A DNA stretch of 37,495 nucleotides from an uncultured Actinomycetota bacterium. GTDB lineage: Bacteria; Actinomycetota; Humimicrobiia; Humimicrobiales; Humimicrobiaceae. Positions 1 through 37,495 of the stretch are shown here, piece after piece. A program made the position numbers and the translations under genes. The first letter of the stretch is position 1. Each line of letters opens with the position of its first letter. The notes under the pieces were generated by a model. That model was not told the origin of the DNA, did not search any database, and worked only from the letters and a program-made list of their open reading frames with translations. Location: positions 1 to 37,495 of the forward strand of contig CAZGTW010000006.1 of the NCBI GenBank assembly GCA_964528815.1. The letters run 5' to 3'.

Positions 1-888
1 TATATGTCTTTCTTTTGCTGAAAATCTCTGTATCTTGTCTTCTATGGAGGGGCAATACTTCGGGCTCCTGGATTCGATGTCCCTCTCAGATATTGCAGAT
101 TTTTTTATATTTTCCTGTATAAAATCTATGCACCCCTTTTCAATATAAGTTATATGCGTATCTATCTGTTCCCTGCCGTCATATTCATTTCCAAATGAAA
201 ACATGGAAGGGAGGGCATCATATGGCTGGACCTTCAATGACGAAAAATTAACTGTTTTTTTATCAATTCTTGGCGGTGTCTCTGTCCTTAACCTTCCAAA
301 TCTATACCCCATCTTCTCAAGTGATTTTGCGAGATTTATAGAATTTATTTCTCCCTGCCTTCCGGCCGGCATTTCAAATTTTCCCCAAAAAATCTTACCC
401 CTTAAAAACGTTCCGGTTGCTATTACTATGCTCTTGCATTTATAACAATTTTCATCACTTGTGCATACTGAATATCCCTCTTTTTCCCTGCTTATATTTG
501 TGGCAAGACCCTGCTTAAGGTCAAGGTTTTTCTGGTTTTCAAGCCTTTCTTTCATCGATAAAAAATACTGTCTTTTATCTACAATCGTTCTTATTGTCTG
601 CAAAGCAGGTCCTCTGGAAGAATTTAACATTCTGCTGTTAATAAAACATTTGTCTGTATTTTTTGCTATTTCTCCGTCAAGAGCATCTATTTCCCTGACA
701 AGCTGCCCCCTGCCCGGACCGCCGATTGCGCAGTTGCACGGCATAAGAGCGACACTGTCTATGTTAATTGTAATCATTAAAGTCTTTGACCCTGATCCTG
801 AAGATGCAAGTGCGGCTTCACATCCGGCATGGCCGCCCCCAATAATTATAACGTCATATTTATAATAATTTTCTCTCTTATTGTCCAT
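1..888 (-). CDS. mnmG: tRNA uridine-5-carboxymethylaminomethyl(34) synthesis enzyme MnmG (GidA), N-terminal 296 codons; runs off window edge
   Basis: The minus-strand frame is open from the ATG at 886-888 to position 1. Translation starts MDNKRENYYKYDVIIIGGGHAGCEAALASSGSGSKTLMITINIDSVALMPCNCAIGGPGRG (FAD dinucleotide fold). Near nt 60 it reads KYCPSIEDKIQRFSAKERH, the conserved MnmG motif. It is absent from the ORF track only because it is truncated by the window edge. Confidence 0.93.
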   Translation of the reverse strand, partial: MDNKRENYYKYDVIIIGGGHAGCEAALASSGSGSKTLMITINIDSVALMPCNCAIGGPGRGQLVREIDALDGEIAKNTDKCFINSRMLNSSRGPALQTIRTIVDKRQYFLSMKERLENQKNLDLKQGLATNISREKEGYSVCTSDENCYKCKSIVIATGTFLRGKIFWGKFEMPAGRQGEINSINLAKSLEKMGYRFGRLRTETPPRIDKKTVNFSSLKVQPYDALPSMFSFGNEYDGREQIDTHITYIEKGCIDFIQENIKKSAISERDIESRSPKYCPSIEDKIQRFSAKERHI

Positions 889-931
889 AACTGATTATAA
901 CGCGTGTGCTTCTTTTATATAACGGACCTGT

Positions 932-951
932 AATGTTTCACGTGAAACATT
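932..951. repeat. Perfect 20-bp palindrome AATGTTTCACGTGAAACATT in the mnmE-mnmG spacer
   Basis: Read directly: the two 10-nt arms are exact reverse complements with no loop. A T7 run follows on the plus strand; the minus strand has no U-tail. Confidence 0.9.
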
Positions 952-1022
952 TTTTTATATTATTATTTTAAAATTATGCCAATTATCAATACGATGTTTA
1001 ATTTTGGCACACATCAGTACTT

Positions 1023-2414
1023 TTATTTTCCAATGCAGAATTTAGAGAATATTCCATCCAGTATGTCTTCATTAAATGTTTCTCCGGTAATCTCCCCCAT
1101 TATGTCATAAGCATTTCTAAGATCTGATGCAGGAAATTCTTCAGACATTTTAATCTCCATTGCTTTTTTAGCATTCTTTACCATATTTGCTGCATCACTT
1201 AAAAGTTTTTTATGCCTCTGGTTTATAAGCACCATATTGTTTGCATCTATGTCATAACTTCCGAGTATTATTTTCTTTATTTCTGCTTCAAGTCTGTCTA
1301 TGCCTGTTCCGTTTTTTGCTGAAATTTCCAGTGCTGCCCTGAATGTTTTACCACTTGAAAATTCACTGCAGCTTAACTCCTTCCCCAGGTCTGATTTATT
1401 GAGACAAGCTATCGCTGTTTTTGATGAAACCATTTTTATTATTTCCAGGTCTTCTTTTTGAAGTTTTTGGCTGCAATCAAATACTGCAATAATAAGGTCC
1501 GAGTTCTGTATGTGATCAAGGCTTCTCTTTACACCTATTTTTTCAATATAATTTTTTGTCTTTCTTATGCCTGCAGTATCAATTATTATCAACGGTATCC
1601 CTTCCATATAAAGGATTTCTTCCACTGCATCCCTTGTCGTTCCGGGGATATGAGTGACAATGGCTTTTTCTTTTTTTGCTATTGCATTTAAAAGGCTGGA
1701 TTTTCCTACATTGGGTTTTCCTATTATAGCCACCCTTACACCATTTTTTACGATTTCAGCTTTTTTTTCATCATCGATTAAGATTTTTATTTCCTTAAAT
1801 ATATCTTCCACAGACTCTGCAAGCAGGGGATAAGGGGTGATCTCGAGATCTTCTTCTATAAAATCGATTGAAGCTTCAAGCTCAATTATCACCTCCAGTA
1901 TTTTTTTTCTTATTTTTTTTATTCTATCCTTTAGTCCTCCCTCAAGACTTTTTGCGGCAATCCTTGCCGCCTGCTCTGTTTTTGCCCTTATTATATCTAT
2001 TACAGCTTCTGCCTGTGTAAGGTCTATCCTTCCATTTAAGAAAGCTCTTTTTGTAAATTCTCCCGGTTCAGCAAGCCTTGCGCCATAGTTTATGCACAGT
2101 GATAATATTTTTTCTATAGCCGCAAACCCGCCATGGCAGTTTATCTCTATGACGTCTTCTCTTGTGTACGATTTTGGAGCTTTCATAATTGACAATATTA
2201 CCTGGTCTACCATGGTGCCGCTTTCATCAATTGCATGCCCGAATGCAATTGAATATGTCTCCATATCCAATATTTTTTTACCGCTTTCTGCTCTGAAAAT
2301 CCTGCCTGCTATTTTTACTGCTTTGCTTCCACTGAGTCTTACAATACCAATCGCGGATTCTCCTGCTTTTGTGCCTAATGCAGCAATTGTGTCTCTTTCA
2401 CTTTTTATTATCAT
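1023..2414 (-). CDS. mnmE: tRNA modification GTPase MnmE (TrmE)
   Basis: 463 aa with G-domain motifs GKPNVGKSSLLNA and DTAGIR and the C-terminal CIGK tetrapeptide typical of MnmE. It lies in the conserved position between mnmG and jag. Confidence 0.95.
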   Translation of the reverse strand: MIIKSERDTIAALGTKAGESAIGIVRLSGSKAVKIAGRIFRAESGKKILDMETYSIAFGHAIDESGTMVDQVILSIMKAPKSYTREDVIEINCHGGFAAIEKILSLCINYGARLAEPGEFTKRAFLNGRIDLTQAEAVIDIIRAKTEQAARIAAKSLEGGLKDRIKKIRKKILEVIIELEASIDFIEEDLEITPYPLLAESVEDIFKEIKILIDDEKKAEIVKNGVRVAIIGKPNVGKSSLLNAIAKKEKAIVTHIPGTTRDAVEEILYMEGIPLIIIDTAGIRKTKNYIEKIGVKRSLDHIQNSDLIIAVFDCSQKLQKEDLEIIKMVSSKTAIACLNKSDLGKELSCSEFSSGKTFRAALEISAKNGTGIDRLEAEIKKIILGSYDIDANNMVLINQRHKKLLSDAANMVKNAKKAMEIKMSEEFPASDLRNAYDIMGEITGETFNEDILDGIFSKFCIGK

Positions 2415-2590
2415 GGTGTTTTTTTTCTTAATATAAATTCAGTTAAACAACGTGCCGATTAAGTAATATAATCCAATTTACAGATAAAATAAAGGCAAGG
2501 AGGGAAAAGGAAAAATACTGTCGGCGTTTATTGTTTTACGGGTGGCTCTTAAGACTCTTGCAATAACTTAAAAATTTTAAAAATCATTGG

Positions 2591-3229
2591 TTATTCTGTT
2601 TTATTTTCAACAGGATAAATTACTATCCGCCTGTTTGGCTCATTATCCCTGCTTCTTGTCCTTACTTCCTTGACTTTTGACAGCAGGTCGTGTACGACTT
2701 TTCGCTCATATGGAGGCATTGGCCTTAAAGCTATCTTTCTTCCTTCAGCAACAGCTTTCCGGGCCATTTTCAGTGCTATTTTCCGTATTTTCTCTGAATT
2801 TTTTTTGCGGTAGTCTTTTATATCTATTAATATTCTGGTCTCAGACAGTTTCTTTCTTTTTGCAATAAGATTTACTATATATTCAATAGCATCTATATTC
2901 TTCCCGTTCTTTCCAATAACAATTGAGAGGTCCCTTCCATAGACACTGATGCTTGATTTATCAGTATCGTTTTCAATTTTTAAATCTTCTTCGCCGCTTA
3001 TTTTTTCAATTATTTTTTTTGTGACCTCAACGACTTTTTCAAAAGCGTCCCCTGGTATTTCCTTTACTTTTGAAGATTTTTTTTCTTCCTCACTGCTGCT
3101 TTTTTTAACGGGCGTTTCTTCTTCTTTTGGGGGCTGTATTTTTTTTGAAGTATCTGCCTCTTCTTCCAGAGACATGACAAACGAGTCTATAGCATTTTTT
3201 AAAGAATCGTCAGCAGGCAAAACTATCAC
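2591..3229 (-). CDS. jag: Jag/KhpB-type RNA-binding protein (KH + R3H domains)
   Basis: KH-like VIGKNGKNIDAIEYIVNLI and R3H-like YERKVVHDLL...NEPNRRIVIYP. It starts 15 nt downstream of yidC, the conserved yidC-jag arrangement. A K/E/S-rich linker follows a short N-terminal region. Confidence 0.85.
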   Translation of the reverse strand: MIVLPADDSLKNAIDSFVMSLEEEADTSKKIQPPKEEETPVKKSSSEEEKKSSKVKEIPGDAFEKVVEVTKKIIEKISGEEDLKIENDTDKSSISVYGRDLSIVIGKNGKNIDAIEYIVNLIAKRKKLSETRILIDIKDYRKKNSEKIRKIALKMARKAVAEGRKIALRPMPPYERKVVHDLLSKVKEVRTRSRDNEPNRRIVIYPVENKTE

Positions 3230-3244
3230 TCCTTATATAGTTTC

Positions 3245-4069
3245 CTATTTCCTTTTTTTCCTCTTTTTTTTCTTTGCCTGGCTTTCGGTACTGTCTGCGG
3301 AAACCAGTTCGAGCTTTTTCTGTTGCTCAACTTCTTTTTTTCCCGCTTCTACTTTCTTTGCTTCTTTTTTTACAAGTTTATTTACAAGATACTGCTGGCC
3401 AATGGACCAGAGGTTGGTTGTTACCCAATAAATAAGTATCCCGGATGGCATGTTCCAGGATATGGCGCCAAAAACAACTGGCATGAGGTATGTTATCATT
3501 GACTGTTTCGGGTCAGTTGTAGTCATACGGGTAGAAATAAACATTGTAACAACCATTAATATAACAAGTATAAAGAAGGGGTCTCTTGCATTAAGGTTAA
3601 GCCACAGGAAATTAAAATTCGGATTCGGAATATTCGCAATGAAATTTTTTATATTACCCAATAAATATACAGGCACAAACGGCCCCCCGAGCACATCTGT
3701 GACAATGTGTGAGGGGGTTCTTAATGCCTGAAATAATGCAAAAAATACTGGAAGCTGCAGAAGAAGGGGGAGGCACCCTGAAAGCGGGTTGACATTATTT
3801 TTCCTGTAGAACTCCATGGTTTCCTGCTGGAGCTTTTGCTTGTCGTCTTTATATTTCTTCTGAAGTTCCTGTATTTCAGGCTGAAGCCTTTGCATTCTCG
3901 CCATTGAGCGCGTCTGGCTTATTGTCAGTGGCGTAAGCACCAGCCTGACAATAATTGTAAGCAAAATAATGACAATCCCATAATTTGCAATTATATTATT
4001 GTATAGAAAGACGATTACGTATTCTATACCACTTTGTATCGGTCTCAGTAAATTCAGAATCTGGCTCAA
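3245..4069 (-). CDS. yidC: Membrane protein insertase YidC (short form, lysine-rich C-terminal tail)
   Basis: 274 aa, multi-TM. It has the conserved YidC/Oxa1 core (LTPLTISQTRSMARMQRLQPEIQELQKKY, NPLSGCLPLLLQLPVFFALF, GILIYWVTTNLWSIGQQY) and a basic tail KKKKRKKRK. It follows yidD-rnpA-rpmH. Confidence 0.93.
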   Translation of the reverse strand: MSQILNLLRPIQSGIEYVIVFLYNNIIANYGIVIILLTIIVRLVLTPLTISQTRSMARMQRLQPEIQELQKKYKDDKQKLQQETMEFYRKNNVNPLSGCLPLLLQLPVFFALFQALRTPSHIVTDVLGGPFVPVYLLGNIKNFIANIPNPNFNFLWLNLNARDPFFILVILMVVTMFISTRMTTTDPKQSMITYLMPVVFGAISWNMPSGILIYWVTTNLWSIGQQYLVNKLVKKEAKKVEAGKKEVEQQKKLELVSADSTESQAKKKKRKKRK

Positions 4070-4094
4070 ATCCAGGAACCTCCAATCATATTTC

Positions 4095-4304
4095 TCACCT
4101 TACAGGGTCGTAGCCGCCTTTATTAAAAGGATTACATCTTAAAATCCTGTATATTGATTTAATACTACCTTTCAGTATACCGTATTTATTTATTGCTTCG
4201 ATTGCATATTCCGAACAGGTAGGATAAAACCTGCAACTATTTGGAAGGACCGGCGAAATATGCTTCTTATAAAATCTTAAAACTGATACTGCAATTTTCT
4301 TCAT
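4095..4304 (-). CDS. yidD: Membrane protein insertion efficiency factor YidD
   Basis: 69 aa containing [31 protein letters not shown]...RCNPF..GGYDPV, the canonical YidD signature. Confidence 0.92.
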
Positions 4305-4425
4305 GTAATTTTACAGATAAATACGCCATTAATAAAGTATCATAAACAATGAATATTATCAGCTATAATAAAAATATTACAATGCATAAAACAAACTAAT
4401 CGTAAAAAAGCAGGGAAGGGAAGTA

Positions 4426-4758
4426 TCAGGACAGATAGCTGCCAATGGTGCTGTAAATCTGATTGCATAAATCATGAAAACCGAGGTTTACAACCTGACT
4501 TTTAACTACAACAAGAAAATCGATGCTTTTGTTATTATTCTTATCCAACTTCCTGAAAGTTTCCTTTAAAAGTCTTTTGATCCTGTTCCTGGTAACTGCA
4601 TTCCCGGTCTTTTTGCTTATTGCATATCCCAGCCTTACAATATCTTTATCATCGTTGGTAATAAGCATAAATATGCGGAAATAATCATTGTTTATATGAA
4701 TGCCTTTTTTATATACCTGCTTGAAATCTTTAGCTTGTTTAAGGGTTTCGAATATAAT
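4426..4758 (-). CDS. rnpA: Ribonuclease P protein component RnpA; proposed non-canonical ATT start
   Basis: The track ORF (from the ATG at 4668) begins inside the conserved domain. The same frame stays open upstream to a stop at 4768-4770 and encodes IIFETLKQAKDFKQVYKKGIHINNDYFRIF, which fits the conserved RnpA N-terminus (LKK..DF..V...G). The RNR motif follows (KKTGNAVTRNRIKRLLKE). That 100-nt stretch has no ATG, GTG or TTG. An AAGGA Shine-Dalgarno (4765-4769) sits 6 nt before the ATT at 4756-4758. Confidence 0.8.
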   Translation of the reverse strand: MIFETLKQAKDFKQVYKKGIHINNDYFRIFMLITNDDKDIVRLGYAISKKTGNAVTRNRIKRLLKETFRKLDKNNNKSIDFLVVVKSQVVNLGFHDLCNQIYSTIGSYLS

Positions 4759-4820
4759 TTTTATTCCTTATTGAATAATTCCCTTTAAAATATAATCAAA
4801 AAACCAAAATTTTCTTTGTA

Positions 4821-4955
4821 TTAAGCTGTTAAGACTTTTCTGCCTTTTCGCCTTCTGTTGGCAATTATTTTTCGTCCTGCTTTAGTGCTCATCCTGACCC
4901 TGAAGCCATGCGTCTTTTTTCTCTTTCGCTCATTGGGCTGAAATGTTTGTTTCAT
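4821..4955 (-). CDS. rpmH: 50S ribosomal protein L34
   Basis: I translated this myself; it is too short for the ORF track. The product is M(M)[43 protein letters not shown]. There are tandem ATGs at 4958 and 4955; GAAGAGG lies 6 nt before the second one. Confidence 0.93.
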
Positions 4956-5003
4956 CATATACCTCTTCTATAAAAACTTCTTTTATGCATAATTAAAAGC
5001 GCT

Positions 5004-5032
5004 ATTATACATTTTTATCTTTTTCTTATCAA
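5004..5032 (-). promoter_or_regulatory. Consensus sigma-70-type promoter for rpmH-rnpA (TTGATA-N17-TATAAT)
   Basis: The minus strand reads TTGATA (5032-5027), a 17-nt spacer, then TATAAT (5009-5004), about 45 nt upstream of the rpmH start. Confidence 0.6.
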
Positions 5033-5296
5033 GAATGTTTTATTCTTTTGTTTTGCAGGTTATATTGAAAAAATACTGCCCGTTCAGCTAACTCCATCAT
5101 TTATATTATATAATTTTTTTTTATTTTTTTAACAGTTGTTTGTGAAATCTCCGGCTGTTTTACAGTATTTTTTACACTTTTATTATAATTATATTATATT
5201 CTTCCTGCAAACATATGTTCTTCTGAAATATCCGGTGAAAACATTTCTTTAAACCTTTTCACTGTTAAAAGAAATTATTATTTTTATTTTCATATA

Positions 5297-5330
5297 GTTA
5301 TCAACAGTTGTGGAAAAAACTGTTGATAAC
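5297..5330. promoter_or_regulatory. DnaA-box-like cluster: inverted pair of TTATCAACA flanking a TTTTCCACA box (candidate oriC-left / dnaA autoregulatory site)
   Basis: The sequence is GTTATCAACAG (5297-5307), TGTGGAAAA (5309-5317, which is TTTTCCACA on the minus strand, one mismatch to TTATCCACA), then CTGTTGATAAC (5320-5330). The outer 11-mers are perfect reverse complements. The cluster lies in the AT-rich rpmH-dnaA spacer. Confidence 0.6.
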
Positions 5331-5450
5331 TTAAAAAATGCCGCTGTAGAGCATGTCAAAACACTACAAGTCCGGTTGCATTATATCTTAAAAATAATAA
5401 TTTCGGGCTGTTAAGAACTTTATTTTTTGGAAAGATTTGAAAAAATGAAT

Positions 5451-5479
5451 TTGATAATTAAAATGACATCAACTATAAT
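5451..5479 (+). promoter_or_regulatory. Consensus sigma-70-type promoter (TTGATA-N17-TATAAT) facing the GHKL-wHTH gene and dnaA
   Basis: TTGATA at 5451-5456, a 17-nt spacer, and TATAAT at 5474-5479. The hexamers and spacing are identical to the divergent rpmH promoter. It lies about 120 nt upstream of the ATG at 5600. Confidence 0.55.
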
Positions 5480-5599
5480 TTTTCCATTACTTCAGGCGGA
5501 TTTTTATTCAAATTTTAATTGTATGAATAATATCTGCTTTCCGGGCCGGATATATAAATAGAACCTTTATTAAATTATTTTTTCGCAAATGACCTTATT

Positions 5600-6511
5600 A
5601 TGCAAAATACGCCTGAAATAAATAACCAGAACGGTTTACAGGGTATCAGGGAAGATGGTTTTTCCATTTGCGGAAGGATTGCGGTGTATGATAACCTTAA
5701 AAGCATTCCAAGAATAATTGATTTTAATTATGTTACCATACAGCATTTCCTTGACGAGGTTCCCCAGAAAACATACCTTTTTTCCCGCGAACTGGGGGGC
5801 AGGATACCATATACGATAATTAAAGAGGTTGTTGAAAACCTTATCCATGCAAGTTTCAATGAAATAGTAATAACAATCATGCAGAGTGGTAATCATATTA
5901 TTGTTTCGGACCAGGGCCCGGGTATTGAAAATAAGGAAAAGGCTTTCCTTCCTGGTTACTCGTCTGCAACCAAAAGCATGAAAAAATATATAAGGGGGGT
6001 CGGCTCCGGCTTGCCCATAGTCAGGGAGACTATTATTTTTTCAGGCGGAAATGTAGATATTACTGATAATATAAAGAAGGGCACCGTTGTTTCTTTGAGG
6101 ATCGAGGAAGGTGAAAATATCAATGGAAATATTCTGCAGACAGGCACAATTGGGCATCAGGCCGCCCAGCAGGGTGCTGCCCAGGGTATAAAAGAACCCA
6201 GAACCGACGCCGAGCCAAAAACGCCGGTCCCGTCCCAGAAAAAAGATAAACCGCCTGAAAAACAAAAAGTAGAAGAGTTTGACAGCCTCAAGCTTTCCAT
6301 AAGGCAGATAAAAATACTTTCACTTGTCCTTGAGCTGGATGAGACCGGACCATCAAAAATTGCAAAAGAGCTCGGATTCAGTCTTTCAACATCTTACAGG
6401 GAACTTATTTTCCTTGAAGAATCCGGTTTGCTTGTGATGACAGAGTCCGGCAAGAGACAGCTTACCGATACGGGCAAAAAATGTCTTGAATATTATTCAA
6501 ATAGTTTTTAA
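5600..6511 (+). CDS. Hypothetical GHKL (histidine-kinase-like) ATPase domain protein with C-terminal winged-helix HTH
   Basis: 303 aa with Bergerat-fold motifs: N-box EVVENLIHA, G1 DQGPGI, G2 GVGSGLPI, and GT(VVSLRI). There is no DHp or phospho-acceptor His region. A Q/A/P/K-rich linker precedes a MarR/ArsR-like wHTH (LSIRQIKILSLVLELDETGPSKIAKELGFSLSTSYRELIFLEESGLLV). The start is uncertain: the ATG at 5600 lacks an SD, while an in-frame GTG at 5684 follows GGAAGGA. Confidence 0.7.
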   Translation: MQNTPEINNQNGLQGIREDGFSICGRIAVYDNLKSIPRIIDFNYVTIQHFLDEVPQKTYLFSRELGGRIPYTIIKEVVENLIHASFNEIVITIMQSGNHIIVSDQGPGIENKEKAFLPGYSSATKSMKKYIRGVGSGLPIVRETIIFSGGNVDITDNIKKGTVVSLRIEEGENINGNILQTGTIGHQAAQQGAAQGIKEPRTDAEPKTPVPSQKKDKPPEKQKVEEFDSLKLSIRQIKILSLVLELDETGPSKIAKELGFSLSTSYRELIFLEESGLLVMTESGKRQLTDTGKKCLEYYSNSF

Positions 6512-6520
6512 TATATTTAC

Positions 6521-7864
6521 ATGGATGACCTCAACAGTATATGGAAGAAAGTGCTCGATAATGTTAAAGACAAGGTAAATACCCCTACTTTTAAAACATG
6601 GTTTGAGCCCATTAAGCCAATATCTATAAAAAAAAACCTGGTTACGGTATCTGTTAACAGCCCCTTTGCCAAAGAATGGCTTGAGTCCAGATATCTTCAG
6701 ATGCTGCTTGAGTCTGTCCAGAAAGCAATTGATATTTCTGCCAGATTAACCATCTCTGTTGATGCAGGAATTTCTGACAAGGACCGGCGCACAGGCGATG
6801 ACGAGCCAGGCATAAAAACACCCAAGTCGTCGCCATCTTCTTCGATTGGTTTTAATTCAAAATATACCTTTGATTCCTTTGTTGAAGGAACCGGCAACAG
6901 GTTCGCCTATACAGCCGCCCAGGCTGTCAGCGAAAAGCCCGGAAAGGCGTATAACCCGCTTTTTATATATGGCGGCGTCGGTCTTGGTAAAACACATTTG
7001 CTTCATGCTATAGGGCAATATGTTTTAAAATATCATTCAAGTTTTGTTGTTAAATATGTATCTGCAGAAAAATTCTTAAATGATTTCATAAATGCATTAA
7101 GATATAAAAATATAATTTCCTTTAAAGAAAGCTATAGAAACAATGACATCCTCCTGGTTGATGATATACAGTTCCTTGAAGAAAAAGAAGCCAGCCAGGA
7201 AGAATTTTTTCATACTTTTAATGCGCTGCATGGCACAAACCGCCAGATAGTGCTTTCAAGCGACAGGCCGCCCAGGGACCTTTCCACGCTTGAAGACAGG
7301 CTCCGTTCACGGTTTGAATGGGGGCTTGTTACAGACATACAGCCGCCCGATCTCGAGACAAGAATAGCAATACTTGACAAGTATGCCGAGAGGGAAAACC
7401 TTAAGGTTGACAGGGAGATAATAAATCTTATCGCTGAAAGAGTAACCACAAATATCAGGGAGCTGGAGGGTGCGGTTACCAGGGTTGTTGCATTTTCATC
7501 TCTTACCGGCACCCCTGCAGATATAGACACCGCAAGAAAAGTGTTAAAGGATATGATGCCGGAAGACAGCCAGGCCCGGGTGACAAGCCAGCGCATTTTA
7601 AAAGAGGTTTCCAAATATTTTTCAATACCTATCAATGTTCTTGTTGGAAGTAAAAGAAACCAGTATATCGCCCACGCCCGCCAGGTTGCAATGTATCTTT
7701 GCCGCGAACTTACAAGCGATTCTCTTCCCGCTATAGGCAGGGTTTTTGGAAACAGGGACCACGCTACTGTAATTTATGCAATTACAAAAATAAATGACCT
7801 TATTTCCAAAGAAAGTGACGTGTATAAACACGTAAAAGAGATAACAAACAGGGTAAGGTCCTGA
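6521..7864 (+). CDS. dnaA: Chromosomal replication initiator protein DnaA
   Basis: 447 aa. Domain I reads WKKVLDNVKDKVNTPTFKTWFEPIKP. AAA+ motifs are Walker A GGVGLGKTHLLHAIG and Walker B LLVDDIQFL. The domain IV DNA-binding signature is AHARQVAMYLCRELT..SLPAIGRVFGNRDHATVIYA. Confidence 0.97.
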   Translation: MDDLNSIWKKVLDNVKDKVNTPTFKTWFEPIKPISIKKNLVTVSVNSPFAKEWLESRYLQMLLESVQKAIDISARLTISVDAGISDKDRRTGDDEPGIKTPKSSPSSSIGFNSKYTFDSFVEGTGNRFAYTAAQAVSEKPGKAYNPLFIYGGVGLGKTHLLHAIGQYVLKYHSSFVVKYVSAEKFLNDFINALRYKNIISFKESYRNNDILLVDDIQFLEEKEASQEEFFHTFNALHGTNRQIVLSSDRPPRDLSTLEDRLRSRFEWGLVTDIQPPDLETRIAILDKYAERENLKVDREIINLIAERVTTNIRELEGAVTRVVAFSSLTGTPADIDTARKVLKDMMPEDSQARVTSQRILKEVSKYFSIPINVLVGSKRNQYIAHARQVAMYLCRELTSDSLPAIGRVFGNRDHATVIYAITKINDLISKESDVYKHVKEITNRVRS

Positions 7865-7966
7865 CTGTCAGCAACTGTCTTAAAACCTGTCAGTAACACG
7901 GGTTGAAACTGTGTTATTTTGTTAATAAAAACAGCACACCGCGGCCCCTGTCAATAAAATGCCATG

Positions 7967-8061
7967 TTTTCAACAGTTTTTAACTGTTTTTTCAACAGCT
8001 CTGCAGGTTTTTATGATATACAGACAACCCTGTTTTCTGTTTTTATTAACATTATCAACAG
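7967..8061 (+). promoter_or_regulatory. Three direct TT(A/T)TCAACAG DnaA-box-like repeats in the dnaA-dnaN spacer
   Basis: TTTTCAACAG at 7967-7976 and 7989-7998, and TTATCAACAG at 8052-8061. This is the same 10-mer family as the inverted pair at 5297-5330. Confidence 0.55.
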
Positions 8062-8170
8062 GCATTATTATTACTACTATTTATTTAAATTAATATTCTA
8101 TTATAATAGAGAAAATGTTAATAATGTTTCCATTTTACTTAAACCTTATTGTTTATCTTTAATAAAGAAA
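8062..8170. other. Strongly AT-rich tract (candidate DNA unwinding element of oriC)
   Basis: The roughly 110 nt directly after the last box is almost entirely A/T (e.g. ATTATTATTACTACTATTTATTTAAATTAATATTCTATTATAATAG). It has the location and composition typical of a DUE in dnaA-dnaN type origins. Confidence 0.45.
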
Positions 8171-8178
8171 GGTAAAAA

Positions 8179-9291
8179 ATGAAAATCCAGACAACCAGAG
8201 ACGAGGTTCTTAATAAGATTTTATTTGTAAGCAGGGCAATGTCCCCAAAGGTTTCCAATTTTATATTAAACGGCATAATGCTGGAAGCCGAGGAAACAAC
8301 ATTAAACATATACGGTACCGACCTGGAAACAAGCATAAAAAGCAATATCCCTGTAAAAGTGGATGTGCCGGGAAGGGTGGTGGTTCCATCAAAGATACTT
8401 ACTAATATATTAAAAAGTTTTCCGGAATCAAAAATAGAGATAGAGCTCCTGGGCTCGACAAACGAGCTCAAAGTTACCTGCCAGAAAGCAAATTTTATGC
8501 TTAACACTTTTTCGCTGGAAGAATATCCGCAGTTTCCGTCAATAAAAAAAGCAGGCTCTTTTAAGATAAAAATCCAGGATTTAAAATACCTGATCTCAAA
8601 AGTCCAGAAAGCAAGCTCCACAGATGAAAGCAGGGTGGTTTTGACAGGCATTCTGCTGGACCTTTCAGGTGAAAAACTAAAACTTGCCGCAACAGACAGC
8701 TACAGGCTTGCTGTTGCTGAAAGCGGTGTGGCATATACAGGGGAGCCGGTGAAAGTAGTGGTGCCTTCAAGAGTGCTGGACACTATTGCAAAAAGCGAAT
8801 CACATAATGGTGAAATAGAGCTTAATATAGAAGAAAACCAGATAAGTTTTTATATAAATGATGAAAAAGGCATGCAGACAACAATAATATCGAGACTTTT
8901 ATCGGGCAAGTTCCCCGATTATGAAAACCTGATTCCTGAAAACTTCAACCACAGCATAATCATAAAAAGGGAAGTAATGCTCGATGTCATAAAAAGGATA
9001 TCATCCATATCACAGGACAACATCCCGGTAAAGCTTGATATAGAGAACGGAAGAATCATAGTCTCCATGAATATAAGGGAAGTTGGCAGCTCCAGCGAAG
9101 ATTTTGAGGTCAGCTATGGGGAAGAGAACATCCAGATAGCTTTTAATCCGGATTTTTTAATAGACGGATTAAACACCATAGACGATGAAAAAATAATCTT
9201 CAATATTGTTGAACCCTTAAAACCCATTATGATAAAACCGGAAAAATTCGAAGGGCTTCTTTACCTGTTAATGCCCATACGTATATCCTGA
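8179..9291 (+). CDS. dnaN: DNA polymerase III beta sliding clamp DnaN
   Basis: 370 aa of three-domain clamp length. Sequence includes MKIQTTRDEVLNKILFVSRAMS, ATDSYRLA and LLSGKFPDYENLIP, and ends YLLMPIRI. It directly follows dnaA. Confidence 0.96.
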   Translation: MKIQTTRDEVLNKILFVSRAMSPKVSNFILNGIMLEAEETTLNIYGTDLETSIKSNIPVKVDVPGRVVVPSKILTNILKSFPESKIEIELLGSTNELKVTCQKANFMLNTFSLEEYPQFPSIKKAGSFKIKIQDLKYLISKVQKASSTDESRVVLTGILLDLSGEKLKLAATDSYRLAVAESGVAYTGEPVKVVVPSRVLDTIAKSESHNGEIELNIEENQISFYINDEKGMQTTIISRLLSGKFPDYENLIPENFNHSIIIKREVMLDVIKRISSISQDNIPVKLDIENGRIIVSMNIREVGSSSEDFEVSYGEENIQIAFNPDFLIDGLNTIDDEKIIFNIVEPLKPIMIKPEKFEGLLYLLMPIRIS

Positions 9292-9310
9292 GCCGCACAG
9301 GAGCCATGCA

Positions 9311-10237
9311 TTGAAACAATCCATTAAAAAAAGCATAGGAATAATAGGCGCTGGCCGCCTTGGCACTACGCTTGCTGCAGCGATAAACAAAAAAAAGATA
9401 AGCGGCATTGAACTCGTGGCAATCTCTTCAAAAACCGGCGATGCGCTTATCAGGGCGCAAGATATAATAGGAACGGTAAAAAATAACCTGATTTTTACTA
9501 CTGACAATAATAAGTGCGCCGCAGAAGCAGATTGTATTTTTATTTGCACGCCGGATGATATTATTGAAAATGTATGTAAAAGCATAGTCCAATCAAACCC
9601 CGGGGATATTAAAGCCAAGCTTTTCATACATTTCAGTGGTGCTAAAACACTAAAAGTTCTTTCAAGCGCAAGCGAAGCGGGTGCACATACCGCATCCATA
9701 CACCCGATTAAGTCCTTTGCGTCCATTAATGATTCAATAGAAACATTGCCGGGAACGATTTACGGGGTTACTTACCCCGTAAAACCGCACAGCGAAAGCA
9801 GGAAGTTTATAGACTATTTTGTTTTAAGCATGGGCGGCACTATAATCGAAGTGGAAGATGAAAAAAAATCGCTTTATCATGCGGCAGCATGCGTGGCCTC
9901 GAATTATCTTGTTGCCCTTGTAAATTATGCAGTGAGCATACATGAGGGCATTGGTATAAAAAAAGAAGACTCATTGAGGGCTCTTTCCGGCCTTATTGAA
10001 GGGACCATTGCAAATATAAAAAAGCTCGGGCCTCAGCAGGCGCTTACCGGACCAATTGCTAGAGGCGACACCGGTACGGTTGAAGAACATCTCGCCAACT
10101 TCAGCAAATATCTCGGGCCGGACCGGGACCTTGTTTACAGCATAATGGGCTATGAGACAGCAAAGCTTGCCTGCCAAAACGGGTGGATAAAAAAGCCGGT
10201 GCTTGAAGAATTCAGAAAAATTTTTAAAATTCAGTAA
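9311..10237 (+). CDS. Rossmann-fold NAD(P)-binding + DUF2520-like protein (possible PanG-type ketopantoate reductase)
   Basis: The N-terminal dinucleotide fold is IGIIGAGRLGTTLAAA. The C-terminal half (AAACVASNYLVALVNYA...LTGPIARGDTGTVEEHL) matches the DUF2520 pattern as I recall it. It has a TTG start and lies immediately upstream of panC-panD. Confidence 0.7.
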   Translation: MKQSIKKSIGIIGAGRLGTTLAAAINKKKISGIELVAISSKTGDALIRAQDIIGTVKNNLIFTTDNNKCAAEADCIFICTPDDIIENVCKSIVQSNPGDIKAKLFIHFSGAKTLKVLSSASEAGAHTASIHPIKSFASINDSIETLPGTIYGVTYPVKPHSESRKFIDYFVLSMGGTIIEVEDEKKSLYHAAACVASNYLVALVNYAVSIHEGIGIKKEDSLRALSGLIEGTIANIKKLGPQQALTGPIARGDTGTVEEHLANFSKYLGPDRDLVYSIMGYETAKLACQNGWIKKPVLEEFRKIFKIQ

Positions 10238-10314
10238 AAGCAGTAAAACAGGCAAAGCGCCATGACTCTTTAAGAAAAACTCTCATTTAATCTTTGGGAA
10301 AAGGTGGAACAGGA

Positions 10315-11220
10315 TTGGAAATCATTTCAAACATAAGTAAAATGCAAAAAATTTCCCGGTCCCTGTTTCGTAATGGTGAAACAGTGGGGCTTGTCCCGAC
10401 CATGGGCTATCTTCATGAAGGGCACATAAGCCTTATAAAAAAAGCCAGGAAAAATGCTGCAAAAGTAATAACCAGTATATTTGTAAACCCCACACAGTTC
10501 GGCCCCGGAGAGGATTACGAAACTTACCCGAGAGACATTGAAAGGGACAGTGAAATAGCTAAAAAAGCCGGCACGGATTATGTTTTTGTGCCCGGGGCGA
10601 AAGATATGTATCCAGCGGATTTTGCCACCTTTGTCGAAGTAAAGGAAATGGACAGTATTATGTGCGGGGCTTTTCGCCCCGGCCACTTCAGGGGCGTATG
10701 TACAGTTGTTCTTAAGTTATTTAATATCATATATCCGTCAATGGCATATTTCGGCCTTAAGGACTACCAGCAATACCTTATAATTAAAAAAATGGCAGCA
10801 GAACTTAACCTTCCGGTAAAAATCGTTGGTTGCCCGATAATAAGAGAAAAAGACGGCCTTGCAATGAGCTCAAGGAACAAGTATCTTACAGAGAAGGAGC
10901 GCAGAAGCGCCACAGTATTATACAGGAATCTGATATTTGCAAAAGCTGGAATAATTGAAGGCGAAAGGGATATGCTGAAACTGCAGAAGAGCTGCATTAA
11001 TAATATTAAAAGTAATGAAAGTATCTCAAAAATCGAATACTTTGATTTCAGGGACGGCACAACACTCAAAGAGATAAAGTCGCTTGAGCGGGCAGAAGGT
11101 ATGAAAATTCCGGAAAAATTACTGGTTGCAACAGCGGCCTATATTGGCAGGACCAGGCTTATAGACAATATTGTTTTAAATATTAAAAATATTTGTAAGC
11201 CGGGCGCTAAAGGTGTTTAA
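10315..11220 (+). CDS. panC: Pantoate--beta-alanine ligase PanC
   Basis: VGLVPTMGYLHEGHISLIKKAR (HIGH-type motif) and a family-typical FGLKDYQQ. The track start is a TTG at 10294. I prefer the TTG at 10315, which is preceded by AAGGTGG (10301-10307) and gives the usual short N-terminus LEIISNISKMQK. The start is uncertain by 21 nt. Confidence 0.92.
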   Translation: MEIISNISKMQKISRSLFRNGETVGLVPTMGYLHEGHISLIKKARKNAAKVITSIFVNPTQFGPGEDYETYPRDIERDSEIAKKAGTDYVFVPGAKDMYPADFATFVEVKEMDSIMCGAFRPGHFRGVCTVVLKLFNIIYPSMAYFGLKDYQQYLIIKKMAAELNLPVKIVGCPIIREKDGLAMSSRNKYLTEKERRSATVLYRNLIFAKAGIIEGERDMLKLQKSCINNIKSNESISKIEYFDFRDGTTLKEIKSLERAEGMKIPEKLLVATAAYIGRTRLIDNIVLNIKNICKPGAKGV

Positions 11221-11327
11221 ATCCTGGCAGTCCGGGCACATAAACTGTATAATCAGCAGTTTAAACCAGGAAAAGAATCTTATCAGGTGAAATTAAATAA
11301 AAAATCTTTTAAAAGGGGAAGGTTAAA

Positions 11328-11708
11328 GTGTTTATAAATGTTTTAAAGTGCAAGATACACAGGGCGACGGTAACTGATGCACAGATACATTATCATGGCA
11401 GTATTACTATTGACAGGGAGCTTATGGACAGGGCAGGGCTGCTGCCATTTGAGAAAGTAATGGTTGTCAGTCTTGACAGCGGGGAAAGGCTTGAAACATA
11501 TGTAATCGAAGGCGCAAGGGGAAGCGGTGAAATATGCCTGAATGGAGCTGCTGCAAGGAAAATCCTGAAAGGCGACACAGTCATAATAATTGCTTTTGTA
11601 ACAATAGATGCAAGGGAATATGCCACATTTGAGCCTGTTATAGTACATGTAGATGCCAACAACAGAATCGTAGAAGAGGACAACGGGGAAACAGATGACC
11701 AATGTTAG
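11328..11708 (+). CDS. panD: Aspartate 1-decarboxylase PanD (pyruvoyl-dependent)
   Basis: MFINVLKCKIHRATVTDAQIHYHGSITID carries the Gly-Ser self-cleavage site. It is 126 aa with a GTG start after GGGGAAGG. Confidence 0.94.
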   Translation: MFINVLKCKIHRATVTDAQIHYHGSITIDRELMDRAGLLPFEKVMVVSLDSGERLETYVIEGARGSGEICLNGAAARKILKGDTVIIIAFVTIDAREYATFEPVIVHVDANNRIVEEDNGETDDQC

Positions 11709-12583
11709 AAAAACCTGCAGGAAAGAAAATTAAAAAAAATACCCTCTTTTTTTGCACCCTTTTTTTGCTGCCTGCAAGCCTGTTTTTTATTTTATCCTGC
11801 AGCAATATAAAAATAACAACCCCTGACGCCGGTTTTATACAAATGGAGCCGGATTCAAGCACAGGAAACAGCAAAGAAGGCACTACCGGTGAGGGTTCGG
11901 CAAATACCACAGCGCCTTCATCCGGAAAAGATGTAATTTATTTTTTTGACTACAGTTCTGTAGAAATCGAGCCGACACAGTCAATAGATCTTTTAATAAA
12001 GAACTGTAACATTTATATGGATATTTACGGCGACATTATTGTTCTTGGTGAAATCGAAAATCTTTCAAATGCCTGGAAAACAAATATCGAAATTACTTTT
12101 AACTTTAATGACAGCTCGGGCATGGAAATAGATTTTGTAAAAACCCCTGCGTTTGCAAGCTATTTGCAGCCCGGCAGCATTATGCCTTTTTATCTTGTAT
12201 ATTCAGAAAGGTCAAACTATATAAATATATCCAGTGTTAAAATAGGCACGAATTTCAGGAATTATAATAAAAGCCCAAAAGGGCTGCCGATTGTTGCAGA
12301 AGAAAAGAGGGGTTTTATAAATAAAATATTTAATGTAAGCGGCAAAGTCACAAATATTGGAGACAACAGCATAGAGGACCTGAAAATATTCTGCACATTC
12401 TATAATTTAAAGAACCAGGTGGTTTTCATAAAGAAATGCTACATAAAAGAGGACATGATGGGCCCGCTTGAGGAGCAGGACTTCAGGCTCGAAGTGCTGA
12501 TGGATGAATATCTTCCGGAATTTACTCACTACAGATTTGGAGCATTTTTCAGAGATTCGCTTAAAATCCCGGACCAGGAGTAA
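11702..12583 (+). CDS. Hypothetical lipoprotein with two tandem related beta-rich domains
   Basis: Signal peptide with lipobox FFILSC. Its ATG overlaps the panD stop by 7 nt. The two halves share the pattern xGx(I/V)xNxxxxxxxx(I)xxTFxN...F.L.V (LGEIENLSNAWKTNIEITFNFN versus SGKVTNIGDNSIEDLKIFCTFYN). Confidence 0.65.
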   Translation: MLEKPAGKKIKKNTLFFCTLFLLPASLFFILSCSNIKITTPDAGFIQMEPDSSTGNSKEGTTGEGSANTTAPSSGKDVIYFFDYSSVEIEPTQSIDLLIKNCNIYMDIYGDIIVLGEIENLSNAWKTNIEITFNFNDSSGMEIDFVKTPAFASYLQPGSIMPFYLVYSERSNYINISSVKIGTNFRNYNKSPKGLPIVAEEKRGFINKIFNVSGKVTNIGDNSIEDLKIFCTFYNLKNQVVFIKKCYIKEDMMGPLEEQDFRLEVLMDEYLPEFTHYRFGAFFRDSLKIPDQE

Positions 12584-12697
12584 AAATATGGCTTTGGCCA
12601 TGACAAATTCCATTAAAATTTAAGTTTTTTATATATTAATATTATAATAATAAACCAGTAATCCTTTAAGTTATAAAATAAATATAAGGGAAGAAAC

Positions 12698-14098
12698 TTG
12701 AAAAAATTAAAATCATCCAAACAGGTTTTTATACCAGCAGCAATATTAACAATATTATTGTGCTGTTTTGTGCTTGTTTCCTGTTCCTTTTTCAGTGAAA
12801 GTGAAAATGCGCAGGAACAGGCAGTCTCTACAGAAGCAGAAGCATCACCCCAGGAAGAGCAGCCCGCAGATGTCTTACTGATAGAGGAAGTAACGATTTG
12901 GGACAAGCTGGAGCCCGGGGAACAGATACAGCTAATGGACACGATAGAAAAATATACTGCATTAAACCAGCAAATAAAAATAAACACCCGTCATTTCCGG
13001 AGCGAGGAAGAGCTTGTCGATCAGTTCAGGGCAGCAAGCCTGGCTGGTGCAGGGCCGGAAATTGTTCTTGCCAGGCTGGAGTCCGCATCAGTTCTTGCAG
13101 GCGCAAGTGTTTTAAAGCCCATTACTGACGACATGGCATATCCTGATATTCTCGAAGGGCTTGCTGAAATATCTGCTGTCGAAAATAAAAGCTATGCCAT
13201 ACCCTTCAGGGCTTTTGATTTCCTCATGCTCTTTTATAACCGTGATTTTATCAGTGAAGCGCCGGAAAGTTTTGAGGAACTTATAGAATACTGCAGGGAA
13301 GTAAATAACCCGAAAGAGGAAACTTATGGTTTCATACTGAATTCTTCTGAAGCAGACTGGATACTTCCATTTATTGGAGGATACCAGGACTGGGTATATG
13401 ATTATTCAACAGGGGCCATAAATCTTGACACCCAGGCAACAGTTAAAACACTGGAATTTTTAACTATGCTTTATAACCAGGAAAAAGTGGTTCCGCAAGG
13501 TTATGAATATGAAGATATCAACAATGCTTTTAAAGAAGGCAGGGCCCACATGATAATAAATGGGAACTGGGCCGTGGAAGAATATATTGAAAATGGCCCG
13601 GACTTCGGCATTGCAGAAATTCCTGTTGTATGGGGAGGATTGAAAAATCCCACCCCGATGATAGACGGCATAGGATTTATGATAAATGCCAATACATTCG
13701 GTAAATCACTTGAAAATACAAAAAGCTTTATTGAATACCTGATGTCAGAAGAAATACAGCAGAAATGGACAGAAAATACGGCCACAATGCCATCTTTAAA
13801 ATCAATGGCTTCCAGCCCTTTTATTTCTTCAAATCAGTATTACCTTGCCCAGGCCAGGCAATCAGCAATTTGCAGGGGCAAACCTCCCGGGGAAGCATTA
13901 ATAGCAATACGTGAAGCATTGATGATGAATTTAAAAAATGTGCTAAGCGGCAGCATCATACCTGAAGATGCTGTAAAGAAAATACAGGAAGACGTTATAA
14001 AGCTGAGATCCGGTTCAGAAACAGGGACAGATGCGTTTACGGGCGGGCCGGACGAAAATGCCGATACTTCATTAACAAGCGAAAGCCTGGCGGAATGA
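12698..14098 (+). CDS. Extracellular solute-binding lipoprotein (ABC family 1, sugar-type)
   Basis: 466 aa with lipobox VLVSC and a TTG start after AAGGGAAG. SBP_bac_1-like features include WDKLEPGE...KYTALNQQIKIN, GPEIVLA, AIPFRAFDFLMLFYNRD and INGNWAVEEY. The window contains no permease or ATPase genes. Confidence 0.8.
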   Translation: MKKLKSSKQVFIPAAILTILLCCFVLVSCSFFSESENAQEQAVSTEAEASPQEEQPADVLLIEEVTIWDKLEPGEQIQLMDTIEKYTALNQQIKINTRHFRSEEELVDQFRAASLAGAGPEIVLARLESASVLAGASVLKPITDDMAYPDILEGLAEISAVENKSYAIPFRAFDFLMLFYNRDFISEAPESFEELIEYCREVNNPKEETYGFILNSSEADWILPFIGGYQDWVYDYSTGAINLDTQATVKTLEFLTMLYNQEKVVPQGYEYEDINNAFKEGRAHMIINGNWAVEEYIENGPDFGIAEIPVVWGGLKNPTPMIDGIGFMINANTFGKSLENTKSFIEYLMSEEIQQKWTENTATMPSLKSMASSPFISSNQYYLAQARQSAICRGKPPGEALIAIREALMMNLKNVLSGSIIPEDAVKKIQEDVIKLRSGSETGTDAFTGGPDENADTSLTSESLAE

Positions 14099-14120
14099 CC
14101 AGCATGAAAGGCTCCGGGCA

Positions 14121-14804
14121 TTGGACGATTTAAAAGAAACAAATCAGGTTAACAGTAATGAATACGGCAACGATGATGCTGAAGAAGAAAATTTCCAGGG
14201 CACAGCAGAAAGCCGTGTTCGCGAGCAAAGGGACCAGGATGATAAAAGGCTTGTTACACTTTCCCAGAAAGGGGACAAAGCAGCTTTTGAGAAACTTGTA
14301 AGGATGTATTCAAAGTATGTCTATACCAACGCCTTTTTTATGCTGCGCGATACCCATGAAGCAGAGGATGTCAGCCAGGAAGTCTTTGTAAAAGTATATC
14401 TGTCAATAAAGAATTTCAGGGGGCTTTCAAGCTTCAAGACGTGGCTGAGAAAACTTACCATAAATACATGTATAGACAAGTTAAGGATAAAATCAAAAAC
14501 AACTGATAAAAAAGTGAGCCTTGAAGCCTTTGAAGAAAATTATGACGTTGTTTTTACGGACCTCAACCATAATATAGAGCGGAACTTCATAGCAAGGGAG
14601 ACAATAAAAGAGGTACTGGATATAATTGTGAACCTGGAAGAAAGCTACAGGATACCTCTTATCCTGAGAGACTTCCAGGATTACAGCTACAGGGAAATTG
14701 CAATACTCATAAAAAAGCCCATCGGGACAGTAAAAACTAATATCCACAGGGCAAGAAAAATAATCAAGGATAAATTGAAATATGAGAAAGAGAAGAAAAT
14801 CTGA
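14121..14804 (+). CDS. ECF-type RNA polymerase sigma-70 family factor with acidic N-terminal extension
   Basis: Region 2 reads AFEKLVRMYSKYVYTNAFFMLRDTHEAEDVSQEVFVKVY...FKTWLRKLTINTCIDKLR. Region 4 reads YRIPLILRDFQDYSYREIAILIKKPIGTVKTNIHRARKIIK. TTG start. Confidence 0.88.
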   Translation: MDDLKETNQVNSNEYGNDDAEEENFQGTAESRVREQRDQDDKRLVTLSQKGDKAAFEKLVRMYSKYVYTNAFFMLRDTHEAEDVSQEVFVKVYLSIKNFRGLSSFKTWLRKLTINTCIDKLRIKSKTTDKKVSLEAFEENYDVVFTDLNHNIERNFIARETIKEVLDIIVNLEESYRIPLILRDFQDYSYREIAILIKKPIGTVKTNIHRARKIIKDKLKYEKEKKI

Positions 14805-15124
14805 TGGCTGATATAGACAAATACATGAAAATGGCCAAAAAAGTAGTAATTAAGCCTGAGGACCATAATATCGAGGACAGGATAATCGAAAGAATATCCT
14901 GTGTTGATGAAAAAGATAAGAGCCTGCTGGATAGTAAATTCATGGAATATCTGGAAAAAAACAATTCCCGGCTTTATCTTTTTTCAGAAGGCATTAAAAA
15001 TAACCCCGGAAAATTCGTATTGGTCCTGGCGTCTATTTTTATGGTACTGGCTTTTATAGTGCTTATTTTCAGGAACAGTTCGCGCCTGACAAAAGGGGAT
15101 GGCAGCAAACCCCCGGAAAATTAA
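14804..15124 (+). CDS. Putative membrane-anchored anti-sigma factor
   Basis: The start overlaps the sigma stop (TGATG, 1-nt overlap), implying translational coupling. It is 106 aa with a single TM helix, FVLVLASIFMVLAFIVLIF. The function is inferred from position only. Confidence 0.55.
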   Translation: MADIDKYMKMAKKVVIKPEDHNIEDRIIERISCVDEKDKSLLDSKFMEYLEKNNSRLYLFSEGIKNNPGKFVLVLASIFMVLAFIVLIFRNSSRLTKGDGSKPPEN

Positions 15125-15135
15125 ATTTACCCGGG

Positions 15136-15348
15136 CTATCTTCTCCTGAAAATGAGTATGAGTATTATTATAAATACAATAATTACCCAGAACCAGGGGT
15201 TAGTAAGAAGGTCCCTGATGGGGGAATACGGTATTTTTCCAAAAAGGGTATTTAAGGTTATTTCAAACCAGCTATATATCCGGGTCCAGAGAAACTTCAT
15301 GTTTTCTGCACTGAAAAATTCCTGGAGCCTGACAATAAAAATTTCCAT
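15136..15348 (-). CDS. Hypothetical small tail-anchored membrane protein
   Basis: 70 aa with a C-terminal TM WFWVIIVFIIILILIF followed by RRR. It is divergent from mnmA. No homology is recognised, and a 75-aa plus-strand shadow ORF overlaps it. Confidence 0.35.
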   Translation of the reverse strand: MEIFIVRLQEFFSAENMKFLWTRIYSWFEITLNTLFGKIPYSPIRDLLTNPWFWVIIVFIIILILIFRRR

Positions 15349-15433
15349 ACTTTATATAATAAATTATTTTATAAAATAATATATATTATAGGTTAATTTT
15401 CCAAATAAAAAAAATATTATCCAGAAAAAGCAA

Positions 15434-16498
15434 ATGAGCAAAGGCAAAAAAATTCTTATCGCAATGAGCGGGGGAGTGGATTCTTCGGTGGCTGCAATGC
15501 TGTTAAAAGACGAAGGCTTCGGCGTCGCAGGAATGACAATGTGTTTCGGGGTAGAGCTTGACCATGCAAAAGGAACAAAATGCTGCGGTGCGGAAGCAAT
15601 AAATGATGCAAGGAGAGTCTGCAGCTATCTGGGGATACCCCACTATGTTTCAGATTATTCCAGGCATATGAAAGAAAAAGTTATAAAAAAATTTATAAGG
15701 AATTATCTTGCAGGGCTCACCCCGAATCCATGCATAGACTGTAACAGGCACTTAAAATTTGAGCTCATGCTCAATCACGCAAGAAGGCTGGGATTTGATT
15801 TCTTTGCAACGGGCCACTATGCAAGGATACTTGAAGATAAAACAGGGTTTTACTTATCCAGGGCGCATGACAGGCTGAAGGACCAGAGCTACTTTTTGTA
15901 TGTGATTAAACGCAGCGACCTTGGCTTTATTAAACTGCCTCTGGGAGGATACGATAAAAAAACAGTAAGGAATATCGCATCCGGGGCAGGGCTGCCGGTT
16001 GCCGGCAAGGATGAGAGCCAGGACATATGTTTTTTAGATAATGATTACAGGGACTTTATTTCAGGTTTGAATCCGGTTGCGGGGGTTCCCGGTGACATAA
16101 TAGATAAAGAAGGCAAAATCCTGGGCAGGCACAAGGGTGTTGCACATTACACAATAGGCCAGCGCAAAGGGCTTGGAATAAGCCACTCCGAGCCACTTTT
16201 CGTAACCGGCATAGATGCGGTAAAAAACCTGGTTATAATTGGGACAAAAGAAGACCTCAAATCCGGCGGCTTTACTGTAAAAGATATAAACCTGCTTGTT
16301 GATAAAATGCCTTCTGAGGCAAAAGTTAAGATAAGATACCAGGGAACAGAAATGCCCTGCAAGATAAAACAGTATAAACATATACTCAGGGTTGTATTTA
16401 CCTGTCCCCAGGAAGCTGTCACCCCGGGACAAAGCGCAGTCTTTTATGAAGGCGACAGGGTCCTTGGCGGGGGAGTGATTTTAAAAAAAATAAACTGA
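15434..16498 (+). CDS. mnmA: tRNA 2-thiouridine(34) synthase MnmA
   Basis: PP-loop ILIAMSGGVDSSVAA, conserved NPCIDCNRHLKF, and ATGHYAR. 354 aa. Confidence 0.95.
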   Translation: MSKGKKILIAMSGGVDSSVAAMLLKDEGFGVAGMTMCFGVELDHAKGTKCCGAEAINDARRVCSYLGIPHYVSDYSRHMKEKVIKKFIRNYLAGLTPNPCIDCNRHLKFELMLNHARRLGFDFFATGHYARILEDKTGFYLSRAHDRLKDQSYFLYVIKRSDLGFIKLPLGGYDKKTVRNIASGAGLPVAGKDESQDICFLDNDYRDFISGLNPVAGVPGDIIDKEGKILGRHKGVAHYTIGQRKGLGISHSEPLFVTGIDAVKNLVIIGTKEDLKSGGFTVKDINLLVDKMPSEAKVKIRYQGTEMPCKIKQYKHILRVVFTCPQEAVTPGQSAVFYEGDRVLGGGVILKKIN

Positions 16499-16500
16499 TG

Positions 16501-17454
16501 TTAATGAATATAAGTAGAGAAAATGGTCCTGAATTGGCCGTAGCTTATTCCTGCTTCACCTATCTCTCTTGGATTGGCTGCCCCCTTTTTTGCATCATTA
16601 TGATAATCAGAACCGCCGGTAAAAAATCTGATGCGGCCCCTGTAGCGGTCTTCCACCTCTTTTTGTATTTGTTCATTTGTAAGGCTGCCCTTATATGTTG
16701 TCTTGCTGTAAGTATAGCAGGACTCAATACCATCAAGGCCGGAAACAATAAGCTTTTCTATATAATCCGTCCTGCTGCCTGCTTTAATATCTTGTGAGGC
16801 CAGTGACTCATCAATAAGATAGGGGTGGGCAAGCACAGCCAGGCCCCCGCATTTTTTTATTATTTCTATAGCTCTAAGCGGGTTGATTTTTCTTCTCTTG
16901 ACATTGAGGCCGGGATCGTCTCTTACAAAAAGCTTTGCTTTTTCCCATGAGGGAAAATAGCCCCTGGCTGCCAGCAGTTCAAAAATATGTTTTCGCTGTA
17001 CTTCATCCGGTGTCCTTTTTTTCAGGTTTCCTTTACTATCCCGGAAATTAAGTATTTCTTTTTCATAATCTATTTCCAGGCCCCTTTCTGTCAAAAGCAT
17101 GCACAATTCCTTATATGCGCCGGACTTCGATTCTTTTGCAAATTCCTGTGCGGAAACAACAGAAGCAGCGCTCCAGTCAAGCTCATAGCCTATTATGTGA
17201 ACATCATCAACGTTGCTGTCACAGGAAAATTCATAACCAAAGACAAGCCCAAGCCCTTTTTTACAGGCTGTTTTTTTTAATTTATCAGGACTTTCAGGGC
17301 AAATGTCATGATCCACCATGGCAATAGCCCTCATCCCTGCATTTGCAGCTTTTGTGATAAGTTCTCCGGGGGCATCATTGCCATCGGAGCGGGTTGAATG
17401 GCAGTGAAGGTCGACCTCATACAAAGGCTTACAGGCATTATGCTGCGAATGCAT
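16501..17454 (-). CDS. PHP-domain phosphoesterase (TrpH/YciV-like)
   Basis: VDLHCHSTRSDGNDAPGELITKAANAGMRAIAMVDHD is the PHP motif pattern. I chose the ATG at 17452-17454 (MHSQHNA...), which sits one nucleotide past the upstream aldolase stop codon (17456-17458). The track start at 17508 would overlap that gene by 53 nt. Confidence 0.85.
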   Translation of the reverse strand: MHSQHNACKPLYEVDLHCHSTRSDGNDAPGELITKAANAGMRAIAMVDHDICPESPDKLKKTACKKGLGLVFGYEFSCDSNVDDVHIIGYELDWSAASVVSAQEFAKESKSGAYKELCMLLTERGLEIDYEKEILNFRDSKGNLKKRTPDEVQRKHIFELLAARGYFPSWEKAKLFVRDDPGLNVKRRKINPLRAIEIIKKCGGLAVLAHPYLIDESLASQDIKAGSRTDYIEKLIVSGLDGIESCYTYSKTTYKGSLTNEQIQKEVEDRYRGRIRFFTGGSDYHNDAKKGAANPREIGEAGISYGQFRTIFSTYIH

Positions 17455-17455
17455 C

Positions 17456-18316
17456 TTAAATCTTTGCCTTTCCTGAGCTTTTAAATATATCCATGTATTT
17501 TTCGACAAGTTCTTTTACCCTGTCTTTTACATAACTGATTTTTTTTACGGGCTCATACTCATCAGGATGCTGGTCAATATATTTTTTACAGCTGTCTATA
17601 TAAACATGCTTGATCTCAGTTGATATATTCATTTTTGAAGGACCGAATGAAATCAGCCTTGCAAGGTCCTTTTCAGCGAGCCCGGAACAGCCATGTATTA
17701 CAATAGGGAAATCAGTGACATCCATTATCCTTCCGAGCCTGTTAAAATCCAGCTCATAATGTGAATCATAAAATCCATGCTTTGTGCCAATGGCAACTGC
17801 CAGAGAATCAATGCCTGTCTTTTGTGCAAAATCATTTACTTTATCCGGGTCGGTTAAAAGGATGCTTTTCTCATCTACATTTATATGTTCTTCCTTGCCT
17901 CCTATATGCCCGAGCTCACCTTCTACAGTAACACCCTTTTTATGCGCAGCATCAACTACTCTTTTTGTAATTTCAATGTTTTTTTCATAAGGATAAGAAG
18001 AGCCGTCAACCATTACCGAGCTCCAGCCTGATTTTATGCAATTGTCTATGATATCCGGGTCGGTACCGTGGTCAAGTATCATTGCGACCGGGACCCCTGA
18101 CTGCTCAGCAAGCTCTTTTATTACAGCAGGAAGGATATTATAACCCATTTCCACAACTGTCTTCTGGGAAGTCTGCACGATTACCGGTGAGTTTTTTTTA
18201 CTTGCCGCTTCAATAACAGCAACAAGGGAAGTGTGGTTTACTATATTAAAACCCCCGACTACATATTTGCCCTCCCTGGCACTTATTAACATTTCTTTTG
18301 TATTTACATAAGGCAT
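17456..18316 (-). CDS. Class II fructose/tagatose-bisphosphate aldolase family protein
   Basis: 286 aa: YVVGGFNIVNHTSLVAVIEAASKKNSPVIVQTS, ILDHG, GELGHIGG, AIGTKHGFY and IVIHGCSG. It ends with the family-typical FKSSGKA. Confidence 0.9.
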   Translation of the reverse strand: MPYVNTKEMLISAREGKYVVGGFNIVNHTSLVAVIEAASKKNSPVIVQTSQKTVVEMGYNILPAVIKELAEQSGVPVAMILDHGTDPDIIDNCIKSGWSSVMVDGSSYPYEKNIEITKRVVDAAHKKGVTVEGELGHIGGKEEHINVDEKSILLTDPDKVNDFAQKTGIDSLAVAIGTKHGFYDSHYELDFNRLGRIMDVTDFPIVIHGCSGLAEKDLARLISFGPSKMNISTEIKHVYIDSCKKYIDQHPDEYEPVKKISYVKDRVKELVEKYMDIFKSSGKAKI

Positions 18317-18672
18317 TTTGCTCTCCTGTCAAAATTTTATGCTTGTTTGAAATTATTATCTTTATAAGCAATTATAAGAGCAAATTCTATTAATTGCAAG
18401 ATATTGCATTACTGCAATTTTATTGAAGATAAATTATTGATTAATTAATGATTTTGTTAAAAAAACTATCTTTTAATACTATTAAATACTATTTAAACAT
18501 CCTTATTTTATCTGCAGCCTGCAGGAGTATAATATTAAATAAAATTTTCTGAAAGTTTTTAATTAAAGGGCTGCATATAATCTATATGGACGGGTTTTCC
18601 ACAGGTTTGGCTGTTTATTGGCATTAGGTTCTTTATCATCATTATAGAAAAAATAAAAAGAAGGAGGGGGCT

Positions 18673-20049
18673 TTGTCGTACTTCAGGTTCCAGGAGAGAA
18701 ACACCAATGTCAGGCGGGAAATTGTTGCAGGCGTAACAACATTTATGACCATGGCGTACATAATATTTGTCAATCCTGCAATACTTTCAAGCGGCGGTGC
18801 AACAGGGATACCTTTTGAGGCAGCAGTTGTTTCAACCTGCCTCGGTGCGGGTATCATGAGCATCATAATGGGTCTTGTGTCGAACACCCCGTTTGCACTT
18901 GCTTCGGGAATGGGGATAAATGCCGTGGTTACGTTTACCATAATACTGGTGCTCGGAATGACATGGCAGCAGGCCATGGGAATTGTTGTAATAGAGGGGC
19001 TGCTTGTTGTAATAATGGTTCTTACAAAACTTCGGGTAATATTGATGAACGCTATACCAATGGGGCTTAAATATGCAATTGGCGTAGGCATTGGACTTTT
19101 CATTGCATTTATTGGCGCCCAGGAGGCAGGCTTTGTTGCGGTAGATTCTGTAACTGCAGTCAAACTGGGAGATTTTACTGCACACTATACGCTACTTGCT
19201 GCTTTCGGGCTGGTTCTCACAATAATACTTATTGCTTATAAGGTCCGTGGAGGAATCCTGATAGGAATTGCAGGGACTACGGCAATAGGCATGATTTTTA
19301 AAGTTATACCACTGCCGGCCAGGATAGTCAGCCTTCCCACAGCGGCAAGCTTCTCGACTTTCTTTAAAGCAGATATTCCGGGCGCAGTATGGAGCAACGG
19401 GATGTTAAACGTTGCGGCAATAATAATGATTTTTGCCCTTTTTATGACAGATTTCTTTGACACAATGGGAACAGTTATAGGGGTCGGTGAGGAAGCCGGA
19501 CTGCTTGATTCAAAGGGAAGGCTCAAGAATTTAAACAGGGTACTGCTTGTAGACTCAGGCGCAGCAGTGGTAGGCGGCCTGTTTGGCGCAAGCTCAATTA
19601 CCACATACATAGAAAGCGCATCAGGCGTTTCAGAAGGGGGCAGAACGGGCCTTATGCCGACAACAACCGGCGTGCTCTTCCTGCTTTCAATTTTCTTTGC
19701 CCCGCTTATTGCGGTAGTGGGAGGCGGTGTACAGATAGCAGAAGGAGTCTATAAATATCCCGTGACTGCGCCGGCTCTAATAGTTGTCGGATTCTTAATG
19801 ATGAGCGTCATATCAAAAATAGACTTCAGGGATTACGAGATCGGCATTCCTGCTTTCCTGACAATAATAATTATGCCGTTTACATATAATATATCGTATG
19901 GCATAGGATTCGGTTTCATAAGCTATACGCTTATAAAACTTTTCAGGGGAAGGTTCAGGCAGCTGCACCCGCTCATGATAGTTGCAAGTGTCTTGTTTGC
20001 AGTGGCCTTTATTGCACAGGCTCTTGCTTCAAAATTCATGGGTAAGTAA
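18673..20049 (+). CDS. NCS2 family purine permease (adenine/guanine/hypoxanthine, AzgA/PbuG-like)
   Basis: 458 aa, polytopic. The N-terminus FRFQERNTNVRREIVAGVTTFMTMAYIIFVNPAIL is characteristic. TTG start 5 nt after AAGGAGGGGG. Confidence 0.9.
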   Translation: MSYFRFQERNTNVRREIVAGVTTFMTMAYIIFVNPAILSSGGATGIPFEAAVVSTCLGAGIMSIIMGLVSNTPFALASGMGINAVVTFTIILVLGMTWQQAMGIVVIEGLLVVIMVLTKLRVILMNAIPMGLKYAIGVGIGLFIAFIGAQEAGFVAVDSVTAVKLGDFTAHYTLLAAFGLVLTIILIAYKVRGGILIGIAGTTAIGMIFKVIPLPARIVSLPTAASFSTFFKADIPGAVWSNGMLNVAAIIMIFALFMTDFFDTMGTVIGVGEEAGLLDSKGRLKNLNRVLLVDSGAAVVGGLFGASSITTYIESASGVSEGGRTGLMPTTTGVLFLLSIFFAPLIAVVGGGVQIAEGVYKYPVTAPALIVVGFLMMSVISKIDFRDYEIGIPAFLTIIIMPFTYNISYGIGFGFISYTLIKLFRGRFRQLHPLMIVASVLFAVAFIAQALASKFMGK

Positions 20050-20088
20050 GCTATATTAAAGCAGGAAGTTTTTAAAAAAAGGGGGTAT

Positions 20089-21078
20089 ATGGAACATACA
20101 ACCAGCAGTAAAATTACAGATATAATCAGGCATAGAAAATCAGTCAGGAATTATTCTTCAGCCGGCATTACAAAAGATGCAATGGAAGAGATTAAAGGAT
20201 TTTTAAAAAAAGATTTCAGGCTGCCATTTAAGACAACCCCGAGGTTTGAATTTATTGATTCCGGGGAGCTGGACAGGCAGGAGCTAAAAAAGCTTGGCAC
20301 ATACGGCATTATTAATGGTGCAAAGTATTTCATTGCAGGCATAGCAAAGAAAGTCCCTCAGGAGTATGCCCTGAAAGATACCACTCAAGACATACAGGGG
20401 CCAAAACCTGCTGCAGGAACTGAAAACCTTGTCGATCTGGGATTTGCATTTGAAGAAATTATACTTAAGCTGACCTCCATGGGGTTTGGAACATGCTGGC
20501 TTGGAGGCACTTTCAACAGGGCGGGCTTTGAAAGCAGGGCAAACTTATCTGAAGGCGAAGTCCTTGCTGCTGTTTCACCATTTGGCTATAAAAACGATAG
20601 AAGGTCTTTAATGGATTCTGTAATAAGAGGTATTGCAGGTTCAAAAAACAGGAAACCCCGGGAGATGCTGTTTTTTGAAAATGATTTTAGCAACCCTGCC
20701 AGTGAAAGTGGAAGCGGTGATTATAACATCCCGCTTGAAATGGTAAGGGCTGCACCTTCGGCGTCAAATAAACAGCCCTGGCGCATAGTTCTGGAAAAAG
20801 AAAGAAGCCCGGATACGGGCCCGGACAAAAAACAGGGGATGAAGGTAAAAAGCTGCCACTTCTTTCTTTCCAGGACACCTAATTATGCAAAAATACCTTT
20901 CATGCCTGACCTTCAGATGGTTGATATTGGGATAGCAATGTGCCATTTTGCGCTTACCTGCGCCGAATCGGGCATTAAAGGAAGATGGGAAAAAGTGCAA
21001 AACAAAATTACAGATAAAATAGCTCAATCATACAGATCAAATGAAGAACTGGTATATGTCAACAGCTGGCAGCATTAA
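20089..21078 (+). CDS. Nitroreductase-fold protein (TM1586-like) with insertions
   Basis: IIRHRKSVRNYS at the N-terminus, GFGTCWLGGTFNRAGF, and APSASNKQPWR. At 329 aa it is longer than classical nitroreductases. Confidence 0.75.
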   Translation: MEHTTSSKITDIIRHRKSVRNYSSAGITKDAMEEIKGFLKKDFRLPFKTTPRFEFIDSGELDRQELKKLGTYGIINGAKYFIAGIAKKVPQEYALKDTTQDIQGPKPAAGTENLVDLGFAFEEIILKLTSMGFGTCWLGGTFNRAGFESRANLSEGEVLAAVSPFGYKNDRRSLMDSVIRGIAGSKNRKPREMLFFENDFSNPASESGSGDYNIPLEMVRAAPSASNKQPWRIVLEKERSPDTGPDKKQGMKVKSCHFFLSRTPNYAKIPFMPDLQMVDIGIAMCHFALTCAESGIKGRWEKVQNKITDKIAQSYRSNEELVYVNSWQH

Positions 21079-21121
21079 TTAAAGCCTGATTTTTTCTGTT
21101 TCCTTATATAATAAAAAGAAT

Positions 21122-22144
21122 TTATCTTGCCGGGTTGCTTTTTATGCTTGAAATAACTTCTTTTGTAATTTCATTTACAAGGTCGCTGTAAAGAACCGTT
21201 TTTGCGCCGGAGCTGAATTTAGGATCCGTAAAACCGCATGTCCTGTCAGAGCATGATATGCATAAAGTTTTGTCGGGCGTACACATATTTTTGCTGCCGA
21301 AAACTTCAAGCCTGCCCATAACTATTTTCTTTACTTCTTCAAAACCCCTGTTAATAACATCCGGAAGGCTCGTTACCTCAGGTTTATCAGTAAGATACTG
21401 CCTTATCCTGGAGACCCCCGCAGCAGACATCTCAGTGTAGAAATTTATCTTGCAAACCCCGAGGCTTACTGCTTTTCTGAAGCCATCATCCGGAATGCCT
21501 GAGCCGCCATGCAGCACAAGAGGTATGTTTACGGCCGCTCTTATTTGTGCAAGGCGCTCGAAATCAAGGTTTGGTTCCCCTTTGTAAAATCCATGGACAT
21601 TTCCTATGGCAATTGCCAGCGCATCAATATCAGTCTCTCTGGCAAACTTTACAGCTTCATCCACCCTGGTAAATGTTTCCTTGCTCGCAGAGTGTGCAGT
21701 CGGGGCAGTTTCACCGATTGCTTCTCCGCCCACATGCCCTATTTCAGCTTCTACGCTTACATTTACTGACCTTGCTACTTTTACCACTTCTCTGGTCAGC
21801 GCAATATTTTCGTCAAGCGGGTGTGCGCTTCCGTCTATCATTACAGAGGTAAACCCCGCCCTGATTGCGCGTACGACGGTTTGCAGGCTTACCCCATGAT
21901 CAAGATGAAAACACACAGGTATGTCCACTTTTTTTGCAGCACTGATAATTACAGGCGCTATTTCTTCAAGGTTAACATATCTTAAATGAACCTCTGCTAC
22001 CTGCAGTATCACCGGGGAACGCTGCTCGACAGCAGCATCGATAACTGTGTCGATAAAACCCAGGTTTGTTACATTAAAAGCGCCAACTGCATATTTATTT
22101 TCCTGTGCGTGCTTTAAAAGGTCCTTAAGGTTTATTAGAGCCAT
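21122..22144 (-). CDS. Class II ketose-bisphosphate aldolase paralogue with approx. 55-aa Cys-rich C-terminal extension
   Basis: YAVGAFNVTNLGFIDTVIDAAVEQRSPVILQVAE, HLDHG, AEIGHVGG, AIGNVHGFY and LVLHGGSG. After the usual end (VFGSKN) it continues MCTPDKTLCISCSDRTCGF... Confidence 0.88.
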   Translation of the reverse strand: MALINLKDLLKHAQENKYAVGAFNVTNLGFIDTVIDAAVEQRSPVILQVAEVHLRYVNLEEIAPVIISAAKKVDIPVCFHLDHGVSLQTVVRAIRAGFTSVMIDGSAHPLDENIALTREVVKVARSVNVSVEAEIGHVGGEAIGETAPTAHSASKETFTRVDEAVKFARETDIDALAIAIGNVHGFYKGEPNLDFERLAQIRAAVNIPLVLHGGSGIPDDGFRKAVSLGVCKINFYTEMSAAGVSRIRQYLTDKPEVTSLPDVINRGFEEVKKIVMGRLEVFGSKNMCTPDKTLCISCSDRTCGFTDPKFSSGAKTVLYSDLVNEITKEVISSIKSNPAR

Positions 22145-22284
22145 TTTTTTTCCTTTTTAATTATAAAAATAATGAAATCTTTAATGGATTTTATATTATT
22201 TTACCGGTTTTTTACATAATTATTTTGCTGCCCAGATTTTATAAACCTTAACAGCGGCCGGGAAATGCAACCGGGCTGCAAATG

Positions 22285-22515
22285 CTATTCATCCTCTGTC
22301 TCAAACTCAAGAGCATCAAGCAGTTCTTTTGCAGACGCGAAATCTTTTTTATTTACCATAAGGGAAACCCCATATACAAGATCCTGTGCAGGATACATGT
22401 TTCCTGCATCATCTGCAAATATAAAAGATTCTATACCGTTTGTCTGCAGAAAGCCTTTAGCGATTTCCGCTTCAATCTTTGAAGTGAATATTTTTAATTT
22501 TTTTAAATTTTCCAT
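22285..22515 (-). CDS. DUF2007-like small protein (putative signal-transducing fold)
   Basis: MENLKKLKIFTSKIEAEIAKGFLQTNGIESFIFADDAG...VSLMVNKKDFASAKELL fits the DUF2007 pattern. The track start is a GTG at 22539; the ATG at 22515 gives the usual N-terminus. The start is uncertain. Confidence 0.6.
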   Translation of the reverse strand: MENLKKLKIFTSKIEAEIAKGFLQTNGIESFIFADDAGNMYPAQDLVYGVSLMVNKKDFASAKELLDALEFETEDE

Positions 22516-22614
22516 GTAATTTATGATATCATACTCCACAAGTTTTATCTGTCTGTCTTTTCAAAAAAACAGGAACGGCTTATTAAAAATTAAACATTCT
22601 GTTATTATTTAAAA

Positions 22615-23823
22615 ATGGATAATATTTACAGATTTTCACTACCTGATAAAAAAGCGGAGAAAGGCCCGAGCAGCAATTGCCGTATAGCCAGGCTCTGCCC
22701 AAAAAAACCTGCTGCAGTAATACCGATTATACTGTCGTTATTGCTTATTGCAGTATTTTCTGTATTTTTTCTTGCCGGATGCAATGAAGGCGCGGGGCTG
22801 ATTGCGGGCGGTACAGATAAACAGATGTCCGGGAAGGCTGAAAACACGGAGAATAGCGGCACCGGCAGTAATGCCCAACAGGGTCCGGACACATCAGCAA
22901 TAGATGGCGCAGCAGATAATGCAGGCAGCGACACAGGAAAAAGCGGGGACCAGGGCAGCAGCCAGGCCCAGGACCGGATTTTGACTAATGAGACCGGCGG
23001 CAAAGATATTGCTGAAAACGATACAGCTAATGCAGGTAAAACTGATAACAGCGCTAATGTTTCAGGAAAGCAAAATGAAGATTCACCGGAAGGTGAAGAG
23101 TTAAAAATCGTGCCCGCCCCGCCGGTAATCAACCTTCATATAATAATGGGCCCTGAATATGCACAGGATAACCAGGTATGTTTTTACAGAATAATGGCAG
23201 ACATTTCCGGCCAGCCCTTCCCGGTTTTCAGTTTTTCAAAAGATGACAGCAATGGGGCATGGGGGCCCAATATTGCCCAGGTAAATCTTTTAAGGGATGA
23301 GACATTTACTCTGAGGTGTGAAGCATCTAATTCTCAGGGAACTGCTGCATCAGAAATAACCCTTGCCTGGGTCGAAAACCCGCAAGGCAATCAGGACGGC
23401 GGAATCGGGGAACTTTCTCCCGAAATAATTGTCGACTATGCTGACTCTGCAAATTTTCTTGTAGATGTCAATTTGACTGTACAGCAGGTTACGGTTTTAT
23501 ATAAGGGTGTAATAATTAAGACAATGCCATGTTCAGGGGGCAAACCTGAGACCCCGACACCACTTGGCAACTATACTACAAACCAGAAAATCTATTATGC
23601 CTGGATACCAAAATTTGCACAGGGCGCATTCTACTGGACCAGGTTCTACGGGCCGTATCTTTTCCACAGTGTACCTTATGATGCAGGCGGCAATATGATG
23701 GCTGATGAGCTGGGCAAAATGGGCTCCCCTGCCAGCCACGGATGTGTCAGGCTGCTTCTTGAAGATGCAAAATGGTTTTATGAGACACTGCCGCTGGGAA
23801 TTAAAGTCAGCATCCATAACTGA
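22615..23823 (+). CDS. L,D-transpeptidase (YkuD domain) lipoprotein with long low-complexity linker
   Basis: Lipobox FFLAGC, an approx. 110-aa G/S/D/N/A/Q-rich region, and a C-terminal YkuD catalytic motif SPASHGCVRLLLEDAKWFYE. Confidence 0.88.
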   Translation: MDNIYRFSLPDKKAEKGPSSNCRIARLCPKKPAAVIPIILSLLLIAVFSVFFLAGCNEGAGLIAGGTDKQMSGKAENTENSGTGSNAQQGPDTSAIDGAADNAGSDTGKSGDQGSSQAQDRILTNETGGKDIAENDTANAGKTDNSANVSGKQNEDSPEGEELKIVPAPPVINLHIIMGPEYAQDNQVCFYRIMADISGQPFPVFSFSKDDSNGAWGPNIAQVNLLRDETFTLRCEASNSQGTAASEITLAWVENPQGNQDGGIGELSPEIIVDYADSANFLVDVNLTVQQVTVLYKGVIIKTMPCSGGKPETPTPLGNYTTNQKIYYAWIPKFAQGAFYWTRFYGPYLFHSVPYDAGGNMMADELGKMGSPASHGCVRLLLEDAKWFYETLPLGIKVSIHN

Positions 23824-23925
23824 TGTAATTCTTTTAAAATACAGACTATGGTTTAAGCCTCAAATAATTGACAAATGGCACAAAACAGAATGTGTTTAGA
23901 AAATAATTTTTAATAGAAAACCCCT

Positions 23926-25425
23926 ATGCTTTTTAAACAGGAACACATTGGAATAATTGACCTTGGCACAACTTCAGTCAGGTTTATTATTTTTGACACA
24001 GATTTTAATATTTGCTGTTCCAGGTCAAAACAGGTAAAACAGCTCTACCCGAAACCCGGCTGGGTAAATGAGGATCCGGATGAAATCTGGGATGCAACGA
24101 TACAGGTAATATCATCATGCCTCAAAGAATCAGTTCCAGGGCAATTAATCGGTATAGGCATTTGCAACCAGAGGGAATCCACAATGGTCTGGGACAAAAA
24201 AACCGGAGAAGCCCTGTCGGAACTTATTGTGTGGCAGGACCGCCGCACAGCCGGGAGGTGTGCAGAACTTAAAAATAAAATAGACCCCGCTATGATAAAT
24301 AAAAAAACGGGGCTTCTGCTTGACCCCTATTTTTCAGCAACAAAACTTGAATGGATATTGTCAACAAGACCCGAACTTAAAAAAAGAAGTACCCTTGCTT
24401 TTGGCACACTTGATTCCTGGATAATATTTAAACTTACAGGTCAGCATAAGACAGATATATCCAATGCAAGCAGGACCATGTTATTTAATATAAATGATTT
24501 TAAATGGGACGGGGAGCTGCTGGATATTTTTGGAGTCAGCAGCAATATTTTACCCCGGGTACACAACAATTACGGAAACGGGATTTTCGGCCATACTTAC
24601 AGTGATTCAGTTTTCGGGCGAAGCGTACCAGTATGTGCAGTTTTTGGCGACCAGCAGTCGGCCCTTTTTGGCCAGATGTGTTTTAATGAGGGTGACAGCA
24701 AGTCAACTTTCGGGACCGGAAGTTTTCTTATGATGAACACCGGCAGAAATAAAGTCGAAAGCAAAAATAATCTTCTTGCCACTGTCTTTTACCAGGATGA
24801 TTCCGGAAAAGTGTATTATGCGCTTGAAGGTTCCACATATAATTCCGGAAGCATATTCCAGTGGTTAAAGGAAGAGCTGGGACTTATAAAAGACTACAGC
24901 GAGATTGAAAAATTTGCACAGCAAACAGGATTCCAGGAGACACTTTTTATTGTTCCCGGTTTTACCGGGTTGGGTGCGCCTTTCTGGGACCCCTATGCAA
25001 GGGGCCTTATTATTGGAATTGAAAGATCCACAGGTAAAAGCCAGATAATAAGGGCCGCCCTTGAAGCAGCCGCTTACAGCACAATGGATGTAATGAGCGC
25101 AATGAAGCTTGACACAGGAATGGATTTTAATTTTTTAAAAATCGATGGCGGCCTTTCACGCAATAAAGTTTTTAGCAGGATACTCTCAGATATTACCGGG
25201 ACAAAGGTTATAAGGTTTTCAATGGAAGAGCTGACCTCACTTGGGGCATGTTTTGGCGCCGCACTTGGCCTGGGTCTTGTAAAAAATCCTGCTGAGTTAA
25301 AAGATAATAGAAAGGAAGAATCCTTCCTGCCGGGCATCGATAAAGAATTCCGAAGCAGGCTTTACAGCAACTGGACAATGGCAGTACAAAAATCAAGAAA
25401 CTGGATATGGGATTTAAAAAAATAA
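23926..25425 (+). CDS. glpK: Glycerol kinase GlpK
   Basis: FGGY kinase with GIIDLGTTSVRF, GIGICNQRESTMVWDKKTGE..LIVWQDRRTA, DPYFSATKLEWIL and GDQQSALFGQMCF. Confidence 0.94.
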   Translation: MLFKQEHIGIIDLGTTSVRFIIFDTDFNICCSRSKQVKQLYPKPGWVNEDPDEIWDATIQVISSCLKESVPGQLIGIGICNQRESTMVWDKKTGEALSELIVWQDRRTAGRCAELKNKIDPAMINKKTGLLLDPYFSATKLEWILSTRPELKKRSTLAFGTLDSWIIFKLTGQHKTDISNASRTMLFNINDFKWDGELLDIFGVSSNILPRVHNNYGNGIFGHTYSDSVFGRSVPVCAVFGDQQSALFGQMCFNEGDSKSTFGTGSFLMMNTGRNKVESKNNLLATVFYQDDSGKVYYALEGSTYNSGSIFQWLKEELGLIKDYSEIEKFAQQTGFQETLFIVPGFTGLGAPFWDPYARGLIIGIERSTGKSQIIRAALEAAAYSTMDVMSAMKLDTGMDFNFLKIDGGLSRNKVFSRILSDITGTKVIRFSMEELTSLGACFGAALGLGLVKNPAELKDNRKEESFLPGIDKEFRSRLYSNWTMAVQKSRNWIWDLKK

Positions 25426-26879
25426 AAACACAGATTGCTGTAATCGGGGCAGGCATAGCAGGCTGTGCAATTGCAAGAGAGCTTTGCAGGTATAAACTTG
25501 AAACAGCAGTAATTGAAAAAGAAGCTGATGTCTCCTGGGGAACCACTAAAGCAAACAGCGGGCACATACATCCCGGTTATGCAGGGCCTGCAGGCACACT
25601 CAGGCTCTCGACCTGCAGGAAGGGACAGCTGCTGTTTTTAAAAAATTCAGAAGAACTTTCTATCCCGGTGAAGTGGATAGGCTCTCTCCTTCATATTTTC
25701 CGGACCGAAGAATTAAACGAACTTAACCACCTGCTCAAGCAGGGCAAAGACAATGGCGTGCCGGGCCTTGAAATCATTACTGACAGAAAACGCATAAAAA
25801 AACTTGAACCAAACATTTCTGAAAATGTAATTGCATCATTATACTGCAGGGAACACTATATCTGCTCACCTTATGAGGCAGCAATTGCAATATTTGAAAA
25901 CGCAAAAACAAACGGGGCAACTTTTATATTTGACACAAAAGTAACCGGCATTGAATATGACAGGACGCAAAAAACCTTCCTTATAAGTGCAGTGGATTAT
26001 TTCGGCAGTAAAAAGTCAATAGAATCGGAATATATTGTAAACGCAGCAGGTGTTTATGCTGATGATATAGCAAGGCTTGCAGGGGACCACTCTTTTTCAA
26101 TAAAGGCAATAAAGGGGCAGTATTACCTGCTTGACCCTGATGTAAAAAACCTTGTTAACCATCTGAACATAAGGGTTGCAGACAAGACAAATGCCAGGTC
26201 AAAAGGTATGTATGTAGGGCGCACATATCACGGAAATGCAATTTTCGGGTCAAATTATGAAGTCACAGATAAAAATGATCTGACAACATCGAAAAAATCC
26301 CTTGACGAGATAAAAGAAAAACTTTCAGATATGGTCGACAGAATCCCTTATGACAAAGTAATCACAACATTTGCAGGCCTGAGGGCATATGCAGACACAG
26401 GAGACTTTGTCCTGGGGCCCTCACCGGCAAACCGCAAGTTTATCAATGCTGCCGGCATACAATCGCCGGGCCTTACATGTGCGTTTCTTATAGCAGAACT
26501 GACAGCTCAGGCATTAAAAGATGAGGGCCTTAAATTAAGGCCCGATCCGGCATACATACCTGAAAGAAAAAAAACTGAATCACTAAATAAGGATGACTTC
26601 AGCAATAATAATGTCCTTTATAAAAAAGACAACTTCTTTGGCCGGATTGTGTGCCGATGTGAAAAGGTAACAGAAGCCGAAATTATAGAAGCAATAAAAA
26701 ATGGGGCGACAACAGTCGATGGCGTCAAGTTCAGGACAAGGGCCGGAATGGGCAGGTGCCAGGGAGGATACTGCATGCTCAGGGTTGTTAAAATACTGGC
26801 AAGGGAGCTTAAAATCCCGGAAGAAAATGTCACTAAATCCGGCGGGGATTCTTATATTACAAAATACAGGATGGATTGA
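25407..26879 (+). CDS. FAD-dependent glycerol-3-phosphate dehydrogenase-like oxidoreductase with BFD-like [2Fe-2S] domain
   Basis: N-terminal IAVIGAGIAGCAIAREL...KANSGHIH, and C-terminal CRCEKVTEAEIIEAIKNGATTVDGVKFRTRAGMGRCQGGYC. It overlaps the glpK 3' end by 19 nt. Confidence 0.88.
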   Translation: MGFKKIKTQIAVIGAGIAGCAIARELCRYKLETAVIEKEADVSWGTTKANSGHIHPGYAGPAGTLRLSTCRKGQLLFLKNSEELSIPVKWIGSLLHIFRTEELNELNHLLKQGKDNGVPGLEIITDRKRIKKLEPNISENVIASLYCREHYICSPYEAAIAIFENAKTNGATFIFDTKVTGIEYDRTQKTFLISAVDYFGSKKSIESEYIVNAAGVYADDIARLAGDHSFSIKAIKGQYYLLDPDVKNLVNHLNIRVADKTNARSKGMYVGRTYHGNAIFGSNYEVTDKNDLTTSKKSLDEIKEKLSDMVDRIPYDKVITTFAGLRAYADTGDFVLGPSPANRKFINAAGIQSPGLTCAFLIAELTAQALKDEGLKLRPDPAYIPERKKTESLNKDDFSNNNVLYKKDNFFGRIVCRCEKVTEAEIIEAIKNGATTVDGVKFRTRAGMGRCQGGYCMLRVVKILARELKIPEENVTKSGGDSYITKYRMD

Positions 26880-26880
26880 T

Positions 26881-28209
26881 TTGCAGCAAAGCGAAAAAAT
26901 ATACAATATAACAATAATCGGTGCGGGTCCGGCGGGCCTTGCGGCAGCCTGCAGATGCGCGGAGCTGCAGGTAGAAGACGTACTTCTTATCGAAAGGGAC
27001 TCTTACACGGGAGGAATTCTGCCCCAATGCATTCATGGGGGTTTCGGGCTGAAGATATTTAACACTGAACTCACAGGACCCCAGTATTGCCAGATTTTTA
27101 CAGACAAGCTTGAAAAAACGGATGTTTGCTTAAAGCTTGATACAATGGCGCTCAGTATTGAAAGCAGATGCGGCCTGCCCTATAAAGAGGTAATCATTGC
27201 AAGCAGGCAGGATGGTTTCCAGTCAATAAAAACCCGAACATTAATACTTGCCCTTGGCTGCAGGGAAAGGACAAGGGGCCAGGTAATGATACCGGGCTCC
27301 AGGCCAGCCGGAGTTTATACAGCGGGCCTTGTGCAGCGCATGGTAAATATAGAAGGGTTTCTTCCGGGCAGGGAAATCGTAATACTTGGCTCAGGCGACA
27401 TAGGCCTTATTATGGCAAGGCGCCTTTCACTTGAGGGCTGCAAAGTAAAGGGCGTATTTGAGCTGATGCCCTTTTCTACGGGGCTTTTGCGGAACATCTC
27501 ACAATGCCTTGAAGATTTTAATATAGAACTGCACCTTAGCCACACAGTTACAAATATATATGGTGATAAAAGGCTCGAAGCCATTGAGGTATGCAGGGTA
27601 GATGAGGGACTTAAGCCAATCCGCTCCAGCGCAAGGAAAATAAAATGCGACACCCTTCTGCTTTCAGTCGGGCTTATTCCTGAAAACGAGCTATCAAAGA
27701 CATGCGGCATTGACATGGACCCTTATACAGGCGGCCCGAAAGTGGATGAAAACCTGCAGACATCACAGGAGGGCATTTTTTCCTGCGGAAATTCACTTTT
27801 TGTATATGACCTTGTAGACAATGTGACAATAGATGCATATATGGCCGCCGAAAATGCTGTATCATATATTTCAGTAAACCGGAATAAAAGCAATATAAGC
27901 GCTGCCGGCCCGGTGCCCGCAGAAGTAGCATGTGTTGAAATCATTCCCGGTGAAAATGTCTTGCATGTTGTGCCGCAGCTTATAAAAAGTGCAAGAGATA
28001 CAGTTTTTAATATAAGAGCCAGAATACCATTGCGAAACGCTGTCCTTGAATTTTCACCTGGCAGTTTTTCAAAAAGAATACAATATGTAAATCCTGGAGA
28101 AATGATTATTGCAAAGCTTACAAAGCAGCAAATAGAAGAAATAATTGCCGAAAATCTAAATTCAAAAGAGCCCGTAAAAGTAAGCCTGAAAAGAGGAGGG
28201 CTTTCCTGA
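26881..28209 (+). CDS. FAD/NAD(P)-binding pyridine-nucleotide-disulfide-type oxidoreductase
   Basis: ITIIGAGPAGLAAACR lies close to the proposed TTG start at 26881, which is the second base after the upstream TGA (26877-26879). A second dinucleotide fold is IVILGSGDIGLIMARRL. The track start at 26701 would overlap the previous gene by 179 nt. Confidence 0.85.
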   Translation: MQQSEKIYNITIIGAGPAGLAAACRCAELQVEDVLLIERDSYTGGILPQCIHGGFGLKIFNTELTGPQYCQIFTDKLEKTDVCLKLDTMALSIESRCGLPYKEVIIASRQDGFQSIKTRTLILALGCRERTRGQVMIPGSRPAGVYTAGLVQRMVNIEGFLPGREIVILGSGDIGLIMARRLSLEGCKVKGVFELMPFSTGLLRNISQCLEDFNIELHLSHTVTNIYGDKRLEAIEVCRVDEGLKPIRSSARKIKCDTLLLSVGLIPENELSKTCGIDMDPYTGGPKVDENLQTSQEGIFSCGNSLFVYDLVDNVTIDAYMAAENAVSYISVNRNKSNISAAGPVPAEVACVEIIPGENVLHVVPQLIKSARDTVFNIRARIPLRNAVLEFSPGSFSKRIQYVNPGEMIIAKLTKQQIEEIIAENLNSKEPVKVSLKRGGLS

Positions 28210-28583
28210 TGGCCAACGTAAAAAGAAAAATGAGATGCATAGTTTGTCCGGAGGGATGCAGCCTGCTTGTTGAATATGATAAAAATACCGGCCGGCCCAT
28301 AATGATAGAGGGCCACAAATGTAAAAGAGGCATTAAATTTGCAGAAGACGAAATAAAAAATCCATTAAGGACCCTGACTACAACTGTCAGGATTTCCTCA
28401 AAGAAAGCCGCAAGGCTTGCCGTGAGGAGCAGCATACCTGTCGGCCGGGATAAGATGCTGCAAATAATAAAGCATGTAAGGCAAATTGAAATAAAGGCGC
28501 CTGTGAATATGGGTGATATAATAATCCATGATGTGCTTGGAACTGGCGCTGATATAATATCCTGCTCTTCAATAAAGGAATAG
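28209..28583 (+). CDS. DUF1667 domain protein (small Cys-containing partner of the two oxidoreductases)
   Basis: CIVCPEGCSLLVEYD...GHKCKRG..FAEDEIKNPLRTLTTTVRI...APVNMGDIIIHDVLGTGADII. The start overlaps the upstream stop (TGATG). Confidence 0.85.
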   Translation: MANVKRKMRCIVCPEGCSLLVEYDKNTGRPIMIEGHKCKRGIKFAEDEIKNPLRTLTTTVRISSKKAARLAVRSSIPVGRDKMLQIIKHVRQIEIKAPVNMGDIIIHDVLGTGADIISCSSIKE

Positions 28584-28631
28584 TAATATTTTTAAACGGG
28601 TTTATTGTTTAAAAAGTCCACTTAAATAAGT

Positions 28632-29561
28632 TTAAACAGATTTCAATATCCAGTTTTTTATATCTTCATAAACCTCTGCCCTGTTTGTCTCATTTACAAG
28701 TTCATGCCGGGCGCCTTCATAAAGCTTCATTTCAACATTTTTAAGGCCGGCTTTTCTGTAGGCCGCAAAGACTTTCCGTACACCCCTGCCAAATGCGCCA
28801 AGCGCACATTTTGTTCCTGAAATTATAAAAATAGGCATATCTGCCGGTATTTTTTTTAAATTCTCTATATCATTTACCCTGTAGGTCGCCCTTACAAGCT
28901 CAAGGTAAAAAGCAGCCGAAAACAGCGAGTAGCAATACGGGTCAGCAAGCATTGCATCAACCATTTTTTCATCCCTGCTTATCCAGTCAGCAGAAGTCCT
29001 CACAGGCTTAAAGCAACTGTTGTATTTTTCAAATGTAAGCTTTTTATGAAACGGGCTCTTTGCCCCGGGGCCCTTTTTGCTGATTACCATGTTGGCAACA
29101 AGTATTCCAGCCTGCCCTAACGGTCCGGGGGAAGCCATTGTTGAAGAAAGTATTGCACCTTTTATATTTTGCGGCGCAGCCATTAAAATATCCTGGGCAA
29201 GAAAAGAACCGGCGCTGTGCCCGAATAAAAATACGGGTCTTTGCGGATATTGGCCGGCAATAATACAATTCAGCATGTTCAGGTCTTTTAAAACAAGGGC
29301 CCAGCCATCCCTGTCAGCATAATGGCCAAAATCTGCCTGGTTCTGTGCTGTCCTGCCATGCCCTCTCTGGTCGGCAGCATAAACTGCAAAGCCATGGCTT
29401 GTAAGGAACCGGGCGAAATCTGCATACCTGCCGGCATGTTCGCCCATGCCATGAATTATATGTAACACGGCTTTTACATCGTTCCTATTATCAGGAAGCC
29501 ACCTGTAAGTAAAAATATTTTTTCCATCAACAGATGAAAAGCTGAAAGTATCCTCTTTCAA
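28632..29561 (-). CDS. Alpha/beta hydrolase, lysophospholipase / monoacylglycerol-lipase-like
   Basis: HIIHGMGEHAGRYADFARFLTSHGFAVYAADQRGHGRT and the nucleophile elbow GHSAGS. 309 aa. Confidence 0.85.
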   Translation of the reverse strand: MKEDTFSFSSVDGKNIFTYRWLPDNRNDVKAVLHIIHGMGEHAGRYADFARFLTSHGFAVYAADQRGHGRTAQNQADFGHYADRDGWALVLKDLNMLNCIIAGQYPQRPVFLFGHSAGSFLAQDILMAAPQNIKGAILSSTMASPGPLGQAGILVANMVISKKGPGAKSPFHKKLTFEKYNSCFKPVRTSADWISRDEKMVDAMLADPYCYSLFSAAFYLELVRATYRVNDIENLKKIPADMPIFIISGTKCALGAFGRGVRKVFAAYRKAGLKNVEMKLYEGARHELVNETNRAEVYEDIKNWILKSV

Positions 29562-29596
29562 TTTTTAACCCTGCCTTTCATAAATCACTGCCGGTT

Positions 29597-30709
29597 TTAT
29601 TTGAGGTTCTCAGGATTTAAACACAGCAGATCTTCAGTTACAAATAACCCGTCTTTTCTTACCAGGACATCATCAAAATAAATCCCGCCGCCGCCATACT
29701 CAGGCGTCTGTATATAAATCATATCCCAGTGCATTGCAGATTTGTTGCCATTGCTTGCTTCTTCATAGCACTTGCCGGGTGTAAGATGAAAACTTCCCAT
29801 GATTTTTTCATCAAAAAGAGCGTCCTTCATGGGTTTTAATATGTAGGGGTTTACGCCCAATGCAAATTCTCCTATGTACCTTGAACCCTTATCAGTATCC
29901 AAAAACTTATTGAGTTTTTCTGTCTCGTTAGAAGTGGCTTTTATTATTTTGCCGTTTTTAAACTCGAACCTGACATTTTCATAAGTGACGCCCTGCTCCA
30001 GCTGGGGGATATTAAAAGTTATAAAACCGTTAACCGAGTTTTTAACAGGAGCAGTATACACTTCACCGTCAGGAAGGTTCATTTCACCTGCGCATTTGAC
30101 TGCAGGGATGCCTTTTATTGAAAATGAAAGGTCAGTATCTTGTCCGGTAATCCTTACCCTGTCAGTGTCATTCATACGCTTAACGAGGTTATCCATAGCT
30201 GCAGACATTTTTTCATAATCAAGATTGCAGACAGTAAAATAGAAATCTTCAAAATCTTCAAGGCTTGTATTTGCAAGCTGTGCCATTGAATAGTTCGGGT
30301 AACGCAGTACGACCCATTTTGTGTTGTTAATCCTGTAATCAGTAATAATTTCTGTATAATCCTTCATATATAAAGAAATTTTTTCCATTGGAAGGTCGCC
30401 AAGCTCATTTACATTATCATGCGCCCTTATACCGATATAGGCATCCATACCCTTCATTTCTGCCAGGTCTATTTTTTTCATAAACTCAAGCTGCTCCATT
30501 GTGCAGTTCTTTATTATTTCCCTCACCACGGTATTGTCTTTTAAAGCAGCAAAAGGCAAGCCGCCTGCCCTGTAAACTTCCCTGATAATAGCTTTTAAAA
30601 GCAGCATCGGAGTGTTTCCGAAACAGTCTACCAGCACCTTTTCACCCTTTTTTACCCTGCAGGAATAATTTACAATTATTTCTGCAAGTTTCTGTATCCT
30701 GGGATCCAT
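29597..30709 (-). CDS. M29 family aminopeptidase (AmpS/PepS-like)
   Basis: MDPRIQKLAEIIVNYSCRVKKGEKVLV..., EVYTAP, GEFALGVNP and HLTPG. The 370-aa length is typical of thermophilic-metalloprotease M29 enzymes. Confidence 0.85.
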   Translation of the reverse strand: MDPRIQKLAEIIVNYSCRVKKGEKVLVDCFGNTPMLLLKAIIREVYRAGGLPFAALKDNTVVREIIKNCTMEQLEFMKKIDLAEMKGMDAYIGIRAHDNVNELGDLPMEKISLYMKDYTEIITDYRINNTKWVVLRYPNYSMAQLANTSLEDFEDFYFTVCNLDYEKMSAAMDNLVKRMNDTDRVRITGQDTDLSFSIKGIPAVKCAGEMNLPDGEVYTAPVKNSVNGFITFNIPQLEQGVTYENVRFEFKNGKIIKATSNETEKLNKFLDTDKGSRYIGEFALGVNPYILKPMKDALFDEKIMGSFHLTPGKCYEEASNGNKSAMHWDMIYIQTPEYGGGGIYFDDVLVRKDGLFVTEDLLCLNPENLK

Positions 30710-30920
30710 TTTATCTCCTCATTTAAAAAAATTTATTTTTATAAAACCGGTTTAAAATACTTATAACCCGATGGATTGCAAACTGACAATTCAACTGCAT
30801 ATAAACAGTTTTTGCTCAAAAATAAAAAATCCACGGCACAGTATAATACAACCGGCAACTTATGAGATATAATATAACAAATTTTGCATATAAAAAATTC
30901 TATTTTTTATAAATAATAAA

Positions 30921-32063
30921 ATGAAAATAAGAACCGGATTAATTACGATTTGTATTTTAATACTATCTGCAGCCAGCCTTTCGCTGCAGGGATGCTGCAT
31001 CCGGACAGGCTTTGACTTTTTAACCAGGGACAGCAATTCCAATACAGGCAATTTCCCTGATTCCGCAACCAGCCCGGAAACCGGAAGCCTTAAAGAAACA
31101 GCAATTGAAGATACCTCAGCAACTGTTACTGGAAGTGATGGACCTGAAGATACAGCAGATACTTCAGACACTTCTGGTACACAAACCGGGCAGGAAACCG
31201 GGCAAAGCAATGGCAGAAGCGCAAATATTACAATATCTTATTTCTTTGACATCCAGGGCAGCACAAACAGGATAGAATTCATAACTGTCATACCTGATGA
31301 CTACCATTTGCGGCAGGATGTAAGAGAAATAAGATTCAGCATCGAGCCATCTGAGATTTACACTTCAAACTATACAAAGTACGCAAAATTCTTATTTACC
31401 GGGCCGGCAAATGACTTTACGCTGGATATAAATATTGAAATGGAAATATTTGATTATGACCTCGAAAATGCAATTGCTGCAGCAGCGGAAGGAAGTGCCC
31501 CGGCACTGAGCAGCCAGGACCATTTAAAATACAGCTCAGGTGAAAAAAATATAGATACCGGCGACCCTTCAATAGTCAGTGCGGCAGAAAAACTCAATGA
31601 AACTGACCAGTTAAAGCTTACCAGGCAGATATATGATTTTGTGCTTGAAAACCTGTATTACCAGGGGTATAACCCTGGCGACTGCGGAGCTGCAGGAGCG
31701 CTTGCAAAAAGCGGAGGGGACTGTACCGAATACGCAGACCTTTTTGTGACACTTTGCAGGGTAAAGGGAATACCTGCCAGAGTGATCGAAGGCTATACAG
31801 CAGATGCGCCGCCTTCTGAAATGCCGATGGGCCATAACTGGAGCGAAGCATATATTAAAGGCATAGGATGGGTGCCTTTTGACTGTATATTTGATGATAA
31901 TAATGGAGACTCGGCAGAAACAACCTTTTATAACCTAAAAGATGTTTACATCTACAACAGCTTTGTAAGAAACGACCCTGCAATGTTTGGTTATCATTAT
32001 TTTGCCTATTATTATTACGGTGATGAAATAAGTGTTGAAAAATCTGTAACAATAAATTCCTGA
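30921..32063 (+). CDS. Transglutaminase-like (Cys-His-Asp) lipoprotein
   Basis: Signal peptide with lipobox SLQGC and a T/S/G/D/E-rich linker. The core is GGDCTEYADLFVTLCRVKGIPARVIEGY...GHNWSEAYIKGIGWVPFDC. Confidence 0.85.
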   Translation: MKIRTGLITICILILSAASLSLQGCCIRTGFDFLTRDSNSNTGNFPDSATSPETGSLKETAIEDTSATVTGSDGPEDTADTSDTSGTQTGQETGQSNGRSANITISYFFDIQGSTNRIEFITVIPDDYHLRQDVREIRFSIEPSEIYTSNYTKYAKFLFTGPANDFTLDINIEMEIFDYDLENAIAAAAEGSAPALSSQDHLKYSSGEKNIDTGDPSIVSAAEKLNETDQLKLTRQIYDFVLENLYYQGYNPGDCGAAGALAKSGGDCTEYADLFVTLCRVKGIPARVIEGYTADAPPSEMPMGHNWSEAYIKGIGWVPFDCIFDDNNGDSAETTFYNLKDVYIYNSFVRNDPAMFGYHYFAYYYYGDEISVEKSVTINS

Positions 32064-32103
32064 AATCATTGCCTGCTTTTTCTAAAGTAGTAATATTAAG
32101 ATT

Positions 32104-33276
32104 ATGGAAGAAAAAATAAAAATTAAGCCTCCTGCAAATTCTCTGTTATTTAAAATATATGACGCTGCAGGCATGCAGAGATGGAACGACCAGATACGCG
32201 CGATTGAAATGACAGAGCTGGACAAGCAGGCGCACAAGATGATAACAGCTTATGTCATGGGAAAAATACAGCAGGAACAGCAAGGCGAAAAATTAAACTG
32301 GATAGATATCATAGAATACGGGCTGTTTGAATTTCTGCAGAGGATAATACTTACAGACTTAAAGCCGCCACTGTTTTATGAGATTATGCAGGACAGGGAA
32401 AAATACAATAAGCTTAACCAGTGGGTTTTTGACAAAATTTATCCGGACATAGAAAGCCTGGGGAGCAGTTTTTGCAAAAATTTCAGCAAATATATAACCG
32501 GCGGTGCGGATTTTGATGGAAATTACACAGATGTAAGCAGGGCAATACTTGGAGCGGCACATTTCTATGTAACTAAATGGGAGTTCAAATTAATAGAAAA
32601 ATTCAACCCTGGTGGATACCAGGTTGAAGAAATAAGAAAAAACATAGACAGCCAGCAGGAAAAGTACTGCAGCCTGCCCGGGGTGAAAAAATTCCTTGAG
32701 AGCCAGGAACTGATGGCATTTATAGATATTTGCGGCCAGCTTCGTTTCCAGTTAAGGTGGAGCCATCTTTACCGTGTTCCCAAAACATCTGTTCTTGGGC
32801 ACATGCTTGTTGTTGCTGTTTTTTCATACCTGTTTTCCTATGTGCTGGGTTTTGACAGTGAGAGGATGATAAATAACTACTTTACGGGGCTTTTCCATGA
32901 TTTGCCCGAGGTACTTACCAGAGATATCATAAACCCTGTTAAAAAATCTGTAGAGGGCCTTGACGAACTTATTAAAGATTATGAAAAAAGCGAGATGGAA
33001 AAAAAGATATACAAGCTGCTTCCGGTAAAATGGCACAATGACATCAGGATGTTTACAGAATCCGAGTTTGAAGATATAAAAGCAAGAGACGGCAAACTCG
33101 TAAAAGCCGCCGATGACCTTGCGGCATTCATTGAGGCATACCTTTCCATAAAAAACGGCATAAAAAATGATAACCTTCTGGGTGCAATGGAAAACCTGAG
33201 GCGCAAGTATAAGGATGTACAAATCTGTGGCCTTGATTTTAACACTATATATAAAGATTTCCCGAAGGCGTTTTAA
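32104..33276 (+). CDS. Tandem pseudo-HD / HD domain protein; C-terminal half YfbR-like 5'-(deoxy)nucleotidase
   Basis: The C-terminal half carries RWSHLYRVPKTSVLGHMLVVAVFSY, LFHDLPEVLTRDIINPVK and VKAADDLAAFIEAY. These parallel E. coli YfbR RW...NVSEHSLQVA, YHDASEVLTGDLPTPVK and VKQADALCAYL. The N-terminal half repeats the pattern with HD replaced by EF (RWNDQIRAIEMTELDKQAHKMITAY; LFEFLQRIILTDLKPP; GAAHFYVTKWE). Confidence 0.8.
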   Translation: MEEKIKIKPPANSLLFKIYDAAGMQRWNDQIRAIEMTELDKQAHKMITAYVMGKIQQEQQGEKLNWIDIIEYGLFEFLQRIILTDLKPPLFYEIMQDREKYNKLNQWVFDKIYPDIESLGSSFCKNFSKYITGGADFDGNYTDVSRAILGAAHFYVTKWEFKLIEKFNPGGYQVEEIRKNIDSQQEKYCSLPGVKKFLESQELMAFIDICGQLRFQLRWSHLYRVPKTSVLGHMLVVAVFSYLFSYVLGFDSERMINNYFTGLFHDLPEVLTRDIINPVKKSVEGLDELIKDYEKSEMEKKIYKLLPVKWHNDIRMFTESEFEDIKARDGKLVKAADDLAAFIEAYLSIKNGIKNDNLLGAMENLRRKYKDVQICGLDFNTIYKDFPKAF

Positions 33277-33310
33277 GGAGATAAAATAAACCTGTAATTA
33301 ATTTTCACTT

Positions 33311-34939
33311 ATGTCAGACAAAAGACTCATCAGTAAATCAGCCTACCTTATTTACAGGCAATGCCCGAAATATTTCTGGTATTATATAAATGACAGGAAA
33401 AGTATTCCTGAGCATGACCAGAGGGCAAAATTCAACTTTAAAATAGGTCATATTACAGGCAAACTTGCAAAACTGTACCACAGCGATGGTATCGAAGCAG
33501 ACTGTAATGGAAGCATTGAAGAAAACCTTCAAAGGACAAAACAACTCCTTGGTTTGGGCAGGCCTGTTTTTGAGGCGGGCTTTCTTGCGGAAGCAGGCAA
33601 AACTTCGGGCGGGGCACCATTAAATATTTATGCAAGAGCCGACATACTGGTTCCCGTAGACGGTACCAGAGCCTGGGATATAATAGAAGTCAAAAGCTCA
33701 ACAGGAGTAAAGGCTATAAACCTGTCAGATGTTGCGTTCCAGAAATACTGCTACATGCAGGCAGGCCTTGATATCAGGAATTGTTATGTAATGCATATTA
33801 ACAGCAGTTATGTGATGAACGGCAGACTTGACCCTTATGGTATATTCCGGTTCACAGATGTGACTGAAGAAGCGGATAAAATAATGCCTCATATTAAAAA
33901 TGATTTAAAGCAGATGGCTCTTGTCATGGCAAGTGAACGGGCCCCATCAACAGGTGTCGGCAAATACTGTGACAGCCCGTTTAATTGTCCGCTTAAAACT
34001 GTATGCTGGGAAAATGTAAGCGACAGCAGTATTTTTTATCTTTACTCGCTTACAAAAAAAACTGCCAGGCGCATGGCTGAATGCGGCATCGGGCATATAT
34101 ATGAAATACCTGAAAGTTTTCCCGGGATAAACCCCAAACAAAGAATCCAGATAGAATGCGTTAAAAAATCACAGAGCTGGACAGACAGGGCTGCAATAAA
34201 AGAATTTATCAAAGGAATCGAATACCCGCTCTATTTTCTGGATTTTGAGACTTTTGCATCACCTTTTCCGCTTATTGAAGGAACCAGGCCCTACCAGGCG
34301 ATACCTTTCCAGTTTTCTCTCCATATTGTTGAGACCCCGGAAAGCGTGCCCCGGCACCATTCTTTTCTTGCTGACGGAAAAAGTGATCCAAGGCAAAAAC
34401 TCTCAGAAGCTCTGATGAAAAAATTCGGCTTTGTCCCGGGCGATGACGGGAGGTCCTTTAAAGGAAGCCTTATTGTGTATAATGAATCAGTTGAAAGATC
34501 CATATTAAAGGACCTGGCAGCATTTGACCCAGGCAATGAAGGATGGATATTCAGGATATCAGGCAGGATAATTGACCTTTTTGATCCTTTTAAGAATTTC
34601 TATTTCTATAGTGTTTTGCAAAAAGGAAGTGCGTCAGTAAAAAAGGTGCTTCCTGCACTTACTGAAAAAAGCTATTCGGAAATGGCAATTACAAATGGCG
34701 ATATTGCCAGTATAACATTTCTTTCGGGCTCTACCCTTTGGAAAGATTTCATTTATGAAAATAACCTTGGAACCATTAACGGCAAATCTGAAACTGATTT
34801 AAAAGCTTGCGGTAATATGAAAGATGAGATGCTCATGCAACAGACAAGAGAAAACCTTGAACAATATTGCAGGCTTGATACTGAAGGGATGTATCATATA
34901 CTTGAAAAACTAAAAGAGATTGTCCGCATTTGCACTTAG
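33311..34939 (+). CDS. DUF2779-type protein: Cas4/RecB-like PD-(D/E)XK nuclease with 4-Cys cluster fused to DEDDy-type 3'-5' exonuclease-like domain
   Basis: N-terminal domain: Cys in YRQCPKYFW; D (ARADILV); D-x2-E-x-K (WDIIEVKSS); QxxxY (FQKYCY); and C-x5-C-x5-C (YCDSPFNCPLKTVCW). C-terminal domain: YFLDFETF (ExoI), VYNESVERSILKDL (ExoII-like), and QYCRLDTEGM (Y-x3-D, ExoIII). Confidence 0.8.
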   Translation: MSDKRLISKSAYLIYRQCPKYFWYYINDRKSIPEHDQRAKFNFKIGHITGKLAKLYHSDGIEADCNGSIEENLQRTKQLLGLGRPVFEAGFLAEAGKTSGGAPLNIYARADILVPVDGTRAWDIIEVKSSTGVKAINLSDVAFQKYCYMQAGLDIRNCYVMHINSSYVMNGRLDPYGIFRFTDVTEEADKIMPHIKNDLKQMALVMASERAPSTGVGKYCDSPFNCPLKTVCWENVSDSSIFYLYSLTKKTARRMAECGIGHIYEIPESFPGINPKQRIQIECVKKSQSWTDRAAIKEFIKGIEYPLYFLDFETFASPFPLIEGTRPYQAIPFQFSLHIVETPESVPRHHSFLADGKSDPRQKLSEALMKKFGFVPGDDGRSFKGSLIVYNESVERSILKDLAAFDPGNEGWIFRISGRIIDLFDPFKNFYFYSVLQKGSASVKKVLPALTEKSYSEMAITNGDIASITFLSGSTLWKDFIYENNLGTINGKSETDLKACGNMKDEMLMQQTRENLEQYCRLDTEGMYHILEKLKEIVRICT

Positions 34940-35011
34940 AATATTTAGGGATTTTATGCTATATTATTTTCTTTATTTAAAAACGGGCAAGTTTTATGCT
35001 TGGAGGAACAA

Positions 35012-35449
35012 ATGGCGAAGCAATGTATTGAATGCGGTAAGGAAATAAAGGAAGAAACAGACTCTTCTTATTGTGCCAAATGTGATGAGATGCTTGATAA
35101 GAAGTTCGAAGCAATTGAGGACAATATAATTGTTTACAAGGAGCTTATGGAAAATGAAGTTGTTGTCCTTAATAAATTTGAAAAAGAGGATATTGTAGAG
35201 ATGTATGGCAGGGTATACGATAAATTCAGGGAAGAAGGGGAATTTACCGAGGACCAGGCAAGAGTAATGAACCAGATAATAAACACATTCGGGCTCACCT
35301 CTTCAGATGTCGGAAAAGATAAAATCATAGAATACAAAGAAGGCACACACGCAAAAAAAATAGACAAGGATAAATGCCCTAACTGCGGAAAAGACATAAA
35401 AGAAGATTTTAATCTTTGCCCGTACTGCGGCTACAGACTGAAATTATAA
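35012..35449 (+). CDS. Double zinc-ribbon protein (hypothetical)
   Basis: N-terminal CIECGKEIKEETDSSYCAKC and C-terminal CPNCGKDIKEDFNLCPYCG flank an acidic helical core. The ATG at 35012 lies 5 nt after GGAGG (35002-35006); the track's TTG at 35000 overlaps that SD. Confidence 0.7.
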   Translation: MAKQCIECGKEIKEETDSSYCAKCDEMLDKKFEAIEDNIIVYKELMENEVVVLNKFEKEDIVEMYGRVYDKFREEGEFTEDQARVMNQIINTFGLTSSDVGKDKIIEYKEGTHAKKIDKDKCPNCGKDIKEDFNLCPYCGYRLKL

Positions 35450-35498
35450 TTTTAACTGTTAATCAGGCGCTATATTACAAGGCATTATATTAAAAATC

Positions 35499-37495
35499 AT
35501 GTTAAAAAAAATACTATTGGCATGCACCGGTCTTGCTGCAGCATTTATTATATTACTCTCCCAGGTTTCGTGCTGTTTTTCATTTGACTTTGGTCAATCC
35601 GGCATAACATCAGGAGGGGAAGAGTGGGAAGAAAGCAATGCACAGGACACCGAAACTGAAACTGCTGAAACCACAGCAGAAGAATCGACGCTGCTTGAAA
35701 AACCCGAGCCATATTTAATTTCGAAATTAAAAATCCCCGGCCAGGCAATTGACGTAAAATCACAGGGCGGATTTGCTTACCTTACTAACGACCTGGGTAT
35801 TTTATTTGTAATTGATGTAAAAGATAAAGAAAACCCTTCTATAACCGGCAAGTGCAGTGGAATAAATGCTGCAAACATAGTAATGATACAGGGTGACTAT
35901 GCTTACATATCATACACTGACTGGCAGAGCCCCCAGGATGAGACAGGGGAAACCAGCAAAGGCCAGCAGTCAGGCATTACAGAGATATATTCGATTTGCG
36001 GTTTTAAAATCATAGATATAAGAGATAAGAAAAACCCTGTTATTGCCGGTGATTATATTTCAGGTTCAACGGGCAAAAAATCAGTACAGGGCCTTGTAAT
36101 ACAGGGTGATTATGCATACCTTAACTCTACCAGGCTATTTGATGATTACTCAGAGAGCGCACTTGAAATCATTGATATAAGCGACAAGTCAAACCCGGTT
36201 CTTAAGGGCCAGTGCAGCATCGAGGGGCAGCCAAACGGCCTTTTTATCTCCGGCAACTATGCCTTCCTTAACAACACTTACTATGATTACCTGGCAATGG
36301 ACTATACAGGCCAAAGCAGGTTTTTTACAGTGGACATTACAGACAAGGAAAAACCATTTGTTGCAGGCTCATGTAAAGTACCGGCAAATTCATGGTCAGT
36401 ATTTTTAAAAGGCGGAGCAGCTTACCTTTCAAGCAGCAAATATGATGAAGAAAACCAGGAATATACAGACAGCCTGCTGCAGATTGTTGACATTTCAGAT
36501 CCGTTAAAACCTTTTGCTGCGGGCAGCTGCAGCATTGCAGGCGGAGCATGGGAGATTGACATGAAAGATGATTTTCTTTTTGTCTCAAATAATGAAGGGG
36601 GCATTGCAGTAGTAGATACAAGCGATATTGCAAAACCAAAAGTCGTAACTCAACTTAACACCGGCGGAAATTCATATGATATTGCCATAAGCGGTGATTA
36701 TGGCTATATAGCAGACGGATTCCAGGGGCTTGCAATAATCGGCCTGCAGAAAAAAGAACCAGGGGAGGGCCTTATTGTGGAAGATACTGCAGAAGGCGCC
36801 AACAGGGCACCTGTCGCAGAAATTGAAGTATTTGGAGATAAAACAAAGGGCGGAGACTTTATAAGCTATAACCCGGTTTTTTTTTCAGCTATTGACTCAT
36901 ATGATCCTGAAGGCAATAAGCTGACATACTCCTGGGAGATAGACGGCACAAAACTTATAGAAAATAATAGCGGGCAGAGTTTTATAACAGGACTGACAGA
37001 TTTAACCGGGAAGCAGTTTGCAATTTCCGAAAAGGGCGATGAAGCTGCTATAAGTTTTAGCCGGTCCGGGAGCTACATTGTAAAAGTATATGTATCAGAC
37101 GGGGATAATGAAGCTTCAGACGAGGTCCTTATCCAGGTAAAAGAAGAAAATACTTTGATGGAGCCCTTAAAGGAACATAATTTTGATGTCAGGATAGAAT
37201 GCACTCTTATAAACAACAGCAACCTTACACTAAAAGAACTCGAGTGTTATTTGCGGACCCCTCTTACATATTCTCCCTGGCAGACAATAAATAAAATCAC
37301 AGCAAGCGTTGCCGATACGGATCAGCTCTTTGATGATTCCTGGAACATGCTGACACATTTAAAATTCAACAAATCCTTAAAAGTCGAAAGCGGCAAAAAA
37401 ATATCAGCAAACATTGTCAGTAATGTATCAATGTATGAATATAATATCAGGAAATTATCCACGGAAAACCTTGATTATGAAAGTAATGACGAGGA
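35499..37495 (+). CDS. Large secreted/lipoprotein with LVIVD-type beta-propeller repeats, a PKD-like domain and the start of a transglutaminase-N-like module; runs off window end
   Basis: I checked that the frame from the ATG at 35499 stays open to the window end (665 codons). The signal peptide is MLKKILLACTGLAAAFIILLSQVSCC. Repeats of the form GDYAYISY, GDYAYLNS, GNYAFLNN, DDFLFVSNNEGGIAVVDTSD and GDYGYIADGFQGLAIIGL are present. The PKD-like segment is APVAEIEVFGD...SAIDSYDPEGNKLTYSWEIDG...YIVKVYVSDGDNEASD. Confidence 0.8.
   Translation, partial: MLKKILLACTGLAAAFIILLSQVSCCFSFDFGQSGITSGGEEWEESNAQDTETETAETTAEESTLLEKPEPYLISKLKIPGQAIDVKSQGGFAYLTNDLGILFVIDVKDKENPSITGKCSGINAANIVMIQGDYAYISYTDWQSPQDETGETSKGQQSGITEIYSICGFKIIDIRDKKNPVIAGDYISGSTGKKSVQGLVIQGDYAYLNSTRLFDDYSESALEIIDISDKSNPVLKGQCSIEGQPNGLFISGNYAFLNNTYYDYLAMDYTGQSRFFTVDITDKEKPFVAGSCKVPANSWSVFLKGGAAYLSSSKYDEENQEYTDSLLQIVDISDPLKPFAAGSCSIAGGAWEIDMKDDFLFVSNNEGGIAVVDTSDIAKPKVVTQLNTGGNSYDIAISGDYGYIADGFQGLAIIGLQKKEPGEGLIVEDTAEGANRAPVAEIEVFGDKTKGGDFISYNPVFFSAIDSYDPEGNKLTYSWEIDGTKLIENNSGQSFITGLTDLTGKQFAISEKGDEAAISFSRSGSYIVKVYVSDGDNEASDEVLIQVKEENTLMEPLKEHNFDVRIECTLINNSNLTLKELECYLRTPLTYSPWQTINKITASVADTDQLFDDSWNMLTHLKFNKSLKVESGKKISANIVSNVSMYEYNIRKLSTENLDYESNDE

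Follow-up and report, generated by a model that had tools for sequence, protein, structure and literature searches.

Immediately upstream of dnaA in an uncultured Actinomycetota bacterium lies a gene, here called X, that encodes a 303-residue protein in which a GHKL ATP-binding domain is joined through a disordered linker to a C-terminal winged helix–turn–helix (wHTH). Because X always stands immediately 5' of dnaA in the relatives examined, those with rearranged origins included, its best reading remains that of an undescribed regulator of dnaA or of initiation. The likeliest function of X would be that of a regulator that binds DNA in an ATP-dependent manner and serves dnaA or oriC specifically, an assignment in which our confidence is evenly balanced.

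In the window analysed, a stretch of 37 495 nt, X occupies positions 5600–6511 of the forward strand, stop codon included (TAA, 6509–6511), and ends 9 nt before the dnaA start codon (ATG, 6521). ORF analysis identifies position 5600 as the only possible start 5' of the conserved core. The divergent upstream neighbour is rpmH, encoding ribosomal protein L34 (4821–4958, reverse strand), which was recognized from its ORF and from its tblastn conservation and position across loci. Downstream, dnaA (6521–7864, forward strand; 447 amino acids), the orthologous loci of which carry the Pfam domains DnaA_N, Bac_DnaA and Bac_DnaA_C, is followed by the β-clamp gene dnaN (8179–9291, forward strand), the latter two also being identified as ORFs. 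The placement of a 303-residue ORF between rpmH and dnaA, as proposed in an earlier note on this DNA, is therefore correct. The ORF and its homologues, its conservation and its structure model establish X as a genuine protein-coding gene; only 13 of the 115 amino-acid-invariant columns are also codon-invariant, which indicates purifying selection on the protein. An apparent frameshift in one relative (locus L002) is no mutation but results from a stretch of masked Ns in the stored record.

The gene was previously described as an orphan, a label that fails in view of the thousands of homologues detected. At E < 1e-30 the family comprises 346 clusters at 50% identity, and more than 120 full-length homologues lie at 53–100% identity. 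The sources of its members are Actinomycetota MAGs, both of Humimicrobiaceae/Hydromicrobium type and of Coriobacteriia, as well as cultured Adlercreutzia, and by its sequence X is a typical member of this large uncharacterized family of early-branching anaerobic Actinomycetota. Neither Pfam nor NCBIfam has a curated family for the GHKL–linker–wHTH architecture, and the longer homologues (390–491 amino acids) contain no extra domains, just longer N-termini or linkers. A search of the full-text literature returned no description of a GHKL–wHTH protein linked to dnaA, an absence that is no proof of novelty.

Wherever a locus extends far enough downstream (about 95 loci, with 35–92% identity and a GC content of 0.28–0.69), dnaA lies directly 3' of X, without a single counter-example, and in all loci with gene calls the upstream neighbour is rpmH or dnaN and the downstream neighbour is dnaA. 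The spacing between X and dnaA is operon-like across loci, amounting to 9–75 nt or an overlap. This is also true of Coriobacteriia, in which the remainder of the origin region has been rearranged: in L012 and the cultured Adlercreutzia loci L019 and L020, gyrB, recF and dnaN lie on the opposite strand, followed by X, dnaA and rpmH in the forward orientation. Since the adjacency to dnaA survives the displacement of dnaN, rpmH and gyrB, it is to DnaA, and not to the origin locus as such, that X appears to be coupled. X is a lineage-wide and ancient neighbour of dnaA; the earlier note had left to synteny the question of whether it is always found there, and its own description of a gene `inserted' between rpmH and dnaA proves misleading, as no local insertion has taken place. 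A reading of X as a mobile or inserted element was rejected on account of this lineage-wide synteny, the unremarkable composition of the window and the lack of any HATPase_c_4 or AlbA_2 match within it.

The N-terminal part of X (residues 23–170; positions 5666–6109, forward strand) is composed of a β-hairpin and a helix followed by a Bergerat ATP-binding fold, as indicated by Pfam, by conservation, by a pLDDT above 90 and by Foldseek and PDB profile matches to kinase CA domains. Residues 71–170 match the Pfam family HATPase_c (PF02518) with E = 1.6e-11 and 45.1 bits, against a gathering cutoff of 26.4. The hairpin and helix bear a conserved motif (R26-I-A-x-Y30-D...P37-R38), and the ATP site is laid out as an N box (E76/N80/H83), a G1 box (D104xGxG108), a lid (residues 109–132), a G2 box (G133xGxG137) and a G161-T162 pair. 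Across 96 diverse homologues, no variation occurs at N80, H83, D104, G106, G108, G133, G135, G137 or G161, the conservation of E76 and E79 is 90% or higher, and the segment K112–R132 displays a conservation unusually high for an ATP lid. By its conserved boxes, the domain is predicted to be catalytically intact.

The closest relatives of this domain are found among kinases. Foldseek searches with the X model retrieved BCKDK, PDK, HK853 and CpxA at E values of about 5e-6, the serine kinases BCKDK and PDK being the best, and a search of the PDB with the family profile placed the CA domain of KinB first (2e-8), followed by YycG, CheA, BCKDK and SpoIIAB. These best structural and profile matches, HK853, CpxA, KinB, BCKDK and PDK, comprise histidine-kinase CA domains and mitochondrial-type GHKL serine kinases and share with X a Bergerat fold that contains N, G1, F-like and G2 boxes. 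X nevertheless departs from histidine kinases in several respects: it has no HisKA/DHp domain (no Pfam match at E ≤ 1) and no conserved phospho-acceptor histidine in the preceding helix (residues 47–64, where position 63 may be R, H or K and E or D predominates at position 49), it is devoid of sensor, transmembrane and four-helix-bundle domains, it is fused to a wHTH, and the lysine of the histidine-kinase N box is replaced by the invariant His83, with Glu76 in the position of a GHL-type catalytic base. SpoIIAB and RsbW resemble X in that their GHKL domain, about 145 residues long, stands alone and lacks DHp, and in their E...N...H type of N box, and residues 74–170 of X align with residues 42–136 of SpoIIAB, which represent its entire ATP-binding core. 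In contrast, the SpoIIAB model TIGR01925 scores X at 21.9 bits against a cutoff of 135, the SpoIIAB entry of the PDB is reached with the family profile at E of about 1e-3, and X differs from these proteins in having a linker and a wHTH and in its linkage to dnaA. The E76-V-V-E-N80-L-I-H83-A84 segment aligns with the N box of MutL (NCBIfam MutL, residues 70–113, E of about 5e-6), the aspartate of that motif corresponding to the invariant histidine of X. No MutL, GyrB or Hsp90 structure appears among the top 50 Foldseek matches of the model, and there is no transducer domain (a ribosomal S5 fold with a γ-phosphate-sensing lysine), the GHKL domain running straight into the disordered linker and then the wHTH. 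In fold and profile, the ATPase is therefore placed nearer to the kinase branch (histidine-kinase CA domains, BCKDK/PDK and SpoIIAB) than to MutL and GyrB, the N box excepted. It had been suggested that X resembles anti-sigma kinases or MutL/GyrB-type ATPases more than sensor kinases; the absence of DHp indeed sets it apart from a sensor-kinase architecture, but the affinity to MutL and GyrB is limited to the N box.

Residues 171–225 (6110–6274, forward strand) form a low-complexity linker rich in Q, A, P, K and E, of variable length, which is predicted to be disordered from its low pLDDT and its gappy, unconserved alignment columns. The remainder of the protein (residues 226–303; 6275–6508, forward strand) is a wHTH, identified through Foldseek, PDB profiles, Pfam across the family, PADLOC and conservation. 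In the model, which was built from a 96-sequence alignment and has a mean pLDDT of 84.6 with both domains above 90, residues 226–300 adopt an H-H-H-β-β-H topology (pLDDT above 90). An earlier model from a 20-sequence alignment was poor (pLDDT 61) and was replaced, the fold search on it being informative for the wHTH only. The recognition helix (residues 262–274, with S263-T264-S265-Y266-R267) and the wing (G284-K285-R286-x-L-T289) are both conserved family-wide. Foldseek matches the wHTH to MarR, AspA and Csa3 with a probability of 1.0, PDB profile searches point to the PhiH1 repressor, Csa3 and AdcR, and Pfam wHTH families (MarR/IclR/TrmB) match 65 of 96 family members. Together with the GHKL domain lacking DHp and the disordered linker, this bears out the layout anticipated in the earlier note, which had proposed a MarR/ArsR-like wHTH. 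The domain is likely to be of the Csa3/PhiH1/MarR type, and is predicted to bind DNA through its conserved contact positions. A defence-system reading of X was rejected, as the PADLOC matches are limited to the wHTH of Csa3/CasR.

The spacer between rpmH and X contains two promoter-like sites and two blocks of DnaA boxes. On the reverse strand, a TTGATA-17-TATAAT site with the extended -10 element TGTATAAT (5004–5032) is positioned to serve rpmH, and the k-mer AATGTATAAT associated with it recurs in 25 of 28 clade spacers. At 5298–5338, a conserved triplet of DnaA-box variants, TTATCAACA, TGTGGAAAA and TGTTGATAA, is followed by the conserved AACTTAAAAAA, and TTTTCCACA is present in 22 of the 28 rpmH–X spacers, compared with a null maximum of 11. 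A second DnaA-box-like block, cTGTTgAaAACTT (5408–5420), recognized from conserved columns of the spacer alignment, lies just 5' of the X promoter-like site (TTGATA-N17-TATAAT; 5451–5479, forward strand). The latter, which the earlier note had already taken for a promoter, matches at 11 of 12 positions, and its hexamers align with TTGAT and TATAA blocks retained in relatives. On the other side of dnaA, a motif scan of the dnaA–dnaN spacer (7865–8178) revealed six variants of the DnaA box together with an AT-rich segment (about 8060–8110), and this spacer is likely to be the unwinding part of a bipartite oriC. X itself lies with one cluster of origin DnaA boxes on either side. Motifs shared by the rpmH–X and dnaA–dnaN spacers and across clades were DnaA-box variants only, with no specific candidate for an X operator, and k-mer conservation in rpmH–X spacers of near, high-GC and far low-GC clades and in dnaA–dnaN spacers highlighted nothing beyond promoters, variants of the DnaA box and AT-rich runs.

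The first terminator-like hairpin on the forward strand past the X promoter is found 3' of dnaA (7892–7918). As no terminator was found between X and dnaA, co-transcription of the two genes, which the earlier note considered almost certain, is plausible but not assured. It may not be the sole route to dnaA expression, since X ends in a conserved promoter-like element: TTGAAT (6486–6491) and TAATAT (6509–6514, which includes the stop codon), separated by 17 nt on the forward strand. All 35 loci of the clade of the window contain TTGAAT-N17-TAATAT, the spacer always being 17 nt long and the dnaA ATG following 6–9 nt on (6 nt from the end of the element in the window), and no Shine–Dalgarno sequence was found upstream of dnaA. 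In this clade the nucleotide sequence itself is fixed over the final 30 nt of X, with synonymous change suppressed; across 33 loci, six codons of the tail show 100% invariance, compared with one of 99 elsewhere (Mann–Whitney p = 2.6e-4). The element is a clear case of overlapping constraints on protein and DNA. It has the appearance of an internal promoter that yields a leaderless or near-leaderless dnaA mRNA, or of a regulatory site, and would suggest that the dnaA mRNA is leaderless in this clade. Within it, a 7-1-7 palindrome, TTGAATATTATTCAA (6486–6500), overlaps the -35 hexamer, is not matched well anywhere else in the window and is a candidate control site.

Combining these features, X, in fixed genetic linkage with dnaA, would be transcribed from a promoter with DnaA boxes on its flanks and would probably be autoregulated by DnaA. 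Binding or turnover of ATP in the GHKL domain, probably through dimerization, would govern the contacts that the pair of tethered winged helices makes with DNA, the target being the origin or the dnaA promoter region. In this way X would tune the transcription of dnaA and/or initiation to the nucleotide state of the cell and, in the clade of the window, dnaA additionally appears to possess its own promoter within the last 30 nt of X.

The proximity of the GHKL domain of X to protein kinases makes phosphotransfer to a protein a serious alternative to ATP-gated binding of DNA. X could be a Ser/Thr kinase of SpoIIAB/RsbW or PDK type, or an `anti-initiator', the GHKL domain of which binds or phosphorylates a partner, most obviously DnaA, with the wHTH merely tethering the protein to origin DNA or acting as a regulated output. 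The size of the domain, close to that of stand-alone anti-sigma kinases, its lack of DHp, BCKDK and PDK as top structural matches, and the alignment with the SpoIIAB core all agree with such a role, for which the conserved lid K112–R132 would be a suitable protein-interaction surface; several family members also carry the JGI label `anti-sigma regulatory factor (Ser/Thr protein kinase)'. We nevertheless regard it as rather unlikely: the SpoIIAB model score is far under its cutoff, no STAS or sigma-factor gene adjoins X in any locus with gene calls, no phospho-acceptor can be named, and a wHTH with conserved DNA-contact residues suggests that DNA is part of the mechanism. A bolder combination of both ideas, which we put forward only as a doubtful conjecture, would make X a new class of initiation regulator, an origin-tethered kinase-type GHKL protein that acts directly and ATP-dependently on DnaA by phosphorylation, sequestration or competition for DnaA boxes, that ties initiation to the energy state in Coriobacteriia as well as in related anaerobic Actinomycetota and that, in the clade of the window, gates the internal leaderless dnaA promoter through the 3'-end palindrome.

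Two readings that dispense with the regulation of dnaA appear improbable to us. X might organize or segregate chromosomes near the origin, its wHTH binding a centromere or the nucleoid and its ATPase dimerizing as a clamp in the manner of GHL/MORC proteins. Its E76-x-x-x-N80-x-x-H-A N box with the conserved catalytic-base glutamate, as in MutL, GyrB and Hsp90, the occurrence of the pNOB8 centromere-binding protein AspA among the structural neighbours of the wHTH, the N-terminal arm (R26, Y30, P37 and R38), which could serve as a dimerization strap, and the location between two DnaA-box clusters would fit this role; the missing transducer domain, the kinase-like fold and profile beyond the N box, the lack of any repeated site array other than DnaA boxes in the window, and the fidelity of X to dnaA when dnaN, rpmH and gyrB move all argue against it. 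Equally improbable is a reading of X as a conventional one-component transcription factor that has no targets connected with replication and is adjacent to dnaA by inherited gene order. Gene order around bacterial origins is generally conservative, for which reason part of the synteny signal could reflect inheritance and not function, and the spacer motif searches found no operator or target. Inheritance, however, does not readily account for an adjacency that outlasts the inversion or rearrangement parting dnaA from rpmH and dnaN, that is kept down to about 35% identity and over the full GC range without a counter-example, and that comes with operon-like distances and a promoter embedded in DnaA boxes. 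A regulator dedicated to dnaA or oriC remains the preferred reading.

The combination of a nucleotide-binding sensor with a DNA-binding domain has parallels in other systems. The Csa3/CasR regulators follow the same logic as X, with an N-terminal nucleotide-binding sensor (CARF) and a C-terminal wHTH that is among the closest to that of X by sequence and structure; they differ in that the sensor of X is a GHKL and not a CARF domain and that X has no CRISPR context. Among the top 50 PDB entries, the sole full-length alignment was to DIP2311 (PDB entry 3lmm; 303 columns, with a low TMq of 0.40), in which a GHKL-like domain precedes a wHTH. We take DIP2311 to be a COG2865-type protein, composed of AlbA_2/Schlafen, HATPase_c_4 and wHTH domains; unlike it, neither X nor the 96 family members yield a Pfam match to AlbA_2 or HATPase_c_4.

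Regulators of DnaA are lineage-specific, and those known to act on DnaA or oriC, a role presumably shared by X, include YabA, SirA, Soj, Hda, DiaA, HobA, SeqA, MtrA, AdpA, CtrA and Spo0A, several of which are response regulators that bind DNA, oriC included. None of the sequence searches detected similarity between X and any of them. To our knowledge, no such regulator combines GHKL and wHTH domains, an architecture that would be unprecedented in the control of DnaA or oriC, and for none is a gene position directly 5' of dnaA universal; nor do we know of any DnaA regulator in Coriobacteriia or other early-branching anaerobic Actinomycetota. X is a strong candidate for this missing regulator, and among the strongest of a purely genomic kind, because its adjacency to dnaA spans classes and survives both rearrangement and a 40-point shift in GC content. 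As the family also occurs in cultured, genetically tractable Adlercreutzia from the human gut, the proposed role of X is directly testable in these organisms.

The GHKL–wHTH gene, a 303-aa ORF on the plus strand (5600–6511) whose ATG is the sole start upstream of the conserved protein core, ends in a TAA stop codon (6509–6511) that a gap of 9 nt separates from the start codon of dnaA (ATG at 6521, same strand). It stands at the head of the plus-strand series formed with dnaA, dnaN, a DUF2520-family gene and panC, while the minus strand carries, in order, mnmE, jag/khpB, yidC, yidD, rnpA and rpmH. The GC skew switches sign at ~4–5 kb of the window, which fits a chromosomal origin in this region.

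The association with dnaA was surveyed in ~95 homologous loci from genome contigs, exact-protein look-ups and 80 metagenome loci, all of them reached via the protein itself (35–92% identity, locus GC 0.28–0.69). In every locus with sufficient downstream sequence dnaA follows directly on the same strand, and no counter-example was found in this survey; the gap is 9–12 nt in the clade of the window and elsewhere reaches ~75 nt or becomes a gene overlap. In L012 and in the loci of cultured Adlercreutzia (L019 and L020), gyrB, recF and dnaN lie upstream on the opposite strand and the forward strand reads GHKL–wHTH gene, dnaA, rpmH, rnpA, yidD, yidC, jag; the gene therefore keeps to dnaA while rpmH and dnaN switch sides. 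The synteny check proposed in the earlier note is thus clearly positive, and its description of the gene as an insertion has to be abandoned: this lineage-wide neighbour, kept despite rearrangement, is an ancient feature that is genetically locked to dnaA. These Coriobacteriia-type loci (L012:1–10873, L019, L020) also represent a rearranged origin region in which gyrB-recF-dnaN diverges from the conserved pair. In a distant locus (L013:8705–10930) the pair is followed by dnaN, an S4-domain gene, recF, a DciA-family gene and a RemA-like gene.

Nor is the gene an orphan, as had been supposed. A word-indexed search retrieved more than 120 full-length homologues (53–100% identity), all from uncultured Actinomycetota and labelled only 'ATP-binding protein', 'histidine kinase', 'hypothetical' or 'predicted transcriptional regulator', and when 1.84 billion cluster representatives were searched exhaustively with a profile, 346 clusters at 50% identity scored below E = 1e-30 and 476 below 1e-10. 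Searches seeded by distant members reached metagenome-assembled genomes labelled Coriobacteriia or Actinobacteria by their depositors, as well as cultured isolates ('MULTISPECIES: ATP-binding protein [unclassified Adlercreutzia]'). Scans of the protein and 96 diverse members matched only generic HATPase_c and assorted wHTH models, neither Pfam nor NCBIfam having a family of its own for the protein, and additional domains are absent from the longer homologues. A full-text literature search found no description of the family, an apparently undescribed, dnaA-dedicated combination of known domains. An apparent frameshift in the orthologue of a close relative (L002:6244–6260) proved to be a string of masked N in the database entry, lying on the ENLIHA motif, and not a mutation.

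The predicted domain composition, a Bergerat ATPase lacking a DHp domain, a disordered linker and a wHTH, was borne out by Pfam, conservation, Foldseek and a second AlphaFold model (mean pLDDT 84.6, each domain above 90). The model comprises a β-hairpin (residues 23–44), a helix (47–64), the N-box helix (71–84) with the remaining GHKL sandwich extending to residue 168, a disordered linker (~170–225) and a winged helix of H-H-H-wing-H topology (226–302). Alignments of 20 and 96 sequences both show a variable N-terminus of ~22 residues followed by a conserved motif, R26-I-A-x-Y30-D...S-x-P37-R38. Within the Bergerat fold N80, H83, G97, D104, G106, G108, I131, G133, G135, G137, N157 and G161 are invariant, and E76, E79, A84 and F86 reach 90% conservation or more, so that the ATP site is intact throughout the family. 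This is a real, selected protein with an intact kinase-type ATP site.

The closest structural neighbours of the ATPase domain are BCKDK, PDK and histidine-kinase CA domains (Foldseek E ~5e-6), and the family profile matches KinB CA (2e-8), YycG, CheA P4, BCKDK and SpoIIAB, which puts the domain in the kinase branch of the GHKL superfamily. The likeness to MutL/GyrB suggested earlier finds no support outside the N-box, the one part where MutL matches the profile; the proposed absence of a DHp domain stands. The N-box itself is GHL-like (E-x-x-x-N-x-x-H-A), with an invariant His at the position where MutL and GyrB have Asp and histidine kinases have Lys. No Pfam match to HisKA/DHp was obtained, and the conservation table contains no conserved His in the helix preceding the GHKL domain. 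A sensor histidine kinase was ruled out by the absence of DHp, a GHL ATPase by that of a transducer domain and a COG2865 protein by that of AlbA_2; membership of SpoIIAB/RsbW was likewise rejected, since the score falls well short of the cutoff and neither STAS nor sigma partners are present.

The winged helix is of a DNA-binding type, resembling the PhiH1 repressor, Csa3, MarR/AdcR and pNOB8 AspA in Foldseek and profile searches, and its presumptive DNA contacts, the recognition helix S-[ST]-[AS]-[YH]-R (263–267) and the wing G-K-R-x-L-T (284–289), are conserved across the whole family. Among the best 50 PDB matches only DIP2311 (3lmm), in which a GHKL-like domain is likewise found together with a wHTH, aligns over the full length (TMq 0.40).

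The promoter-like site anticipated upstream of the gene was recovered as TTGATA-N17-TATAAT (5451–5479, plus strand; 11 of 12 positions matched), with hexamers conserved in the rpmH-proximal spacers of the clade. Between this site and the end of dnaA no terminator-like hairpin was seen on the plus strand, the first one downstream lying at 7892–7918. The layout of the spacer is conserved within the clade and includes an rpmH promoter-like site with the extended -10 element TGTATAAT (25 of 28 loci), three grouped DnaA-box variants (5298–5329) followed up to 5338 by the conserved AACTTAAAAAA, and a second DnaA-box-like block (5408–5420). Seven copies of the clade-specific box pattern TTWTYMACA would be expected in the window and 23 are present, four of them in this spacer and six in the 314-nt dnaA–dnaN spacer (7865–8178), where an AT-rich stretch (~8060–8110) adjoins the boxes. 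The gene and dnaA thus lie between two DnaA-box clusters, an arrangement that suggests a bipartite origin resembling that of Bacillus subtilis, and the promoter would be well placed for DnaA autoregulation. In the window, as in L021 and L002, the loci most closely related to it, the 5' leader (5486–5599) is ~90 nt longer than in other clade members, in which the -10 hexamer lies ~25–45 nt from the ATG. In the high-GC loci L051–L100 the corresponding spacers measure 800–920 nt at a genome-like GC of ~0.6, and 13 of 25 share GCCGATTCTA in addition to DnaA boxes; a small gene or RNA that escaped annotation might lie within them.

Over its final 30 nt the gene is nearly identical between loci whose proteins are just 50–60% identical. 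Across six loci, 13 of the 115 amino-acid-invariant columns are also codon-invariant, and six of these are the last six conserved residues; across 33 loci the most frequent codon makes up a mean fraction of 0.53 at residues 26–290 and 0.92 at 291–303, with K294 AAA, L296 CTT, E297 GAA, Y298 TAT, Y299 TAT and N301 AAT fully invariant, while one of 99 other columns reaches 95% codon invariance (Mann–Whitney p = 2.6e-4). The frozen stretch comprises TTGAAT (6486–6491), N17 and TAATAT (6509–6514, including the stop codon) on the plus strand, a geometry that is exact in all 35 non-redundant clade loci, with the dnaA ATG 6 nt further on in most and 9 nt in 12. We read it as a candidate sigma-70-type promoter for a leaderless or near-leaderless dnaA mRNA, a type of transcript common in Actinobacteria; it escaped the promoter scan because it matches the E. 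coli consensus at only eight of 12 positions. Here dnaA lacks a Shine–Dalgarno sequence, and the distant high-GC clades lack the element and carry a clear GGAGG before dnaA instead. A perfect 7-1-7 palindrome (6486–6500), present once in the window, overlaps the -35 hexamer and could serve as the target of a regulator. Translational coupling, or transcription continuing from the upstream promoter into dnaA, is also possible, each being compatible with the other and with an internal promoter. In the window a Shine–Dalgarno sequence is absent for both genes of the pair and present for rpmH and dnaN.

We regard the protein as a putative ATP-dependent DNA-binding regulator of dnaA expression and/or initiation, a reading that we hold to be about evenly poised between right and wrong. 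A nucleotide-driven change in the GHKL domain, probably dimerization, would alter the way in which the winged helices, on their flexible tethers, contact DNA of the origin region, a sensor-plus-wHTH logic shared with the nucleotide-sensing one-component regulator Csa3; we know of no DnaA regulator with a GHKL–wHTH architecture. An anti-initiator or protein kinase of the SpoIIAB or PDK kind that targets DnaA, favoured by the kinase-type fold and disfavoured by the conserved recognition helix, appears unlikely. An origin-organizing ATP clamp, favoured by the flanking box clusters and disfavoured by the lack of a transducer domain, is more doubtful still, and the same low probability attaches to an unrelated transcription factor kept by gene-order inertia, against which both the constant adjacency and its survival of origin rearrangement count. 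For the preferred DNA-binding regulator no operator candidate was found, the motifs common to the spacers and clades being DnaA boxes only; three options therefore follow, in which the protein may recognize DnaA-box DNA, may bind with little sequence specificity or may use the conserved wHTH face to contact a protein.

Downstream of dnaN the window encodes a Rossmann/DUF2520 protein and panC (9311–11220), joined by panB in relatives; the recF-gyrB genes usual at this place in many bacteria do not follow dnaN in this lineage. Further along the plus strand, a 293-aa ORF (11702–12583) that matches nothing in Pfam at E ≤ 1e-5 lies upstream of genes for a solute-binding protein (12698–14098) and an ECF-type sigma factor (14121–14804).

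Follow-up and report, generated by a model that had tools for sequence, protein, structure and literature searches.

A YfbR-like phosphohydrolase and a DUF2779 nuclease form a conserved gene pair in Humimicrobiia, with a possible role in DNA disposal

The window analysed here, that is, the whole stretch of 37,495 nt, contains three same-strand genes (g1, g2 and g3; Table 1) separated by 34 and 72 nt, an arrangement already given in a preliminary description of this DNA and borne out by the ORF coordinates. The transglutaminase-like proteins reported on both sides are also present, with transglutaminase-core domains detected upstream and downstream; the downstream surface-protein gene, truncated by the window end, is complete in locus L081. 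The trio is not bounded by strand switches, as the co-directional run extends from 30921 to beyond the window end, and no terminator-like sites were found between the genes. The start of g3 is an ATG preceded by GGAGG, with an in-frame TTG upstream at 35000.

Table 1. Coordinates and assignments of the genes, domains and flanks of the locus.
Feature	Position	Strand	Description	Basis
g1	32104..33276	+	390 aa; first gene of the conserved pair; tandem YfbR-like HD phosphohydrolase	ORF, Pfam, AF2/Foldseek
g1 N-half, residues 1-200	32104..32703	+	divergent YfbR-like domain, probably non-catalytic	
g1 C-half, residues 201-390	32704..33273	+	catalytic YfbR-type HD domain (predicted)	alignment to YfbR 2paq and OxsA 5tk6
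g1-g2 spacer	33277..33310	.	34 nt; without terminator-like site	
g2	33311..34939	+	542-aa DUF2779 dual nuclease; second gene of the conserved pair	ORF, PF11074 5e-34
g2 N-terminal domain	33311..34030	+	Cas4/AddB-like PD-(D/E)XK domain with four-cysteine cluster	Foldseek, PADLOC Cas4, invariant/near-invariant residues
g2 C-terminal domain	34208..34936	+	DEDDy 3'-5' exonuclease-like domain	Pfam DUF2779, invariant residues, Foldseek
g3	35012..35449	+	145 aa; zinc ribbon at each end; clade-specific neighbour	Pfam zinc-ribbon families
Upstream flank	30921..32063	+	380-aa transglutaminase-core protein with signal-like N-terminal segment; ends 40 nt before g1	
Downstream flank	35499..37495	+	start of 871-aa LVIVD/PKD/transglutaminase-core surface protein; overruns window end	

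The assignment of g1 as YfbR-like is confirmed by Pfam and by alignment. Residues 206-370 match HD_3 (2e-28) and YfbR-like (1.4e-24), the AlphaFold2 model (pLDDT 84) matches YfbR, OxsA, Lin2634 and DatZ in Foldseek with a probability of 1.0, and OxsA and YfbR are the best solved relatives. In the C-half, R218/W219, H233 and H265-D266 align to R18/W19, H33 and H68-D69 of YfbR, and E269, D274 and D337 to its E72, D77 and D137, residues whose roles in YfbR have been described (PMC8177086); all of these g1 residues are invariant among 25 homologues (the codons of H233, H265-D266 and D337 lie at 32800, 32896-32901 and 33112, respectively). This complete active site leads us to expect that the C-half is catalytic and, as the metal ligands and deoxyribose-recognition residues of YfbR are all present, that it hydrolyses dNMPs. 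The score against the NCBIfam YfbR equivalog is 54.7, below the cut-off of 122, and the substrate may therefore differ from that of YfbR.

The N-half had been proposed to make g1 a pseudo-dimer, and this part of the description stands less firmly. Matches to Pfam YfbR-like (E=0.012) and, in a profile search of the PDB, to Lin2634 (3mzo; E=0.054) are sub-threshold and in register, and the secondary-structure pattern of the AlphaFold2 model repeats between the two halves, but no N- versus C-half sequence similarity was found with hhalign or with Smith-Waterman and shuffling. In a manual motif alignment of the halves, the N-half keeps R26-W27, H44 and D85, whereas E76-F77 and R80 replace the H-D and E of the C-half; its motifs MQRWNDQ, ELDKQAHKM and LTDLKPPL are invariant, and its family comprises 360 representatives at 50% clustering, mostly from proteins of 380-450 aa. 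That the N-half is a degenerate YfbR-like copy is plausible, although not proven by sequence. It has lost the metal site but retains Arg-Trp and Asp for sugar binding, and may serve for regulation or for holding substrate.

Relatives of g1 occur across phyla (169 in GTDB species genomes, with identities of 55-81%), and Actinomycetota, Omnitrophota and Planctomycetia are all represented among the 80 g1 loci retained. In Omnitrophota and Planctomycetia the gene lies 12-15 nt behind an RND efflux gene, and full-length relatives are found on a Helicobacter chromosome, where the relative adjoins Fic/RpoN, and on a Natranaerobius plasmid. Judging from these sequences, the g1 family is slowly evolving and broadly conserved, unlike typical defence genes.

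For g2, Pfam, Foldseek and the conserved residues agree with the earlier assignment as an iron-sulfur PD-(D/E)XK nuclease combined with a 3'-5' exonuclease. Residues 308-442 match DUF2779 (PF11074) at 5e-34 (117.7 bits; cut-off 23.3). The AlphaFold2 model (pLDDT 89, pTM 0.85) retrieves Cas4 (8d3l, 1.6e-4; SSO0001, 4ic1) and AddB (4cej), with a structural resemblance to the AddB and RecB nuclease domains, and, through its C-terminal domain, DinG entry 9kqh and 3'hExo 1zbu; Pfam Cas_Cas4 was not detected in this protein. Among 30 homologues, C18, D111, E126-x-K128, C220, C226 and C232 of the N-terminal domain are invariant or near-invariant, and D311, E313, D422, Y519 and D523 of the C-terminal domain are invariant. 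g2 is a typical DUF2779 protein, and its Cas4-like plus DEDDy architecture is already published. Within the RNase H-like proteins, this family has been assigned to the 3'-5' exonuclease clade (PMC3985635). Its gene is quasi-essential in JCVI-syn3.0 (PMC13621843), and in M. bovis a DUF2779 transposon mutant shows a growth defect in cell culture; the screen that yielded it also yielded nanoRNase NrnA, the c-di-AMP phosphodiesterase GdpP and genes of replication and repair (PMC7373297).

Only g1 and g2 are conserved as a pair, and only in the class Humimicrobiia. There, g2 lies directly downstream of g1 on the same strand in 37 of 47 loci, with a gap below 200 nt in 30 of the 37 (typically 18-35 nt), while g1 has no adjacent g2 in the other 10. 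The paired loci span at least Hydromicrobiaceae and Calidifonticultoraceae, plus Humimicrobiaceae-labelled loci, and the layout is identical on four contigs from four samples. The pair was found in none of the 30 g1-carrying Omnitrophota/Planctomycetia loci. A metagenome sample centred on g2 has it in 5 of 80 loci, DUF2779 being stand-alone in the remaining 75, with heterogeneous neighbours and no recurrent partner. Neither the g1-centred nor the g2-centred locus samples contained an HD phosphatase-DUF2779 operon outside Humimicrobiia.

A wider block (nucleobase permease, transglutaminase, hydrolase, GNAT) is loosely syntenic in the lineage, so some of the g1-g2 adjacency may be inherited gene order, and in a neighbour-joining tree the g1-linked DUF2779 proteins fall in clades apart from the unlinked ones, which is consistent with vertical descent and perhaps with a single origin of the linkage. 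Taken with the lack of g2 beside g1 in every non-actinobacterial locus examined and the stand-alone occurrence of g2 relatives, this could mean that an ancestral order merely remained unbroken without functional coupling, g1 being a housekeeping phosphatase of the nucleotide pool and g2 an independent repair or turnover nuclease. We regard this as somewhat unlikely, because the pair outlasts repeated turnover of both flanks, with transglutaminase, aldo-keto reductase, GNAT and other genes upstream, and ABC-2 transporter, g3, spermine-synthase-like, PIN and nitroreductase genes downstream. In addition, g2 identity between clades is only ~40%, yet order, strand and very short spacing are constant across family-level divergence, and in 5 loci the gene inserted between g1 and g2 is another HD-domain gene. 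In Hydromicrobium-type loci, opposite-strand genes bracket the pair behind an upstream spacer of 180-460 nt, indicating that it is a discrete bicistronic unit there.

The same cannot be said of g3. Its two zinc ribbons, one at each end, were correctly recognised, but the gene is present in 10/80 g1 loci, all within the nearest clade, where it sometimes sits directly behind g1 without g2 or is parted from g2 by inserted genes. A large transglutaminase/LVIVD gene always follows it (gap of -25 to 59 nt), and homologues with ~50% identity in Hydromicrobium-type genomes adjoin MatE genes on other contigs. The trio was therefore rejected as a unit: of the proposed linkage, the g1-g2 part is retained and g3 is only a clade-specific neighbour. 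The preliminary description had rightly been cautious in noting that it derived the linkage from gene adjacency alone.

The trio had not been recognised as any named defence system, in agreement with PADLOC, which matched no system; g1 and g3 matched none of its models, and its sole match was a weak Cas4 on g2 (1e-4, residues 6-234). The window lacks CRISPR arrays and cas genes (including cas1 and cas2). A search of 2.9 M viral contigs retrieved no g1, and g2 turned up in two viral contigs and in none of the GenBank phage records. Here, as across Humimicrobiia, the pair occupies a stable position among metabolic, transport and surface genes rather than a variable island, with no restriction-modification genes among its Humimicrobiia neighbours. 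Neither PADLOC, nor these neighbours, nor the slow evolution of g1 gives direct support to a defence reading at the locus.

Nevertheless, stand-alone DUF2779 genes elsewhere are often found in defence islands, adjoining restriction-modification, GmrSD, BrxL, WYL, Qat and dGTPase genes. Among the genes directly next to DUF2779 in a set of 75 diverse metagenome loci, the foremost are GmrSD_N (5), N6_Mtase (3), N6_N4_Mtase (2), MTES_1575 (2) and BrxL (1); these neighbours match 328 PADLOC models versus 21 for the Humimicrobiia control. On Aliarcobacter/Arcobacter megaplasmids, DUF2779 has Qat or ATPase genes on one side and a dGTPase (an HD-superfamily dNTPase) on the other. On plasmids of A. butzleri and Rhodoferax, a WYL regulator comes after it within clusters of nuclease, PLD and helicase genes; DUF2779 locus P0231 also has an adjacent WYL gene, and P0184 an adjacent type III restriction-modification system. 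Such settings suit a defence role for the family no less well than a housekeeping role. Lying in a defence island does not in itself show that DUF2779 is an effector. In Humimicrobiia, PDC-S01 (AAA_14-DUF4143), a PADLOC candidate, has been gained twice immediately behind g2, a position that has also gained PIN or MazE genes, and g1 has a weak match to a PHROG of phage dATP triphosphohydrolase. The pair might thus be an undescribed defence module, in which the nuclease would destroy invading or restriction-cut DNA and the HD enzyme would remove the deoxynucleotides set free or already pooled, denying their reuse to the phage. Given the PADLOC results, the missing CRISPR-cas genes, the conserved g1 family, the invariable layout across samples and the surrounding metabolic and transport genes, we hold this to be unlikely.

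In this ordinary, non-mobile and non-defence chromosomal setting, the pair resembles a unit for disposing of and recycling DNA more than it resembles a new anti-phage system. Our preferred reading, held tentatively and at slightly less than an even chance, is a vertically inherited two-gene operon of the Humimicrobiia that turns DNA ends into dNMPs and dephosphorylates them. The analysis shows the genes, their folds and conserved catalytic residues, their adjacency throughout the lineage and their setting; the activities, substrates and coupling are what we infer. As a predicted stand-alone nuclease with two active sites, g2 would attack single-stranded DNA either endonucleolytically or 5'->3' through its Cas4/AddB-like iron-sulfur PD-(D/E)XK domain and 3'->5' through its DEDDy domain, and the two could jointly degrade free DNA ends of both polarities to deoxynucleoside monophosphates. 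g1 would then split dNMPs, and perhaps dNDPs and dNTPs as OxsA does, into deoxynucleosides and phosphate, so that linear, damaged or foreign DNA might be disposed of and its nucleotides recycled or sanitised. Such a putative exonuclease-to-nucleotidase route had been raised as the alternative in the preliminary description and appears a better fit than defence. The restriction of the pairing to one lineage, the ten unpaired loci, the sub-cut-off equivalog score, the wider syntenic block and the defence-island DUF2779 genes all weigh against this reading.

A related reading is DNA-repair end-processing, where g2 would resect or trim damaged ends and g1 would sanitise the damaged or non-canonical dNMPs released. 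AddB/RecB-type nuclease domains, which g2 resembles, and the DEDDh nuclease MrfB are described in repair, and WYL regulators adjoin DUF2779 genes. WYL regulators also control DNA-damage responses in other bacteria. Furthermore, the DUF2779 C-terminal domain matches the mitomycin-repair nuclease MrfB according to an mSphere analysis, and the M. bovis DUF2779 mutant came from a screen that also hit genes of replication and repair (PMC7373297). However, no LexA-like box was found upstream of g1 in 79 loci, no repair genes adjoin the pair in Humimicrobiia, and sequence data do not tell this reading apart from the disposal and recycling operon; we consider it improbable.

Compared with known systems, g1 is closest to YfbR, the E. 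coli 5'-deoxynucleotidase (PF12917/PF13023; relatives OxsA, Lin2634, DatZ and HDDC2). The C-half shares its fold (Foldseek probability 1.0, TM 0.65-0.71 normalised to target) and has all of its H...HD...D metal ligands, catalytic Glu and Arg-Trp/Asp deoxyribose-recognition residues, but g1 is twice as long, with an additional highly conserved N-half without the HD metal site; whereas YfbR is a homodimer, g1 may instead be an intramolecular pseudo-dimer. g2 is a full-length member of the DUF2779 family (MMSYN1_0389 of JCVI-syn3.0, Mbov_0804, the UU173 family, RNase H-like family F.17), with the published Cas4-like (DUF83) N-terminal nuclease and DEDD(y) C-terminal exonuclease; it retains all four cluster cysteines, in contrast to two in the mycoplasma protein, and differs from DUF2779 elsewhere in being the second operon gene behind an HD phosphatase. 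With Cas4 and solo-Cas4 (8d3l and 4ic1 being its best structural matches) it has in common the PD-(D/E)XK core and the Fe-S cysteine cluster, while its fused DEDDy exonuclease is missing from canonical Cas4. Finally, the likeness to dNTP-depleting defence enzymes (dGTPase/Dgt, dCTP deaminase) consists of an HD-superfamily nucleotide hydrolase encoded near a nuclease, as on the Arcobacter plasmids, where a dGTPase lies one or two genes behind DUF2779 within a defence island. In contrast to these nuclease and HD sets, g1 belongs to the YfbR monophosphatase branch rather than the Dgt/SAMHD1 triphosphohydrolase branch, has no PADLOC match, and its Humimicrobiia locus is not a defence island.

The three genes g1, g2 and g3 (hereafter the trio; see the table) are separated, by their ORF coordinates, by intergenic gaps of 34 nt (g1-g2) and 72 nt (g2-g3) and, as the preliminary description had it, transglutaminase proteins flank them on both sides. 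The upstream flank is a 380-aa transglutaminase-core protein whose stop lies 40 nt before g1, and the downstream one an 871-aa LVIVD/PKD/transglutaminase protein that starts 50 nt past g3 and exceeds the window end. The same-strand run extends beyond the trio in both directions; no terminator-like hairpins were found between its genes, and the promoter and terminator scan remained at or below shuffled-sequence expectation. The neighbours in the window comprise glycerol kinase, GlpA-like dehydrogenases, an α/β hydrolase, an M29 peptidase, surface proteins and a H+-pyrophosphatase. Upstream of the trio, a glycerol-utilisation cluster (23926-28583, + strand) contains an FGGY kinase, a DAO/GlpA-like dehydrogenase, a Pyr_redox_2 protein and DUF1667. 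Neither the window nor seven related loci contain Rfam families, and no CRISPR-like repeats, Rfam CRISPR-DR match or CRISPR array were detected in the window. The sole toxin-antitoxin or defence-like element near the locus is a HicA/HicB pair located outside the window, about 3.6 kb beyond g3 and past the large transglutaminase/LVIVD gene, at 11056-11524 of L081, a related contig extending past the window end (L-numbers designate the related loci that were fetched).

Coordinates and features of the three genes of the trio
Gene	Position	Strand	Product	Start region
g1	32104-33276	+	390 aa ORF	
g2	33311-34939	+	542 aa ORF	
g3	35012-35449	+	145 aa ORF	GGAGG before ATG; in-frame TTG at 35000

The assignment of g2 as a Cas4-like and DEDDy dual nuclease is upheld, as profile, residues and fold all agree. 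PF11074 matches g2 over its full profile (1-126) with 117.7 bits (cut-off 23.3; 5e-34). Foldseek searches with the g2 model (pLDDT 89) retrieved Cas4 (8d3l, 1.6e-4; 4ic1), AddB (4cej) and RecB nuclease domains, with further matches to the DinG entry 9kqh and 3'hExo. The cluster cysteines (C18, C220, C226, C232), the PD-(D/E)XK residues (D111, E126, K128) and the DEDDy residues (D311, E313, D422, Y519, D523) are invariant or nearly so in 30 homologues. DUF2779 is a large and widespread family whose architecture has already been published: it was assigned to a 3'-5' exonuclease clade, noting the fusion to a PD-(D/E)XK (DUF83) domain (Majorek et al., 2014, PMC3985635). The JCVI-syn3.0 member MMSYN1_0389, Cas4-like plus DEDDy, is quasi-essential and was called functionally uncharacterised in a 2026 analysis (PMC13621843), while a DUF2779 transposon mutant of M. 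bovis was growth-deficient in cell culture (PMC7373297). Homologues of g2 were found at two loci in viral contigs and in none of the GenBank phage records.

The product of g1 also belongs to a known family. Pfam membership, residues and fold concur in making its C-half (residues 201-390) a YfbR-like HD phosphohydrolase, as proposed from the sequence. Both the HD_3 (99.8 bits, cut-off 22.5; 2e-28) and YfbR-like (87.2 bits, cut-off 25.9; 1.4e-24) families match residues 206-370. Among proteins of solved structure, OxsA and YfbR are closest in sequence, and the AlphaFold2 model (pLDDT 84, pTM 0.89) matches YfbR, OxsA, Lin2634 and DatZ with a probability of 1.0 and TM-scores of 0.65-0.71 relative to the targets. 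In YfbR, the H...HD...D residues are metal ligands, a Glu is catalytic and R18/W19/D77 confer deoxyribose specificity (PMC8177086). By alignment, H233, H265-D266, E269 and D337 of the C-half correspond to YfbR H33, H68-D69, E72 and D137, and R218-W219 and D274 to R18-W19 and D77; all these aligned positions are invariant in 25 homologues. The E. coli YfbR equivalog NF003009 scores 54.7 bits on g1, under its cut-off of 122, and g1 is therefore a relative of YfbR rather than its orthologue.

The idea of a pseudo-dimeric g1 is only partly sustained: the catalytic C-half is YfbR-like, while a second domain in the N-half (residues 1-200) is backed by sub-threshold matches and the model. The N-half matches the Pfam YfbR-like profile in register (E=0.012) and Lin2634 over almost its full length (E=0.054), and the helix/hairpin/helix pattern is repeated in the model, which is suggestive rather than significant evidence for a degenerate YfbR-like domain. 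We could not demonstrate an internal duplication by sequence: hhalign of one half against the other gave a probability of 0.5%, and the Smith-Waterman score was reached by 165 of 500 shuffles. The H...HD...D motif with its catalytic Glu occurs in the C-half only, its H-D pair and Glu being replaced in the N-half by E76-F77 and R80 (manual motif alignment), although the deoxyribose-specificity residues R26-W27 and D85 are retained there too. The N-half is conserved even more strongly than the C-half (motifs MQRWNDQ, ELDKQAHKM, LTDLKPPL and AAHFY), and its family includes about 360 representatives at 50% clustering, mostly proteins of 380-450 aa that carry this half in N-terminal position. Strictly conserved yet catalytically degenerate, this half is a clear structure-function target. 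We know of no earlier study of the tandem HD protein, and the literature and databases searched yielded no account of the family as a study object.

Scanning GTDB at one genome per species returned 169 relatives of g1, from which 80 loci were fetched. The family is slowly evolving and broadly distributed, being 55-81% identical across phyla. Omnitrophota and Planctomycetia loci (L015, L028-L030, L034, L040, L057, L063 and others) have the tandem HD gene 12-15 nt after a MarR/TolC-like/AcrB-type RND efflux cluster; behind it comes a gene for a small 111-aa protein and, in many cases, one for a cysteine-rich protein of 101 aa. A full-length relative is also present on a Natranaerobius plasmid, and the Helicobacter chromosome encodes another (36% identity), next to Fic/RpoN at a prophage boundary. 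Full-length homologues (35-37% identity) are annotated within phage genomes in H. pylori "phage" records (L181, PQ159899; L183, PQ159901), and the phrog_30941 match of g1 (E=4e-79), which might have indicated a phage origin, traces to such records. As the HD genes of these records lie outside the integrase and adjoin Fic, RpoN, LptB and TsaE, they belong to the host flank, and phrog_30941 may derive from prophage-boundary genes. No g1 homologue was found among 2.9 M viral contigs.

The small protein g3 indeed carries two zinc ribbons, one at each end, but its membership in a three-gene unit does not hold: it was detected in 10 of the 80 g1 loci, all from the closest clade. It directly follows g1 without g2 in L004 and L070, and an extra gene separates it from g2 in L002 and L003; in L002 this gene, considered as a MatE candidate, is an AAA_14-DUF4143 ATPase instead. 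Seven loci extend far enough to show what comes after g3, and in each of them the large transglutaminase/LVIVD gene lies close behind it (gap -25 to 59 nt). An apparent g3-transglutaminase/LVIVD fusion in L004 (2387-5131), a seeming Rosetta-stone link, joins its ORFs across a run of N/X and is thus an assembly or masking artefact. In Hydromicrobium-type genomes (L091-L095), one or two MatE efflux genes consistently come after the g3 homologues, which are about 50% identical; in MAG CAZRML01 such a homologue sits beside MatE genes on contig 5, and the g1-g2 pair is found on contig 36. Two divergent g1-g2-g3 copies occur on different contigs of MAG CAYNMO01 (L008 and L009), which can be explained by a true duplication or by two strains mixed in one bin.

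What is conserved is the pair g1-g2, in one lineage, the class Humimicrobiia. The adjacency was recovered in 37 of the 47 Actinomycetota/Humimicrobiia loci with enough downstream DNA, but it does not extend to the other groups, g2 being beside g1 in none of the 30 Omnitrophota, Planctomycetia/Scalindua and Methanosarcinales-labelled loci. Each of the 37 positive loci encodes g1 and g2 on one strand, and in 30 the gap is below 200 nt, typically 18-35 nt. These loci include at least the Hydromicrobiaceae and Calidifonticultoraceae, and further ones are titled Humimicrobiaceae or Humimicrobiales. A g2-centred metagenome sample, seeded from non-actinobacterial DUF2779, contained g1 in five of its 80 loci, all Hydromicrobium-like, and its remaining DUF2779 genes had no recurrent neighbour. 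In five loci (L035, L061, L067, L068 and L078), a single-domain HD gene (PF01966, 190 aa; e.g., L061:1222-1794) is inserted between g1 and g2, so that they encode two different HD enzymes before the nuclease.

The genes, folds, catalytic residues, adjacency and genomic context are observed; activities and coupling are inferred, and on this basis g1-g2 might constitute a vertically inherited two-gene operon for DNA disposal with nucleotide recycling or sanitising, a reading that we prefer tentatively, at somewhat less than even confidence. The dual nuclease g2 would act on free DNA ends of both polarities and release dNMPs, which the HD enzyme g1 would dephosphorylate; the DNA would thereby be disposed of and its nucleotides recycled or sanitised. 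It is possible, though rather doubtful, that the arrangement represents inherited synteny of two uncoupled genes. In an NJ tree, the g1-linked DUF2779 proteins group in clades apart from the unlinked proteins, which fits vertical descent, and there is no sign of multiple origins of the pairing. Between clades, g1 is about 60% and g2 about 40% identical, and the pair is retained across subclades that differ in their flanking genes; in Hydromicrobium-type loci, it lies between two genes of the opposite strand, GNAT upstream (spacer of 180-460 nt) and an ABC-2 transporter downstream. A role of the pair in DNA repair appears very improbable. The AddB- and RecB-like nuclease fold of g2 speaks for it; against it, no LexA-like box was found upstream of g1 in 79 loci.

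The trio had been put forward as a candidate nucleic-acid-targeting module with anti-phage-type domain logic, not recognised as any named defence system, and it corresponds to none of the described or candidate systems in PADLOC-DB v2. We obtained no match on g1, only a weak Cas4 match on g2 (E=1.2e-4) and one spurious Cas3fv match on g3 (5e-3). The defence-island setting was not recovered for this locus or the Humimicrobiia pair. Across Humimicrobiia, 104 genes lie at most two positions from the pair. The leading types are GNAT, ABC-2/ABC transporter, hydrolase, transglutaminase and aldo-keto reductase; none of the genes is of the restriction-modification or GmrSD kind, and they match only 21 PADLOC models, mostly through generic (ABC) ATPase cross-matches. 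The slow evolution and broad distribution of g1, the absence of g1 and the rarity of g2 in viral sequences, and the lack of a CRISPR array also count against defence at this locus. That g1-g2 is a chromosomally fixed defence pair seems unlikely to us. On the side of a defence connection, the site just downstream of g2/DUF2779 in Humimicrobiia resembles an insertion hot spot, with AAA_14-DUF4143 ATPases (PADLOC candidate PDC-S01, E ~1e-100) at L002:3050-4405 and L068:13193-14482, and a PIN gene and a MazE gene at two other loci (L027:9549-9950 and L048:10039-10332).

In contrast, stand-alone DUF2779 genes outside Humimicrobiia do occur in defence islands. Among 124 immediate neighbours at 75 diverse metagenome loci, the most frequent were GmrSD_N (5) and N6_Mtase (3), followed by N6_N4_Mtase, GmrSD_C, Eco57I and MTES_1575 (2 each), with BrxL found once; these neighbours matched 328 PADLOC models. 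Genes similar to g2 are carried by 32 plasmids. In the Aliarcobacter/Arcobacter megaplasmids L176, L178 and L180 (NZ_MK715471, NZ_CP032824, CP134847), DUF2779 lies inside a clear defence island, with SbcC/AAA ATPases upstream, joined there in pACRY43158 by a Qat system (QatC plus TatD), and one or two large AAA/hypothetical genes and then a dGTPase (dgt) downstream; the DUF2779...dgt order is common to the three plasmid variants. A WYL-domain regulator is directly beside DUF2779 in three unrelated contexts (A. butzleri p63, L177; a Rhodoferax plasmid, L179; a metagenome locus, L086), after it in both plasmids, with accompanying genes that include those for a PD-(D/E)XK nuclease, an OLD-type endonuclease, PLD-like and DEAD-helicase proteins and HicA. 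Another homologue is flanked by a type III restriction-modification system.

A broader proposal, which we hold to be improbable, is that DUF2779 proteins are widespread, unrecognised defence-associated clean-up exonucleases and that the Humimicrobiia pair is a new two-gene module against phages and plasmids, fixed in the chromosome. If true, DUF2779 nucleases would complete the destruction of DNA already cleaved by restriction, by GmrSD or by further effectors, in a RecBCD/AddAB-like role, and the Humimicrobiia nuclease would be hard-wired to a tandem HD phosphatase, degrading invader DNA fully to nucleosides. The literature and databases searched contained no account of a lineage-wide DUF2779 operon with a tandem HD phosphatase, nor of the contrast between stand-alone genes in defence islands and the core-genome pair. 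The locus itself is unexceptional, and the value of the pair lies in the lead that it gives on function more than in any surprise. A conserved operon partner with predictable dNMP phosphatase activity provides a concrete testable hypothesis for the product and pathway of DUF2779, and the contrast between neighbourhoods of defence genes and of core metabolic genes bears on whether solo Cas4-like nucleases serve defence or housekeeping. In its setting, g2, with no cas genes among its neighbours and no array in the window, differs from CRISPR-associated Cas4, which is encoded with cas1/cas2 beside a CRISPR array.
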